44,165 nucleotides of DNA from an uncultured Candidatus Saccharibacteria bacterium (GCA_964507275.1 CAZDPG010000001.1:613555-657719), one strand, 5' to 3'; shown: positions 1 through 44,165, counted from the stretch's first letter. Made by a program: numbers and translations. Notes: a model not told the origin generated them from the sequence alone.

Positions 1-656
1 GGAGGACGTTTGTGACCATTAAGGAGCTGCTCGAGAAGCAGGGCTATCAGGTTCGCTTCACTCCACTCAACAGCGCTGACTATGGGAATGTCCCACAGAG
101 TCGTGAGCGAGTGTATATCGTCGGCCTTCGTGAACCGGATGCTTTTAATCGGTTTGAATTTCCCAAAAAAGTTGAACTGACGAAATCAATAGACGATATC
201 CTCGAGCCTGACGTGCATGACAAATATTATTATCGAAGCGGTTGGCTTTATGATCGCATTAAGGACGCGGGGATGCAGCGTGGGCTGGTTTATCAATGGC
301 GACGCATATACCTGCGAGAGAATAAGAGTGGTCTCTGCTTCACGCTGACAGCGAATATGGGCACGGGCGGGCATAATGTGCCCCTCATACGCGATGGGAA
401 AGGGTTGAGGCGTCTTACTCCACGGGAGTGCGCGCGACTGCAAGGGTTCCCAGATAGTTTCAAATTCCCTAGTTCGATTCCTGAGTCGCGCATGTACAAG
501 CAGATAGGGAACTCTGTGACCGTGAGTGTTATTGAGCGTATAGCCAGAAACATACGCAAGGCGTTAGAAGCTCCGAACACTCAAGACGGGAGTATTTTTG
601 AGGAAGAAGCTGAGCGAGATACTGTCGGGCAGACGCTCGCAACGTACGTCGCCTGA
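1..656 (+). CDS. DNA (cytosine-5)-methyltransferase, C-terminal ~215 aa (5' end lies outside the window)
   Basis: The frame is open from nt 3 to the TGA at 654-656, so the listed GTG at 12 is not the true start. The translation shows C5-MTase C-terminal motifs: QSRERVYIVG (QxRxR, motif VIII), RRLTPRECARLQGFPDSF (motif IX) and YKQIGNSVTV (GNxV, motif X). Confidence 0.85.
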   Translation, partial: RTFVTIKELLEKQGYQVRFTPLNSADYGNVPQSRERVYIVGLREPDAFNRFEFPKKVELTKSIDDILEPDVHDKYYYRSGWLYDRIKDAGMQRGLVYQWRRIYLRENKSGLCFTLTANMGTGGHNVPLIRDGKGLRRLTPRECARLQGFPDSFKFPSSIPESRMYKQIGNSVTVSVIERIARNIRKALEAPNTQDGSIFEEEAERDTVGQTLATYVA

Positions 657-764
657 GCCGGCGGTCTTTGGCCGTCGTCGCGCCAATAGATTCTTTCAGA
701 AAGCGCTATAAAAAGCGCCAGGTTTGTACTATATAGATTTACCCGCTAAGGCGGTGGAAGACTA

Positions 765-792
765 TTGACAAAAAGTATGGGTAGACTAATCT
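765..792 (+). promoter_or_regulatory. Sigma70-like promoter for the six-gene island operon
   Basis: TTGACA at 765-770, a 16-nt spacer, then TAATCT at 787-792. It lies about 20 nt upstream of the ATG at 814. Confidence 0.5.
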
Positions 793-813
793 ACGCAAAT
801 ACGACTCGCCCTT

Positions 814-1056
814 ATGAAGGATTCAAAGAAAAACGAAAATAAGCAGGAAAAGAGGAAGCGCTTCGAGCGACTAGCGGTATACCGGACTAATGAAGTGCTA
901 CGGAAGCTAAAAGTCCTGAGCAATTGCGGTAATAGGAGCGCCTATGACTACTCGGAAGATGAGGTGAACAAGATATTCTCCGAGATTGAGCGTCATGTGA
1001 AAGACGCTCGCGCAAAATTCTCATTCTCTAAGCAGCAGAGAGAATTTAAGCTCTGA
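814..1056 (+). CDS. Small (80 aa) Lys/Arg-rich, predicted all-helical protein of unknown function; first gene of the island operon
   Basis: ATG-started ORF. Its stop (1054-1056) is 1 nt from the next ATG (1058). The N-terminus is basic (KKNENKQEKRKR) and no known motif was recognised. Confidence 0.55.
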   Translation: MKDSKKNENKQEKRKRFERLAVYRTNEVLRKLKVLSNCGNRSAYDYSEDEVNKIFSEIERHVKDARAKFSFSKQQREFKL

Positions 1057-1057
1057 T

Positions 1058-2941
1058 ATGGCTAAGAAAGAAGCGGCAAAAGACTCATTGTGCTGGCACT
1101 TCCCGGATCTGCAACACGCAGACTCGGAGGGGCTCAATGATCCGCTTCTCCAATATTTTGGTGGTGACTATAACTGGTATATCGCCCGGGAAGTCATACA
1201 GAATTCCATTGATGCTCACGACGATACTAATGATGCTCCAGTCGTAGTGAAATTCGAGAAGCTCTCAATGAAGACCTCGGACATTCCCGGACTCGACGAG
1301 CTCAAAGAGCACCTGAGTGTTTGTCTTGCGCAGGCGAAGGCAGAACAAAATGACCGAGCCGAACGCTATTACGCAGATGCTGTGCGTGCCGCATCTGAGC
1401 CGAAGACGACCGTCCTTCGTGCCTCAGACAGAAACACTACTGGACTCACGGGCGCTGACCGAGATAAGAAGGGGAAGTGGCATAGGCTTGTCCGTGCTGT
1501 CGGTGAGAATCAGGCTACTGGCGTCGGTGGTGGCTCTTACGGCATAGGTAAGGGGGCTCCCTTCGTCGCGTCGCGATTGCGGGCAGTCTACTACTCGACC
1601 AAGAACGAAGCCGGAGAGACTATTTTCCAAGGAAAGGCCCGTCTCATGAGCCATGAGCTCAAGGGAAAAGAATATCGAGGCGTAGGATCCTTTGGCGTGA
1701 AAGGCTATGAATCTGTGCGTGATGCCAAGCTCATCCCGCCGGAGTTTCTTAGGGAAGAGCAGGGGACAGATATCAACATCATTGCGTATGGCGCCATCCT
1801 CGCATGGGCAGATGAACTCGCGACTTCTGTGGTCAAGAATTTTTGGATGGCCATATACTCAGGCCTCTTGGAAGTCGTAATTGTGCAGGGTCTCAGTGAG
1901 ATAGCAATTAATCGAGAGACATTGCGGGCGTGTCTCGAAAAATACTCGCGTGATGAAGCACTTGTCTATTACAGAAGCGTCGTAGAGCCGACGCGCGTGT
2001 TTGAAAAGCCGCTACCACTCCTTGGGTCGTGCCGTCTATTCATACGAATCGAAGAGAAATTCCCTCGCAAGCTGGCGATGATGAGGCGTCCCAAAATGAC
2101 GGTTGATGAATGGAAATTCCCTAAAACGCTCCAGGAGCCCTTCGCTGGAGTCTTCCTATGCGACAACGTTGAAGGGAACATGATTCTTCGCGGGCTTGAA
2201 CCGCCAGAGCATGACAAATGGGATCCGAAGCTCGACGATGGGTCGGGTAAGGAAGCTGTTGATGAAATCCGGGACTGGATTCGGGGCAATCTCATGGAAC
2301 TCGCCGAAGAAGAGAGTGGAGATCCTGAAGAAATTCCCGAGCTCGAGAAATTCCTGCCTTATGACGAAGATTCAGACCGGGTTTCCGAGTCGAATAAAAG
2401 CCGGAGCAAGCCATCTGGCCTAACGAGTGCCGAAGAGAGTGGCATGGAAGTTGGGGCAGATCGCGACGAAAAGCTAGAGGAAGTCGAAGAATTTGTGAGC
2501 AAGCCTTCTTCACGAATCCGTGACGGAGGGGATGGACCGAGCCCAGGCGGACAAAAATCAAAAGGGAGTAGCGGTGGCAATGGCGGGGGTGCAGGAAATG
2601 ACGATGGGCGAGGGGTTGCGCGTATTAACACATCCGCTGCACGGTTCAGAGTTATTTACGCGGGAACTGCAAAATCCGGGATGGCCGAGTATTGCCTGAT
2701 AATCGAACCAGCCGCAGATATAGAAGGTTCTCTCGGCATTGTAGCCATTGGGGATGATTCTGCCGTCTATCCGGTGAACCTTTCCTCTGTTGAAGAGTGG
2801 GGCAGTAAAGGCAAGGAACTCAAACACTCAGGATCGTTCATCGAGGAACTGAAACTGAAGAAGAGCAAGGCCGTGCGGCTTCGGGTCACTACCAAGTCAG
2901 GGTCTCGCTATGCCCTCGGAGTTGAAAATTATGAAAGCTAA
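1058..2941 (+). CDS. GHKL/Bergerat-fold ATPase (MORC/sacsin/HSP90-like ATP-binding module) with an acidic/Gly-rich linker and a C-terminal beta-rich domain
   Basis: N-box ExxxNxxDA in AREVIQNSIDA (E45/N49/D52, nt ~1187-1216). G1-like segment SDRNTTGLTG. G2-like GGGSYGIGKGAPF (nt ~1524-1562). Low-complexity acidic/Gly/Ser linker at ~2305-2615. Confidence 0.8.
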   Translation: MAKKEAAKDSLCWHFPDLQHADSEGLNDPLLQYFGGDYNWYIAREVIQNSIDAHDDTNDAPVVVKFEKLSMKTSDIPGLDELKEHLSVCLAQAKAEQNDRAERYYADAVRAASEPKTTVLRASDRNTTGLTGADRDKKGKWHRLVRAVGENQATGVGGGSYGIGKGAPFVASRLRAVYYSTKNEAGETIFQGKARLMSHELKGKEYRGVGSFGVKGYESVRDAKLIPPEFLREEQGTDINIIAYGAILAWADELATSVVKNFWMAIYSGLLEVVIVQGLSEIAINRETLRACLEKYSRDEALVYYRSVVEPTRVFEKPLPLLGSCRLFIRIEEKFPRKLAMMRRPKMTVDEWKFPKTLQEPFAGVFLCDNVEGNMILRGLEPPEHDKWDPKLDDGSGKEAVDEIRDWIRGNLMELAEEESGDPEEIPELEKFLPYDEDSDRVSESNKSRSKPSGLTSAEESGMEVGADRDEKLEEVEEFVSKPSSRIRDGGDGPSPGGQKSKGSSGGNGGGAGNDDGRGVARINTSAARFRVIYAGTAKSGMAEYCLIIEPAADIEGSLGIVAIGDDSAVYPVNLSSVEEWGSKGKELKHSGSFIEELKLKKSKAVRLRVTTKSGSRYALGVENYES

Positions 2942-3755
2942 AAATATCTCATATCCATATCCTGTTCTGGGAAATGACGACGATGTCGCCGGAAGCTTCG
3001 ATGTCGCGTTCAAACACGTCCTAAAAAGGGATTCAGTAATTTTGCGTCCCACTTATCGCCTCAAGAATAAGACGCTAGAGCGACTAATCAAGAGCAAGGC
3101 GGCTGCGTTCACGCTCGAGCTTGAATGTCCCGGCACATTTTTTCGGAAGACCTTCCACTGCTTCGAGAGCGATCCTGAGTTTTCGGTAAGCTCCAATACA
3201 CTTAGAGAGTATGTCGTCGTCGCCTTCTGTGTCCGCGCTACACAGACGATTCCGAAGTATGAGATGGAAGGTTGCCACCCTGACTATGCTGGTTTTACGT
3301 TCGATATAGGGGCGGGAGATGTATTGGCGATCGGAGGGTTTACATCTTTCAACGCCGAAAAAGATTTCGATCCAATGCAGCCGGCCGTTTCTTCGCTCAT
3401 AGCCATCAAGCCGGGAATTCATGAGTCCGGGCCAATGGTCATTGATTACAGCCAGGACAAGATCCTCATTAAGCTGTCCGTAGCCGATTATAAAAATTAT
3501 GCAGCTGTGAAGGGGAGGGTTTCAGTGGCTGGAATTCTGCATGCGTCGATTGTCTTGCCCGTACTCGCCGATGCGATTCAGCTCATAGCGCTGAATGACC
3601 AAGAGCTTCAGAATACGCATTGGTATAGACGGCTTGAGATCATTTTGCGCCAGCAAAGCCTGCCAATAGAAGAGCCTCTCATTGCGGCGCAGAAAATACT
3701 TAGAAGTCCGATTGAGAGAGCTTTAGCAGGTCTTGCAGACGATAACGACGAATAA
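2910..3755 (+). CDS. Hypothetical protein (281 aa; alternative start ATG 2931 gives MKAKNISYPYPVLGNDDD...)
   Basis: The ORF overlaps the upstream stop (2939-2941) by 32 nt, or by 11 nt from the 2931 start, indicating translational coupling. No nuclease, helicase or NTPase motif was recognised. Confidence 0.7.
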   Translation: MPSELKIMKAKNISYPYPVLGNDDDVAGSFDVAFKHVLKRDSVILRPTYRLKNKTLERLIKSKAAAFTLELECPGTFFRKTFHCFESDPEFSVSSNTLREYVVVAFCVRATQTIPKYEMEGCHPDYAGFTFDIGAGDVLAIGGFTSFNAEKDFDPMQPAVSSLIAIKPGIHESGPMVIDYSQDKILIKLSVADYKNYAAVKGRVSVAGILHASIVLPVLADAIQLIALNDQELQNTHWYRRLEIILRQQSLPIEEPLIAAQKILRSPIERALAGLADDNDE

Positions 3756-3758
3756 GAT

Positions 3759-4568
3759 ATGACAAACCAGAACATATTCCGAGGCATGTACGTCGCAGAG
3801 CTGCGAGACAAGGTTCATTCCGGCGAGTCTTTGCGCAGCTACTTCCAGCGAGATGTCGATTACCCCTCTTCGGCGGTGATAGAGTCGACAATCAAAGTAA
3901 ACCCGGAGAGCCTGAAGCTGAGGTATGCCGAAAAAGAAGAGTCCGTCTTGGATGATCTTGAGAATGCTATCGCTCTCTACGAAGCATTCCCTGGATTGAA
4001 TGAGACGCAGGCATCTGACACGCGACTGTGGACGTACCTTACGCACGTATCGCTACGCGATTATGTCGCAAAGCGCTGGCCGCTCTCTGGAAGCTTCGAA
4101 CAAGTCTCGAAAGATGCGAAAGCGAAGGAAGCGGCAACAAACTACATTCTTAGCCACTGGTTCGCGACCGGCGGTAACGACCGTTCTCTCCGCCGAAACG
4201 CTGTCGCACGTTTGTGGTGGGCGGTCCGACTGACAAGGGCGCCATGGGAGAGGGATCCAGAATTTTTTGCAGACCTCAATAAGGAAACTGACCCGTATCA
4301 TTTCACTCGCGTTCTCTTCTCTACGCAGGACATCTACCAGCAGGTGCTCGAACGAGCGCTTGGACGTGATAACCGCCTGCTCGTCACGATTCTTGAGTTT
4401 ATTGCCGAGCACCCTGACATTAAGCGTGAAGAGATTCGTGACTTTATGAAGGAACTCAATCTAGCGCTCTCCATCAGGAATTTCTCTCTGTTAGACAGAC
4501 AAGAAATGCGCAAGGCGGTCTTTAGTATCGGGAAGTCTCAATTGACGACCGAACACTCGGCAACATAA
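3759..4568 (+). CDS. Hypothetical protein (269 aa) with Trp-rich motifs (TRLWTYLTH, SHWFATGGNDRSLRRNAVARLWWAVRL)
   Basis: The ATG is 3 nt after the upstream stop. It appears helical and no catalytic motif was recognised. Confidence 0.7.
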   Translation: MTNQNIFRGMYVAELRDKVHSGESLRSYFQRDVDYPSSAVIESTIKVNPESLKLRYAEKEESVLDDLENAIALYEAFPGLNETQASDTRLWTYLTHVSLRDYVAKRWPLSGSFEQVSKDAKAKEAATNYILSHWFATGGNDRSLRRNAVARLWWAVRLTRAPWERDPEFFADLNKETDPYHFTRVLFSTQDIYQQVLERALGRDNRLLVTILEFIAEHPDIKREEIRDFMKELNLALSIRNFSLLDRQEMRKAVFSIGKSQLTTEHSAT

Positions 4569-4578
4569 TTTTCCTCAT

Positions 4579-4983
4579 ATGTACCCATATAAACTCTTTA
4601 TCAGCCATTCCTGGTCATACAGTGATCAGTATGACGGATTGTTAAAACTGCTCAGAAATGAGCCACGCTTCGACTTCCGAAACTATTCTGTTCCAAAAAA
4701 TGATCCGATCCATAATGCACCAAATTCTGCTGCACTCTCGGAGGCGATCAGAAATCAAATGGTGTTCTGTGACGTCATTCTTATCGTGGTCGGGGTTTAT
4801 TCAAGCTACAGCAAATGGATAATCAAAGAGATTGCCATCGCACAGTCCTTCTCCAAGCCGAAGCCGATTCTAGCCATTGAGCCGTGGGGAAGCTATCGGA
4901 CTTCGTATGTGAAGGAGCATGCGGACGCCACAGTTGGGTGGAACGGAGCATCCATCGTCTCTGCAATAAGGAGTCTCGCATAA
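4579..4983 (+). CDS. Stand-alone TIR-like domain protein (DUF1863 / ThsB-like TIR family)
   Basis: N-terminal YKLFISHSWSYSD strand motif, and SKWIIKEIAIA (SxWxxxE, Glu84 at nt 4828-4830), which is typical of TIR NADase folds. The protein is 134 aa, a single domain. Confidence 0.75.
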   Translation: MYPYKLFISHSWSYSDQYDGLLKLLRNEPRFDFRNYSVPKNDPIHNAPNSAALSEAIRNQMVFCDVILIVVGVYSSYSKWIIKEIAIAQSFSKPKPILAIEPWGSYRTSYVKEHADATVGWNGASIVSAIRSLA

Positions 4984-4984
4984 T

Positions 4985-5539
4985 ATGAGTCCTGAGGAGA
5001 TTGATTTGAAGCTTTTCACTTCGCCAAACGATCAGTACGGCGATAAATATACTGAGCACCTGCTTGAGCAGTACAAGAACTATGTAGCTGCGACGGAGGC
5101 AGTAAGTGATAGGCGTTATAAGACAAACGAATTTTTCCTGGCCGTTAATACTGCTCTCGTAACATTGCTTGGGTTCATCGTGGTTCAACAAACTAGCCAC
5201 CACACGAGTATTCTAGCCCTCTCTTCAGTAGCGGGGATTGCTCTGGATTACCTCTGGTATCGAATCATACGTTCGTACCAAGGTTTGAACAGCGGGAGGT
5301 TTAAGGTCATCAGCATTATTGAACGGCGCCTACCTCTTGCTCTTTACGATACGGAATGGGAGGTACTGGGTAAGGGCAAGAACAGAAATTTGTATTGGCC
5401 CTTTACACAAATAGAACGTGGCATACCTTGGATTTTCATCAGCATTTTCCTGGTACTGCTATTCATAGTCACTTATCCACTTGATCACAGCATCTGGCTC
5501 CATGCTTATTCTATTGTGACGACTGGTCACTTTAAATAG
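4985..5539 (+). CDS. 3-TM membrane protein, SLATT-like (N-terminal cytoplasmic helix + TM hairpin + C-terminal TM)
   Basis: The ATG is 1 nt after the TIR gene stop (TAATATG). Hydrophobic spans are FFLAVNTALVTLLGFIVVQ, ILALSSVAGIALDYLWYRII and IPWIFISIFLVLLFIVTY. Confidence 0.7.
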   Translation: MSPEEIDLKLFTSPNDQYGDKYTEHLLEQYKNYVAATEAVSDRRYKTNEFFLAVNTALVTLLGFIVVQQTSHHTSILALSSVAGIALDYLWYRIIRSYQGLNSGRFKVISIIERRLPLALYDTEWEVLGKGKNRNLYWPFTQIERGIPWIFISIFLVLLFIVTYPLDHSIWLHAYSIVTTGHFK

Positions 5540-5626
5540 CTTAGTCTCGCCATTTTCTTGGTACTCGCTACGCATTTCCCATAGATATGGCTCAGTTCGG
5601 AAAAGAGGTAATCGTGGGCACAAAGT

Positions 5627-5656
5627 AAAAGCACCTGAAAGGGTGTTTTTCTTTTT
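5627..5656. terminator. Hairpin plus T-tract ending the island operon
   Basis: AAAAGCACC / GGTGTTTTT arms around the loop TGAAAG, followed by CTTTTT. The A and T arms make it potentially bidirectional. Only 4 G:C pairs, so it is weak. Confidence 0.5.
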
Positions 5657-5699
5657 AGGCATCTGCTAGTATTGTCGATGGAACAGTCCCGTAGTTAAA

Positions 5700-5950
5700 C
5701 TGAGATCGTGAAGGAGCCTTTCTTATGCCAGTGTGTTTCAAGATTAGGACAGCGAGCGGAGTGCGGAATCCACGTCCTTCCCCAAGGGAACGAACCGGGA
5801 GGCCGCAGTCGCGGAATCAGGACGAAATCGATGCAGGAAAGATTGCTCGTTTCCGTCGCAAACAGCGGCAAGCGCGCCGCACAGAAAATCCTGCCGAATA
5901 ACCCCGGCTGGGTAAATCGAAAAGGCCCGAACGCAAGTATCGGGCCTTGG
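5700..5950 (+). ncRNA. Unassigned structured-RNA-like region (candidate cis-regulatory leader or small RNA)
   Basis: Stop-free on both strands and densely self-complementary: CCGC/GCGG 5803-5814, GCGGC/GCCGC 5865-5880, GCAGGA 5833-5838 / TCCTGC 5889-5894, and a terminal 9-bp hairpin at 5922-5948. It lies directly upstream of the cobalamin adenosyltransferase gene. Confidence 0.3.
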
Positions 5951-5979
5951 TGTTGCAAGGCAGAGGTATACTGAAAACC

Positions 5980-6513
5980 ATGCTTTATACCGGGAAAGGG
6001 GATGGAGGGACGACGACGGCCTTCGGATGTAATCAGCAGCGGATATCGAAGTCATCCGAACTTCCAGAAGCACTAGGAGCGCTCGATGAGTTGAATGCTT
6101 TTCTCGGCTTCGTGAAGATGCGTGCGACAGAAGATAAGCGTATCGCCGGTACGGTGCGCGACGTGCAGGAGACCCTTTTCATTATTCAGGCGGGTGTGGC
6201 AGGTGCTGACAAAAGAGTAGGGGAGAATACTGTGAAAGAGGTGGAGGACATGGTGAACGGGATAGAAAAAGAAATCCCTCCCCTGAAAGGCTTCTCGATC
6301 TCAGGAGGCACAGAGCTGTCCGCGCTTCTCGATGTGGCGCGGACGCTTGCCCGGAAGGCCGAGCGGCGGCTTATCGCTGCGCATGACGCTGGCGCGTGTG
6401 CTCTTCCGTCCGAGACGAAAGCCTATATGAATCGGCTTTCCTCACTGCTTTTTGCGCTCGCGCGGCTTGCGAATCATCATGTGGGCATCGCGGAGGAGAA
6501 TCCGCGGTATTAA
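5980..6513 (+). CDS. PduO-type ATP:cob(I)alamin adenosyltransferase
   Basis: N-terminus MLYTGKGDGGTTTAFG...ALGALDELNAFLG matches the family signature (xYTxxGDxGxT ... EAxGxxDELN). The listed TTG start at 5947 adds 11 unsupported residues. Confidence 0.85.
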   Translation: MLYTGKGDGGTTTAFGCNQQRISKSSELPEALGALDELNAFLGFVKMRATEDKRIAGTVRDVQETLFIIQAGVAGADKRVGENTVKEVEDMVNGIEKEIPPLKGFSISGGTELSALLDVARTLARKAERRLIAAHDAGACALPSETKAYMNRLSSLLFALARLANHHVGIAEENPRY

Positions 6514-6550
6514 TCCGCTCCTCTCGAAGTGAGCATTCTTCTCGTTTTCG

Positions 6551-6559
6551 TGTTATAAA
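6551..6559 (+). promoter_or_regulatory. Extended -10 element (TGtTATAAA) upstream of tRNA-His
   Basis: TG at 6551-6552 and TATAAA at 6554-6559, 13 nt before the tRNA 5' end. Confidence 0.35.
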
Positions 6560-6572
6560 AAATCTCGTGCAT

Positions 6573-6645
6573 GGCGGCTATGGTGTAATGGTTAACACTG
6601 GAGCTTGTGGAGCTCTCGATCAGGGTTCAATTCCCTGTAGCCGCC
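6573..6645 (+). tRNA. tRNA-His (anticodon GTG) with genome-encoded G-1; no encoded CCA
   Basis: Hand-folded cloverleaf: G-1, acceptor GCGGCTA/TAGCCGC, D stem GTGT/ACAC, anticodon stem GGAGC/GCTCT with loop TTGTGGA, T arm CAGGG-TTCAATT-CCCTG, discriminator C. Confidence 0.9.
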
Positions 6646-6679
6646 CTTGATTTTCGCCCGCGCGTGCTACTATCCGGTT

Positions 6680-7321
6680 ATGAAAAATGTCGTGATGGGT
6701 ATATTGCTTATCGTGCTTATCGGCATCGGCGGACTCGTATATCGAAACGCCGTCGAACATCCTTCGCGCCCGATCGCGTGCCCGCTCGATTCAAAATCAT
6801 GTCCCGACGGATCGCTTGTTGCGCGCTCCGGTCCGGCGTGTGAATTCGGGGCATGCTTGCCGCCGAACGTGTCGCTCACGGATGCGCGCATCTTGTTCGC
6901 TCTACCGGAAAGTTTTGTTCCTGCTGAACTTCCTGATGCTACGAGCATTGCCGCATACGAGGCCTCTGTCGCTTCTTCGACCGGAAGCTCTCGGATCGTC
7001 GTCCGGCGGTACGCGATAACGGCCTCGTCGACGGCACTCGCCGCCATCCAAGAGACGGCTATCGATGGCACGGGGCAGCCGATCCCGGCGACATCGTTCT
7101 CCTCGTCAGTGATCGGCGCGCGGCGTTTCGCTATCGTATCGATAGGGCGTTTCGGGGGAGTCGTACATACCGCGTATTACCTCGCTCGAAATGCCGATGT
7201 CCTGCGTTTTGATGCTATCGATACCAGTGTGTCGAACTGGAGTGATAGTGAATTGGACATTACATCTCTACCGGCACATGCGGCGCTGATGAAGCTTCTC
7301 ACGGCCATGCAAATGTTATAA
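6680..7321 (+). CDS. Hypothetical membrane-anchored/secreted protein
   Basis: MKNVVMGILLIVLIGIGGLVY is an N-terminal TM or signal anchor. The listed start at 6647 abuts the tRNA. The extended -10 TGcTACTAT (6665-6673) lies 6 nt before ATG 6680. Confidence 0.6.
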   Translation: MKNVVMGILLIVLIGIGGLVYRNAVEHPSRPIACPLDSKSCPDGSLVARSGPACEFGACLPPNVSLTDARILFALPESFVPAELPDATSIAAYEASVASSTGSSRIVVRRYAITASSTALAAIQETAIDGTGQPIPATSFSSSVIGARRFAIVSIGRFGGVVHTAYYLARNADVLRFDAIDTSVSNWSDSELDITSLPAHAALMKLLTAMQML

Positions 7322-7355
7322 TAGGGGGTATCCATAACCATTAATCATCTCCGCC

Positions 7356-8159
7356 ATGAATGACAAATCTCTATCAGAAATATTCGCTACCGACGGAGTG
7401 CGCATCGCTCTCACGAGTGCGCTCGTTGTCCTCACGTTGTTCCTCATCGCACAGACCATGATGCTTGTCGGAAGTTTCGGTCGCTCGGGCATCCCAGCGA
7501 CGGATACGATCACCGTAAGCGGTGATGGACAGGCAACGCTTCCTCCTGACGTCGCGAAAGTAACCTTCACTGTCCAGAATACGGAGGCAACGGTCGTCGA
7601 AGCTCAGGCAGCAACAACGAAGCAAGCAAACGCCGCTCTCGCCTTCGTGAAAGAGCAGGGCATCGCAGATAAGGATGTCCGGACACTCTCCTACAACATC
7701 TATCCGCAGTATTCATACCCGAACCCTTGCAGGAGCGGCGTGTGCCCTGCGTATAACGACGCACCGAAGATTATCGGCTACCAGGTGTCTGAGACAGTCC
7801 AGGTAACGATACATGATCTTGCCTCTGTGGGGGCATTCCTCGGCGGTCTCGGCAAGCTCTCGGTGCAGAATGTCTCCGGACCAGAATTCTCTCTTGACGA
7901 TACGACGGCTGGATACGATGCTGCTCGCGCTGACGCCATCGCGAAAGCGAAGAATCAGGCGACCGAGCTCGCTCGCCAACTCGGGGTCCGACTCGGCAAG
8001 ATAGTTAACTTCAGCGAATCCTCAGGCAATCGTCCGTACCCTATGGTGTATGGCATGGGTGGGAGCATGATGGACGCGAAAGAGTCCTCGGTGCCGAGTA
8101 TTCCGGCAGGAGAGAACACCTACTCGTCGTCTGTTTCCATCACCTACGAGATTCGTTAG
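7356..8159 (+). CDS. SIMPL-domain (DUF541) protein with N-terminal TM anchor
   Basis: ITVSGDGQATLPPDVAKVTFTV...IIGYQVSETVQV...AIAKAKNQATELARQLGVRLGKIV matches the typical SIMPL/26-kDa periplasmic immunogenic protein pattern. Confidence 0.8.
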   Translation: MNDKSLSEIFATDGVRIALTSALVVLTLFLIAQTMMLVGSFGRSGIPATDTITVSGDGQATLPPDVAKVTFTVQNTEATVVEAQAATTKQANAALAFVKEQGIADKDVRTLSYNIYPQYSYPNPCRSGVCPAYNDAPKIIGYQVSETVQVTIHDLASVGAFLGGLGKLSVQNVSGPEFSLDDTTAGYDAARADAIAKAKNQATELARQLGVRLGKIVNFSESSGNRPYPMVYGMGGSMMDAKESSVPSIPAGENTYSSSVSITYEIR

Positions 8160-8174
8160 GAACGAGGTATACAC

Positions 8175-8219
8175 AACCGCCCGTCCTGTCTCAACAGGAT
8201 GGGCGGTTGACTCGTTTTT
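8175..8219 (+). terminator. Rho-independent terminator after the SIMPL gene
   Basis: 14-bp stem AACCGCCCGTCCTG / CAGGATGGGCGGTT followed by GACTCGTTTTT. Confidence 0.8.
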
Positions 8220-8235
8220 GACCCCGTACTATACT
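8207..8235 (+). promoter_or_regulatory. Sigma70-like promoter of secE-nusG-rplK
   Basis: TTGACT at 8207-8212, a 17-nt spacer, then TATACT at 8230-8235. Confidence 0.5.
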
Positions 8236-8245
8236 GCGAATGTTG

Positions 8246-8265
8246 AAAGCCCGCAGGGCTTTTTT
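8246..8265 (+). terminator. Leader hairpin plus U-tract between the promoter and secE (possible attenuator)
   Basis: AAAGCCC-GCA-GGGCTTT followed by TTTTA, only about 10 nt downstream of the predicted transcription start. Confidence 0.4.
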
Positions 8266-8285
8266 ATTTGACCAACGATACTTCC

Positions 8286-8471
8286 ATGACCTCACCATTC
8301 ACCTACCTGAAGCACGTTCGCGAAGAATTCACCCATGTCGTCTGGCCGAGCAATCGGACAGCAGTCGCGCACACTCTTGTTGTTGTTGGTATTGGCATGA
8401 TTATTGCGCTTCTCGTCAGCCTCCTCGATTATGTTTTCAAGACCGGCGTGAGTAGCATTATCGGCGGGTAA
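8286..8471 (+). CDS. secE: Preprotein translocase subunit SecE (start uncertain: TTG 8268 or ATG 8286)
   Basis: Single-TM small protein with VREEFTHVVWPS followed by a hydrophobic helix. It sits in the conserved position immediately upstream of nusG. Confidence 0.8.
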   Translation: MTSPFTYLKHVREEFTHVVWPSNRTAVAHTLVVVGIGMIIALLVSLLDYVFKTGVSSIIGG

Positions 8472-8481
8472 CTTTCTTACT

Positions 8482-9120
8482 ATGAACGACCAGGATTTTC
8501 ACAGCGGCGAGGCGGACCTTCCAGAGGAGGTTGGCATGGCTGATATCGCTCCGGAAGTGCGTAAGGAGATTCGCGATGAAGTGGCGCCTAATCCGGAAGA
8601 TGCGCGCTGGTACACCATTCATACCTATGCTGGCTACGAGAATGCCGTCGAACGCAACTTGAAGCAACGCATCGAGTCTTTGGGCATGGAAGGAAAAATC
8701 TTTGATGTCATCGTCCCGACCGAGAAGAAGATTCGTGTGAAAGGGGGCAAGCGTGTTGTCGAAGAAGAGAAGATTTATCCAGGCTACATCCTCGTGCGTA
8801 TGATTGTTGATGATGACTCGTGGTTCGTCGTGCGCAATACGCCGCGCGTCACTGGTTTCGTCGGGAGCGGGAACACGCCGGTTCCGATGGAGGAGTCCGA
8901 AGTGGCTTCTCTCATGAAGCGCATGACCGCTGAAGCGCCGAAGCACCGTATCGATCTAGTGAAAGATGATCATGTGGTCATCGCCGACGGTCCGTTCAAG
9001 GACCTGGAGGGCAAAGTGGGCGAGATCGACGAGGATCGTGGGAAGGTGAAGGTCATGGTCTCGATGTTCGGTCGCGAGACTCCGGTCGAGCTCGACTTTT
9101 TGCAAGTTAGGAAGTTATAG
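8482..9120 (+). CDS. nusG: Transcription termination/antitermination factor NusG
   Basis: NGN motifs WYTIHTYAGYEN and YPGYILVRM. C-terminal KOW region DHVVIADGPFKDLEGKVGEIDEDRGKVKVMVSMFGRETPVEL. Confidence 0.9.
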   Translation: MNDQDFHSGEADLPEEVGMADIAPEVRKEIRDEVAPNPEDARWYTIHTYAGYENAVERNLKQRIESLGMEGKIFDVIVPTEKKIRVKGGKRVVEEEKIYPGYILVRMIVDDDSWFVVRNTPRVTGFVGSGNTPVPMEESEVASLMKRMTAEAPKHRIDLVKDDHVVIADGPFKDLEGKVGEIDEDRGKVKVMVSMFGRETPVELDFLQVRKL

Positions 9121-9138
9121 CGTAAAGTCCCTTATATT

Positions 9139-9561
9139 ATGGCTACAATCGTAAAAAAGATTAAATTGCAGATCCCTGGCGGCAAGGCAACGCCTGCGCC
9201 TCCGGTCGGCACCGCACTCGGTCCTGCTGGTGTGAACATCGGTCAGTTCGTGACTCAGTTCAACGACGCGACCAGGGACAAGATGGGCACGATCATCCCG
9301 GTCGAACTCTCAGTCTTCGACGATCGCACATTCACCTTCATCATGAAGAATCCGCCGGTGTCTCGGCTCATTCTGAAGGCGCTCGGGCTCGAGAAGGGCT
9401 CCAGCAAGTCGCAGAAGGAGCGCAGCGTCGGAAAGCTGACGAAGGCACATATTGCGGCCATCGTCGCCGAGAAGATGCCGGACCTCCGAGCAAACAGTCC
9501 CGAAGCGGCCGCAAAGGTTATTGCAGGGACGGCACAAAGCATGGGCATTGATGTTGAATAA
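9139..9561 (+). CDS. rplK: 50S ribosomal protein L11
   Basis: [34 protein letters not shown] is the L11 signature. Confidence 0.95.
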
Positions 9562-9582
9562 ACCTTTCTCACGAAAATAAAG

Positions 9583-9610
9583 AACGGCACCCGCAAGGGT
9601 GCCGTTTTGT
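9583..9610. terminator. Bidirectional terminator between rplK (+) and folA (-)
   Basis: AACGGCACCC-GCAA-GGGTGCCGTT flanked by an A-tract upstream and TTTTG downstream. Confidence 0.8.
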
Positions 9611-9625
9611 TCGTCACGGACTTCG

Positions 9626-10150
9626 TCAACAAGGAACGCGTTCGTAGATATGGAACGATGTTTGATGCTCGTCCCCCGGATGTTTCCGTGCTGGGGATGC
9701 GTCTATCTGTCGCCACGAAGGCCAGCGCATTTGAGGGAAGAACGCGTCGCCCTCGACTGGCACATGGACCATCGTGATATACGCCTTTTGCACGAGCGGG
9801 AGGAACAGGCGATAAATCTCCGATCCTCCGATGACGCACGCTCGTCCGCCGTGTGATGCCGCCACGAGAAGCGCTTCGTCGATGGATGACACCATCTCAA
9901 GCGATGGCGAGAGACGTTGCGAGCAGTCCCTCGTGAGGACGATGTTGTGTCGCTCTGGGAGCGGTCGGAACTTCTCCGGCAGCGACTCCCACGTTTTGCG
10001 GCCCATGATGACAGCGCGTTCCTGAATAGTGATTTTCTTGAAGCGCGCCATGTCGCTCGGTAAGCGCCAGGGTATCGAGTTGTCGCGTCCGATGACTCCT
10101 CCCGGGGTCATGGCTACGATGAGTGAAAGAGCTAAGTTGTTCGGTAGCAT
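9626..10150 (-). CDS. folA: Dihydrofolate reductase
   Basis: LSLIVAMTPGGVIGRDNSIPWRLPSDMARFKKIT...VIMGRKTWESLP. Start taken at the internal ATG (10150), preceded by GGGAGA (complement of 10157-10162). Confidence 0.85.
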   Translation of the reverse strand: MLPNNLALSLIVAMTPGGVIGRDNSIPWRLPSDMARFKKITIQERAVIMGRKTWESLPEKFRPLPERHNIVLTRDCSQRLSPSLEMVSSIDEALLVAASHGGRACVIGGSEIYRLFLPLVQKAYITMVHVPVEGDAFFPQMRWPSWRQIDASPARKHPGDEHQTSFHIYERVPC

Positions 10151-10280
10151 GGTAGGTCTCCCGTTGGTTGTGATCTGACGACATTCTCTGCTTGTGCCGG
10201 CCAAGCGTCAATATTGCGCCATCTCGGCTTCGAGCGTACAGTGCTTCCGGGTCAATCCGACCAACAATCAGGAGGACGTG

Positions 10281-11126
10281 ATGGAACAGTACCTTGCCTT
10301 AGAACGGCTCATTCTGGATCACGGGCACACGAAGGCCGACAGGACGGGCACGGGGACGCTGAGTATTTTCGGACACCAGATGCGTTTCGATCTTGCCGCC
10401 GGCTTCCCGCTGCTCACCACCAAGAAGCTGCATCTGCGCTCGATTATCCACGAACTGCTCTGGTTCCTGAGCGGCGAAACCAACATCCGCTATTTGCAGG
10501 AAAACGGCGTGACCATCTGGGACGACTGGGCTGACGAGAGCGGCGATCTCGGTCCGGTGTACGGCCATCAGTGGAGGCACTGGCCGAACTGGGTTTTGGT
10601 TCCTGGACACGGGGGACCGACCGACTGGATACCGGATCAGATGGAAAATCATCCCATCGATCAGATTACCGAATTGATTGACGGCCTGAAGAAGAATCCG
10701 GACTCGCGTCGTCATATCGTCACCGCATGGAATCCGGCCGATGTGCCGAAGATGAAGTTGCCGCCCTGTCACTGCCTCTTCCAGTTCTATGTGGCGGATG
10801 GCAAACTCTCGTGTCTGCTCTATCAGCGGAGTTGCGACGTCTTCCTCGGCGTGCCGTTCAATATCGCGTCCTATGCGTTGTTCGTCCTGATGGTGGCGCA
10901 GGTCTGCGGACTCGCCCCAGGTGATTTCGTGTGGACTGGCGGCGACTGTCACCTGTATTCGAATCACCTGGAACAGGCACAGCTACAGCTCACGCGCGAA
11001 CCACGGACGCTTCCCACGATGAAGATCAATCCGGACGTGAAGGACATCTTCGGCTTCAAATACGGAGACTTCACTCTGGAAGGATACGATCCGTGGCCGC
11101 ACATCGCGGCGCCGGTCTCGGTGTAA
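10281..11126 (+). CDS. thyA: Thymidylate synthase (ThyA type)
   Basis: [38 protein letters not shown]...[19 protein letters not shown] at 10270-10276 precedes ATG 10281. The listed start at 10194 is an upstream extension. Confidence 0.95.
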
Positions 11127-11148
11127 TCCGGTTTCCCCAGTTCTTTTT

Positions 11149-11178
11149 GCGACGGTTTCGACCGTCGCTTTCTTTTTA
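11149..11178 (+). terminator. Terminator after thyA
   Basis: GCGACGG-TTTCGA-CCGTCGC followed by TTTCTTTTTA. Confidence 0.7.
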
Positions 11179-11272
11179 TAGGAGTTTGCTTTTTGCCTTT
11201 ACGGCGCGTACAGTTTGCCCGGGTTGCACCATTCACAATCAATCAGGAACCAGACAGAAAAGGAGGTTCACC

Positions 11273-12382
11273 ATGCCAATCGACGGCAATGCAGTCGTAC
11301 TTTCGGACGCGGATTTGTCCGCCATCATCACTGGCGAAGCCCCGTTCATCACCACGAGCGAAGGTTTCTCGAGCGATCAGATTCAAGCATCATCGCTCGA
11401 TCTCACCATCGGGTCGCAAGTGTTCGGCATGGGGGTCGCCTCTCTGCCGCGTGCTGGCGGTAGTATCGCCGACCTGGTCAGGGAGTGTCAGTATTCGTTC
11501 AATCGCGACCAGCCCGGTTTCCTTCATCGGGGATACACGTACATCGTGCCGCTCAACGAAGGCCTCCTGCTTCCGGAAGGATTCTCGGCGAAGTTTTCGC
11601 CGAAGAGCTCGACGGGTCGTACGGACGTGTTCGTGCGTATCTTGGCCGATGGCGTGCCGCGCTTCGACTACGTGCCGGAAGGATATCGGGGAAACCTGTA
11701 CCTTGAGATCACGCCACTGTCGTTCCCAATTCTCATTCGCCCGGGCTTGTCGCTCGTGCAAATGCGGATTCGTAACGGCGATGCCCGCTTGAGCGGCAAG
11801 GAGATTGCGGTCATGCATTCGCACAAGGGCATCTTCATGGACAAGGGGGGCAAGGCGATTCTCACGCACGACCTCAAGCTCGGCGAGCATGGCGTCTACA
11901 TGCACATCGACCTTGATCGCGATGTCGTCGGCTTTGTTTCGCGCAACAACGTCGCCAGCGCCCTCTCGCTCTTCGAAGAAGATACTCATGATCCGCTCGA
12001 GTTCTGGGAGCCCATCAAGCGCCCGCGTAACGGACTCACCCTCAATCCCGATCGGTTCTATCTTCTGCCGACGAAGGAACGGGCACGTATCCCGAACGAC
12101 ATCTGCGGCGACATCGCGCCTTACGACGCTTCGACCGGCGAATTCCGCACGCATTACGCGGGATTCTTCGATCCAGGCTTCGGTGGCGAGAGTGGTATCA
12201 CTGGCGTACTTGAAGTCCGTGGGCGAGAAGTACCGCATCGGCTATTCGACGGCGACCCAATCTGCCTTATGAACTTTGAGCGGGTCAGCCCGGTCACGAA
12301 GCCGTACGAAGGGCACTATCAGAACCCTGGCCCATCACTCTCGAAGCACTTCAAGGATCGTTACGCAGTCTGGGAGTCCTGA
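11273..12382 (+). CDS. dCTP deaminase-like protein, long (~369 aa, two-lobed DCD-type) form
   Basis: IQASSLDLTIGSQVF near the N-terminus and HYAGFFDPGFGGESGITGVLEVRGREVP near the C-terminus (dCTP deaminase/dUTPase-fold motifs). AAAGGAGG at 11258-11266 precedes ATG 11273. The listed ORF start at 10931 overlaps thyA and is not credible. Confidence 0.75.
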   Translation: MPIDGNAVVLSDADLSAIITGEAPFITTSEGFSSDQIQASSLDLTIGSQVFGMGVASLPRAGGSIADLVRECQYSFNRDQPGFLHRGYTYIVPLNEGLLLPEGFSAKFSPKSSTGRTDVFVRILADGVPRFDYVPEGYRGNLYLEITPLSFPILIRPGLSLVQMRIRNGDARLSGKEIAVMHSHKGIFMDKGGKAILTHDLKLGEHGVYMHIDLDRDVVGFVSRNNVASALSLFEEDTHDPLEFWEPIKRPRNGLTLNPDRFYLLPTKERARIPNDICGDIAPYDASTGEFRTHYAGFFDPGFGGESGITGVLEVRGREVPHRLFDGDPICLMNFERVSPVTKPYEGHYQNPGPSLSKHFKDRYAVWES

Positions 12383-12394
12383 TTCATCGATTCG

Positions 12395-12435
12395 CCCCGC
12401 GACGGCTATGCCGTCGCGGGGTTCTTCTTTTGTTT
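12395..12435 (+). terminator. Terminator after the dCTP deaminase-like gene
   Basis: 12-bp stem CCCCGCGACGGC / GCCGTCGCGGGG followed by TTCTTCTTTTG. Confidence 0.8.
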
Positions 12436-12485
12436 CGGCCGGTTTGATGTAGGATGACTCGGGATTAACTATGGAGGATTCTGTC

Positions 12486-12656
12486 ATGAAAGAAGCAAAG
12501 AGTAATTGCATCTGTACGAGGGTATGCGACTGCGAATGCCCGGAGCCTCAAAAAGGTGTTGCCTTGGTGAGCCACGAGTGTCCGGTACACAATGAAAATC
12601 CGCGGCCCCGTCCAGATTGTCGCGCGACCGAGCACTACGCGGCACTTTCTACGTAA
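12486..12656 (+). CDS. Small (56 aa) Cys-rich protein, possible metal-binding
   Basis: GGAGGA at 12473-12478 lies 7 nt before ATG 12486, and the gene has its own terminator at 12671-12697. It has a CICTRVCDCEC cluster plus HECPVH. Confidence 0.4.
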   Translation: MKEAKSNCICTRVCDCECPEPQKGVALVSHECPVHNENPRPRPDCRATEHYAALST

Positions 12657-12670
12657 TTTCGTCATAGCAC

Positions 12671-12697
12671 GGCGCGCCACTGGCGCGCCGGTTTTTC
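12671..12697 (+). terminator. Terminator after the small Cys-rich ORF
   Basis: GGCGCGCC-ACT-GGCGCGCC followed by GGTTTTTC. Confidence 0.7.
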
Positions 12698-12718
12698 ATT
12701 TCTGCTACACTCCTTTGC

Positions 12719-14371
12719 ATGGAAGACCGAATCAGAAAGGCGGTGAACGAGTATCTCTCCACGGCAGGAGCGGCGGATGCTCTCTTTGTCGTCGAGCGGC
12801 CGGGTGAGGCTGTGCACGGCGATTACACGACAAATGCCGCGCTTGTGGCAGCGAAGCAGCTGAATAAGAACCCACGCGAGCTTGGTGATGAGCTCTCTCG
12901 TCATCTCATCGACTCGCTCGGTGCAACAGTTGCAAGCCACGTCTCGGTTGCCGGGCCTGGCTTCGTGAATATCACGCTTGCGCGCGAGGCAGTAGTGCTC
13001 GCAGTCGCTGAAGCTGATGCGAAGGGGACAGAATGGGGGAAGGGTAGGGCGGATGCGGAGCAGCGCGTGATGGTCGAATACACCGACCCAAATCCGTTCA
13101 AGGAAATGCACATCGGACATTTGATGAGTAATGTCATCGGCGAATCGCTCGCGCGACTCACCGAGAACGAAGGGGCAAAAGTCATCCGTGCTAACTATCA
13201 GGGGGATGTCGGACCGCACGTCGCAAAAGCAATCTGGGGATTACGAAAAGCTGGTATCACGGAACCCTCGACGGCGCGTGAGCTCGGCGAAGCGTATGCC
13301 GCTGGATCATGCGCTTATGAAGATTCTCTTGGAGCAAAGGCAGAGATCGATGCGCTCAACCAGGCAATCTACGCCGGTACTGACCACACGCTCCGCGAAG
13401 AGTGGCGCAAGGGACGTGACGTGTCGCTCGCGGCATTCGAGCAACTCTACAAGATCCTCGGGACGCATTTTGATTATTATTTCTTCGAAAGCGAAACAGC
13501 TGAATCCGGGACACGCATCGTCCGAGACGGACTCAATAAAGGCGTGTTCGAAGAGAGTGAGGGAGCGGTCATCTATCGCGGCGAGAAGCAGGGCCTCCAT
13601 ACGCTTGTCTTTATCACGAGCAAGGGTACGCCTACCTACGAGGCGAAGGACATCGGTCTCGCTTTCCTGAAAGAAGAACGTGCGCAGACCGACCGCTCGA
13701 TTATCGTCACGGCCGCTGAGCAGATAGGACACTTCAAAGTAGTGCTTGCGGCGCTCGGCGAGATAGCACCGCTCATTGCAAAGAAGACGATGCATGTACC
13801 ACACGGCTTCCTTCGGCTCACGACAGGAAAGATGTCCTCTCGAGAAGGGAATGTGATTACCGCCGCCGAGCTCATTGGGGAGCTTATCAAGAAGGCGAGC
13901 GAGAAGAATCCAGACCCGGTCATTGCAGAGCAGGTTGCCATTGGCGCCATCAAATACATGGTGTTGCGCCAATCACCGGGGTCGGACATCATCTTCGACC
14001 CGGAGAAATCGCTCTCTTTGGAGGGGGATTCCGGACCATATCTGCAATACGCGCTCGTGCGTGCGAAGAAGATTCTTTCGTATGAGTCCGAAGATGAGAA
14101 TGGTACGGTTGTGCCCTCTACACCGTATGCTATCGAGCGACTCATCCTCCATTTTCCTGAAGTCACAGCTCGCGCTACCGCCACACTCGCACCGAACCTA
14201 CTCGTGACGTATCTCACCGAGCTCGCCGCCGCATGGAACGCTTTTTATGCAACGGAACAAGTTCTCGGCAGTCCGGAAGAAGCGTATAAACAGCGGATCG
14301 TCCGTGCCTTTATGAACACAATGACGAACGGTCTCGCACTCCTCGGTATCCCTGCACCAGAGAAGATGTAA
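12719..14371 (+). CDS. argS: Arginine--tRNA ligase
   Basis: HIGH motif (EMHIGHLMSNVIG), an MSSREGN segment at the KMSK position, and a C-terminal DALR-type anticodon-binding region. The extended -10 TGcTACACT (12703-12711) lies 7 nt before the ATG. Confidence 0.95.
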   Translation: MEDRIRKAVNEYLSTAGAADALFVVERPGEAVHGDYTTNAALVAAKQLNKNPRELGDELSRHLIDSLGATVASHVSVAGPGFVNITLAREAVVLAVAEADAKGTEWGKGRADAEQRVMVEYTDPNPFKEMHIGHLMSNVIGESLARLTENEGAKVIRANYQGDVGPHVAKAIWGLRKAGITEPSTARELGEAYAAGSCAYEDSLGAKAEIDALNQAIYAGTDHTLREEWRKGRDVSLAAFEQLYKILGTHFDYYFFESETAESGTRIVRDGLNKGVFEESEGAVIYRGEKQGLHTLVFITSKGTPTYEAKDIGLAFLKEERAQTDRSIIVTAAEQIGHFKVVLAALGEIAPLIAKKTMHVPHGFLRLTTGKMSSREGNVITAAELIGELIKKASEKNPDPVIAEQVAIGAIKYMVLRQSPGSDIIFDPEKSLSLEGDSGPYLQYALVRAKKILSYESEDENGTVVPSTPYAIERLILHFPEVTARATATLAPNLLVTYLTELAAAWNAFYATEQVLGSPEEAYKQRIVRAFMNTMTNGLALLGIPAPEKM

Positions 14372-14461
14372 CCATGCGACCGGTTGCGTAAAGCCATTTC
14401 TTGAGCTAAATTCTCAAGCGGATTGCACCATCGTGCGTCACTCAAGAAGAGGAGTTCAAGC

Positions 14462-14749
14462 ATGGCGAAAAAAGGGAACGGATACGATGAAAAAGCGGCG
14501 GTCGGGGAGGCCATACGGAGATGCAGGTGGACGCCCCAGAAATTCTTCGCCGAAGCAAAGAAGCGCGGCGGGGTGAATGGATTCGATGCGCTCGCCGCCT
14601 CGGAGAAATTCGCAGCTTTCCAAAAAAACCCGGCAGCGCATTCCGATATTGCCATTCCACGGCCGGTAGTCACTTTCGCCGACTGGGTCCTCACCAAGGA
14701 CATCAAGGATCTGCACGCCAGGCTTCACGACCCCTCTTCCGGCGCATGA
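14462..14749 (+). CDS. Hypothetical protein (start uncertain; the ORF opens at 14423)
   Basis: Only ORF length supports it, plus a downstream terminator at 14770-14800. No motif was recognised. Confidence 0.4.
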   Translation: MAKKGNGYDEKAAVGEAIRRCRWTPQKFFAEAKKRGGVNGFDALAASEKFAAFQKNPAAHSDIAIPRPVVTFADWVLTKDIKDLHARLHDPSSGA

Positions 14750-14769
14750 CGCGCGTTTGACGACAGACA

Positions 14770-14800
14770 CAGTCGCGGTTTTCCGCGGCTGTTTCATTTT
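14770..14800 (+). terminator. Terminator upstream of ileS
   Basis: CAGTCGCGG-TTTT-CCGCGGCTG followed by TTTCATTTTT. Confidence 0.7.
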
Positions 14801-14828
14801 TAGCCTGTAAACGCTACGATAGGCAGAT

Positions 14829-17800
14829 ATGTCCGATGTTCCAGACAAATCAGAGGCGGCGAAGCGCGAAGAGGCTGTGCTTGCGTTCTGGGAACGTGAG
14901 CGCATCTTCGAAAAGTCGCTTGAAAAGGAGTCTCCTAAGGGCGATTTTGTATTCTACGAGGGCCCGCCAACCGCCAATGGCAAGCCGGGTATTCATCACC
15001 TTGAGGCGCGCGCTTTCAAGGATGCCATCCCACGCTACAAGACGATGCGCGGCTACCGGGTGAACCGTCGTGCTGGTTGGGACACTCACGGCCTCCCGGT
15101 CGAGCTCCAAGTCGAGAAGGAGCTCGGCTTCACTGGTAAGCCTGATATTGAGAAGTACGGCATCGCGCCTTTTAATAAGAAGTGCCGTGAGAGTGTGTTT
15201 ACGTATATCGACCTGTGGGCGAAGTTCACGAAGCGTATGGGCTACTGGGTCGATGAGACAAAGGCGTACTTCACTTTCGACAGTGCATACATGGAGGTGC
15301 TCTGGTATCTTTTCGCGCAGACGGCGAAAGATAAGCGGCTCTACAAGGACTACCGAATAGTCCCGTGGTGTCCGCGCTGTGGGACAGCGCTCTCGTCGCA
15401 TGAGCTTGCGCAAGGATATGAGGACGTGAAAGATCTGACGATTATGGCGAAGTTTGAAATTGTCGATGAACCTGGGACGTATCTCCTCGCATGGACGACG
15501 ACACCATGGACGCTCCCAGGGAATGTTGCGCTTGCGGTCGGGCCGGCGATTTCTTACGGAAAGTATGAAAAAGAAGGTGAGCACGTCATTCTCGCTGATG
15601 CGCGTGCGCAGGCTGTACTTGGCGAAGGATGGAAGCGCAGTGAAGATGTTTCAGGGGTGTCGCTCATAGGGAAGACCTACAGACCCCTCTACGACTTCGC
15701 AAAGAACCTCGCACCAGAGGGTGAGAAGGCGAAGTTCGATAAAGCATTCCAGGTATACGCCGCAGACTTCGTCACGACGGAGGACGGTACGGGCATCGTG
15801 CACACTGCCGTGATGTACGGGCAGGAAGACTTCGAGATGGGGAATACGATCGGCTTGCCGAAGGTGCATCTCGTGAATCCCGAAGGGCACTTTATTACTG
15901 GCACCGGCTTCCTCGAAGGTCGTTTCGTAAGTGATGATGACGTGACGGTCGACATCGTGAAAGATCTTGCCGGACGCGGGCTGCTCTTCGCGAAAGAGAA
16001 ATACGAACACTCATATCCATTCTGCTGGCGCTGCAAGACGCGACTCATCTACTACGCACGCGACTCGTGGTACATTCGCATGTCTGATCTGCGTGAGAAG
16101 CTTGTCGCCGAGAATCAAAAGGTGCATTGGGAGCCGGGGTACATCCGCGATGGGCGAATGGGCGAATGGCTCGCGAATGCCAAGGATTGGGCAATCAGTC
16201 GTGAGCGCTATTGGGGAACACCGATGCCGATATGGCAGAGTGCCGATGAGAGCGAACAGATTGTCATCGACTCGGTCGATATGTTGAAGCAGTATACGAA
16301 GAGAAGCGGCAACACATATGTCGTCATGCGGCACGGAGAAGCGGAGAGCAACACAAAAGATATCGTAAGCTGCGACCGGGAAGGGAATCATCTCACCGAA
16401 AAAGGGAAAGAAGAAGTACACCAGACGGCCTCCAAGATGAAGAGCTCCAGTATCGATGTGATCTATACGTCTCCCTTGATGCGCGCACGCGAAACGGCGG
16501 AGATTATGGCAGACTCGCTCGGCATCCCGCGCTCGGCAATCATCGTCGACGATCGTCTGCGAGAACTTGATTTGGGGGCGTTTTCAGGTAAGCCATTCGC
16601 GGAATTTGCCGCCTATCGCGATACCGCTGCCGTTAACTTCACCGAACCCTTCCCTGGAGGTGCGAGCTATGCAGATGCTAAACGTCGTTTTGGCGAGTTT
16701 TTGTATGAAGTTGAATCGACGGTGCGGGATAGTCGTGTACTCATCGTGACGCATGGTGTGGGATTGGATTCTCTTGCCACGGTATGTGCAGGTGGCGATG
16801 CTGTCGCCCTAAGAGAGACCGTATACGGGAATGATTTCAGGAATGATTCCCAAACGGCAGTCATACGCGAACTCGATTTCACTCCACTTCCGCACAATGA
16901 TGAGTACGAGCTCGATCTGCACCGGCCGTATATCGACGATGTTGTGCTTGTTTCAGAAAAGGGAACAGAACTGCACCGAGTGAAAGAGGTGATGGACGTG
17001 TGGTTCGATTCCGGTGCGATGCCATTCGCACAAGCGGCGAAAGAGCGCGGTACTAAGTCACTCGATGCCTTCATCAAGAGTGTTGAATACCCAGCGGATT
17101 TCATCAGTGAAGCTATCGACCAGACGCGCGGTTGGTTCTACACCCTGCTCGCAATCGGGATGCTCTCTGGAAGGGGTGCAGCGTTCAAGAATGCGATCTC
17201 ACTCGGGCACCTGCTCGATGCGCAGGGACAGAAGATGAGCAAGTCGAGAGGCAATGTCGTCGATCCGTGGGATGAGATCGAGAAATGGGGTGTCGATGCG
17301 CTCCGATTCTGGATGTACAGCGTGACGCAGCCGGGAGATTCGAAGAATTATGACGAGAAGACCGTAAAAGAAGCGGCAAAAGTGCTCTCATGGCTCGACA
17401 ATAGCGCGAAGTTCTACGAGATGTTCAAGGATGTTCCCCAAAAGGAAACAGTCACGGCAATCATCGACCGCTGGATGCAGGCACGAACAAACGAGACGAT
17501 AGCGGACGTGACCAAGCATATGGACGAGTATCGACCATTCGAAGCGACGCGCACTATCGCCAGACTCTCTGAGGATCTCTCGCAATGGTATGTCCGCCGT
17601 ATCCGCGACCGCGTACGCCTTGGCGACGCAGCTGCGCTCAGGACGCTTCGTGAGACGCTCCGTACCATTGCACTCCTGCTCGCGCCGTTCGCGCCATTCC
17701 TTGCCGAAGATATGTATCAGAAAGTGAAGAGCGAGAATGACCAAACGAGCGTACATCTTGCTGATTGGCCAGTCGCGAAGTCTCAATTCAGTATCACTGC

Positions 17801-18218
17801 CCTCTTCGGTAGTGATAAGGATGAGACCCTTATTGTTCACATGGCACGTGTGCGTTCCCTTGCCTCAGAAGCGTTGCAGTTACGTCAGAAGGCAGGTATC
17901 AAGGTGCGTCAGCCGCTCGCGAAGCTTCTAGTGCCTAATGCACTTACGTCCGAGCTTGCGCAGATTCTCGCTGAAGAAGTGAACGTGAAGCAGGTTGTTT
18001 TTGGTAGTGCTGCGATTGAGCTCGACACAACGCTCACTCCAGAACTTATCAAGGAAGGAGATGATCGCGAGATGGCAAGTGCGATTGCTCAAGCGCGCAA
18101 AGCCGAAGAACTATCACCATCCGACATAGTGCATCCGCGTATGCATGAAGGAGGGAAGTATGGTGCGTCGCTCTCGACCGGCATGGTGAAGTTCGATCTC
18201 GAGCGCGATGCGGCATAA
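14829..18218 (+). CDS. ileS: Isoleucine--tRNA ligase carrying an in-frame histidine-phosphatase-like domain insertion
   Basis: [12 protein letters not shown] (HIGH region), the CP1 editing region ([11 protein letters not shown]), KMSKSRGN. There is extra sequence of about 200 aa between WGTPMPIW and LHRPYIDD. Confidence 0.95.
16311..16800 (+). other. Histidine phosphatase (phosphoglycerate-mutase superfamily) domain embedded in IleRS
   Basis: [12 protein letters not shown] (RHG at 16329-16337), [21 protein letters not shown] and LIVTHG (His at 16752-16754). All four canonical catalytic positions are present and in frame with ileS. Confidence 0.75.
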
Positions 18219-18780
18219 ATACGATACTCGGGGAGTAGTGCTCGCACGGACGCATGCGGGCGAGGCAAATACGTTTGTTACGCTGCTTACGCCCGATCTC
18301 GGTCTCGTGCATGCGCGGGCACAAAGCTTGCGGAAACCCGGCGCAAAGCTTGCCGCGGGACTCACGACCCTCGCGGAAAGTGAGGTCATGCTGGTGCGCG
18401 GGAAGGAAGGGTGGCGCATCGCCGGAGCTCTTTTGGGAGAGAATTGGTTTGCGCGTCTCGGGTCGGTGTCGGCACGGGATCGCGCATCGCGCGTCTCCGG
18501 ACTTTTCTTACGACTCGTCGCAGGCGAGATGCAAAACCCGGAACTCTTCTCAATTATGAAGGGGTTCCTCGAGGCACTGGCAACCCTTCCCGAGGATAAA
18601 CATGAGGCCATCGAGATACTCATGGTGCTCCGTACACTCGCCGTACTCGGCCTCGATGCGGGGGATATCCCCGGCGGCGATGAGATTTCTTTCGCGCCGC
18701 CTATTCTTGCGGATATACTCAACGCCCGGACGGGCTACGTCGCGCGCATTAATAAGGGGATCACTGCTTCCGGTCTCTGA
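18208..18780 (+). CDS. recO: DNA repair protein RecO (short form)
   Basis: N-terminal OB-fold pattern [46 protein letters not shown]. The start overlaps the ileS stop by 11 nt. Confidence 0.75.
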
Positions 18781-18800
18781 ACTCTTGTATACTGACAGTC

Positions 18801-20687
18801 ATGTATCAGCGTCCTGAAGGAGAAGACGATAGAGGCTCGCTCGAACGCGTGCGCGAATCTCTGTATGGCCATGACGCTCCTACGCGCGAGCGTGTGCCAT
18901 ACCGTGCGCCAGACGAGGAAGCGCACCAGCACGAGTGGGAAGAGCAAGAGCTCCCGAAAGTGTCAGAGCAGCACGGGAAACGGCACGTGCGTCTCGCGAG
19001 CATATTCTTCGGTGCGGCGGTCGCTTTCTTCCTACTGTCGCTCGCCGTGGCGGGCTACTTTTTCTACTTCGGCAGTAACTCGGTTTCGGTAGACAAGATC
19101 ACGATTGATGTCGTCGGCCCAACGACGATTGCCGGTGGGGATACCGTCCCGCTCTCTATTACCATCACGAATAAGAATCCGGTCGCGCTGGAGAATGCGA
19201 TTATCGAGATTGATTTCCCTGAGGGGACACGCAGTGCATTGAATAAGCTCAGTCCATATCCGCGCTACATAGAGAATCTCGGGACGCTCGCGAGCGGGGA
19301 AACGATAACGCGTTCGGTGAAAGCAGTCGTGTTCGGTGGGGCAGGACAGACGCTTGTCCTTCCGATCACTTTTTCTTTCGGTACGACGAATTCGAATGCT
19401 ATCTTCGAGAAGAAGTCCTCCTATCCGCTCACTATTTCTTCAACGCCGCTTTCGGTCTCGGTAGATTCGCTTACAGAGACCGTCTCTGGAGAGCCGATCA
19501 CATTCATGCTTACGGTCCGTTCAAATGCAACGGTACCACTTGCGAATGTCGTCCTCTCCGTGCCGTCTCCATTCGGGTTCTCGGTCACGTCATCATCGAT
19601 TCCTCTTAGTGATTCGGTGCTCTTCATCGGGACGCTCCTACCGGGCGCAAGCAAACAGATAACGCTTACCGGGACGCTCTCCGGACAGAACAATGAACAA
19701 CGTGTCTTTCATTTTACGGTCGGCACGGCGAAGTCCTCTCAGGACCATGAGCTTTCGGTCGCCTACATGACCCAGGACGCGACGGTTTCGATTGCCGCTC
19801 CCTTCATTACGACGACACTCGCGCTGAATGGGGACACTTCGAAAAATGTCGTCATCACACCGGGAAGCCCACAAAGTGTCACGCTGTCGTACTCAAATAC
19901 ATTGTCGACAACCGTGACGAATGCCTCAATCGTCGTTACGGTTTCAGGCTCGGCAATCGATTATGACAGCATCCGGACGACGAACGGGTTCTATAACTCA
20001 TCGGATCACACGGTCGTGTTCAGCAGAGAAACTGATCCTGCGCTCGCATCACTTGCCCCTGGTGCTTCTGGTATCGGCACGTTCACCTTCCTCACACTCC
20101 CGGTCGGCACACTCACGCCGACAGTCACGCTTGCCCTCTCTGTCTCTGGCACGCGCGTGGGGCAATCGAATGTACCGGAGCAAGTGACCGTCTCTGCTGT
20201 GAAGACAGCAAAGGTCGCGACGACCGCCGTCCTTTCGGCGTTCTCCTCCCATACCGCAGGTGCGTTCGGCTCGAGTGGGCCGATTCCTCCGCGTGCTAAT
20301 CAAGCTACTACCTATACGGTCGTGTGGAACGTGCAGAATAAAGGGAGTGCAATCGCTGGAGGTACCGTGTCGGCGTCATTACCAAGCTACGTCTCGTATA
20401 CCGGAAAGGCCTCTGGGACCGGTGCATTCTCGTATGACGACGTGTCTCGTGTAGTTACCTGGAATGTCGGAGATCTTGCACAAGGAGCGAGTACACAGGG
20501 CATTTTCCAAGTCTCGCTCACGCCATCGACCTCGCAGCGTGGAGGCATCGTATCTCTCACTGGTGAGGCCACGTTCTCCGGTCATGACCGTTTCGCGGGC
20601 GTGACGGTCACCGCAGGAGTTGAGCCGGTGACGACCGAGACGAAGGGCGATGTAGGGTATGTCTCCGGGAACGGAATTGTCCAATAA
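18801..20687 (+). CDS. Hypothetical single-pass membrane protein with a large Ser/Thr/Val-rich beta-type ectodomain
   Basis: TM segment LASIFFGAAVAFFLLSLAVAGYFFYF followed by about 530 aa of beta-strand-like sequence. TGTATACT at 18786-18793 lies 7 nt before the ATG. Confidence 0.7.
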   Translation: MYQRPEGEDDRGSLERVRESLYGHDAPTRERVPYRAPDEEAHQHEWEEQELPKVSEQHGKRHVRLASIFFGAAVAFFLLSLAVAGYFFYFGSNSVSVDKITIDVVGPTTIAGGDTVPLSITITNKNPVALENAIIEIDFPEGTRSALNKLSPYPRYIENLGTLASGETITRSVKAVVFGGAGQTLVLPITFSFGTTNSNAIFEKKSSYPLTISSTPLSVSVDSLTETVSGEPITFMLTVRSNATVPLANVVLSVPSPFGFSVTSSSIPLSDSVLFIGTLLPGASKQITLTGTLSGQNNEQRVFHFTVGTAKSSQDHELSVAYMTQDATVSIAAPFITTTLALNGDTSKNVVITPGSPQSVTLSYSNTLSTTVTNASIVVTVSGSAIDYDSIRTTNGFYNSSDHTVVFSRETDPALASLAPGASGIGTFTFLTLPVGTLTPTVTLALSVSGTRVGQSNVPEQVTVSAVKTAKVATTAVLSAFSSHTAGAFGSSGPIPPRANQATTYTVVWNVQNKGSAIAGGTVSASLPSYVSYTGKASGTGAFSYDDVSRVVTWNVGDLAQGASTQGIFQVSLTPSTSQRGGIVSLTGEATFSGHDRFAGVTVTAGVEPVTTETKGDVGYVSGNGIVQ

Positions 20688-20711
20688 AGTACAGTAACGT
20701 ATAGTCATCCC

Positions 20712-22037
20712 ATGAACGATCAGAATCTGATGGAGAAGATTGTTTCGCTCGCCAAGCGCCGCGGCTTTATATTCCCTGGGTCTGAGATCTATGGCGGTCT
20801 CGCCGGTACCTTCGATTACGGCCCGATGGGCGTCGCCCTCAAGGAGAACGTGGAACATCTCTGGTTGCAGATGTTCCGTGATGACCGCGACGATATGTAT
20901 GGTGTCGACGCTGCGATACTCATGAATCCGAAGATATGGGAGGCATCTGGTCACGTATCCGGATTCTCCGATCCTCTCGTCGAGTGCCAGAAGTGTAAGC
21001 GGCGCTTCCGTGCGGATCATCTTGAGGATAAAGACAAATGCCCCGAATGCGAAGGTAATCTCGGGGAGGCGCGTCAATTCAATATGATGTTCAAGACGCA
21101 TGCCGGCGCGATGGAGGACGAGTCTGCCGTCGTGTACCTGCGTCCCGAAACTGCCGGAGGTATCTTCGCTAATTTCAAGAATGTCGTTGACTCGCTCCAT
21201 CCGAAGCTCCCGTTCGGCATCGCGCAGATAGGGAAGGCGTTCCGCAACGAGATCGCACCGCGCGATTTCATCTTCCGTCTCCGCGAGCTCTCGCAGATGG
21301 AAGTCGAGTACTTCGTACCTCAATCTGAATGGGAGCAGGCATTCGAGGAGTGGCGCAAGCTGATGCATCTCTTTGCGGCCGCAATCGGCCTCCCTGAAAG
21401 CATGGTGCACGAGCTTGAGGTCGAAGCTGCGGATCGGGCACATTACAGCACGCGCACCATCGATTTCGAATTCGACTATCCTTTCGGGCGGAAAGAGCTC
21501 TGGGGCCTCGCGTATCGCGGTGACTTCGACCTCTCGGCCCATGAGAAGGGGGCGAATGTATCGCTCGGCTATCTTGACGAGGAGACGAAAGAAAAAGTCA
21601 TTCCGCATGTCATTGAACCGTCGCTTGGTGTTGATCGTACGGTTCTTGCCATCCTCGCGAGTGCATACCGTGAAGACGAAATTGGCGGGGAAGTGCGCAC
21701 TTATCTCGCCCTTGCGCCGAGGGTGGCTCCCGTGAAGGCGATGGTGTCGCCTTTGTTGAAGAACAAGCCCGAGCTTGTCCTAAAGGCACGCGAAGTACGT
21801 GCTGAATTGAAGAAAGTGCACCCAGCCATCGCCTGGGATGATAACGGCAACATCGGCAAGCGTTACCGCCGCCAGGATGAAATTGGGACACCGTTTTGCA
21901 TCACCATCGACTTCGATACCCTCGGTGAGAATCCAGACCTAAAGGATACGGTTACGCTCCGTCATCGCGATACTGGTGAGCAAGAACGCCTCACTATTGC
22001 TGAGGCTGCCAATCGCATCCGTCAGTCGATTTCGTAA
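20712..22037 (+). CDS. glyQS: Glycine--tRNA ligase (dimeric alpha2 type)
   Basis: IVSLAKRRGFIFPGSEIYGGLAGTFDYGPMGVALKENV and the class II motifs (FRNEIAPRDFIFRLRELSQME). Confidence 0.95.
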   Translation: MNDQNLMEKIVSLAKRRGFIFPGSEIYGGLAGTFDYGPMGVALKENVEHLWLQMFRDDRDDMYGVDAAILMNPKIWEASGHVSGFSDPLVECQKCKRRFRADHLEDKDKCPECEGNLGEARQFNMMFKTHAGAMEDESAVVYLRPETAGGIFANFKNVVDSLHPKLPFGIAQIGKAFRNEIAPRDFIFRLRELSQMEVEYFVPQSEWEQAFEEWRKLMHLFAAAIGLPESMVHELEVEAADRAHYSTRTIDFEFDYPFGRKELWGLAYRGDFDLSAHEKGANVSLGYLDEETKEKVIPHVIEPSLGVDRTVLAILASAYREDEIGGEVRTYLALAPRVAPVKAMVSPLLKNKPELVLKAREVRAELKKVHPAIAWDDNGNIGKRYRRQDEIGTPFCITIDFDTLGENPDLKDTVTLRHRDTGEQERLTIAEAANRIRQSIS

Positions 22038-22095
22038 CTCCTTGTGCTCACTCGTCGCGGCTGTCTGGCTGGTATTTTCATGCTAGGATGCCGAT

Positions 22096-23148
22096 ATGGA
22101 TAAAGAGATTCGTGTCTCTATTACGTCGGGTACGGTCGCCACAGCGCTCTTCATAATCGCCGGCGCGTATGTCCTTTGGCTACTTCGCGACCTGGTGCTC
22201 CTCGTACTTACGGCTATCATCATTGCCTCGGCAATCGAGCCTGAGATTGCCTTCCTCATCCGGCATCGTATACCGCGCTTTTTCGCGGCCATCCTGATGT
22301 ACGTGATTCTTTTCGGCTCTGTCTTTGCGCTCCTGTACTTCTTCTTTCCTCCGATTATTGCTGATGCCGCCGAATTCCTTTCCGCAATGCCGCGCTATAT
22401 CGAAGCGATAAACGCATCGAGTTCCTTCTCGAATATCACAAGCGCATCGAACCTCGTCGGAAGCTCGCATGACTTACAGTCGTTCGTGCAGACGCTTTTC
22501 TCACTCCAGTCTCTGTTCACAGAGAGCTCGGGTAGTCTCGTGCAGTTCATCGTCACCTTCTTCGGTGGCATCTTCTCACTCCTTCTTGTCATTGTGCTTT
22601 CCTTCTACTTTGCCTTGCAGGATACTGGTGTCGATGATTTCCTCCGTTTGGTAATGCCCGTGGCATACGAGGACTATTCAGTCGATCTCTGGAAGCGCGC
22701 GCAGAAGAAGATCGGTCTCTGGATGCAGGGACAGATACTTCTCTCACTTCTTGTGGCGGTGCTCGTCTATATGGGCCTGCTCATCATCGGCATACCGTAT
22801 GCGCTTCTTCTCTCCGTCTTCACTGCGCTCGCAGAGATCATTCCTATTTTCGGCTCACTTCTCGCCGGAACGGTTGCGGTCATCGTCGCCTTCTCGAATG
22901 GAGGCGTCGCGCTTGGCGCCATCGTGTTCGGACTGTATGTGGTGGTGAATCAGTTCGAATCGAACCTTATCTATCCGCTCATCGTGAAGAAGGTCGTCGG
23001 CGTCCCGCCACTCCTCGTCATCGTCGCGCTTATCGCAGGCTACACGCTTGCGGGATTCCTCGGTGCTCTGCTCTCAGTGCCAGTGGCGGCGGTTATGCTG
23101 GAGCTTATTACTGACTTCGACAAGCGTAAGCGCAAGCTGCATGCTTAG
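22096..23148 (+). CDS. AI-2E family (PerM/UPF0118) transporter
   Basis: About 8 TM segments and a family-typical layout. TGcTAGGAT at 22081-22089 lies 6 nt before the ATG. Confidence 0.8.
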   Translation: MDKEIRVSITSGTVATALFIIAGAYVLWLLRDLVLLVLTAIIIASAIEPEIAFLIRHRIPRFFAAILMYVILFGSVFALLYFFFPPIIADAAEFLSAMPRYIEAINASSSFSNITSASNLVGSSHDLQSFVQTLFSLQSLFTESSGSLVQFIVTFFGGIFSLLLVIVLSFYFALQDTGVDDFLRLVMPVAYEDYSVDLWKRAQKKIGLWMQGQILLSLLVAVLVYMGLLIIGIPYALLLSVFTALAEIIPIFGSLLAGTVAVIVAFSNGGVALGAIVFGLYVVVNQFESNLIYPLIVKKVVGVPPLLVIVALIAGYTLAGFLGALLSVPVAAVMLELITDFDKRKRKLHA

Positions 23149-23154
23149 GGGTAT

Positions 23155-24576
23155 ATGAATCGCTATATCACTACCACGCTGCCGTACGTGAATGCTGATC
23201 CGCACATCGGCTTCGCGCTTGAAGCGGTGCAGGCGGATGTTCTCGCTCGTGCATGGCGGGCGCAGGGCGATACAGTCTTTTTCTCGACTGGTACGGATGA
23301 GCACGGGCAGAAGATATTCGAAGCCGCGCAGAGAGCGGGGCAGGATACCAAAGCGTACGTCGATCACTATGCCGCTGAGTTCCAGAAGCTGAAGGATGCC
23401 CTCAATCTTTCAAACGACACGTTCGTCCGCACGACCGACCCGGCACATGTCAAAGCCGCACAAGAGATTTGGCGACGCTGTGCAGAGAATGGGGACATTT
23501 ATAAGAAGACCTACACCGGCCTCTACTGCGTCGGTTGCGAATCATTCAAGACGGAGAAAGAGGTCATCGATGGGAAGTGTCCATTGCATCCGAACGCAGA
23601 GCTCAAGGAAGTTGCGGAAGAGAACTATTTCTTCAAGTTCTCTAACTACCAAGAGAAGCTTCTTGCATATCTGGCGCGACCGGACGTCATTATCCCCGAA
23701 TGGCGGCGCACGGAGGCAATCAATTTTGTGAAAGGCGGTCTTGAAGATTTCAGCATTTCGCGCGAATCATCGAGGCTGTCGTGGGGCATCCCGGTTCCTG
23801 GCGACGAGTCGCAGGTGATGTATGTATGGTTCGATGCACTTACGAATTACATCTCGACCCTAGGGTGGCCTGAAGGTGCCGATGGAAACTTTAAGAAGTT
23901 TTGGGAAGACGGACGGACGCTGCAAGTGGCAGGGAAAGACCAGGTGCGTTTTCAGTCTCTCATGTGGCAGGCGATGCTCATGTCTGCGGATATAAAGAAT
24001 ACGGACTCCGTCTTCTATCACGGCTTCATCACCTCGGGCGGACAGAAGATGAGCAAGTCACTCGGAAATGTCATCAACCCACTCAGTCTTGTCGAAGAGT
24101 ACGGTGCTGATGTTGTGCGCTATGTACTCCTACGGCACGTGAGCTCGGCCGAGGATTCCGACCTGACACTCGATGCCATCCGCGAGCACTACACCGCGCA
24201 TCTCACGAACGGCCTCGGCAATCTCGTTGCGCGCGTGATGAAGCTTGCCGAGGCGCACTTGGATGAGTCTGTACGGATCGAAGCGATGCCTACACCTCGT
24301 GAATTTATACATGCGATCGACTCGTTCGAATTCAATAAGGCGATGGATATCATCTGGTCGCGCATCACTGCGCTCGATGAACGCATCACGAATGAGAAGC
24401 CGTTCGCTGTCGTGAAAGAAGACGAAGAGAAGGGTCGTACCCTTATCGGCGAGCTCGTGGTTGAGGTGTATCAAATCGGATGGCTCCTTGCTCCTTTTAT
24501 GCCAGGCACGAGCGAAGAGGTCATGAAGGCGGTCCTAATCAATAAGAAGCCTGAGAATCTTTTCCCAAGACTGTAA
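23155..24576 (+). CDS. metG: Methionine--tRNA ligase (short form)
   Basis: LPYVNADPHIGFALE (HIGH region) and KMSKSLGNVI. Confidence 0.95.
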   Translation: MNRYITTTLPYVNADPHIGFALEAVQADVLARAWRAQGDTVFFSTGTDEHGQKIFEAAQRAGQDTKAYVDHYAAEFQKLKDALNLSNDTFVRTTDPAHVKAAQEIWRRCAENGDIYKKTYTGLYCVGCESFKTEKEVIDGKCPLHPNAELKEVAEENYFFKFSNYQEKLLAYLARPDVIIPEWRRTEAINFVKGGLEDFSISRESSRLSWGIPVPGDESQVMYVWFDALTNYISTLGWPEGADGNFKKFWEDGRTLQVAGKDQVRFQSLMWQAMLMSADIKNTDSVFYHGFITSGGQKMSKSLGNVINPLSLVEEYGADVVRYVLLRHVSSAEDSDLTLDAIREHYTAHLTNGLGNLVARVMKLAEAHLDESVRIEAMPTPREFIHAIDSFEFNKAMDIIWSRITALDERITNEKPFAVVKEDEEKGRTLIGELVVEVYQIGWLLAPFMPGTSEEVMKAVLINKKPENLFPRL

Positions 24577-24580
24577 GGCC

Positions 24581-25381
24581 ATGGACACACGGTATATCGA
24601 CGCGCATTGCCACCTGCAGTTTGAGCAGTACGATGACAACCGGGAAGATATAATCGAACAGATGCGCGAGCAGGGGATTGCAGGGGTTGTCGTCGGTTGC
24701 GACCTTGAATCGTCAAGAAAGGCCGTCGAGCTCGCGGAAGCGCATGAGCATCTTTATGCCTCAGTCGGCCTGCATCCTAGTCATGCATCCGATGAGCAGT
24801 TTGATGCAGCGGCATATCGTGCACTCGCACAGAGCTCGAAGGTCGTCGCGGTCGGGGAATGCGGTCTCGATTTCTTTAGGCCGCTCGCGCTTACTGACGA
24901 GGTGAAAGAGAAACAAAGGATGCTCTTCACCGAGCAGATCACTCTTGCCGCCGAATTGGGGTTGCCACTCATTGTCCATGCACGACCATCAAAAGGGACG
25001 CAGGATGCATATCAAGAAGTCATTGCGATCTTGCGAGAAGCAAAATTGAGATGGCCAGACCTACGTGGCGACAGTCATTTCTTCGTCGGTGGGATACATG
25101 AAGCGGAGGCGCTCCAGGCGCTTGATTTCACTCTTTCCTTTACTGCGGTTATTACTTTTGCTCGCGATTATGATGCAGTCATCCGCGCCGCATCTCTTTC
25201 GAATATTCTCGCAGAAACCGATGCTCCATATGTCGCTCCTGTAAGCCGCCGCGGAGAGCGGAATGACCCGCTCGCTGTCATCGAAGTCGTCGCCACGCTG
25301 GCAGAAATACGTGGCGAAGACATAGAATCGATCCGGCTCGCTCTTCTCGAGAACTCTCGTCGCATGTTTGTGCTACGATAA
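24581..25381 (+). CDS. tatD: TatD-family metal-dependent hydrolase
   Basis: YIDAHCHL, GECGLDF, VHAR and ETDAPY motifs. Confidence 0.9.
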   Translation: MDTRYIDAHCHLQFEQYDDNREDIIEQMREQGIAGVVVGCDLESSRKAVELAEAHEHLYASVGLHPSHASDEQFDAAAYRALAQSSKVVAVGECGLDFFRPLALTDEVKEKQRMLFTEQITLAAELGLPLIVHARPSKGTQDAYQEVIAILREAKLRWPDLRGDSHFFVGGIHEAEALQALDFTLSFTAVITFARDYDAVIRAASLSNILAETDAPYVAPVSRRGERNDPLAVIEVVATLAEIRGEDIESIRLALLENSRRMFVLR

Positions 25382-25442
25382 CGTCACCATGGGTCTCGAG
25401 TTCCCGCGCGCAGAGGATAAGAAGGACATCTCTCAAAAAAAG

Positions 25443-26087
25443 ATGAGTCTTCTCAGTGCGGCGGCATTTGCGGCTACGCTCTCCGGACTCGTTCCGAACG
25501 CTGCTGAAGCAGGTGGATTTGCCGAACAGAAAGTGCCGGAAGTCGCTCGCGTCGAACAGGATCTGCATGCTTCCGGCTTGCCTGACGTACGGCTGAAGTT
25601 CGGGAAGTCGATCGTGCCCCAGATCACCCTGTTCAAAGGGAACAGGGAAATCGATTCGAAATACGGTAATCCTGCGGAGACGCTAAAATTCTTCCAGAAT
25701 CCTCGTCGTGTCGCATTTGAGGTAGGGTATAAGAATCAGTACAAAAAGATTATGGACGACGTCTCCGGGACGGAGGTCTATATCAATGACTATGCTCTTG
25801 CCGTCATGAAGCATCTCGGGGTGCGCTACTTAAACGGCGTCATCTCCCTTCAGCACGGTTTCCCGATTGACTTGCACGGAGAACCTGGAGAGGAGAACAC
25901 GAAAGCGGAATTGTACGGTGTCTTCCTCGAAGACCGTCTCATCGCTTGCGTCGTCGAGAAGAAGACCGAGGCTCCGCGCGCGTACTCAATCTCTGTCGGC
26001 GGGAAGGGGTTTTCAGTAGAAGAACAGTCCATTGCCGAAGCTCGACGCTCTTGCTCGGGTATGTCCGAATCGGAGCCTAAGAAGTGA
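25443..26087 (+). CDS. Hypothetical secreted protein (start uncertain: 25389 or 25443)
   Basis: Signal-peptide-like MSLLSAAAFAATLSGLVPNAAEA. No other motif. Confidence 0.5.
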   Translation: MSLLSAAAFAATLSGLVPNAAEAGGFAEQKVPEVARVEQDLHASGLPDVRLKFGKSIVPQITLFKGNREIDSKYGNPAETLKFFQNPRRVAFEVGYKNQYKKIMDDVSGTEVYINDYALAVMKHLGVRYLNGVISLQHGFPIDLHGEPGEENTKAELYGVFLEDRLIACVVEKKTEAPRAYSISVGGKGFSVEEQSIAEARRSCSGMSESEPKK

Positions 26088-26090
26088 AGC

Positions 26091-26119
26091 TTGTCTTCGG
26101 TTTGCTAGCGTGCTAGGAT
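26091..26119 (+). promoter_or_regulatory. Promoter of rpsF-ssb-rpsR
   Basis: TTGTCT at 26091-26096, a 17-nt spacer ending in TG-c, then TAGGAT at 26114-26119, 9 nt before ATG 26129. Confidence 0.45.
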
Positions 26120-26128
26120 GCGGGAATT

Positions 26129-26617
26129 ATGGCTAAGAATCAAGACGGAGACGTACTCGTGGAGGACACTGAAGATACCGGCGCGGAGGCGAGGGTCTAC
26201 GAACTCGGGTTCCATCTCGACCCAGAACTTCCTGTCGAGGAAGTGAAAAAGGTATATCAGGCAATCCGCGAGACCATCGCGGGGAAGGGTACGATTGTTG
26301 CTGAGGTCGAGCCGGAGAAAATACAACTCGCCTATACGATCTCCCGCCAGGAAGTCGCTGGTCGCCGCGATTTCAACTCGGCGTATTTCGCGTGGATCGT
26401 CTATGAGATGCTCGCAGTCGACCATGCCGCGGTAATCACCTCGGCAGATGCGAACAAGTCGATCGTCCGCTTCATCGATCTTCTGACGACGAAGGATCAG
26501 GCCCGCCACGCGCTTGAGGTCCATGAGCTCTTGGCGAAGGTGCCTGAGTCGGAGTCTTCTCCGGAGGACGTTCTCGCCACTGAGCTTGATGCCGCTCTCG
26601 AGAGCGCTGCAGCATAA
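26129..26617 (+). CDS. rpsF: 30S ribosomal protein S6 (with N- and C-terminal acidic extensions)
   Basis: YELGFHLDPELP...KIQLAYTI core, and the conserved rpsF-ssb-rpsR gene order. Confidence 0.8.
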   Translation: MAKNQDGDVLVEDTEDTGAEARVYELGFHLDPELPVEEVKKVYQAIRETIAGKGTIVAEVEPEKIQLAYTISRQEVAGRRDFNSAYFAWIVYEMLAVDHAAVITSADANKSIVRFIDLLTTKDQARHALEVHELLAKVPESESSPEDVLATELDAALESAAA

Positions 26618-26624
26618 ACAAAAC

Positions 26625-27080
26625 ATGTACCTCAACAAAGTCCTTCTCTACGGCAATCTCACTCGCGACCCTGAACTGAAGGCGCTCCCTTCTGGAGGAC
26701 AGGTAGCGAACTTTGGTCTTGCGACGAACCGTACCTTCAAGGATAAGAGCGGACAGAAGCAGGAAACGACCGAATTCCACAACGTCGTCGCGTTCGGCCG
26801 CACTGCTGAAGTCATCGCGCAGTACTGCAAGAAGGGTCGTCCGATCTACGTCGAAGGTCGCTTGCAGACCCGCTCGTGGGACGACAAGGAGACTGGCAAA
26901 AAGAATTACCGTACTGAAATCGTTATCGACACCTTCCAGTTCGGTGCTGATGGCGGCAAGGGAGGTGCGGGATACGATACATCCTCGTCGAGCGCGACTC
27001 AGGAGCAGCCTTCTTCAGGCGACGAAGGAGAGATTAAGTATCCCGAAGAAGAGATAAACCCGGAAGACATTCCTTTTTAA
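26625..27080 (+). CDS. ssb: Single-stranded DNA-binding protein
   Basis: MYLNKVLLYGNLTRDPELKALPSGGQVANFGLATNR...EFHNVVAFGRTAEV...YVEGRLQTRSW and a C-terminal acidic tip EDIPF. Confidence 0.95.
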   Translation: MYLNKVLLYGNLTRDPELKALPSGGQVANFGLATNRTFKDKSGQKQETTEFHNVVAFGRTAEVIAQYCKKGRPIYVEGRLQTRSWDDKETGKKNYRTEIVIDTFQFGADGGKGGAGYDTSSSSATQEQPSSGDEGEIKYPEEEINPEDIPF

Positions 27081-27089
27081 TTACCGAAT

Positions 27090-27296
27090 ATGGCATACCA
27101 ATCTGAACGTGAAGAGATAGAGCTCAAGAAATTCATCGACTACAAAGACGTCGTGTACTTGAAGCAGTTCACCAGTCCGCACGCGAAGATTCTCGCGAAA
27201 AAGCGCACTGGCATCCCAGCTGGCAAGCAGCGCGAGATTACGCAGGCGATTAAGCGCGCACGTTTTATGGCGCTTCTTCCGTACATCGCTGTCTAA
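27090..27296 (+). CDS. rpsR: 30S ribosomal protein S18
   Basis: [50 protein letters not shown]. Confidence 0.95.
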
Positions 27297-27310
27297 GAAG
27301 CTGTTTGAAA

Positions 27311-27349
27311 GCAACAAAAATCTCCGCCGAAAGCGGGGATTTTTGTTGC
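27311..27349. terminator. Bidirectional terminator between rpsR (+) and efp (-)
   Basis: 17-bp hairpin GCAACAAAAATCTCCGC / GCGGGGATTTTTGTTGC. Confidence 0.85.
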
Positions 27350-27362
27350 TCCTGGGGGCCTC

Positions 27363-27938
27363 TTATGACTTCGTGACGCGCTCGGTATATTCGGCGTTAT
27401 CGGTATTGATGCGGATGATATCGCCTGGGTTGATGAAAAGCGGGACGTTCACCTTCGCACCCGTTGAGAGGGTTGCAAGCTTAGTACCACCAGAGACCGT
27501 GTTGCCCTTCACGGCTGGTGGCGCATCCGTCACCTCGAGATCGACCTTGACCGGGATCTTGATCGTCATCGGCTTCTCCTCATAGGTCAGCACCTCGACG
27601 ACGGTGTTCGGCGCGAGCCATTGCACTTGGTCGTGTACGGCACCGGCGGGGAAGGAGAACCGATTCTTTGCATTGCCTTCCTCGGCGAACCAGCTCTCTT
27701 TCGGGTTGCTGTACAGATAGACGGCGTCCATGCGATCCGTCTCGGCCTCGTTCACGGTCTCGCTCGAGTGGAACGATATTTCGAGGACCTGTCCGGTGAC
27801 AAGATTGCGCAACTTGGTCTGATTGACCGGCTTGCGCTTCTGCATGCGGAAGATATGTGCCGAGAGCACCTCATAGGGCGCATCGTTGTAATCGATAATG
27901 GTCTTGGGAAGAATTTCGTTGTATGACAGTACCGCCAT
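27363..27938 (-). CDS. efp: Elongation factor P
   Basis: YEVLSAHIFRMQKRKPVNQTKLRNLVTGQVLEISF and the C-terminal OB-domain pattern. Confidence 0.95.
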   Translation of the reverse strand: MAVLSYNEILPKTIIDYNDAPYEVLSAHIFRMQKRKPVNQTKLRNLVTGQVLEISFHSSETVNEAETDRMDAVYLYSNPKESWFAEEGNAKNRFSFPAGAVHDQVQWLAPNTVVEVLTYEEKPMTIKIPVKVDLEVTDAPPAVKGNTVSGGTKLATLSTGAKVNVPLFINPGDIIRINTDNAEYTERVTKS

Positions 27939-28017
27939 GTTCTTGAAACTAGATGCTGATAAATCTCGTTATAAAAAGTACCGCCAACGGCGGACTAAGG
28001 GTATGATACAGGGCATT

Positions 28018-28599
28018 ATGAGTTTTTCAACTACCGACAGCTTTGCTGAGCTTCCTGACGCTGAGATTCTTGCCCGCTCCCGGAAAGAGCCGGACCTCTT
28101 CGCCACCCTTGTCCGGCGTCACGAAGCGGCGCTTCTACGGCGCGCCCGCACGATACTCCGGAGTCCGGAGGATGCCGAAGAGGCGGTACAGGATGCGTTC
28201 ACAAAAATGTACCTCTACGCGGACCGGTACCACGAGCAGGAAGGAGCGAGCTTCTCGTCGTGGATGTACACGATTCTGAACCGCGTCGCTTTCACTAAGT
28301 ACGCCGCACGCAAGAAAGAGTGGGGGAGGGTCGCCGAGCTCGAACCGGAACACTATGAATCACTACCGGATGCCCGCGCGGAGTTTCTCGAAGATCTCTC
28401 AATACGCGACGAGGTTGTCGCGGCACTCGCGAAGATACCTGACACTGCCGCGCGATTCCTCCGACTACAGTTCATCGAGGGGAAGACTCAGGAAGAGATA
28501 GCGGCAGCGGAGCAGCTCTCGATTCCCGCTGTGAAGACTCGTGTGCATCGCGCGAAGAAAATGTTTAAACAAGCCTATGACGAACAACACCATGACTGA
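28018..28599 (+). CDS. ECF-type RNA polymerase sigma factor (start 28003 or 28018)
   Basis: Region 2 (PEDAEEAVQDAFTKMY...WMYTILNRVA) and region 4 (GKTQEEIAAAEQLSIPAVKTRVHRAKK). TATGAT at 28002-28007 favours ATG 28018. Confidence 0.85.
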   Translation: MSFSTTDSFAELPDAEILARSRKEPDLFATLVRRHEAALLRRARTILRSPEDAEEAVQDAFTKMYLYADRYHEQEGASFSSWMYTILNRVAFTKYAARKKEWGRVAELEPEHYESLPDARAEFLEDLSIRDEVVAALAKIPDTAARFLRLQFIEGKTQEEIAAAEQLSIPAVKTRVHRAKKMFKQAYDEQHHD

Positions 28600-28921
28600 C
28601 ACCCACACCGACATCGAACGCATCGTGATGCGCCGCGTGCATCTCATCCGCATATTGAAGCTCATCATATCGACGGCCGTCTTTGCCACTCTCGCGTTCG
28701 TCGCGACACTCTGGGGTATCGGGCAGGAAGTCTGGGTCGCGCACGTGTTCGAGAACAGTCCTGATGGATTCTTCGGTCGTCTCGGCTACCTCTGGTACGC
28801 CTTCGTGCATACCAGGCTTCTCGTCCAGGTGCTCATGACTCTCACTCTCACTTCGCTCGGCTTCCTCATTCGCGAGGTCGTCCGCCTTTCTCTCAATCTC
28901 TTCGCTCCCTCTCGTGTGTAA
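28577..28921 (+). CDS. Putative membrane anti-sigma factor
   Basis: It overlaps the sigma gene stop and has 2-3 TM segments. The assignment rests on position only. Confidence 0.45.
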   Translation: MTNNTMTDTHTDIERIVMRRVHLIRILKLIISTAVFATLAFVATLWGIGQEVWVAHVFENSPDGFFGRLGYLWYAFVHTRLLVQVLMTLTLTSLGFLIREVVRLSLNLFAPSRV

Positions 28922-28930
28922 TTTTGCGTT

Positions 28931-28951
28931 GCGGAAGGTTTAACCTTCCGC
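28931..28951. terminator. Hairpin shared by the convergent anti-sigma candidate and recA
   Basis: GCGGAAGG-TTTAA-CCTTCCGC. It overlaps the recA stop codon. Confidence 0.5.
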
Positions 28952-29989
28952 GAGCTTCGCTCTGATCTGCTTCAGAAGCTCCTTCGATGCGGCTTTGTCT
29001 TCGCGGAGTGTCGTACGCGCTGCATCGTAGCCGCGGCCGAGCGCGATATCACCGAACTTGTAGGAAGCGCCTGATTTCTGTACGAGGTCGAATTTCTCGC
29101 CGAGTGCGAGAAGCTCGCCCTCCTTGGAAATGCCCTCGTTATAGAGAAGGTCGAACTCGGTTGTCTTGAACGGCGCAGCGACTTTATTCTTGACCACCTT
29201 CACGCGTACCCGGCCGCCGACGACTTCTTCGCCTTTCTTAATGGAGGCTATGCGCCGGATATCGAGTCGTACTGAGGTATAGAACTTGAGCGCTTTGCCG
29301 CCTGGCGTCGTCTCGGGATTTCCGAACATGACGCCTATCTGCATGCGTATCTGGTTGATGAATATCACAATCGTCTTGCTGCGTGCGGCGATGGCCGTGA
29401 GTTTGCGCAGAGCCTGACTCATGAGGCGTGCTTGTTTGCCGACGTGTTGCTGGCCCATCTCTCCCTCAATTTCATCTTTCGGTGTGAGGGCTGCCACGGA
29501 GTCGACGACGATGACGTCGACATTTCCGCTTCGCACCAGGCTTTCGACGATGTCGAGCGCTTGTTCGCCGGTATCTGGCTGGGAGATGAGCATCTCGGAG
29601 AGCTTTACACCAATGCGTCGGGCATATTCAGGATCGAAAGCATGTTCAGCGTCGACGAATGCCGCAATGCCACCTTCTTTCTGTGCTTCAGCGACTACAT
29701 GTAATGCGAGGGTCGTCTTACCTGACGATTCTGGACCGAATATCTCAATGATGCGTCCGCGGGGGAGGCCGCCCACGCCAAGTGCTGCATCGAGCCCGAT
29801 AGACCCGGTCGGAATCGCTGGGATCTTCTGTGGTGTGCCGGCACCGAAGGTGGTTATGGCTTCATCACCGAACTTGGTGCGAATGTCCTTGAGTGCCTGA
29901 TCGATCGATTTCTGTCGCTCATCCTTATCAGAGCTTGCTGCGGTGACTGTCTTCAACACTTTTTCTTTTTTTGGTTTTCCGAATGCCAT
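28940..29989 (-). CDS. recA: Recombinase RecA
   Basis: [20 protein letters not shown] (Walker A) and [13 protein letters not shown]. Colinear with RecA over the full length. Confidence 0.97.
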
Positions 29990-30019
29990 ACGAATGGTAC
30001 TAAGTTGTAATAAGAAGAA

Positions 30020-30343
30020 TCAGGGGACAAAAATGGTACGGGTTGTGGTGATACTCCTTCCGAAACGGTCGGTCGCTACGAAGGTAAGTATAGACCCTCC
30101 TTGCGGAAAGGTAAGTGTCGACGAGAACGACCCAGTTTCATCGTGAAGCAGGGAATGGCCATTAAGTGTGAGCTTAGCGATGCGTGCCGCACTCCCTCGT
30201 GCCACGACAATCCCGTCTGGGAACGGAGCCCCATCTCGTGGGGATTCGACCGAAAGGGAGGGTCCCGCGATAAGAGGCCATGCTTCTACGAGACCGTACG
30301 CCGCAAGGAGGAAGAGGGCGACGGCGATCAGATAGCGGGTCAT
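30020..30343 (-). CDS. Hypothetical secreted small protein
   Basis: Signal peptide MTRYLIAVALFLLAAYGLVEA followed by a beta-rich 85-aa body. It lies between ftsK and recA on the same strand. Confidence 0.55.
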   Translation of the reverse strand: MTRYLIAVALFLLAAYGLVEAWPLIAGPSLSVESPRDGAPFPDGIVVARGSAARIAKLTLNGHSLLHDETGSFSSTLTFPQGGSILTFVATDRFGRSITTTRTIFVP

Positions 30344-30352
30344 GGAGGGAAG

Positions 30353-32578
30353 TTAGAAGGTCTCGTCGTCGGTGGTGTCTGTGGGCCTTCCTGCGGCGGA
30401 TAGAATTTCGCGTGGTTTCGATCCATCCGCCGCGCCGATGACACCCTTCGATTCGAGTACATCCATGAGTCGTGCGGCACGTGAATAACCAATTTTCAGT
30501 TTCCGTTGGAGATACGACGTCGAAGCACGTCCAGCTTCTTCGACTGCCTGCTTAGCATCTTCATAAAGGTCATCGTCGATATCTTCATCATCATCGAAGC
30601 TGCCGTTCACGAGCCCGATGACGTCATTCGGTTCCATACTCTGAACACCGGTCGTGCCAGGGCCACCGAAGTCGATGCTTGAGAGGTCCCCGGCATTATG
30701 GCTCTTGATGTAGCCCACGACTTTCTTCACCTCGTTCTCGCTGATGTACGCGGTCTGGATGCGCACCGGCTTCTGCATGTCGCTCGAGAGATAGAGCATG
30801 TCGCCTGCGCCGAGCAGAGTCTCCGCGCCCGAACCATCGAGGATTGTGCGTGAGTCTATCTGGGAGGCGACCTGGAGCGCCATACGTGTCGGCACGTTCG
30901 CTTTGATGAGGCCGGTGATGACGTTTACTGACGGTCGCTGGGTGGAGAGGATGAGGTGGATGCCCACGGCGCGGCTCATCTGGGCGAGGCGGACGATGGA
31001 TGCCTCAAGCTCGCGCGGATAGCTCTGCATGATGTCGGCGAGCTCGTCGATGAATATCGCTATATAAGGAAGCGCTTCTGGTATATCTTCGCCGCCTTTC
31101 TTCTTCGCCGGCTCGAATATGGAGGAGTGATAGGAATCGATATCTCGGACATGGTTCGATTCGAGGATGTTGTAGCGGCGTTCCATCTCTTTTGCGGCCC
31201 ACTTGAGTGAGAATATCGCCTTCTTCGGGTCGGTGATGACCGGAGTGAGGAGGTGCGGGATACCATTATAAAGAGTGAGCTCGACACGCTTCGGATCGAT
31301 CATGATGAAGCGTAGCTGGTTCGGGCCATTTCTATAGAGCAGGGAAGTGATGAGCGCGTGGATGGCGACCGACTTTCCGCTTCCAGTCGCGCCAGCGACG
31401 AGGCCGTGCGGCATCTTCGCGATGTTGATGTAGTGCGGCGTGCCGGTGATATCGCGGCCGAGTGCGGCAAGGAGCGGCTTGGTGCTATCGGACCACTCAG
31501 GCGTTCCGAGTAGACCGCCAAGGCCGACCATAGCTTTCACGGAGTTCGGTACTTCAATACCGACGAGCGACTTACCCGGGATAGGTGCTTCGATACGCAC
31601 CGGGTGCGCTGCAAGCGCAAGCTCGAGGTTATTCGCGAGCGAGACGATCTTAGAAAGACGCACTCCCTCGGCCGGCTTTACAGCATACCGAGTAACGGTC
31701 GGTCCGACTGATACTTCGTCCATCTCAAGATTGATACCAAAGTTCTGGAATGTGCGTTTGATGATGTTCGCATTTGCTTTTATATCGCCCACTCCTGGCT
31801 TTCCCTTGTCTGCACCGAGTATGGAGAGCGGGGGAGCCTCGTATTCGGCATCAAAATTGGCAATACCGCTTCCCGTTGCGGCGCCCGCGCGGTTGAAGAC
31901 ATTTATGACCGGTTCGTGTTCAGGTGTCTGGACAGGTTCCTCGTCCTCCTCCTCGTATTCCTCATCATCAGATTCAGGGACGCCGACCACGTCGTTGAAC
32001 TCTTCATCCCCCTCAAGTTGTTCTTCTTCGCGTCCTGTTCGTGCTGTCTTTATGCGTTCCCAGAGGACAAGTACGTTCTCGCTCATGAGCATGACGAGTG
32101 CTTCGATATCGCTCACTATCGCGACACCAACAGCAATAGCTGCGATGAGGAGTACGAATGTTCCCCAGAATCCAAAGAATCCAGAAAGCATTGCACCGAA
32201 CCATGCTCCCGCTTCGCCACCGAAGTCAGCGCCAGGGAAGAGTCCTGCAAAAGCGAGTACCGATGCTGCGATGAGGAGCGTGCCGGACGCCGTGAGAGGC
32301 TCGATAGTCGGACGACCGAATCCTGCGTAGAGGCCGACAACTATGAGAGCGATGGGTAAGAGAAATGATCCGATCCCGACGATGGCGTAACTTGTCGTGA
32401 ATACGGCGGAGCCGACAGGACCTGCTGCTCCAAATATTGAAAGTGCAAACAAGACTCCCGAAGCGAGAAGAGCAATCGTCGATGCATACCGAATGACAGC
32501 ATCGTATTCTTTGACTTCTTTCTCGCGTGTACGGGCTCGTCGCGTGCCGTTGCCGTTTCTGCTTTCTTTGCGAGCCAT
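30353..32578 (-). CDS. ftsK: DNA translocase FtsK/SpoIIIE
   Basis: N-terminal TM segments, motor domain GATGSGKSV (Walker A) and FIDELAD (Walker B), and a C-terminal gamma wHTH (YLQRKLKIGYSRAARLMD). Start taken at MARKESR. Confidence 0.9.
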   Translation of the reverse strand: MARKESRNGNGTRRARTREKEVKEYDAVIRYASTIALLASGVLFALSIFGAAGPVGSAVFTTSYAIVGIGSFLLPIALIVVGLYAGFGRPTIEPLTASGTLLIAASVLAFAGLFPGADFGGEAGAWFGAMLSGFFGFWGTFVLLIAAIAVGVAIVSDIEALVMLMSENVLVLWERIKTARTGREEEQLEGDEEFNDVVGVPESDDEEYEEEDEEPVQTPEHEPVINVFNRAGAATGSGIANFDAEYEAPPLSILGADKGKPGVGDIKANANIIKRTFQNFGINLEMDEVSVGPTVTRYAVKPAEGVRLSKIVSLANNLELALAAHPVRIEAPIPGKSLVGIEVPNSVKAMVGLGGLLGTPEWSDSTKPLLAALGRDITGTPHYINIAKMPHGLVAGATGSGKSVAIHALITSLLYRNGPNQLRFIMIDPKRVELTLYNGIPHLLTPVITDPKKAIFSLKWAAKEMERRYNILESNHVRDIDSYHSSIFEPAKKKGGEDIPEALPYIAIFIDELADIMQSYPRELEASIVRLAQMSRAVGIHLILSTQRPSVNVITGLIKANVPTRMALQVASQIDSRTILDGSGAETLLGAGDMLYLSSDMQKPVRIQTAYISENEVKKVVGYIKSHNAGDLSSIDFGGPGTTGVQSMEPNDVIGLVNGSFDDDEDIDDDLYEDAKQAVEEAGRASTSYLQRKLKIGYSRAARLMDVLESKGVIGAADGSKPREILSAAGRPTDTTDDETF

Positions 32579-32724
32579 GATGCACATATTATACATCACC
32601 ATCTGACACAGTAGGGTCTCACCTCAAGACAGAATTGGAAGAACCTCGAGGGCGGGCGCTCATTGCATAACATTATAAGTACCATGCGAAGTCATGGACA
32701 CGCCAGGGGAGGTTTAGGACAAGC

Positions 32725-32752
32725 TTGCGAGGGAAGAGTGCGAGAGTATACT
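32725..32752 (+). promoter_or_regulatory. Promoter for the wHTH gene
   Basis: TTGCGA at 32725-32730, a 16-nt spacer, then TATACT at 32747-32752, 12 nt before ATG 32765. Confidence 0.45.
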
Positions 32753-32764
32753 GTCTCATACGAT

Positions 32765-33571
32765 ATGAGACATGTTCAATCAGACACGGGACAGAACACA
32801 AAAATACAGACCCATGTTACGAATGGGAAGTACGCCAGTAATGAGGATTTTGTCTTAGAAAAAAGCATATTTAATAACATTTTTGAAAAGGACATACGGA
32901 GAGTATTTATTTATAAGAAGGCAGAACGCTTGGCAAAAGCGCTCCACCTCATCGTCCCAGCGTTCATAGAATCAGACTCTTTGCGGAACAGGATCGATGC
33001 AATCGCGATCGGTCTCGTTGACGCAGCGGTGCTTCCTCCCGGTATTGCACGCACAGCGCTTGCACGCGAGCTCCTCGCGCTCTCGAGCGTCCTGTCCATT
33101 GCGCGGACAGGAGGGCTTCTTTCTACGATGAATGCCGAGCTTATTACTCGAGAAGCGCATATTTTGCTTCAGGAAATCGCCGCATATGAAGAGCCTCGGC
33201 TTTTTCTCGATGAGTCCCCGACACTGTCCGGTATTGCAAAGAGTGCACTCAAACGGGACGTTCTTCAGAGTGCACATCCAGGAGCGATGAAGCGGATCGA
33301 ACAAAGACCTGTTGCAGCGAGGAAGCACTCAGCTGGCGCTAAAGGACATGTAAAGGACATCAAGAGTGCCACACATGCGCCAGTAAAGGACAGACAAGAG
33401 GCTGTACTGTCCGTTATACGGAATAAAGGGAGTGTGAGTATAAAAGATATCTCCACGATCATACGCGGCGTATCCGAGAAGACCATTCAGCGCGAGCTCA
33501 TGGCACTCATTGATTCCGGTATTGTCGTGAAGCAGGGGGAGCGCCGTTGGAGCACTTATTCTCTCGCGTAA
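32765..33571 (+). CDS. Hypothetical protein with C-terminal winged-helix (DeoR-like) DNA-binding domain (start uncertain; the ORF opens at 32663)
   Basis: RQEAVLSVIRNKGSVSIKDISTIIRGVSEKTIQRELMALIDSGIVVKQGERRWSTYSL. Confidence 0.6.
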   Translation: MRHVQSDTGQNTKIQTHVTNGKYASNEDFVLEKSIFNNIFEKDIRRVFIYKKAERLAKALHLIVPAFIESDSLRNRIDAIAIGLVDAAVLPPGIARTALARELLALSSVLSIARTGGLLSTMNAELITREAHILLQEIAAYEEPRLFLDESPTLSGIAKSALKRDVLQSAHPGAMKRIEQRPVAARKHSAGAKGHVKDIKSATHAPVKDRQEAVLSVIRNKGSVSIKDISTIIRGVSEKTIQRELMALIDSGIVVKQGERRWSTYSLA

Positions 33572-33603
33572 TCTGGAGTTCTGGGAGGGGAGACATGGCC
33601 CTC

Positions 33604-33632
33604 TTGGCAGAATCGGTCATTTCTGCTACTAT
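33604..33632 (+). promoter_or_regulatory. Strong sigma70-like promoter in the 400-nt spacer upstream of the surface-protein gene
   Basis: TTGGCA at 33604-33609, a 17-nt spacer ending in TG-c, then TACTAT at 33627-33632. Confidence 0.5.
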
Positions 33633-33670
33633 CTTCTTGTGGTAGCGACTAGGGCATAGGGGTGAGAAAA

Positions 33671-33695
33671 AGACCGGAAACGGTCTCTTTTCCGT
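33671..33695 (+). terminator. Hairpin plus T-tract about 35 nt downstream of the 33604 promoter
   Basis: AGACCG-GAAA-CGGTCT followed by CTTTTCC. Confidence 0.55.
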
Positions 33696-33972
33696 ACCTT
33701 ATTTCCGTTCGTTATCCACACATCAGCACAAGGGAACGGTAGATTCGCTATATACTTAGCGATAGTCCTTACGGGGGCTCTATTCGTTCCCGAAGGGCGT
33801 ACTTTGATAACTGAATAGCGGCTTTAGCTCGGCCGCATCAACTCTTGCCAACTAACCCATGGCGCACTGGTCGATACCGTGCGCTGTGGGGTAGTGTGAA
33901 AGTGCGCAGTGCTCTATGTGTGCGAACTCAAATTGATTAACCATGTGCTCCTTAAAATAATTAACAATTGTT

Positions 33973-36900
33973 ATGACTACAGTAACTACAAAAGCGATGG
34001 CGAAAGTCGCAGCGGTAGCGACTGGACTCGCGATGGCGACCTCGATGCTCTCGCTTGCGCCTATGGCGCATGCAGCAGCGTTGACCGACGCGCAGGTCTC
34101 GTCGATCCTCTCGCTTCTCACGTCGTTCGGTGCTGACGCATCGACGATCGCAAACGTTCAGGCATCGCTTACGGGCGGTACGCCGACGAGCACTGGTTCT
34201 GGCTCGACGTCTTCTTCTTACACCTTCACGCGCGACCTCACGGTCGGCTCGACTGGTGCAGATGTGACGGCACTCCAGAATGCCCTTATCGCTAAGGGAC
34301 ACGGCATTGCAGCAGGCGCAACTGGCTACTTCGGTGCCCAGACAGTCGCTGCAGTGAAGGCGTGGCAGGTAGCAGCTGGCATCACGCCAGCAGCCGGCTA
34401 CTTCGGTCCTAAGTCGCGCGCAGCCTTCGGTGGCGGCGTGTCGACTGGCGGCACCACGACGGGTGGAGTAAGCGCAGGTACGGGCACTGGCCTCAAGGTC
34501 TCGCTCGCATCTGACTCTCCGAACAACGTCGCTTTGGTTCAGGGCCAGGCAATCGGTGCACTCGCAAAGTTCACCTTCGCGAACCCGACCAGCTCTGACA
34601 TCAAGGTCACGAACGTCGGCTTCAAGCGCATCGGTGTCAGCAATGACTCCACGCTTGTAAACGTCTACCTCTACAATGGCGCAAAGCGCGTCACTGATTC
34701 GGCAGGCTTGAGCAACTCGGCGTTCAACTTCAACGACCCGACGGGCGTCTTCACGGTCCCAGCAGGCCAGACCTACTCGGTCTCGGTCCTCGCTGATATC
34801 GCAGGCTCCACGTCTGGCCAGCAGGTTGGCGTACAGCTCGTCTCGGTCACGTCGACCGGTACGCTCGATTCCTCGGTGTCGTTCCCGGTAAACGGTTACA
34901 CACAGTCGGTCTCGGCAGCTACGCTCGCAACGGTTGACTTCAACACCACAACGCTTCCTTCATCTTCATCCGTGAATCCTCAGAACGACTACGTCGTCTG
35001 GCAGAACTCGGTGACGATCGGAACGCGCGCAGTGAAGATGTCTTCCTTCCAGCTCCGCAATGTCGGTTCTATCAAGAACACCGACATCAACAACCTCCGC
35101 CTCTACGTAGACGGCGTGCAGGCTGGCAGCGCAGCAACGATCAGCTCGGTTGATAGCACGGTGACGTGGGATCTCTCGGCTGCTCCGCTTACGCTCCAGA
35201 CTGGCGGTCGCGTTGTGAAGGTCGTCGGCGATATCGTCGGTGGCTCGAACAGCACGTTCCAGTTCTCGCTCCGCCGCGCATCTGATGCGTCGATGATCGA
35301 TACTGATCTCAATCAGCCGGTCCTCGCAACGGCAAACGGTTCTACCTTCAGCGCACGTTCAGCAACTTCGGCTACGATCGCAGCAGGTACCGTTTCCTCG
35401 GTAAAGGCGAACAACTCTCCTTCTTCCAGCGTCTCGCTTGGCGCGACGAACGTGAAGTGGGCGAGCTTCGAACTCCGCGCAGCTGGCGAAGACGTGAAAG
35501 TTGAAAACATCGATGTTCAGGCGAACACGTCGCTCGACCACGGTCTCGACAACGGTAAGGTCTTCCTCAATGGCGTTCAGGTCGGTTCTACCAAGGACCT
35601 CACTGATGCTGCAGACGTGAACTTCACCTTCGGTTCTTCCTTCATCTTGAAGGCAGGCACGACGGCCGTTGTTGACGTCTACGCTGATGCGAAGACTTCG
35701 ACGGGTGCTGCGTTCACCGACGGTGATACGGCAGCGATTACTCTCGGTCTCGGCGCCTCAAACGGCCAGGGCCAGGTATCGCTCACCAGCATCAATGTCC
35801 CGACATCTGACGTGACGGCAAACACCATCACGATCACCTCGTCGACGGCAACGCTGACGAAGTACTCGGGTTACGCAAACACGACCATGATTGCTGGCAC
35901 GAACAATGCCAAGCTCGGTTCGTTCACGCTCTCGACCGGTGCTACGGAAGGGATGAATGTGAACACCATCACGGTCACGCTCTCCACTGCTGAGGCAGCA
36001 ACTGTTACCGACCTCAAGCTCGTCGACAATGCGACGGGTGCACAGATTGGTTCGACGAAGCCGACCGCAGCGGATAGCAACTCGTTCTCCGTCAACTTCG
36101 ACATGCCGGCATCTGCGACGAAAGTCGTGAACATTGTCGCTAACGTCAAGTCTGGCGCAAACGCAGGTCCGTGGGCAGCGTTCGTCGATGGTTCGGGTAC
36201 TGGTTCTTCAACTGGTTCTTCGATCACCTTCGGCAGCTCGTCCTCGAACGCGCTTCAGACGATTACGATCGGCTCGGCTGTTCTTACAGCAGTGTCCGGC
36301 GTATCGCCTGACAACCAGAACGTGATTGCTGGTGCTTCGATGGTGAAGGTCGGTACATTCGACTTCACCGCGCAGTACTCTGGCTACACGATCGACAAGA
36401 TCAAGGTGAAGGTCCTCGCAGATGCTGCGACGGCAGTCTCCTCGATCACGCTCAAGTACCCAGACAGCACGGGCACCTCGGTGTCCTCGTCACAGAACGT
36501 CACGGTCTCTTCGGGTGCTCAGACACACGCAACGTCGACCTTCGAAGGTCTCACGTTCTACGTCCCTGCTGGCACAACGAAGAAGCTCGACGTGTACATG
36601 AACCTCAGCGCTATCCAGGCTGACGGTGATTCGGGCAAGTCAGTTACGGCAATCCTCGACTACAACGAAGGCTTCCACGCAACGGATTCCTCCGGTACTG
36701 CAGACGAGTCGCTCACTGCCTCGGCTGACCTCGCTTCGACTGACACGTCTGGCAAGGGTACGCTCGTCGTTCGCAAGTCGATTCCTACCATGAGCGTCGG
36801 CAATGCCGCCCTCGTTGGTGGAACGCTCACGAACGGATCGAACAAGGCAATCGCTAGCGTGAAGATTACGGCAGATGCTGCTGGTGACGTGAGCTGGAAC

Positions 36901-37377
36901 AAGCTCGTGTTCACGGTCAGCAAGACCGCCGCAGTTACGCTTGGCGCAACCTCGACAATCGCTCTGTGGCAGGGAAGCAACCAGGTCGCTGGTAACTTCG
37001 CAACTGTCGCAGGTAGCCTCATAGCACAGGCAGGAACGGATCCTTGGGGCGCTAGCTCGACTGGCGGCACCTTGGCCTTCCTCCCGTCTGCAGAACAGAC
37101 CATCCTCGCAGGTGAAAGCGCAACGTATGAGCTCCGTGGTACCGTGGGCGGCCTCTCGGCTTCTCAGGGCTACTCGCTCGACATCTCGATTGCAACTGCT
37201 GCTTCCTCGGCAACGACGGGAGCATCCACAGCAACGGGTGCAGCAACACCTTCGTTCATCTGGTCTGACAAGTCGTCAGTCGCTACGGTGCACAGCACCT
37301 CAACGTCTGACTGGACGAACGACTACCTCATCAAGACCCTTCCTCTTACGGTCGGAAACTTGACGGCGTCGCTCTAA
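33973..37377 (+). CDS. Giant secreted cell-surface protein: signal peptide + peptidoglycan-binding domain + tandem divergent beta-sandwich modules
   Basis: Signal peptide ...LSLAPMAHA. PG_binding_1-like segment LTVGSTGADVTALQNALIAKGH...GYFGAQTVAAVKAWQ. At least 6 recurring modules. Very Ser/Thr/Ala/Gly-rich. Confidence 0.85.
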   Translation: MTTVTTKAMAKVAAVATGLAMATSMLSLAPMAHAAALTDAQVSSILSLLTSFGADASTIANVQASLTGGTPTSTGSGSTSSSYTFTRDLTVGSTGADVTALQNALIAKGHGIAAGATGYFGAQTVAAVKAWQVAAGITPAAGYFGPKSRAAFGGGVSTGGTTTGGVSAGTGTGLKVSLASDSPNNVALVQGQAIGALAKFTFANPTSSDIKVTNVGFKRIGVSNDSTLVNVYLYNGAKRVTDSAGLSNSAFNFNDPTGVFTVPAGQTYSVSVLADIAGSTSGQQVGVQLVSVTSTGTLDSSVSFPVNGYTQSVSAATLATVDFNTTTLPSSSSVNPQNDYVVWQNSVTIGTRAVKMSSFQLRNVGSIKNTDINNLRLYVDGVQAGSAATISSVDSTVTWDLSAAPLTLQTGGRVVKVVGDIVGGSNSTFQFSLRRASDASMIDTDLNQPVLATANGSTFSARSATSATIAAGTVSSVKANNSPSSSVSLGATNVKWASFELRAAGEDVKVENIDVQANTSLDHGLDNGKVFLNGVQVGSTKDLTDAADVNFTFGSSFILKAGTTAVVDVYADAKTSTGAAFTDGDTAAITLGLGASNGQGQVSLTSINVPTSDVTANTITITSSTATLTKYSGYANTTMIAGTNNAKLGSFTLSTGATEGMNVNTITVTLSTAEAATVTDLKLVDNATGAQIGSTKPTAADSNSFSVNFDMPASATKVVNIVANVKSGANAGPWAAFVDGSGTGSSTGSSITFGSSSSNALQTITIGSAVLTAVSGVSPDNQNVIAGASMVKVGTFDFTAQYSGYTIDKIKVKVLADAATAVSSITLKYPDSTGTSVSSSQNVTVSSGAQTHATSTFEGLTFYVPAGTTKKLDVYMNLSAIQADGDSGKSVTAILDYNEGFHATDSSGTADESLTASADLASTDTSGKGTLVVRKSIPTMSVGNAALVGGTLTNGSNKAIASVKITADAAGDVSWNKLVFTVSKTAAVTLGATSTIALWQGSNQVAGNFATVAGSLIAQAGTDPWGASSTGGTLAFLPSAEQTILAGESATYELRGTVGGLSASQGYSLDISIATAASSATTGASTATGAATPSFIWSDKSSVATVHSTSTSDWTNDYLIKTLPLTVGNLTASL

Positions 37378-37440
37378 TCCACGTCTTAGCCTCTCGCGCG
37401 AAAGCGCTTGAGATTCCAGCTAGGAAATTGGCCTAGCAAA

Positions 37441-37476
37441 CAAGAAAACCACCCTTCGGGGTGGTTTTCTTGTTTT
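37441..37476 (+). terminator. Terminator after the surface-protein gene
   Basis: 14-bp stem CAAGAAAACCACCC-TTCG-GGGTGGTTTTCTTG followed by TTTT. Confidence 0.85.
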
Positions 37477-37550
37477 AGCTCGCGCAGCCCCTTTCACAAA
37501 AGCCGTCTCACTTTGGCGAGGCGGCTTTTGGCATGATATGCTTCTCTCGT

Positions 37551-38240
37551 ATGAGCAAAAATCAATCTTTCCTTCTTATCGGTGTTCTCATCCTTGGTGT
37601 CGTTGGTCTCGTAGGGCTCTTCTTCCCGCGGCCAGCGGCGTCCCCGACGCTTCCTTCTGAGGAGGGGATCATCGCTACGAGCACGCCAGCAGCAGTGGAG
37701 GAAATCACTCCGGTCTCCGTCAAACCCATAGCGGCAGTCCAGCACCCGCTTCCTCTTGCGTCGGGCGATACGATTACCTCATGGGACTTCAAGGGCGCGT
37801 ACACCGGCAATTCTGAGCTTGTCGCAAAGGCGGAAAGCGAGATATCTCGTATATCCGGCCTGCTTCCGACTGCCACATCCTCGAAGATGATCCTTTTGAT
37901 CGCTGTCGCTAATGAATATGAGCTGCTCGGGAAAGGGAAGGAGCAATATGACTATCTGGGGCGCGCGGTGCGGGCAGATAGCGGGAACGGTCTCCCATGG
38001 CACAATCTCGGCGTGCTCATGGAGCGGCTACATGCGTATGAGACCGCACGCATCGCGTATAAGAAAGCAGCGACCCTGCAGCCGCAATTTGATCTCTATC
38101 ACTTCGCGTATATCGAATTCCTCATCCAGAACATGAAGACGCGCACGGATGTCATAGAGGACGCCTTCACTGCAGCAGAGAAGAGTATCGGGAAGGTTCA
38201 GTACCTTGCTGACCTCCGTGCGATGCTCGAGCAATCATGA
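37551..38240 (+). CDS. Membrane-anchored TPR-repeat protein
   Basis: N-terminal TM LLIGVLILGVVGLVGLFF. TPR-like repeats (YDYLGRAVRADSGNGLPWHNLGVLMERLHAYETARIAYKKAATLQP). Confidence 0.7.
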   Translation: MSKNQSFLLIGVLILGVVGLVGLFFPRPAASPTLPSEEGIIATSTPAAVEEITPVSVKPIAAVQHPLPLASGDTITSWDFKGAYTGNSELVAKAESEISRISGLLPTATSSKMILLIAVANEYELLGKGKEQYDYLGRAVRADSGNGLPWHNLGVLMERLHAYETARIAYKKAATLQPQFDLYHFAYIEFLIQNMKTRTDVIEDAFTAAEKSIGKVQYLADLRAMLEQS

Positions 38241-40477
38241 CGGACTTCTTAAAACGGGCGTTTCCCTATCTTCTCCTTGCGCCCGCGGTACTCCCGCTCG
38301 TGTATGTGAGCGGTCTCGTGTTTCCGTATGTGGCGGTCAAGACGTTCTCGCTCTGGACACTCGGTATCGCGGCGAGTGCGACATTTGCGTACCTCGCGCT
38401 TTCTGGGCACCCGTTCTTCTATGGGCGACTGCGGAATCCGCTTGCCTGGATTCCGATTGCTCTGCTCGCAGTCGAATACATCACGTCGCTATTCGGCATC
38501 GGTTTCTATCACAGCTTCTGGGGGCTTTTCGAGCGCGGGGACGGCCTCCTGACCTCTACGGTCATCACCGCTTTCTTCTATCTCATCCTTCTTTCCGCTG
38601 ACCGAGCGTTTCTTGAGCGCCTTGCGAAGACGACCGCGGTCGTGGCAGGAGCGGTTGCTTTCATAGCCGTGCTCCAGTGGGCCACCGCATCGTTCGGCGA
38701 GAAGGCGTGGTTTCTCCCGCCAGTCTCTGGGCGTATCGGAAGCACTCTCGGCAACGCTGCTTTCCTCGCGGGATACCTCGGCACCGCACTGTTCGTGATT
38801 CTCTATGCACTGCGCGATGCAACCGGTGCATGGCGGCGCATCCTCGGTATCGCGGCGCTCTTCTCGGCAGCAGCAATATTCTTCGCAGCGACACGCGGCA
38901 CGCTCCTCGCCGTCGCCCTCGCCGTTCTTGTCGCTCTTGTGTATGCCGCGATGAAAGGAGAAGGGAACCTGCGGGCGCGCAGCCGCATAGGGCTTTTCTC
39001 TCTTGCGTGTCTGACGATTCTCTTTTTCATGTTCCGAACCGAGCTCACGCACGCACCGTTCGAATCAGTACGGCGCATGGCATCCATATCGTTCTCTGAA
39101 GTGACGGTCAGCAGTCGTCTATTCGTCTGGCAGCATATCGGAGAAGAAGCATTGAAGCGCCCGTTCTCCGGATATGGAGCTGAACAGGTCGCCCATCTTT
39201 TCGATAAAGCCTATGATCCGAGCGCTATTAGCGAACAGTGGTTCGACCGTTCGCATAATGCATTCCTCGATTATTTCGCGCAGTACGGACTATTCGGTCT
39301 CGCGCTCTACCTCGCGCTCATTGGCGCATTCGCGGTTTCTGCATTCCGTCTCTCCCGCCGATTCCCATCGAACATCACGAACCCCGGAGTTCCTTTCCTA
39401 CTGCTTATCCTCACGTATGCGGTACAGAACTTCTTCGTCTTCGATACTCCTGCCTCGCTCTGGCTGATGTACGCGCTGTTTGCGACGCTCCTCGTCTCAA
39501 TCTCTGATACGCAGGAGACACGACTCACGGAGAAGAGAATGCCGCATGTCGTTCCGTACGTCGTGGCAGGAGTAATCATTCTCCTCCTTATCCCGACGGT
39601 TATCATGCCGCTTCGAGCGAATGTCCTCCTTACGAAAGGATATCTGCTGCACTTGGTTGACGTCGAGAAGGCAAACACGTACTTCAAACAAGGTCTTGCG
39701 CTCAACACCTATGCCGATTTGGAATACGGATACCAGGCCTATGATATGTATACCGATCATCAGGTGGTGCGGCTTAAAGGGGAAGATCTCGTCACAGCGT
39801 ATGAGTATGCGCTCTCTGTTCTCGTTGCGAATTTCGAGAAGTATCCGTATGACGCACGCACCGCGACATATCTCGGACACGTCATGGACACCGCGCCAGC
39901 AGGCGTCGCCATAGACGAATCGCTTGATCGACAGGCGCTCGATCGCGCCATCGCGCTCTCGCCGCTCCGCGCGCAGGCATGGTATATGACGGCGAACATC
40001 GCACTGCGTAAAGCGGACGCACTCCCTCAGAATGATCCTCGGAGAAGGGAATACTTCCAAGAAGCGCTCGGCGTTCTCGAGCACTATGCTAGCCTCGAGC
40101 CGACACTACCAGTGCCGGGATATACGCTCGCGACCCTTTACTACAAGATTGGCGATAACGTGAATGCGAAGAAGTGGGCAGACAAAGCGTATCCGCTCTA
40201 TACGACCCCTGATACGGCTGCGGCGGCTCCGGCGGTGAAATACTATCTAGCAATCGGGGATTGGTCGCATGCCGCCCGATTCTTGGCTGATCTCGTGGCA
40301 GAGAGTCCCTCCGATTTCGATGTCCTGTATGATCTTGCAAAAGTGACATATCTTGCTGGCGATCCGGCTGCGGCATCGCGAATCGTGGCACAGCTGCGCA
40401 CGAGCGCGCCGGGGTTGGTAGAGACCGATCAGAACTTCCTCGCCGCCATCAATGCTTATGAACAATCGAGAAAATAG
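38237..40477 (+). CDS. O-antigen-ligase-like (Wzy_C family) polytopic membrane protein fused to C-terminal TPR repeats
   Basis: More than 10 TM segments, AATRGTLLAV and SHNAFLDYFAQYGLFG (Wzy_C-type loop), and a C-terminal TPR region of about 300 aa. ATGA overlap with the upstream TPR gene. Confidence 0.75.
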   Translation: MTDFLKRAFPYLLLAPAVLPLVYVSGLVFPYVAVKTFSLWTLGIAASATFAYLALSGHPFFYGRLRNPLAWIPIALLAVEYITSLFGIGFYHSFWGLFERGDGLLTSTVITAFFYLILLSADRAFLERLAKTTAVVAGAVAFIAVLQWATASFGEKAWFLPPVSGRIGSTLGNAAFLAGYLGTALFVILYALRDATGAWRRILGIAALFSAAAIFFAATRGTLLAVALAVLVALVYAAMKGEGNLRARSRIGLFSLACLTILFFMFRTELTHAPFESVRRMASISFSEVTVSSRLFVWQHIGEEALKRPFSGYGAEQVAHLFDKAYDPSAISEQWFDRSHNAFLDYFAQYGLFGLALYLALIGAFAVSAFRLSRRFPSNITNPGVPFLLLILTYAVQNFFVFDTPASLWLMYALFATLLVSISDTQETRLTEKRMPHVVPYVVAGVIILLLIPTVIMPLRANVLLTKGYLLHLVDVEKANTYFKQGLALNTYADLEYGYQAYDMYTDHQVVRLKGEDLVTAYEYALSVLVANFEKYPYDARTATYLGHVMDTAPAGVAIDESLDRQALDRAIALSPLRAQAWYMTANIALRKADALPQNDPRRREYFQEALGVLEHYASLEPTLPVPGYTLATLYYKIGDNVNAKKWADKAYPLYTTPDTAAAAPAVKYYLAIGDWSHAARFLADLVAESPSDFDVLYDLAKVTYLAGDPAAASRIVAQLRTSAPGLVETDQNFLAAINAYEQSRK

Positions 40478-40479
40478 AG

Positions 40480-40778
40480 AGAGCTTGCGCGACCGGGAGC
40501 GACGGATGTTGCCGTTTGTCGTCGAGTTTGTGAAGTTTTCTTCCGGTTTCGCTATGCTCATCGCGGTTGCTTTGTTTACGCTCCATATCGCCAGTGCCGC
40601 GATGCCGTAGGCGCACCTCCAAGGAGGTTGCATTTCGACCCTATTCTGGTAGGGTTTGTCTTGTACGAACCGAAGACAGTGGGTACGGCGAAAGCTGATA
40701 AATCCTGCCGAGGCGAGACCTCCCACTATTAGGGATAACGGTCGAACTCTCCTTTATTTCGTTCGTGCGAAAAATCGT
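40480..40778 (+). promoter_or_regulatory. Long structured leader upstream of rplJ (possible L10-leader-type autoregulatory element)
   Basis: A 300-nt non-coding gap that is stop-poor on both strands. Hairpins include AGTGGG 40677-40682 / CCCACT 40722-40727. Supported by position only. Confidence 0.3.
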
Positions 40779-41270
40779 ATGGCAATATCAAAAGACAAGA
40801 AACGCGAGATTATCGAGAAGCTCACGGACGCTTTCAAGGAAGCGTCTGCCATCACGTTCGTCGGCTTTACGAAGCTTACGGTCGCTGATTCCTCGAAGAT
40901 GCGCAATGAGCTCGCGCAAGCGGGCGTGCGGCTCTTCGTTGCGAAGAAGACGCTCATTCGTAAAGCGCTTGAGACTCGTGGATATGCCGGCACCCTGTCG
41001 GAACTTCCTGGCGAGGTCGCCGTTGCATGGACGACGGCAGATGTCACGGCGCCGGCGCGCGGTGTGCATGAGTACGGCAAGAAGCTGAAGGGCGTTCTCA
41101 CGCTCCTTGGTGGTGTATTCGAGAATGCATTCGTCGATGCTTCGCAGATGGTCGCGATTGCGACTATTCCGCCTATGCCGATCCTGCGTGGCATGTTCGT
41201 GAATGTCATCAACAGCCCGATCCAGGGACTGGTGGTTGCACTCGATAAGATTCGTGAGAAGAAGGCTTAA
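40779..41270 (+). CDS. rplJ: 50S ribosomal protein L10
   Basis: [59 protein letters not shown]. Confidence 0.95.
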
Positions 41271-41293
41271 TAGAAATTTGTAATCATCACATT

Positions 41294-41740
41294 ATGGAAG
41301 ACACAACTCCAGAAGTCGTCGCTGAGGCAGCACCTGCAGCAGCTCCCGCAGCTGAAGAGGCCGTTGAGGTGCCGAGTAAGTTCAAGAAGCTCGTCGAGGA
41401 AATCGAGACGATGACCGTCATCGAGCTTTCTGAGCTCGTGAAGGTGCTCGAGAAGAAGTTCGGCGTGAGCGCCGCAGCAGTTGCCGTTGCCGGTCCGGCA
41501 GCAGCAGGTGCAGCAGAAGAGGAAGGGAAATCGACAGCTGATGTCGAGCTCACCGACTCCGGTGCTACGAAGATCGCAGTTATCAAAGTGGTGAAGGAGG
41601 CCCTTTCCCTCGGTTTGAAGGAGGCAAAGGATCTCGTCGACGCCGCTCCTTCGATGCTCAAGCAGGGCATGAAGAAGGAAGATGCTGCCGAGCTCGCAAA
41701 GAAGCTCACCGACGCAGGTGCGAAGGTGACGTTGAAGTAA
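41294..41740 (+). CDS. rplL: 50S ribosomal protein L7/L12
   Basis: Ala-rich hinge and C-terminal domain [27 protein letters not shown]...[17 protein letters not shown]. Confidence 0.95.
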
Positions 41741-41780
41741 TCGAACAGAACCCTGTGTGTTTCTGCGTTCGCAGAGCACC

Positions 41781-41825
41781 GCAAAACGCGCTCTCGTCAA
41801 TGACGAAAGCGCGTTTTGCTTTTGG
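41781..41825 (+). terminator. Terminator after rplL
   Basis: Long hairpin GCAAAACGCGCT...AGCGCGTTTTGC (with an inner stem TCGTC/GACGA) followed by TTTTGG. Confidence 0.85.
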
Positions 41826-41844
41826 TGGGCAGAACCTCTACACT
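41816..41844 (+). promoter_or_regulatory. Promoter for the wHTH gene at 41855
   Basis: TTGCTT at 41816-41821, a 17-nt spacer, then TACACT at 41839-41844, 10 nt before the ATG. Confidence 0.4.
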
Positions 41845-41854
41845 AGCGGCATCC

Positions 41855-42424
41855 ATGGAACCTCTCGCAAAGATCTTCGGTTCGCCTGCCCGTCTCAAGA
41901 TGCTCAGGCTCTTCGTGTTCAATCAGAATGCTAGCCTTACGCTCGCCGAGGTAGCGCTCAGGACGAAGCTTTCTGTCGAGATCGTGCGGCGCGAACTTAC
42001 TGACCTCACCCTCGCCGGCCTGCTGCGTAAGCGTGGAGTACGGGCAGCAGCTCGTTATCAGGTGAATCCTCGTTTCGAGAACTTGTCTGCGCTTGATAGT
42101 TTCGTCCGCGATACGACGAGCGTACGTCCACAGAATATCCTTGCTGCACTTCGGCGTGCCGGCACACCGCGGCTCATCGTCCTCTCAGGCATCTTCGTCG
42201 GTGTTCTTGATACGCAGATCGATCTTCTTATCGTGGGGGACCGTCTCGATGAACGCGTACTCGCAACCGCCATCCGCTCGCTTGAAGCGGAGTTTGGGCG
42301 TGAGGTCCGCTATGCTTCCTTCACAACCACTGATTTCCGCTACCGCTTGGGGGTCTATGACCGCCTCCTGCGCGACGTTTTTGATTATCCACACCGCGTC
42401 CTTATCGATAAGATAGGGCTCTAA
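41855..42424 (+). CDS. Hypothetical protein with N-terminal winged-helix (ArsR/MarR-like) domain
   Basis: FGSPARLKMLRLFVFNQNASLTLAEVALRTKLSVEIVRRELTDLTLAGLLRK. The C-terminal domain is unassigned. Confidence 0.6.
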   Translation: MEPLAKIFGSPARLKMLRLFVFNQNASLTLAEVALRTKLSVEIVRRELTDLTLAGLLRKRGVRAAARYQVNPRFENLSALDSFVRDTTSVRPQNILAALRRAGTPRLIVLSGIFVGVLDTQIDLLIVGDRLDERVLATAIRSLEAEFGREVRYASFTTTDFRYRLGVYDRLLRDVFDYPHRVLIDKIGL

Positions 42425-42500
42425 AAATGCTATACTTGTGGCAGACGCTCGCAGTTGAAAAAGGCGAGATATTAATCGTATAAACAACGCATTATCTATT

Positions 42501-43184
42501 ATGGTTTTCACCACATGGGCAGAAGTATTGAGTCAGTCTTTCCAGAATCTCTTCTACGGGTTGGTGACATTCGTCCCTAATCTCGTGGTCGCGGTCGTTA
42601 TCTTCATCGTCGGCTGGCTCGTCGGCGTCGGTCTTGGTCGTGTCGTCTCGCAGATTGTCACTTCGCTTCGCGTCGATCAGGCATTCAAGGCAACCGGTAT
42701 CGAGCAGGTGTTGTCGCGTGCAGGGTACGGTTTCTCTTCTGGTAAGTTCCTCGGATTCCTCGTGAAGTGGTTCTTCATTATCGTCTTCCTGGTGGCAGCA
42801 CTCGATGTGCTCCATCTCGCAACGGTTAACCTCTTCATCAGCGAGGTCGTCCTCGGTTACCTGCCTCAGGTTATCGTCGCCGTACTGATTCTTCTTGTGG
42901 CAGCCGTTATCGCAGAAGCAGCTCGCCGTGTTGTCGAAGGTTCGGCAAAGGCAGCATCGCTTCATGCCGCCGGCTTCCTCGGCAAGGTCGCGCAGTATGC
43001 CATCTGGATATTCGCGCTTCTCGCTGCGCTTGCTCAGCTCAATGTCGCAACGGCCTTCGTACAGACCCTGTTCACGGGTGTCGTCATCGCCGTCTCGCTC
43101 GCGGTCGGACTCGCGTTCGGCCTCGGGGGACAGGTAGCAGCAGCTCGCTATCTCGAGCATCTGCACTCAGAGATTAAGGACTAA
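42501..43184 (+). CDS. Conserved-TM-helix repeat membrane protein (mechanosensitive-channel-N-terminal-like)
   Basis: Four to five repeated TM units with similar loops (LVTFVPNLVVAVVIFIVGWLVG..., LGYLPQVIVAVLILLVAAVIAE...). Confidence 0.65.
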   Translation: MVFTTWAEVLSQSFQNLFYGLVTFVPNLVVAVVIFIVGWLVGVGLGRVVSQIVTSLRVDQAFKATGIEQVLSRAGYGFSSGKFLGFLVKWFFIIVFLVAALDVLHLATVNLFISEVVLGYLPQVIVAVLILLVAAVIAEAARRVVEGSAKAASLHAAGFLGKVAQYAIWIFALLAALAQLNVATAFVQTLFTGVVIAVSLAVGLAFGLGGQVAAARYLEHLHSEIKD

Positions 43185-43211
43185 ATCAGCCAAAGAGGCT
43201 GGTATTCCGCC

Positions 43212-43250
43212 AAAGAAACACCCTCCGAAAGGAGGGTGTTTCTTTATATA
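43212..43250 (+). terminator. Terminator before the rRNA promoter
   Basis: AAAGAAACACCCTCC-GAAA-GGAGGGTGTTTCTTT followed by ATATA. Confidence 0.85.
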
Positions 43251-43271
43251 AAACGAGGAGTCCTCATATGC

Positions 43272-43300
43272 TTGACGCCCCAGCGTCTGTCGTCTATACT
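43272..43300 (+). promoter_or_regulatory. 23S rRNA promoter
   Basis: TTGACG at 43272-43277, an exact 17-nt spacer, then TATACT at 43295-43300, about 225 nt upstream of the mature 23S 5' region. Confidence 0.65.
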
Positions 43301-43521
43301 CGCTTTACGTGTCTACGAACCGAAAGAACTCAACTTTAAGGAGCGGATAGGCCGTAAGGCCCGCGCGTGTAAACGCGAAAGAACCGCTTCTGGCGGTTCT
43401 TTCGTTTCTGAAGACACTGAATCTTTGACATACGAATACGCAAAGGTAATTGAAGGCTCCGCGGCTCACCGCTGCGGAGTATCAAAGTGCAGATAGATAA
43501 TGATTGTGGTATGTAGGTCTC

Positions 43522-44165
<644 letters not shown>

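What the first reader, a model, noticed from the sequence alone, without database searches (positions are those of the whole stretch)
765..5656. Six-gene coupled operon next to a C5-methyltransferase (small helical protein, GHKL ATPase, two unknowns, TIR-like, 3-TM membrane protein): candidate undescribed defence system
Seen directly: there is one promoter-like element (TTGACA-16-TAATCT, 765-792) and one terminator hairpin (5627-5656). Between them are six same-strand ORFs with gaps of +1, -32 (or -11), +3, +10 and +1 nt, so this is a single translationally coupled unit. It follows a cytosine-5 MTase and has lower GC than the flanks.

The gene content combines a Bergerat-fold ATPase, which acts as a sensor or motor in MORC-type R-M-linked systems, with a TIR domain and a small multi-TM protein. 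TIR domains and small TM proteins are typical NAD-depleting or signalling and membrane-disrupting effectors in Thoeris-, CBASS- and Pycsar-like immunity. The two 270-280-aa proteins in the middle have no motif I can place.

I do not recognise this six-gene combination as any named system (Thoeris, Gabija, Septu, Zorya, Druantia, BREX, DISARM, Dnd/Ssp, Wadjet, Lamassu, Detocs and so on). That judgement comes from memory, not a search.
Basis: partly seen in the sequence, partly recalled or inferred. Interest (0 to 1): 0.9.

Follow-up and report, generated by a model that had tools for sequence, protein, structure and literature searches.

The report
Two stacked candidate phage-defence modules
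The "six-gene operon" is two separate, already catalogued but untested candidate phage-defence cassettes placed end to end in a Patescibacteria genome: a methylase-linked GHKL-ATPase system (PADLOC PDC-M33) and a Thoeris-like TIR plus small membrane protein pair.

Summary
The six ORFs, their spacing, the terminator hairpin and the lower GC are all real. They are not one conserved six-gene system.

**Module 1 (genes 1-4 plus the upstream C5 methylase).** The GHKL, 281-aa and 269-aa proteins match PADLOC candidate PDC-M33 A, B and C (E 5e-119, 9e-58, 1.5e-36). The order (C5 MTase)-(small protein)-A-B-C recurs in 82 examined loci from many phyla, often with Vsr. None of those loci carries this TIR/8xMP pair.
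- A is a GHKL+S5 ATPase at fold level and carries the ExxxH signature of paraMORC2.
- C (DUF6339) gives a confident model with no known fold.
- B is an orphan.
- No nuclease is recognisable in A, B or C.

**Module 2 (genes 5-6).** This is a ThsB-type TIR with an invariant catalytic Glu84, followed by a Pfam 8xMP membrane protein. The pair recurs on its own in most of 80 8xMP loci and occurs as a fusion. The TIR is 63% identical to a TIR listed with an untested "3TM" effector in a 2025 Thoeris survey.

**Verdict.** This is a defence island that stacks two known candidate families. Its claim of a single undescribed system fails on its own refutation criteria. Interest is moderate.

The parts
12..656 (+). 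C-terminal two thirds of a cytosine-5 DNA methyltransferase, cut by the window start. It is the modification gene linked to module 1.
   Evidence: Pfam DNA_methylase 1.7e-36 and TIGR00675 5.7e-38. A homologous C5 MTase lies directly upstream on the same strand in 36/82 related loci, within 3 kb in 14 more, and as a larger C5 MTase in 5 more. Its similarity co-varies with that of A (Spearman 0.64, n=36).
765..792 (+). Weak promoter-like element (TTGACA-16-TAATCT) upstream of the small gene.
   Evidence: The sequence was read directly. It falls below the scan threshold. The -35 and the downstream leader are conserved in L001.
814..1056 (+). g1: an 80-aa basic, predicted two-helix orphan protein that leads the cassette. 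A regulator or adaptor role is only inferred.
   Evidence: Homologues lie directly upstream of A in 33 of 82 loci. F17, A21, R24 and Y44 are invariant. No member has a Pfam, NCBIfam or PADLOC family. It also leads a different GHKL cassette in L094.
1058..2941 (+). A: paraMORC2-like GHKL+S5 ATPase. It has a disordered acidic/Gly-rich linker (434-519) and a C-terminal beta-sandwich (about 520-627). It matches PADLOC PDC-M33A.
   Evidence: PADLOC 5.3e-119. The AF2 model has pLDDT 76.6. Foldseek PDB top hits are HtpG, GRP94, Topo VI, SMCHD1, GyrB and MORC4, at E 2e-7 to 5e-5. Invariant residues are E45/N49/D52, D124/N126/G129, G159-K165 and E381/P383/H385.
2931..3755 (+). B: an orphan protein of about 274 aa (the ORF opens at 2910; the conserved start is Met8 at 2931). 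It matches PADLOC PDC-M33B.
   Evidence: PADLOC 9.4e-58. It lies directly after A in 76 of 82 loci. It has no Pfam or NCBIfam match, and a profile finds nothing in the PDB. The 120 best of 695 homologues are all about 270-290 aa with no Pfam domain.
3759..4568 (+). C: DUF6339 protein, matching PADLOC PDC-M33C. It is mostly alpha-helical with an Arg/Trp-rich conserved surface and is probably the DNA-contacting subunit.
   Evidence: Pfam PF19866 2.2e-45 and PADLOC 1.5e-36. The AF2 model has pLDDT 89.8 and pTM 0.87. No fold match in the PDB or BFVD (best E 1.6 and 0.7). Some homologues are fused to the Bac_DnaA_C HTH.
4542..4569 (+). Best sigma-70-like match in the first 8 kb (TTGACG-16-CATAAT). 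It lies inside the 3' end of C, 10 nt before the TIR start, and could be module 2's own promoter.
   Evidence: 10 of 12 bases match. This is a consensus match only and says nothing about function.
4579..4983 (+). ThsB-type TIR protein (134 aa), the predicted signal-producing enzyme of module 2.
   Evidence: Pfam ThsB_TIR 6.1e-15 and PADLOC ThsB1 5.5e-11. Glu84 is invariant in 33/33 sequences, including three ThsB sequences taken from Table S1 of the survey (types IV, VII and VIII). It is 63% identical to a '3TM'-associated TIR, 57% to the E. coli 328 type IV ThsB and 44% to a type VII ThsB.
4985..5539 (+). 8xMP-family small membrane protein (184 aa, about 3 TM segments), the predicted membrane effector of module 2.
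   Evidence: Pfam PF24838 8.7e-37. The family has 2430 representative clusters. A TIR gene lies directly upstream in most of 80 loci. A TIR-8xMP fusion exists, P0217. Hydropathy supports the TM segments.
5627..5656 (+). Terminator-like hairpin plus T-run after the last gene.
   Evidence: a 10-bp stem with 3 GC pairs followed by a T-run. It is the only + strand terminator-like site in 1-8000.

Best explanation
The region is a small defence island made of two independent modules that were joined recently in this lineage.

**Module 1** runs from the window start to 4568 and continues to the left of the window. It is a restriction-modification-like system: C5 methylase + small leader protein g1 + paraMORC2-type GHKL/S5 ATPase (A) + orphan B + DUF6339 (C). 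It corresponds to PADLOC candidate PDC-M33.

Proposed working (inferred):
1. The methylase marks the cell's own DNA with 5mC.
2. C, and perhaps the beta-sandwich of A, contacts DNA.
3. A dimerises on ATP and clamps or loops DNA, as MutL, MORC and Topo VI-B do.
4. The A-B-C complex then cuts unmodified incoming DNA, or blocks it in some other way. The nuclease would be an unrecognised site in B or C.
5. g1, which has its own promoter-like element between the methylase and A, sets the timing or level of A-B-C expression.

**Module 2** (4579-5539) is a Thoeris-like pair. On infection the ThsB-type TIR (catalytic Glu84) would make an ADP-ribose-derived signal from NAD+. That signal would activate the oligomeric 8xMP membrane protein to breach the membrane, giving abortive infection. 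This follows types V and VII Thoeris, which use the DUF2270 and SLATT membrane effectors.

**Shown:** domain and fold assignments, conserved residues, and independent synteny of each module.
**Inferred:** every biochemical step and the defence phenotype.
For: **Composite nature**
- A, B and C hit PDC-M33 A, B and C and nothing else in PADLOC.
- MTase-(g1)-A-B-C is collinear in 82 loci from Patescibacteria, Bacteroidota, Planctomycetota, Verrucomicrobiota, Bacillota, Pseudomonadota, Deinococcota and others. It also occurs on plasmids.
- None of those loci has this TIR or an 8xMP.
- The closest relatives instead carry other genes after C.
- The TIR and 8xMP have the lowest GC of the large genes (46% and 44.5%).
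- A candidate promoter of their own sits at 4542-4569.

**Module 1 as R-M-like**
- A C5 MTase is adjacent or near in at least 55/82 loci. Vsr is present in several.
- MTase divergence tracks A.
- A has the GHKL+transducer fold with invariant ATP-binding motifs and an invariant E381xxxH385. That is the paraMORC2 signature that Iyer et al. 2008 found in R-M operons with cytosine methylases and Vsr (PMC2292703).
- C homologues are fused to a DnaA-C HTH.
- Neighbours are recombinases, REases and helicases.

**Module 2 as Thoeris-like**
- The TIR matches the ThsB_TIR family and Glu84 is invariant.
- A window-type TIR lies directly upstream of 8xMP in 29 of 80 loci. A second ThsB_TIR class lies upstream in about 20 more, and 5 of 5 of these tested were confirmed.
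- A natural TIR-8xMP fusion exists.
- The TIR clade is shared with validated type IV, VII and VIII ThsBs and with the predicted 'TIR + 3TM' configuration.
Against: **Module 1**
- No nuclease or other effector is recognisable in A, B or C.
- About a quarter of PDC-M33 loci show no C5 methylase within the DNA examined.
- One close relative has a conventional NgoFVII-type REase between the methylase and g1. The methylase may therefore belong to a neighbouring type II R-M system and not to A-B-C.
- No experimental test of PDC-M33 was found: the library has no paper containing 'PDC-M33' or 'DUF6339'.

**Module 2**
- 8xMP has no recognisable ligand-binding domain.
- Equating it with the survey's '3TM' effector is an inference, because the table gives only TIR sequences.

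**Independence of the two modules**
- The 10-nt spacing and shared orientation make co-transcription with module 1 likely in this genome.
- Two other Patescibacteria loci (L006, L094) also put a TIR plus small membrane protein directly after a GHKL cassette.
Confidence: 0.72

Rival explanations
1. One reading: all six genes form one integrated, previously undescribed system. The GHKL complex would sense infection and the TIR and membrane protein would be its dedicated effectors.
For: - The genes are tightly spaced, share a strand and end in a single terminator-like hairpin.
- Two further Patescibacteria loci place a TIR plus small membrane protein right after a GHKL cassette: L006 after PDC-M33 and L094 after a different g1-led GHKL cassette.
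- Iyer et al. 2008 noted TIR domains fused or adjacent to paraMORC4.
Against: - 0 of 82 PDC-M33 loci have this TIR or an 8xMP. Only L006 has any TIR.
- 0 of 80 8xMP loci have A, B or C.
- Relatives at 60-68% identity lack the pair.
- The slot after C is filled by unrelated genes: Vsr, HNH, type II REase, helicases, EMARD_N.
- Both halves are complete, recurrent units on their own.
Confidence: 0.07
2. Module 1 is not immunity. It is a methylation-associated DNA repair or maintenance module: a MutL-like GHKL ATPase with partners that assist very-short-patch repair of T:G mismatches created by deamination of 5mC.
For: - It is linked to a C5 methylase and often to Vsr.
- A has a GHKL+S5 architecture like MutL.
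- From memory, not checked here: MutL stimulates Vsr in E. coli.
- Iyer et al. mention occasional recruitment of such ATPases to repair.
Against: - This window's locus and most others have no Vsr.
- The distribution is sporadic, crosses phyla, and includes plasmids and islands. Neighbours are serine recombinases, REases and other defence genes.
- It is catalogued as a defence candidate.
- GC is lower than in the flanks.
Confidence: 0.08
3. Module 2 works without a diffusible signal. The TIR would be an NAD+-depleting effector, or a partner that binds 8xMP directly. 8xMP would then act as sensor or anchor and not as a signal-gated pore.
For: - 8xMP has no recognisable nucleotide-binding domain.
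- TIR-8xMP fusions exist, and these suit direct coupling.
- Many bacterial TIRs are NADase effectors (Yirmiya et al. 2025).
Against: - The TIR belongs to a clade whose validated members make signalling molecules for separate effectors.
- The survey modelled small membrane effectors without classical sensor domains (DUF2270, SLATT) as having inter-protomer signal pockets.
Confidence: 0.2

Closest known systems
PADLOC-DB v2 candidate system PDC-M33 (A, B, C)
   Same: The window's GHKL, 281-aa and DUF6339 proteins match the three PDC-M33 models nearly end to end (E 5e-119, 9e-58, 1.5e-36) and lie in the same order.
   Different: PDC-M33 is only a catalogue entry. No function, mechanism or test was found. 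This analysis adds the link to a C5 methylase, Vsr and the g1 leader gene. That 'PDC-M' entries derive from Millman et al. 2022 is my recollection and was not checked.
paraMORC2 / MORC-type GHKL ATPases of restriction-modification operons (Iyer, Abhiman & Aravind 2008, PMC2292703)
   Same: - A has an N-terminal GHKL domain with intact ATP motifs followed by an S5 domain.
- It has a conserved ExxxH in the C-terminal part of S5 (E381/H385).
- Its neighbours include cytosine methylases and Vsr.
- Its distribution is sporadic and mobile, and includes many Gram-positives.
   Different: - No SF-II helicase or recognisable RE-fold nuclease sits in the core; B and DUF6339 are there instead.
- No Pfam HATPase_c_3 hit.
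- Direct sequence comparison with the 2008 paraMORC2 set was not possible.
Thoeris types V and VII (TIR + DUF2270/ThsF or SLATT/ThsH membrane effectors) and the untested 'TIR + 3TM' configuration of Yirmiya et al. 2025 (bioRxiv 10.64898/2025.12.03.692087)
   Same: - It is a two-gene unit: a short ThsB-type TIR with a catalytic Glu, next to a small oligomeric multi-TM protein.
- The TIR is 63% identical to a '3TM'-associated TIR of cluster 2734565194 and 44% to a type VII ThsB of the same cluster.
   Different: - The effector is Pfam 8xMP. No DUF2270 or SLATT family appeared in the Pfam scan.
- The '3TM' configuration was not selected for testing in that study.
- The signal molecule is unknown.
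- That '3TM' equals 8xMP is inferred.
Classical Thoeris types I and II (ThsB + SIR2-SLOG ThsA, or Macro-TM effector)
   Same: A ThsB-family TIR is present.
   Different: The locus has no SIR2, SLOG or Macro domain.
Type II restriction-modification with Dcm-type methylase and Vsr
   Same: A C5 methylase heads the locus. Vsr accompanies it in relatives.
   Different: No recognisable restriction endonuclease. The putative restriction arm consists of three proteins that include an ATPase.

Membership tests
PADLOC PDC-M33 | Proteins matching the PDC-M33A, B and C models | tested here: met
   E 5.3e-119, 9.4e-58 and 1.5e-36, each nearly full length.
PADLOC PDC-M33 | The three genes adjacent and collinear | tested here: met
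   1058-2941, 2910-3755 and 3759-4568 on one strand. The same order holds in 82 loci.
paraMORC2 (Iyer et al. 2008) | N-terminal GHKL domain with conserved ATP-binding motifs | tested here: met
   E45/N49/D52, D124/N126/G129 and G159-S-x-G-x-G-K165 are invariant. Foldseek hits are HtpG, GRP94, Topo VI, SMCHD1, GyrB and MORC4.
paraMORC2 (Iyer et al. 2008) | S5 (transducer) domain after the GHKL domain | tested here: met
   Foldseek alignments of 400-460 columns to GHKL+transducer proteins. Residues 250-430 are modelled at pLDDT above 80.
paraMORC2 (Iyer et al. 2008) | Strongly conserved ExxxH in the C-terminal part of the S5 domain | tested here: met
   E381, P383 and H385 are invariant in 19 sequences of 26-69% identity. 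The motif definition was read.
paraMORC2 (Iyer et al. 2008) | Sequence clustering with the published paraMORC2 members | not testable with these tools
   No paraMORC2 sequences or model were at hand.
MORC sensu stricto / Pfam HATPase_c_3 | Match to the family model | tested here: not met
   No Pfam hit at E<=0.05 in A or 18 homologues. No PDB sequence or profile hit.
Type II restriction-modification | Cognate methyltransferase | tested here: met
   C5 MTase at 12-656. It recurs next to A in at least 55/82 loci.
Type II restriction-modification | Recognisable restriction endonuclease | tested here: not met
   g1, A, B and C show no nuclease family or fold.
Thoeris (general definition: signalling TIR + effector) | ThsB-type TIR domain with a catalytic glutamate | tested here: met
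   PF08937 6.1e-15 and PADLOC ThsB1 5.5e-11. E84 is invariant in 33/33.
Thoeris (general definition: signalling TIR + effector) | Conserved adjacent effector gene | tested here: met
   A TIR lies directly upstream of 8xMP in most of 80 loci. A fusion exists, P0217.
Thoeris (general definition: signalling TIR + effector) | The TIR produces an ADPR-derived signal that activates the effector, giving phage defence | not testable with these tools
   This needs LC-MS and phage assays.
Thoeris types I and II | SIR2-SLOG or Macro-TM effector | tested here: not met
   The region has no SIR2, SLOG or Macro hit.
Predicted 'TIR + 3TM' Thoeris configuration (Yirmiya et al. 2025) | TIR of cluster 2734565194 type | tested here: met
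   63% identity (1e-57) to entry 2676542066. TIRs adjacent to 8xMP are up to 76% identical to listed '3TM' TIRs.
Predicted 'TIR + 3TM' Thoeris configuration (Yirmiya et al. 2025) | Effector with three TM helices that is the same family as theirs | tested here: inconclusive
   Hydropathy gives two strong segments (48-69, 142-172). A third, weaker one (about 73-94) was read from the sequence. The table gives no effector sequences.
Pfam 8xMP (PF24838) | Match above the gathering score | tested here: met
   126.4 bits against a cut-off of 30.
BREX / DISARM / Druantia / CBASS / Pycsar | Signature proteins besides a methylase or TIR | tested here: not met
   In PADLOC only the MTase gives generic DrmMII/DruM hits. 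There is no cyclase, PglZ, BrxC, DrmA/B or DruE.

The most novel reading that the evidence does not exclude
In Patescibacteria, GHKL-ATPase cassettes led by the g1 small protein (PDC-M33 and the L094 variant) repeatedly recruit a TIR plus small membrane protein pair directly downstream. Examples are this window, L006 and L094. The pair could then be a functionally coupled second layer: the methylation-reading GHKL complex would trigger or license TIR signalling and membrane-disrupting abortive infection when restriction fails. That would be a hard-wired link between an R-M-like system and a Thoeris-like system.
Probability: 0.1. Interest if true: 0.7.

Novelty: new member of a known kind. Interest (0 to 1): 0.4.

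Why it matters
- **An open mechanism in a common family.** Nobody knows how it works. This analysis gives it a concrete anatomy: C5 methylase, optional Vsr, g1 leader, paraMORC2-type ATPase, an orphan protein, and DUF6339, whose confident model matches no solved or viral predicted fold. It also points to where an unrecognised nuclease or DNA reader probably sits. Prokaryotic paraMORC systems are the proposed ancestors of eukaryotic MORC chromatin ATPases, so a tractable methylase-linked member would be useful.
- **An untested Thoeris type with a named effector.** The TIR-8xMP pair attaches a large membrane-protein family (2430 clusters) to an untested predicted Thoeris type.
- **Layered defence in small genomes.** These reduced Patescibacteria genomes carry layered defence cassettes.
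- **No new kind of system.** The specific six-gene claim does not hold.

Tried and rejected
- **Sequence searches of A, the TIR and 8xMP against the PDB, plus profiles of A, B and C:** nothing significant.
- **Pfam on 19 A homologues:** no HATPase family.
- **Pfam on 32 g1 homologues:** only noise.
- **NCBIfam:** only the methylase hit.
- **Foldseek of the C model against the PDB and viral BFVD:** no fold match.
- **Literature searches for 'PDC-M33', 'DUF6339', '8xMP', 'octameric membrane protein' and GHKL + anti-phage + methyltransferase:** no relevant paper.
- **Single-protein locus scan with 8xMP:** found nothing. A 27-sequence alignment was too diverse. A 10-sequence alignment worked.
- **Looking for a C-protein-style operator upstream of g1:** no inverted repeat in 640-830.
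- **Testing whether the L094 cassette is a rearranged PDC-M33:** hhalign shows no relation of its 213-aa and 941-aa proteins to C or A beyond a weak GHKL stretch. Only g1 is shared.
- **Looking for identical TIRs between Table S1 '3TM' entries and my 8xMP loci, to prove '3TM' = 8xMP:** best identity was 76%, so this stays an inference.
- **Homologue search for B, hoping for informative fusions:** the 120 best of 695 hits are single-domain 'hypothetical' proteins.
- **B was not modelled:** the structure-prediction quota went to A and C.

Full report
**Observation**

The window holds the six same-strand ORFs exactly as described: 814-1056 (80 aa), 1058-2941 (627 aa), 2910-3755 (281 aa), 3759-4568 (269 aa), 4579-4983 (134 aa) and 4985-5539 (184 aa). 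The gaps are +1, -32, +3, +10 and +1 nt.

- Met8 of the 281-aa ORF is invariant in 51 homologues, so its real start is probably 2931 and the overlap is -11.
- The 269-aa ORF starts at 3759. Residues 4-7 are nearly invariant and are modelled as a confident strand.
- Upstream lies the C-terminal part of a C5 methyltransferase (12-656), cut by the window edge.
- A terminator-like hairpin at 5627-5650 followed by a T-run is the only + strand terminator-like site in the first 8 kb.
- GC is 44-52% across the genes against about 55% in the flanks.

The 'single promoter' is the weak point.
- TTGACA-16-TAATCT at 765-792 exists, but its -10 matches only 3 of 6 bases.
- Promoter-like hits are no more frequent than in shuffled sequence (7 against 6.9).
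- The best match in the region is internal, at 4542-4569, 10 nt before the TIR start.
- The -35 and the leader upstream of the small gene are conserved in a 68%-identical relative, which gives that site some support.

The downstream genes are housekeeping: a PduO-type adenosyltransferase, tRNA-His, SecE, NusG and, at the window end, 23S rRNA. The closest homologues are from Candidatus Paceibacterota and Moranbacteria, so the host is a Patescibacteria (CPR) bacterium.

**What the proteins are**

- **PADLOC.** The GHKL, 281-aa and 269-aa proteins match the three models of the candidate system PDC-M33 (A 5.3e-119, B 9.4e-58, C 1.5e-36). The TIR matches ThsB (5.5e-11). The membrane protein matches nothing.
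- **Pfam.** C is DUF6339 (2.2e-45), the TIR is ThsB_TIR (6.1e-15) and the membrane protein is the '8xMP' family PF24838 (8.7e-37). Pfam finds nothing for the small protein, A or B.
- **NCBIfam.** Only the methylase is named.

**Synteny test, the decisive result**

A profile of A retrieved 498 confirmed loci from one-genome-per-species contigs. I examined the best 80 of these plus two loci from an earlier single-protein scan, 82 in all.

*PDC-M33 side*
- B follows A in 76 loci and C in 75, in the same order. The loci come from Patescibacteria, Bacteroidota, Planctomycetota, Verrucomicrobiota, Acidobacteriota, Bacillota, Pseudomonadota, Nitrospirota and others. The cassette also sits on Deinococcus, Arthrobacter, Lactococcus and Ligilactobacillus plasmids.
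- A homologous C5 methylase lies directly upstream on the same strand in 36 loci and within 3 kb in 14 more. A larger C5 methylase, often with Vsr, is present in 5 more.
- Vsr directly follows C in at least nine loci. In L001 and L168 it sits between the methylase and the small gene.
- Methylase similarity co-varies with A similarity (Spearman 0.64, n=36). For B the value is 0.72 and for C 0.83.
- The small protein g1 is directly upstream of A in 33 of the 82 loci.
- None of the 82 loci contains this TIR or an 8xMP, by tblastn or by HMMs built here.
- Relatives with 60-68% identical A proteins (L001, L002, L165-L168) carry other genes after C: small membrane proteins, HNH_5, EMARD_N, Hypoth_Ymh.
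- The slot after C is a variable position. It holds Vsr, HNH or type II REases, helicase-nucleases, PrimPol-helicases and similar genes.

*8xMP side*
- The family is large, with 2430 clusters at 50% identity.
- In 80 loci from many phyla, a window-type TIR (47-69% identical) lies directly upstream of 8xMP in 29.
- A second class of 120-160-aa proteins lies upstream in about 20 more. All five tested are ThsB_TIR.
- A natural ThsB_TIR-8xMP fusion exists, P0217.
- None of these loci has A, B or C.

The region is therefore two independent, recurrent modules joined in this lineage.

**Module 1 in detail**

*Protein A*
- An AlphaFold model of A (pLDDT 76.6) has a well-modelled N-terminal 430 residues, a disordered acidic/Gly-rich linker (434-519) and a C-terminal beta-sandwich.
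- Its best PDB fold matches are all GHKL+transducer proteins: HtpG, GRP94, Topo VI, SMCHD1, GyrB and MORC4 (probability 1.0, E 2e-7 to 5e-5).
- The Bergerat motifs are invariant: E45/N49/D52, D124/N126/G129 and G159-K165. So is E381-P-P-x-H385.
- Iyer, Abhiman and Aravind (2008) defined paraMORC2 by a strongly conserved ExxxH in the C-terminal part of the S5 domain. They found MORC and paraMORC genes in R-M operons with cytosine methylases and Vsr. A fits that description. Direct comparison with their sequences was not possible.

*Protein C*
- C gives a confident model (pLDDT 89.8, pTM 0.87) that is mostly helical, with a small N-terminal sheet.
- It has no significant fold match in the PDB or in viral predicted structures.
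- Its invariant residues are rich in Arg and Trp: D87, R89, W91, R106, W107, R146, R151, W153 and W154.
- Some homologues carry a C-terminal DnaA-type HTH. This points to DNA contact.

*Protein B and g1*
- B has conserved P16/P18, D25, C73, T76, R79, G136 and W238. It has no family, and a profile finds nothing in the PDB. The 120 best of its 695 homologues carry no Pfam domain.
- g1 is an orphan two-helix basic protein.

*Reading*
- No nuclease is recognisable anywhere in the core.
- My reading is an R-M-like system in which A-B-C is the ATP-driven restriction arm that reads the methylase's mark.
- The rival that the methylase belongs to a neighbouring type II R-M system cannot be excluded for all loci. 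L165 has an NgoFVII-type REase between the methylase and g1.
- About a quarter of loci show no C5 methylase in the DNA examined.

**Module 2 in detail**

- Glu84 sits in the W-x-x-x-E context. It is invariant in 33 of 33 aligned TIRs. These include three ThsB sequences taken from Table S1 of the survey: the E. coli 328 type IV, a type VII and a type VIII ThsB.
- Yirmiya et al. (bioRxiv 2025) surveyed TIR signalling systems, annotated 29 putative Thoeris configurations and validated types V-XI. Validated membrane effectors include DUF2270 (three TM helices, ring oligomer, 3'cADPR) and SLATT (cADPR).
- Their Table S1 lists a '3TM' putative effector, not chosen for testing, for TIRs of cluster 2734565194.
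- The window's TIR is 63% identical to one of those TIRs, 57% to the type IV ThsB and 44% to a type VII ThsB of the same cluster.
- TIRs adjacent to 8xMP in my loci reach 76% identity to listed '3TM' TIRs.
- 8xMP has two strongly hydrophobic segments and one weaker one.
- I therefore equate TIR-8xMP with that predicted configuration. This is an inference, because the table gives no effector sequences.
- By analogy, the TIR would make an ADPR-derived signal and 8xMP would be the membrane-breaching effector. A direct, signal-free coupling remains possible, given the fusions and the absence of a ligand-binding domain.

**Is the juxtaposition meaningful?**

Mostly it looks like defence-island stacking.
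- The pair has the lowest GC of the large genes.
- It has a candidate promoter of its own.
- It is absent from all close relatives.

Two observations keep a coupled reading alive at low probability.
- L006, another Paceibacterota PDC-M33 locus, has a 134-aa 3TM protein directly after C (Pfam 8xMP E 0.0013, below cut-off). A bona fide ThsB follows it (PADLOC 1.7e-78).
- L094, a Patescibacteria locus, has a g1 homologue (55% identical), a 213-aa orphan and a 941-aa GHKL + sigma-70 region 4 + DnaA-C protein. ThsB_TIR and 8xMP follow directly. That cassette is otherwise unrelated to PDC-M33.

**Comparison with what is known, and verdict**

- Module 1 is a member of a catalogued but uncharacterised candidate family, PDC-M33. 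The family fits the paraMORC2-type R-M systems predicted in 2008.
- Module 2 is a member of a predicted but untested Thoeris configuration.
- Neither module is Thoeris type I or II, BREX, DISARM, Druantia, CBASS or Pycsar.
- I found no experimental work on either: no paper in the library contains 'PDC-M33' or 'DUF6339'.
- The finding is real and is defence-related by context. It is not a new six-gene system.
- Its value is as a well-dissected example of two open problems: how PDC-M33 acts without a recognisable nuclease, and what DUF6339, B and 8xMP do.

Noticed in passing
L094:908-5789: A second Patescibacteria locus has a g1 homologue (55% identical to the window's), a 213-aa orphan and a 941-aa protein with GHKL, Sigma70_r4 and Bac_DnaA_C domains. 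A ThsB_TIR and an 8xMP follow directly. g1 thus leads at least two unrelated GHKL cassettes, and TIR-8xMP follows a GHKL cassette twice.
   Followed up: partly
L006:11505-12606: In another Paceibacterota PDC-M33 locus, gene C is followed by a 134-aa 3TM protein (Pfam 8xMP E 0.0013, below cut-off) and a 228-aa ThsB (PADLOC ThsB1 1.7e-78). This is a different TIR plus membrane pair in the same slot.
   Followed up: partly
window:4542-4569: The best sigma-70-like match in the first 8 kb (TTGACG-16-CATAAT, 10 of 12) lies inside the 3' end of gene C. It ends 10 nt before the TIR ATG, which would give a nearly leaderless TIR-8xMP transcript.
   Followed up: no
L165:1-13902 and L166: In a relative with 64% A identity, the island reads: large serine recombinase, C5 methylase, NgoFVII-type REase, g1, A, B, C, a 341-aa or HNH_5 protein, then an EMARD_N protein. 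It lies next to a PduO-type adenosyltransferase gene, the same housekeeping neighbour as in the window (5947-6513). This suggests a mobile island near a shared site.
   Followed up: no
L001:7261-7668 versus window:657-813: The closest genome relative has a Vsr gene between the methylase and g1, and the window has none. The TTGACA -35 and the 'AAATACGAC...CCTTATG' leader upstream of g1 are conserved between the two.
   Followed up: partly
P0320, P0328, P0329 (homologues of window 3759-4568): Some DUF6339 proteins carry a C-terminal Bac_DnaA_C helix-turn-helix domain (PF08299). The same domain ends the L094 GHKL protein.
   Followed up: no
window:5660-5946: About 290 nt with no convincing ORF lies between the terminator hairpin and the adenosyltransferase gene. 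No Rfam family matches at gathering threshold.
   Followed up: partly
L002:11525-12046 and L001:11482-11859: The two closest genome relatives each have a different small membrane protein directly after gene C. One of them has a sub-threshold DUF4760 hit (E 1.4e-4).
   Followed up: no
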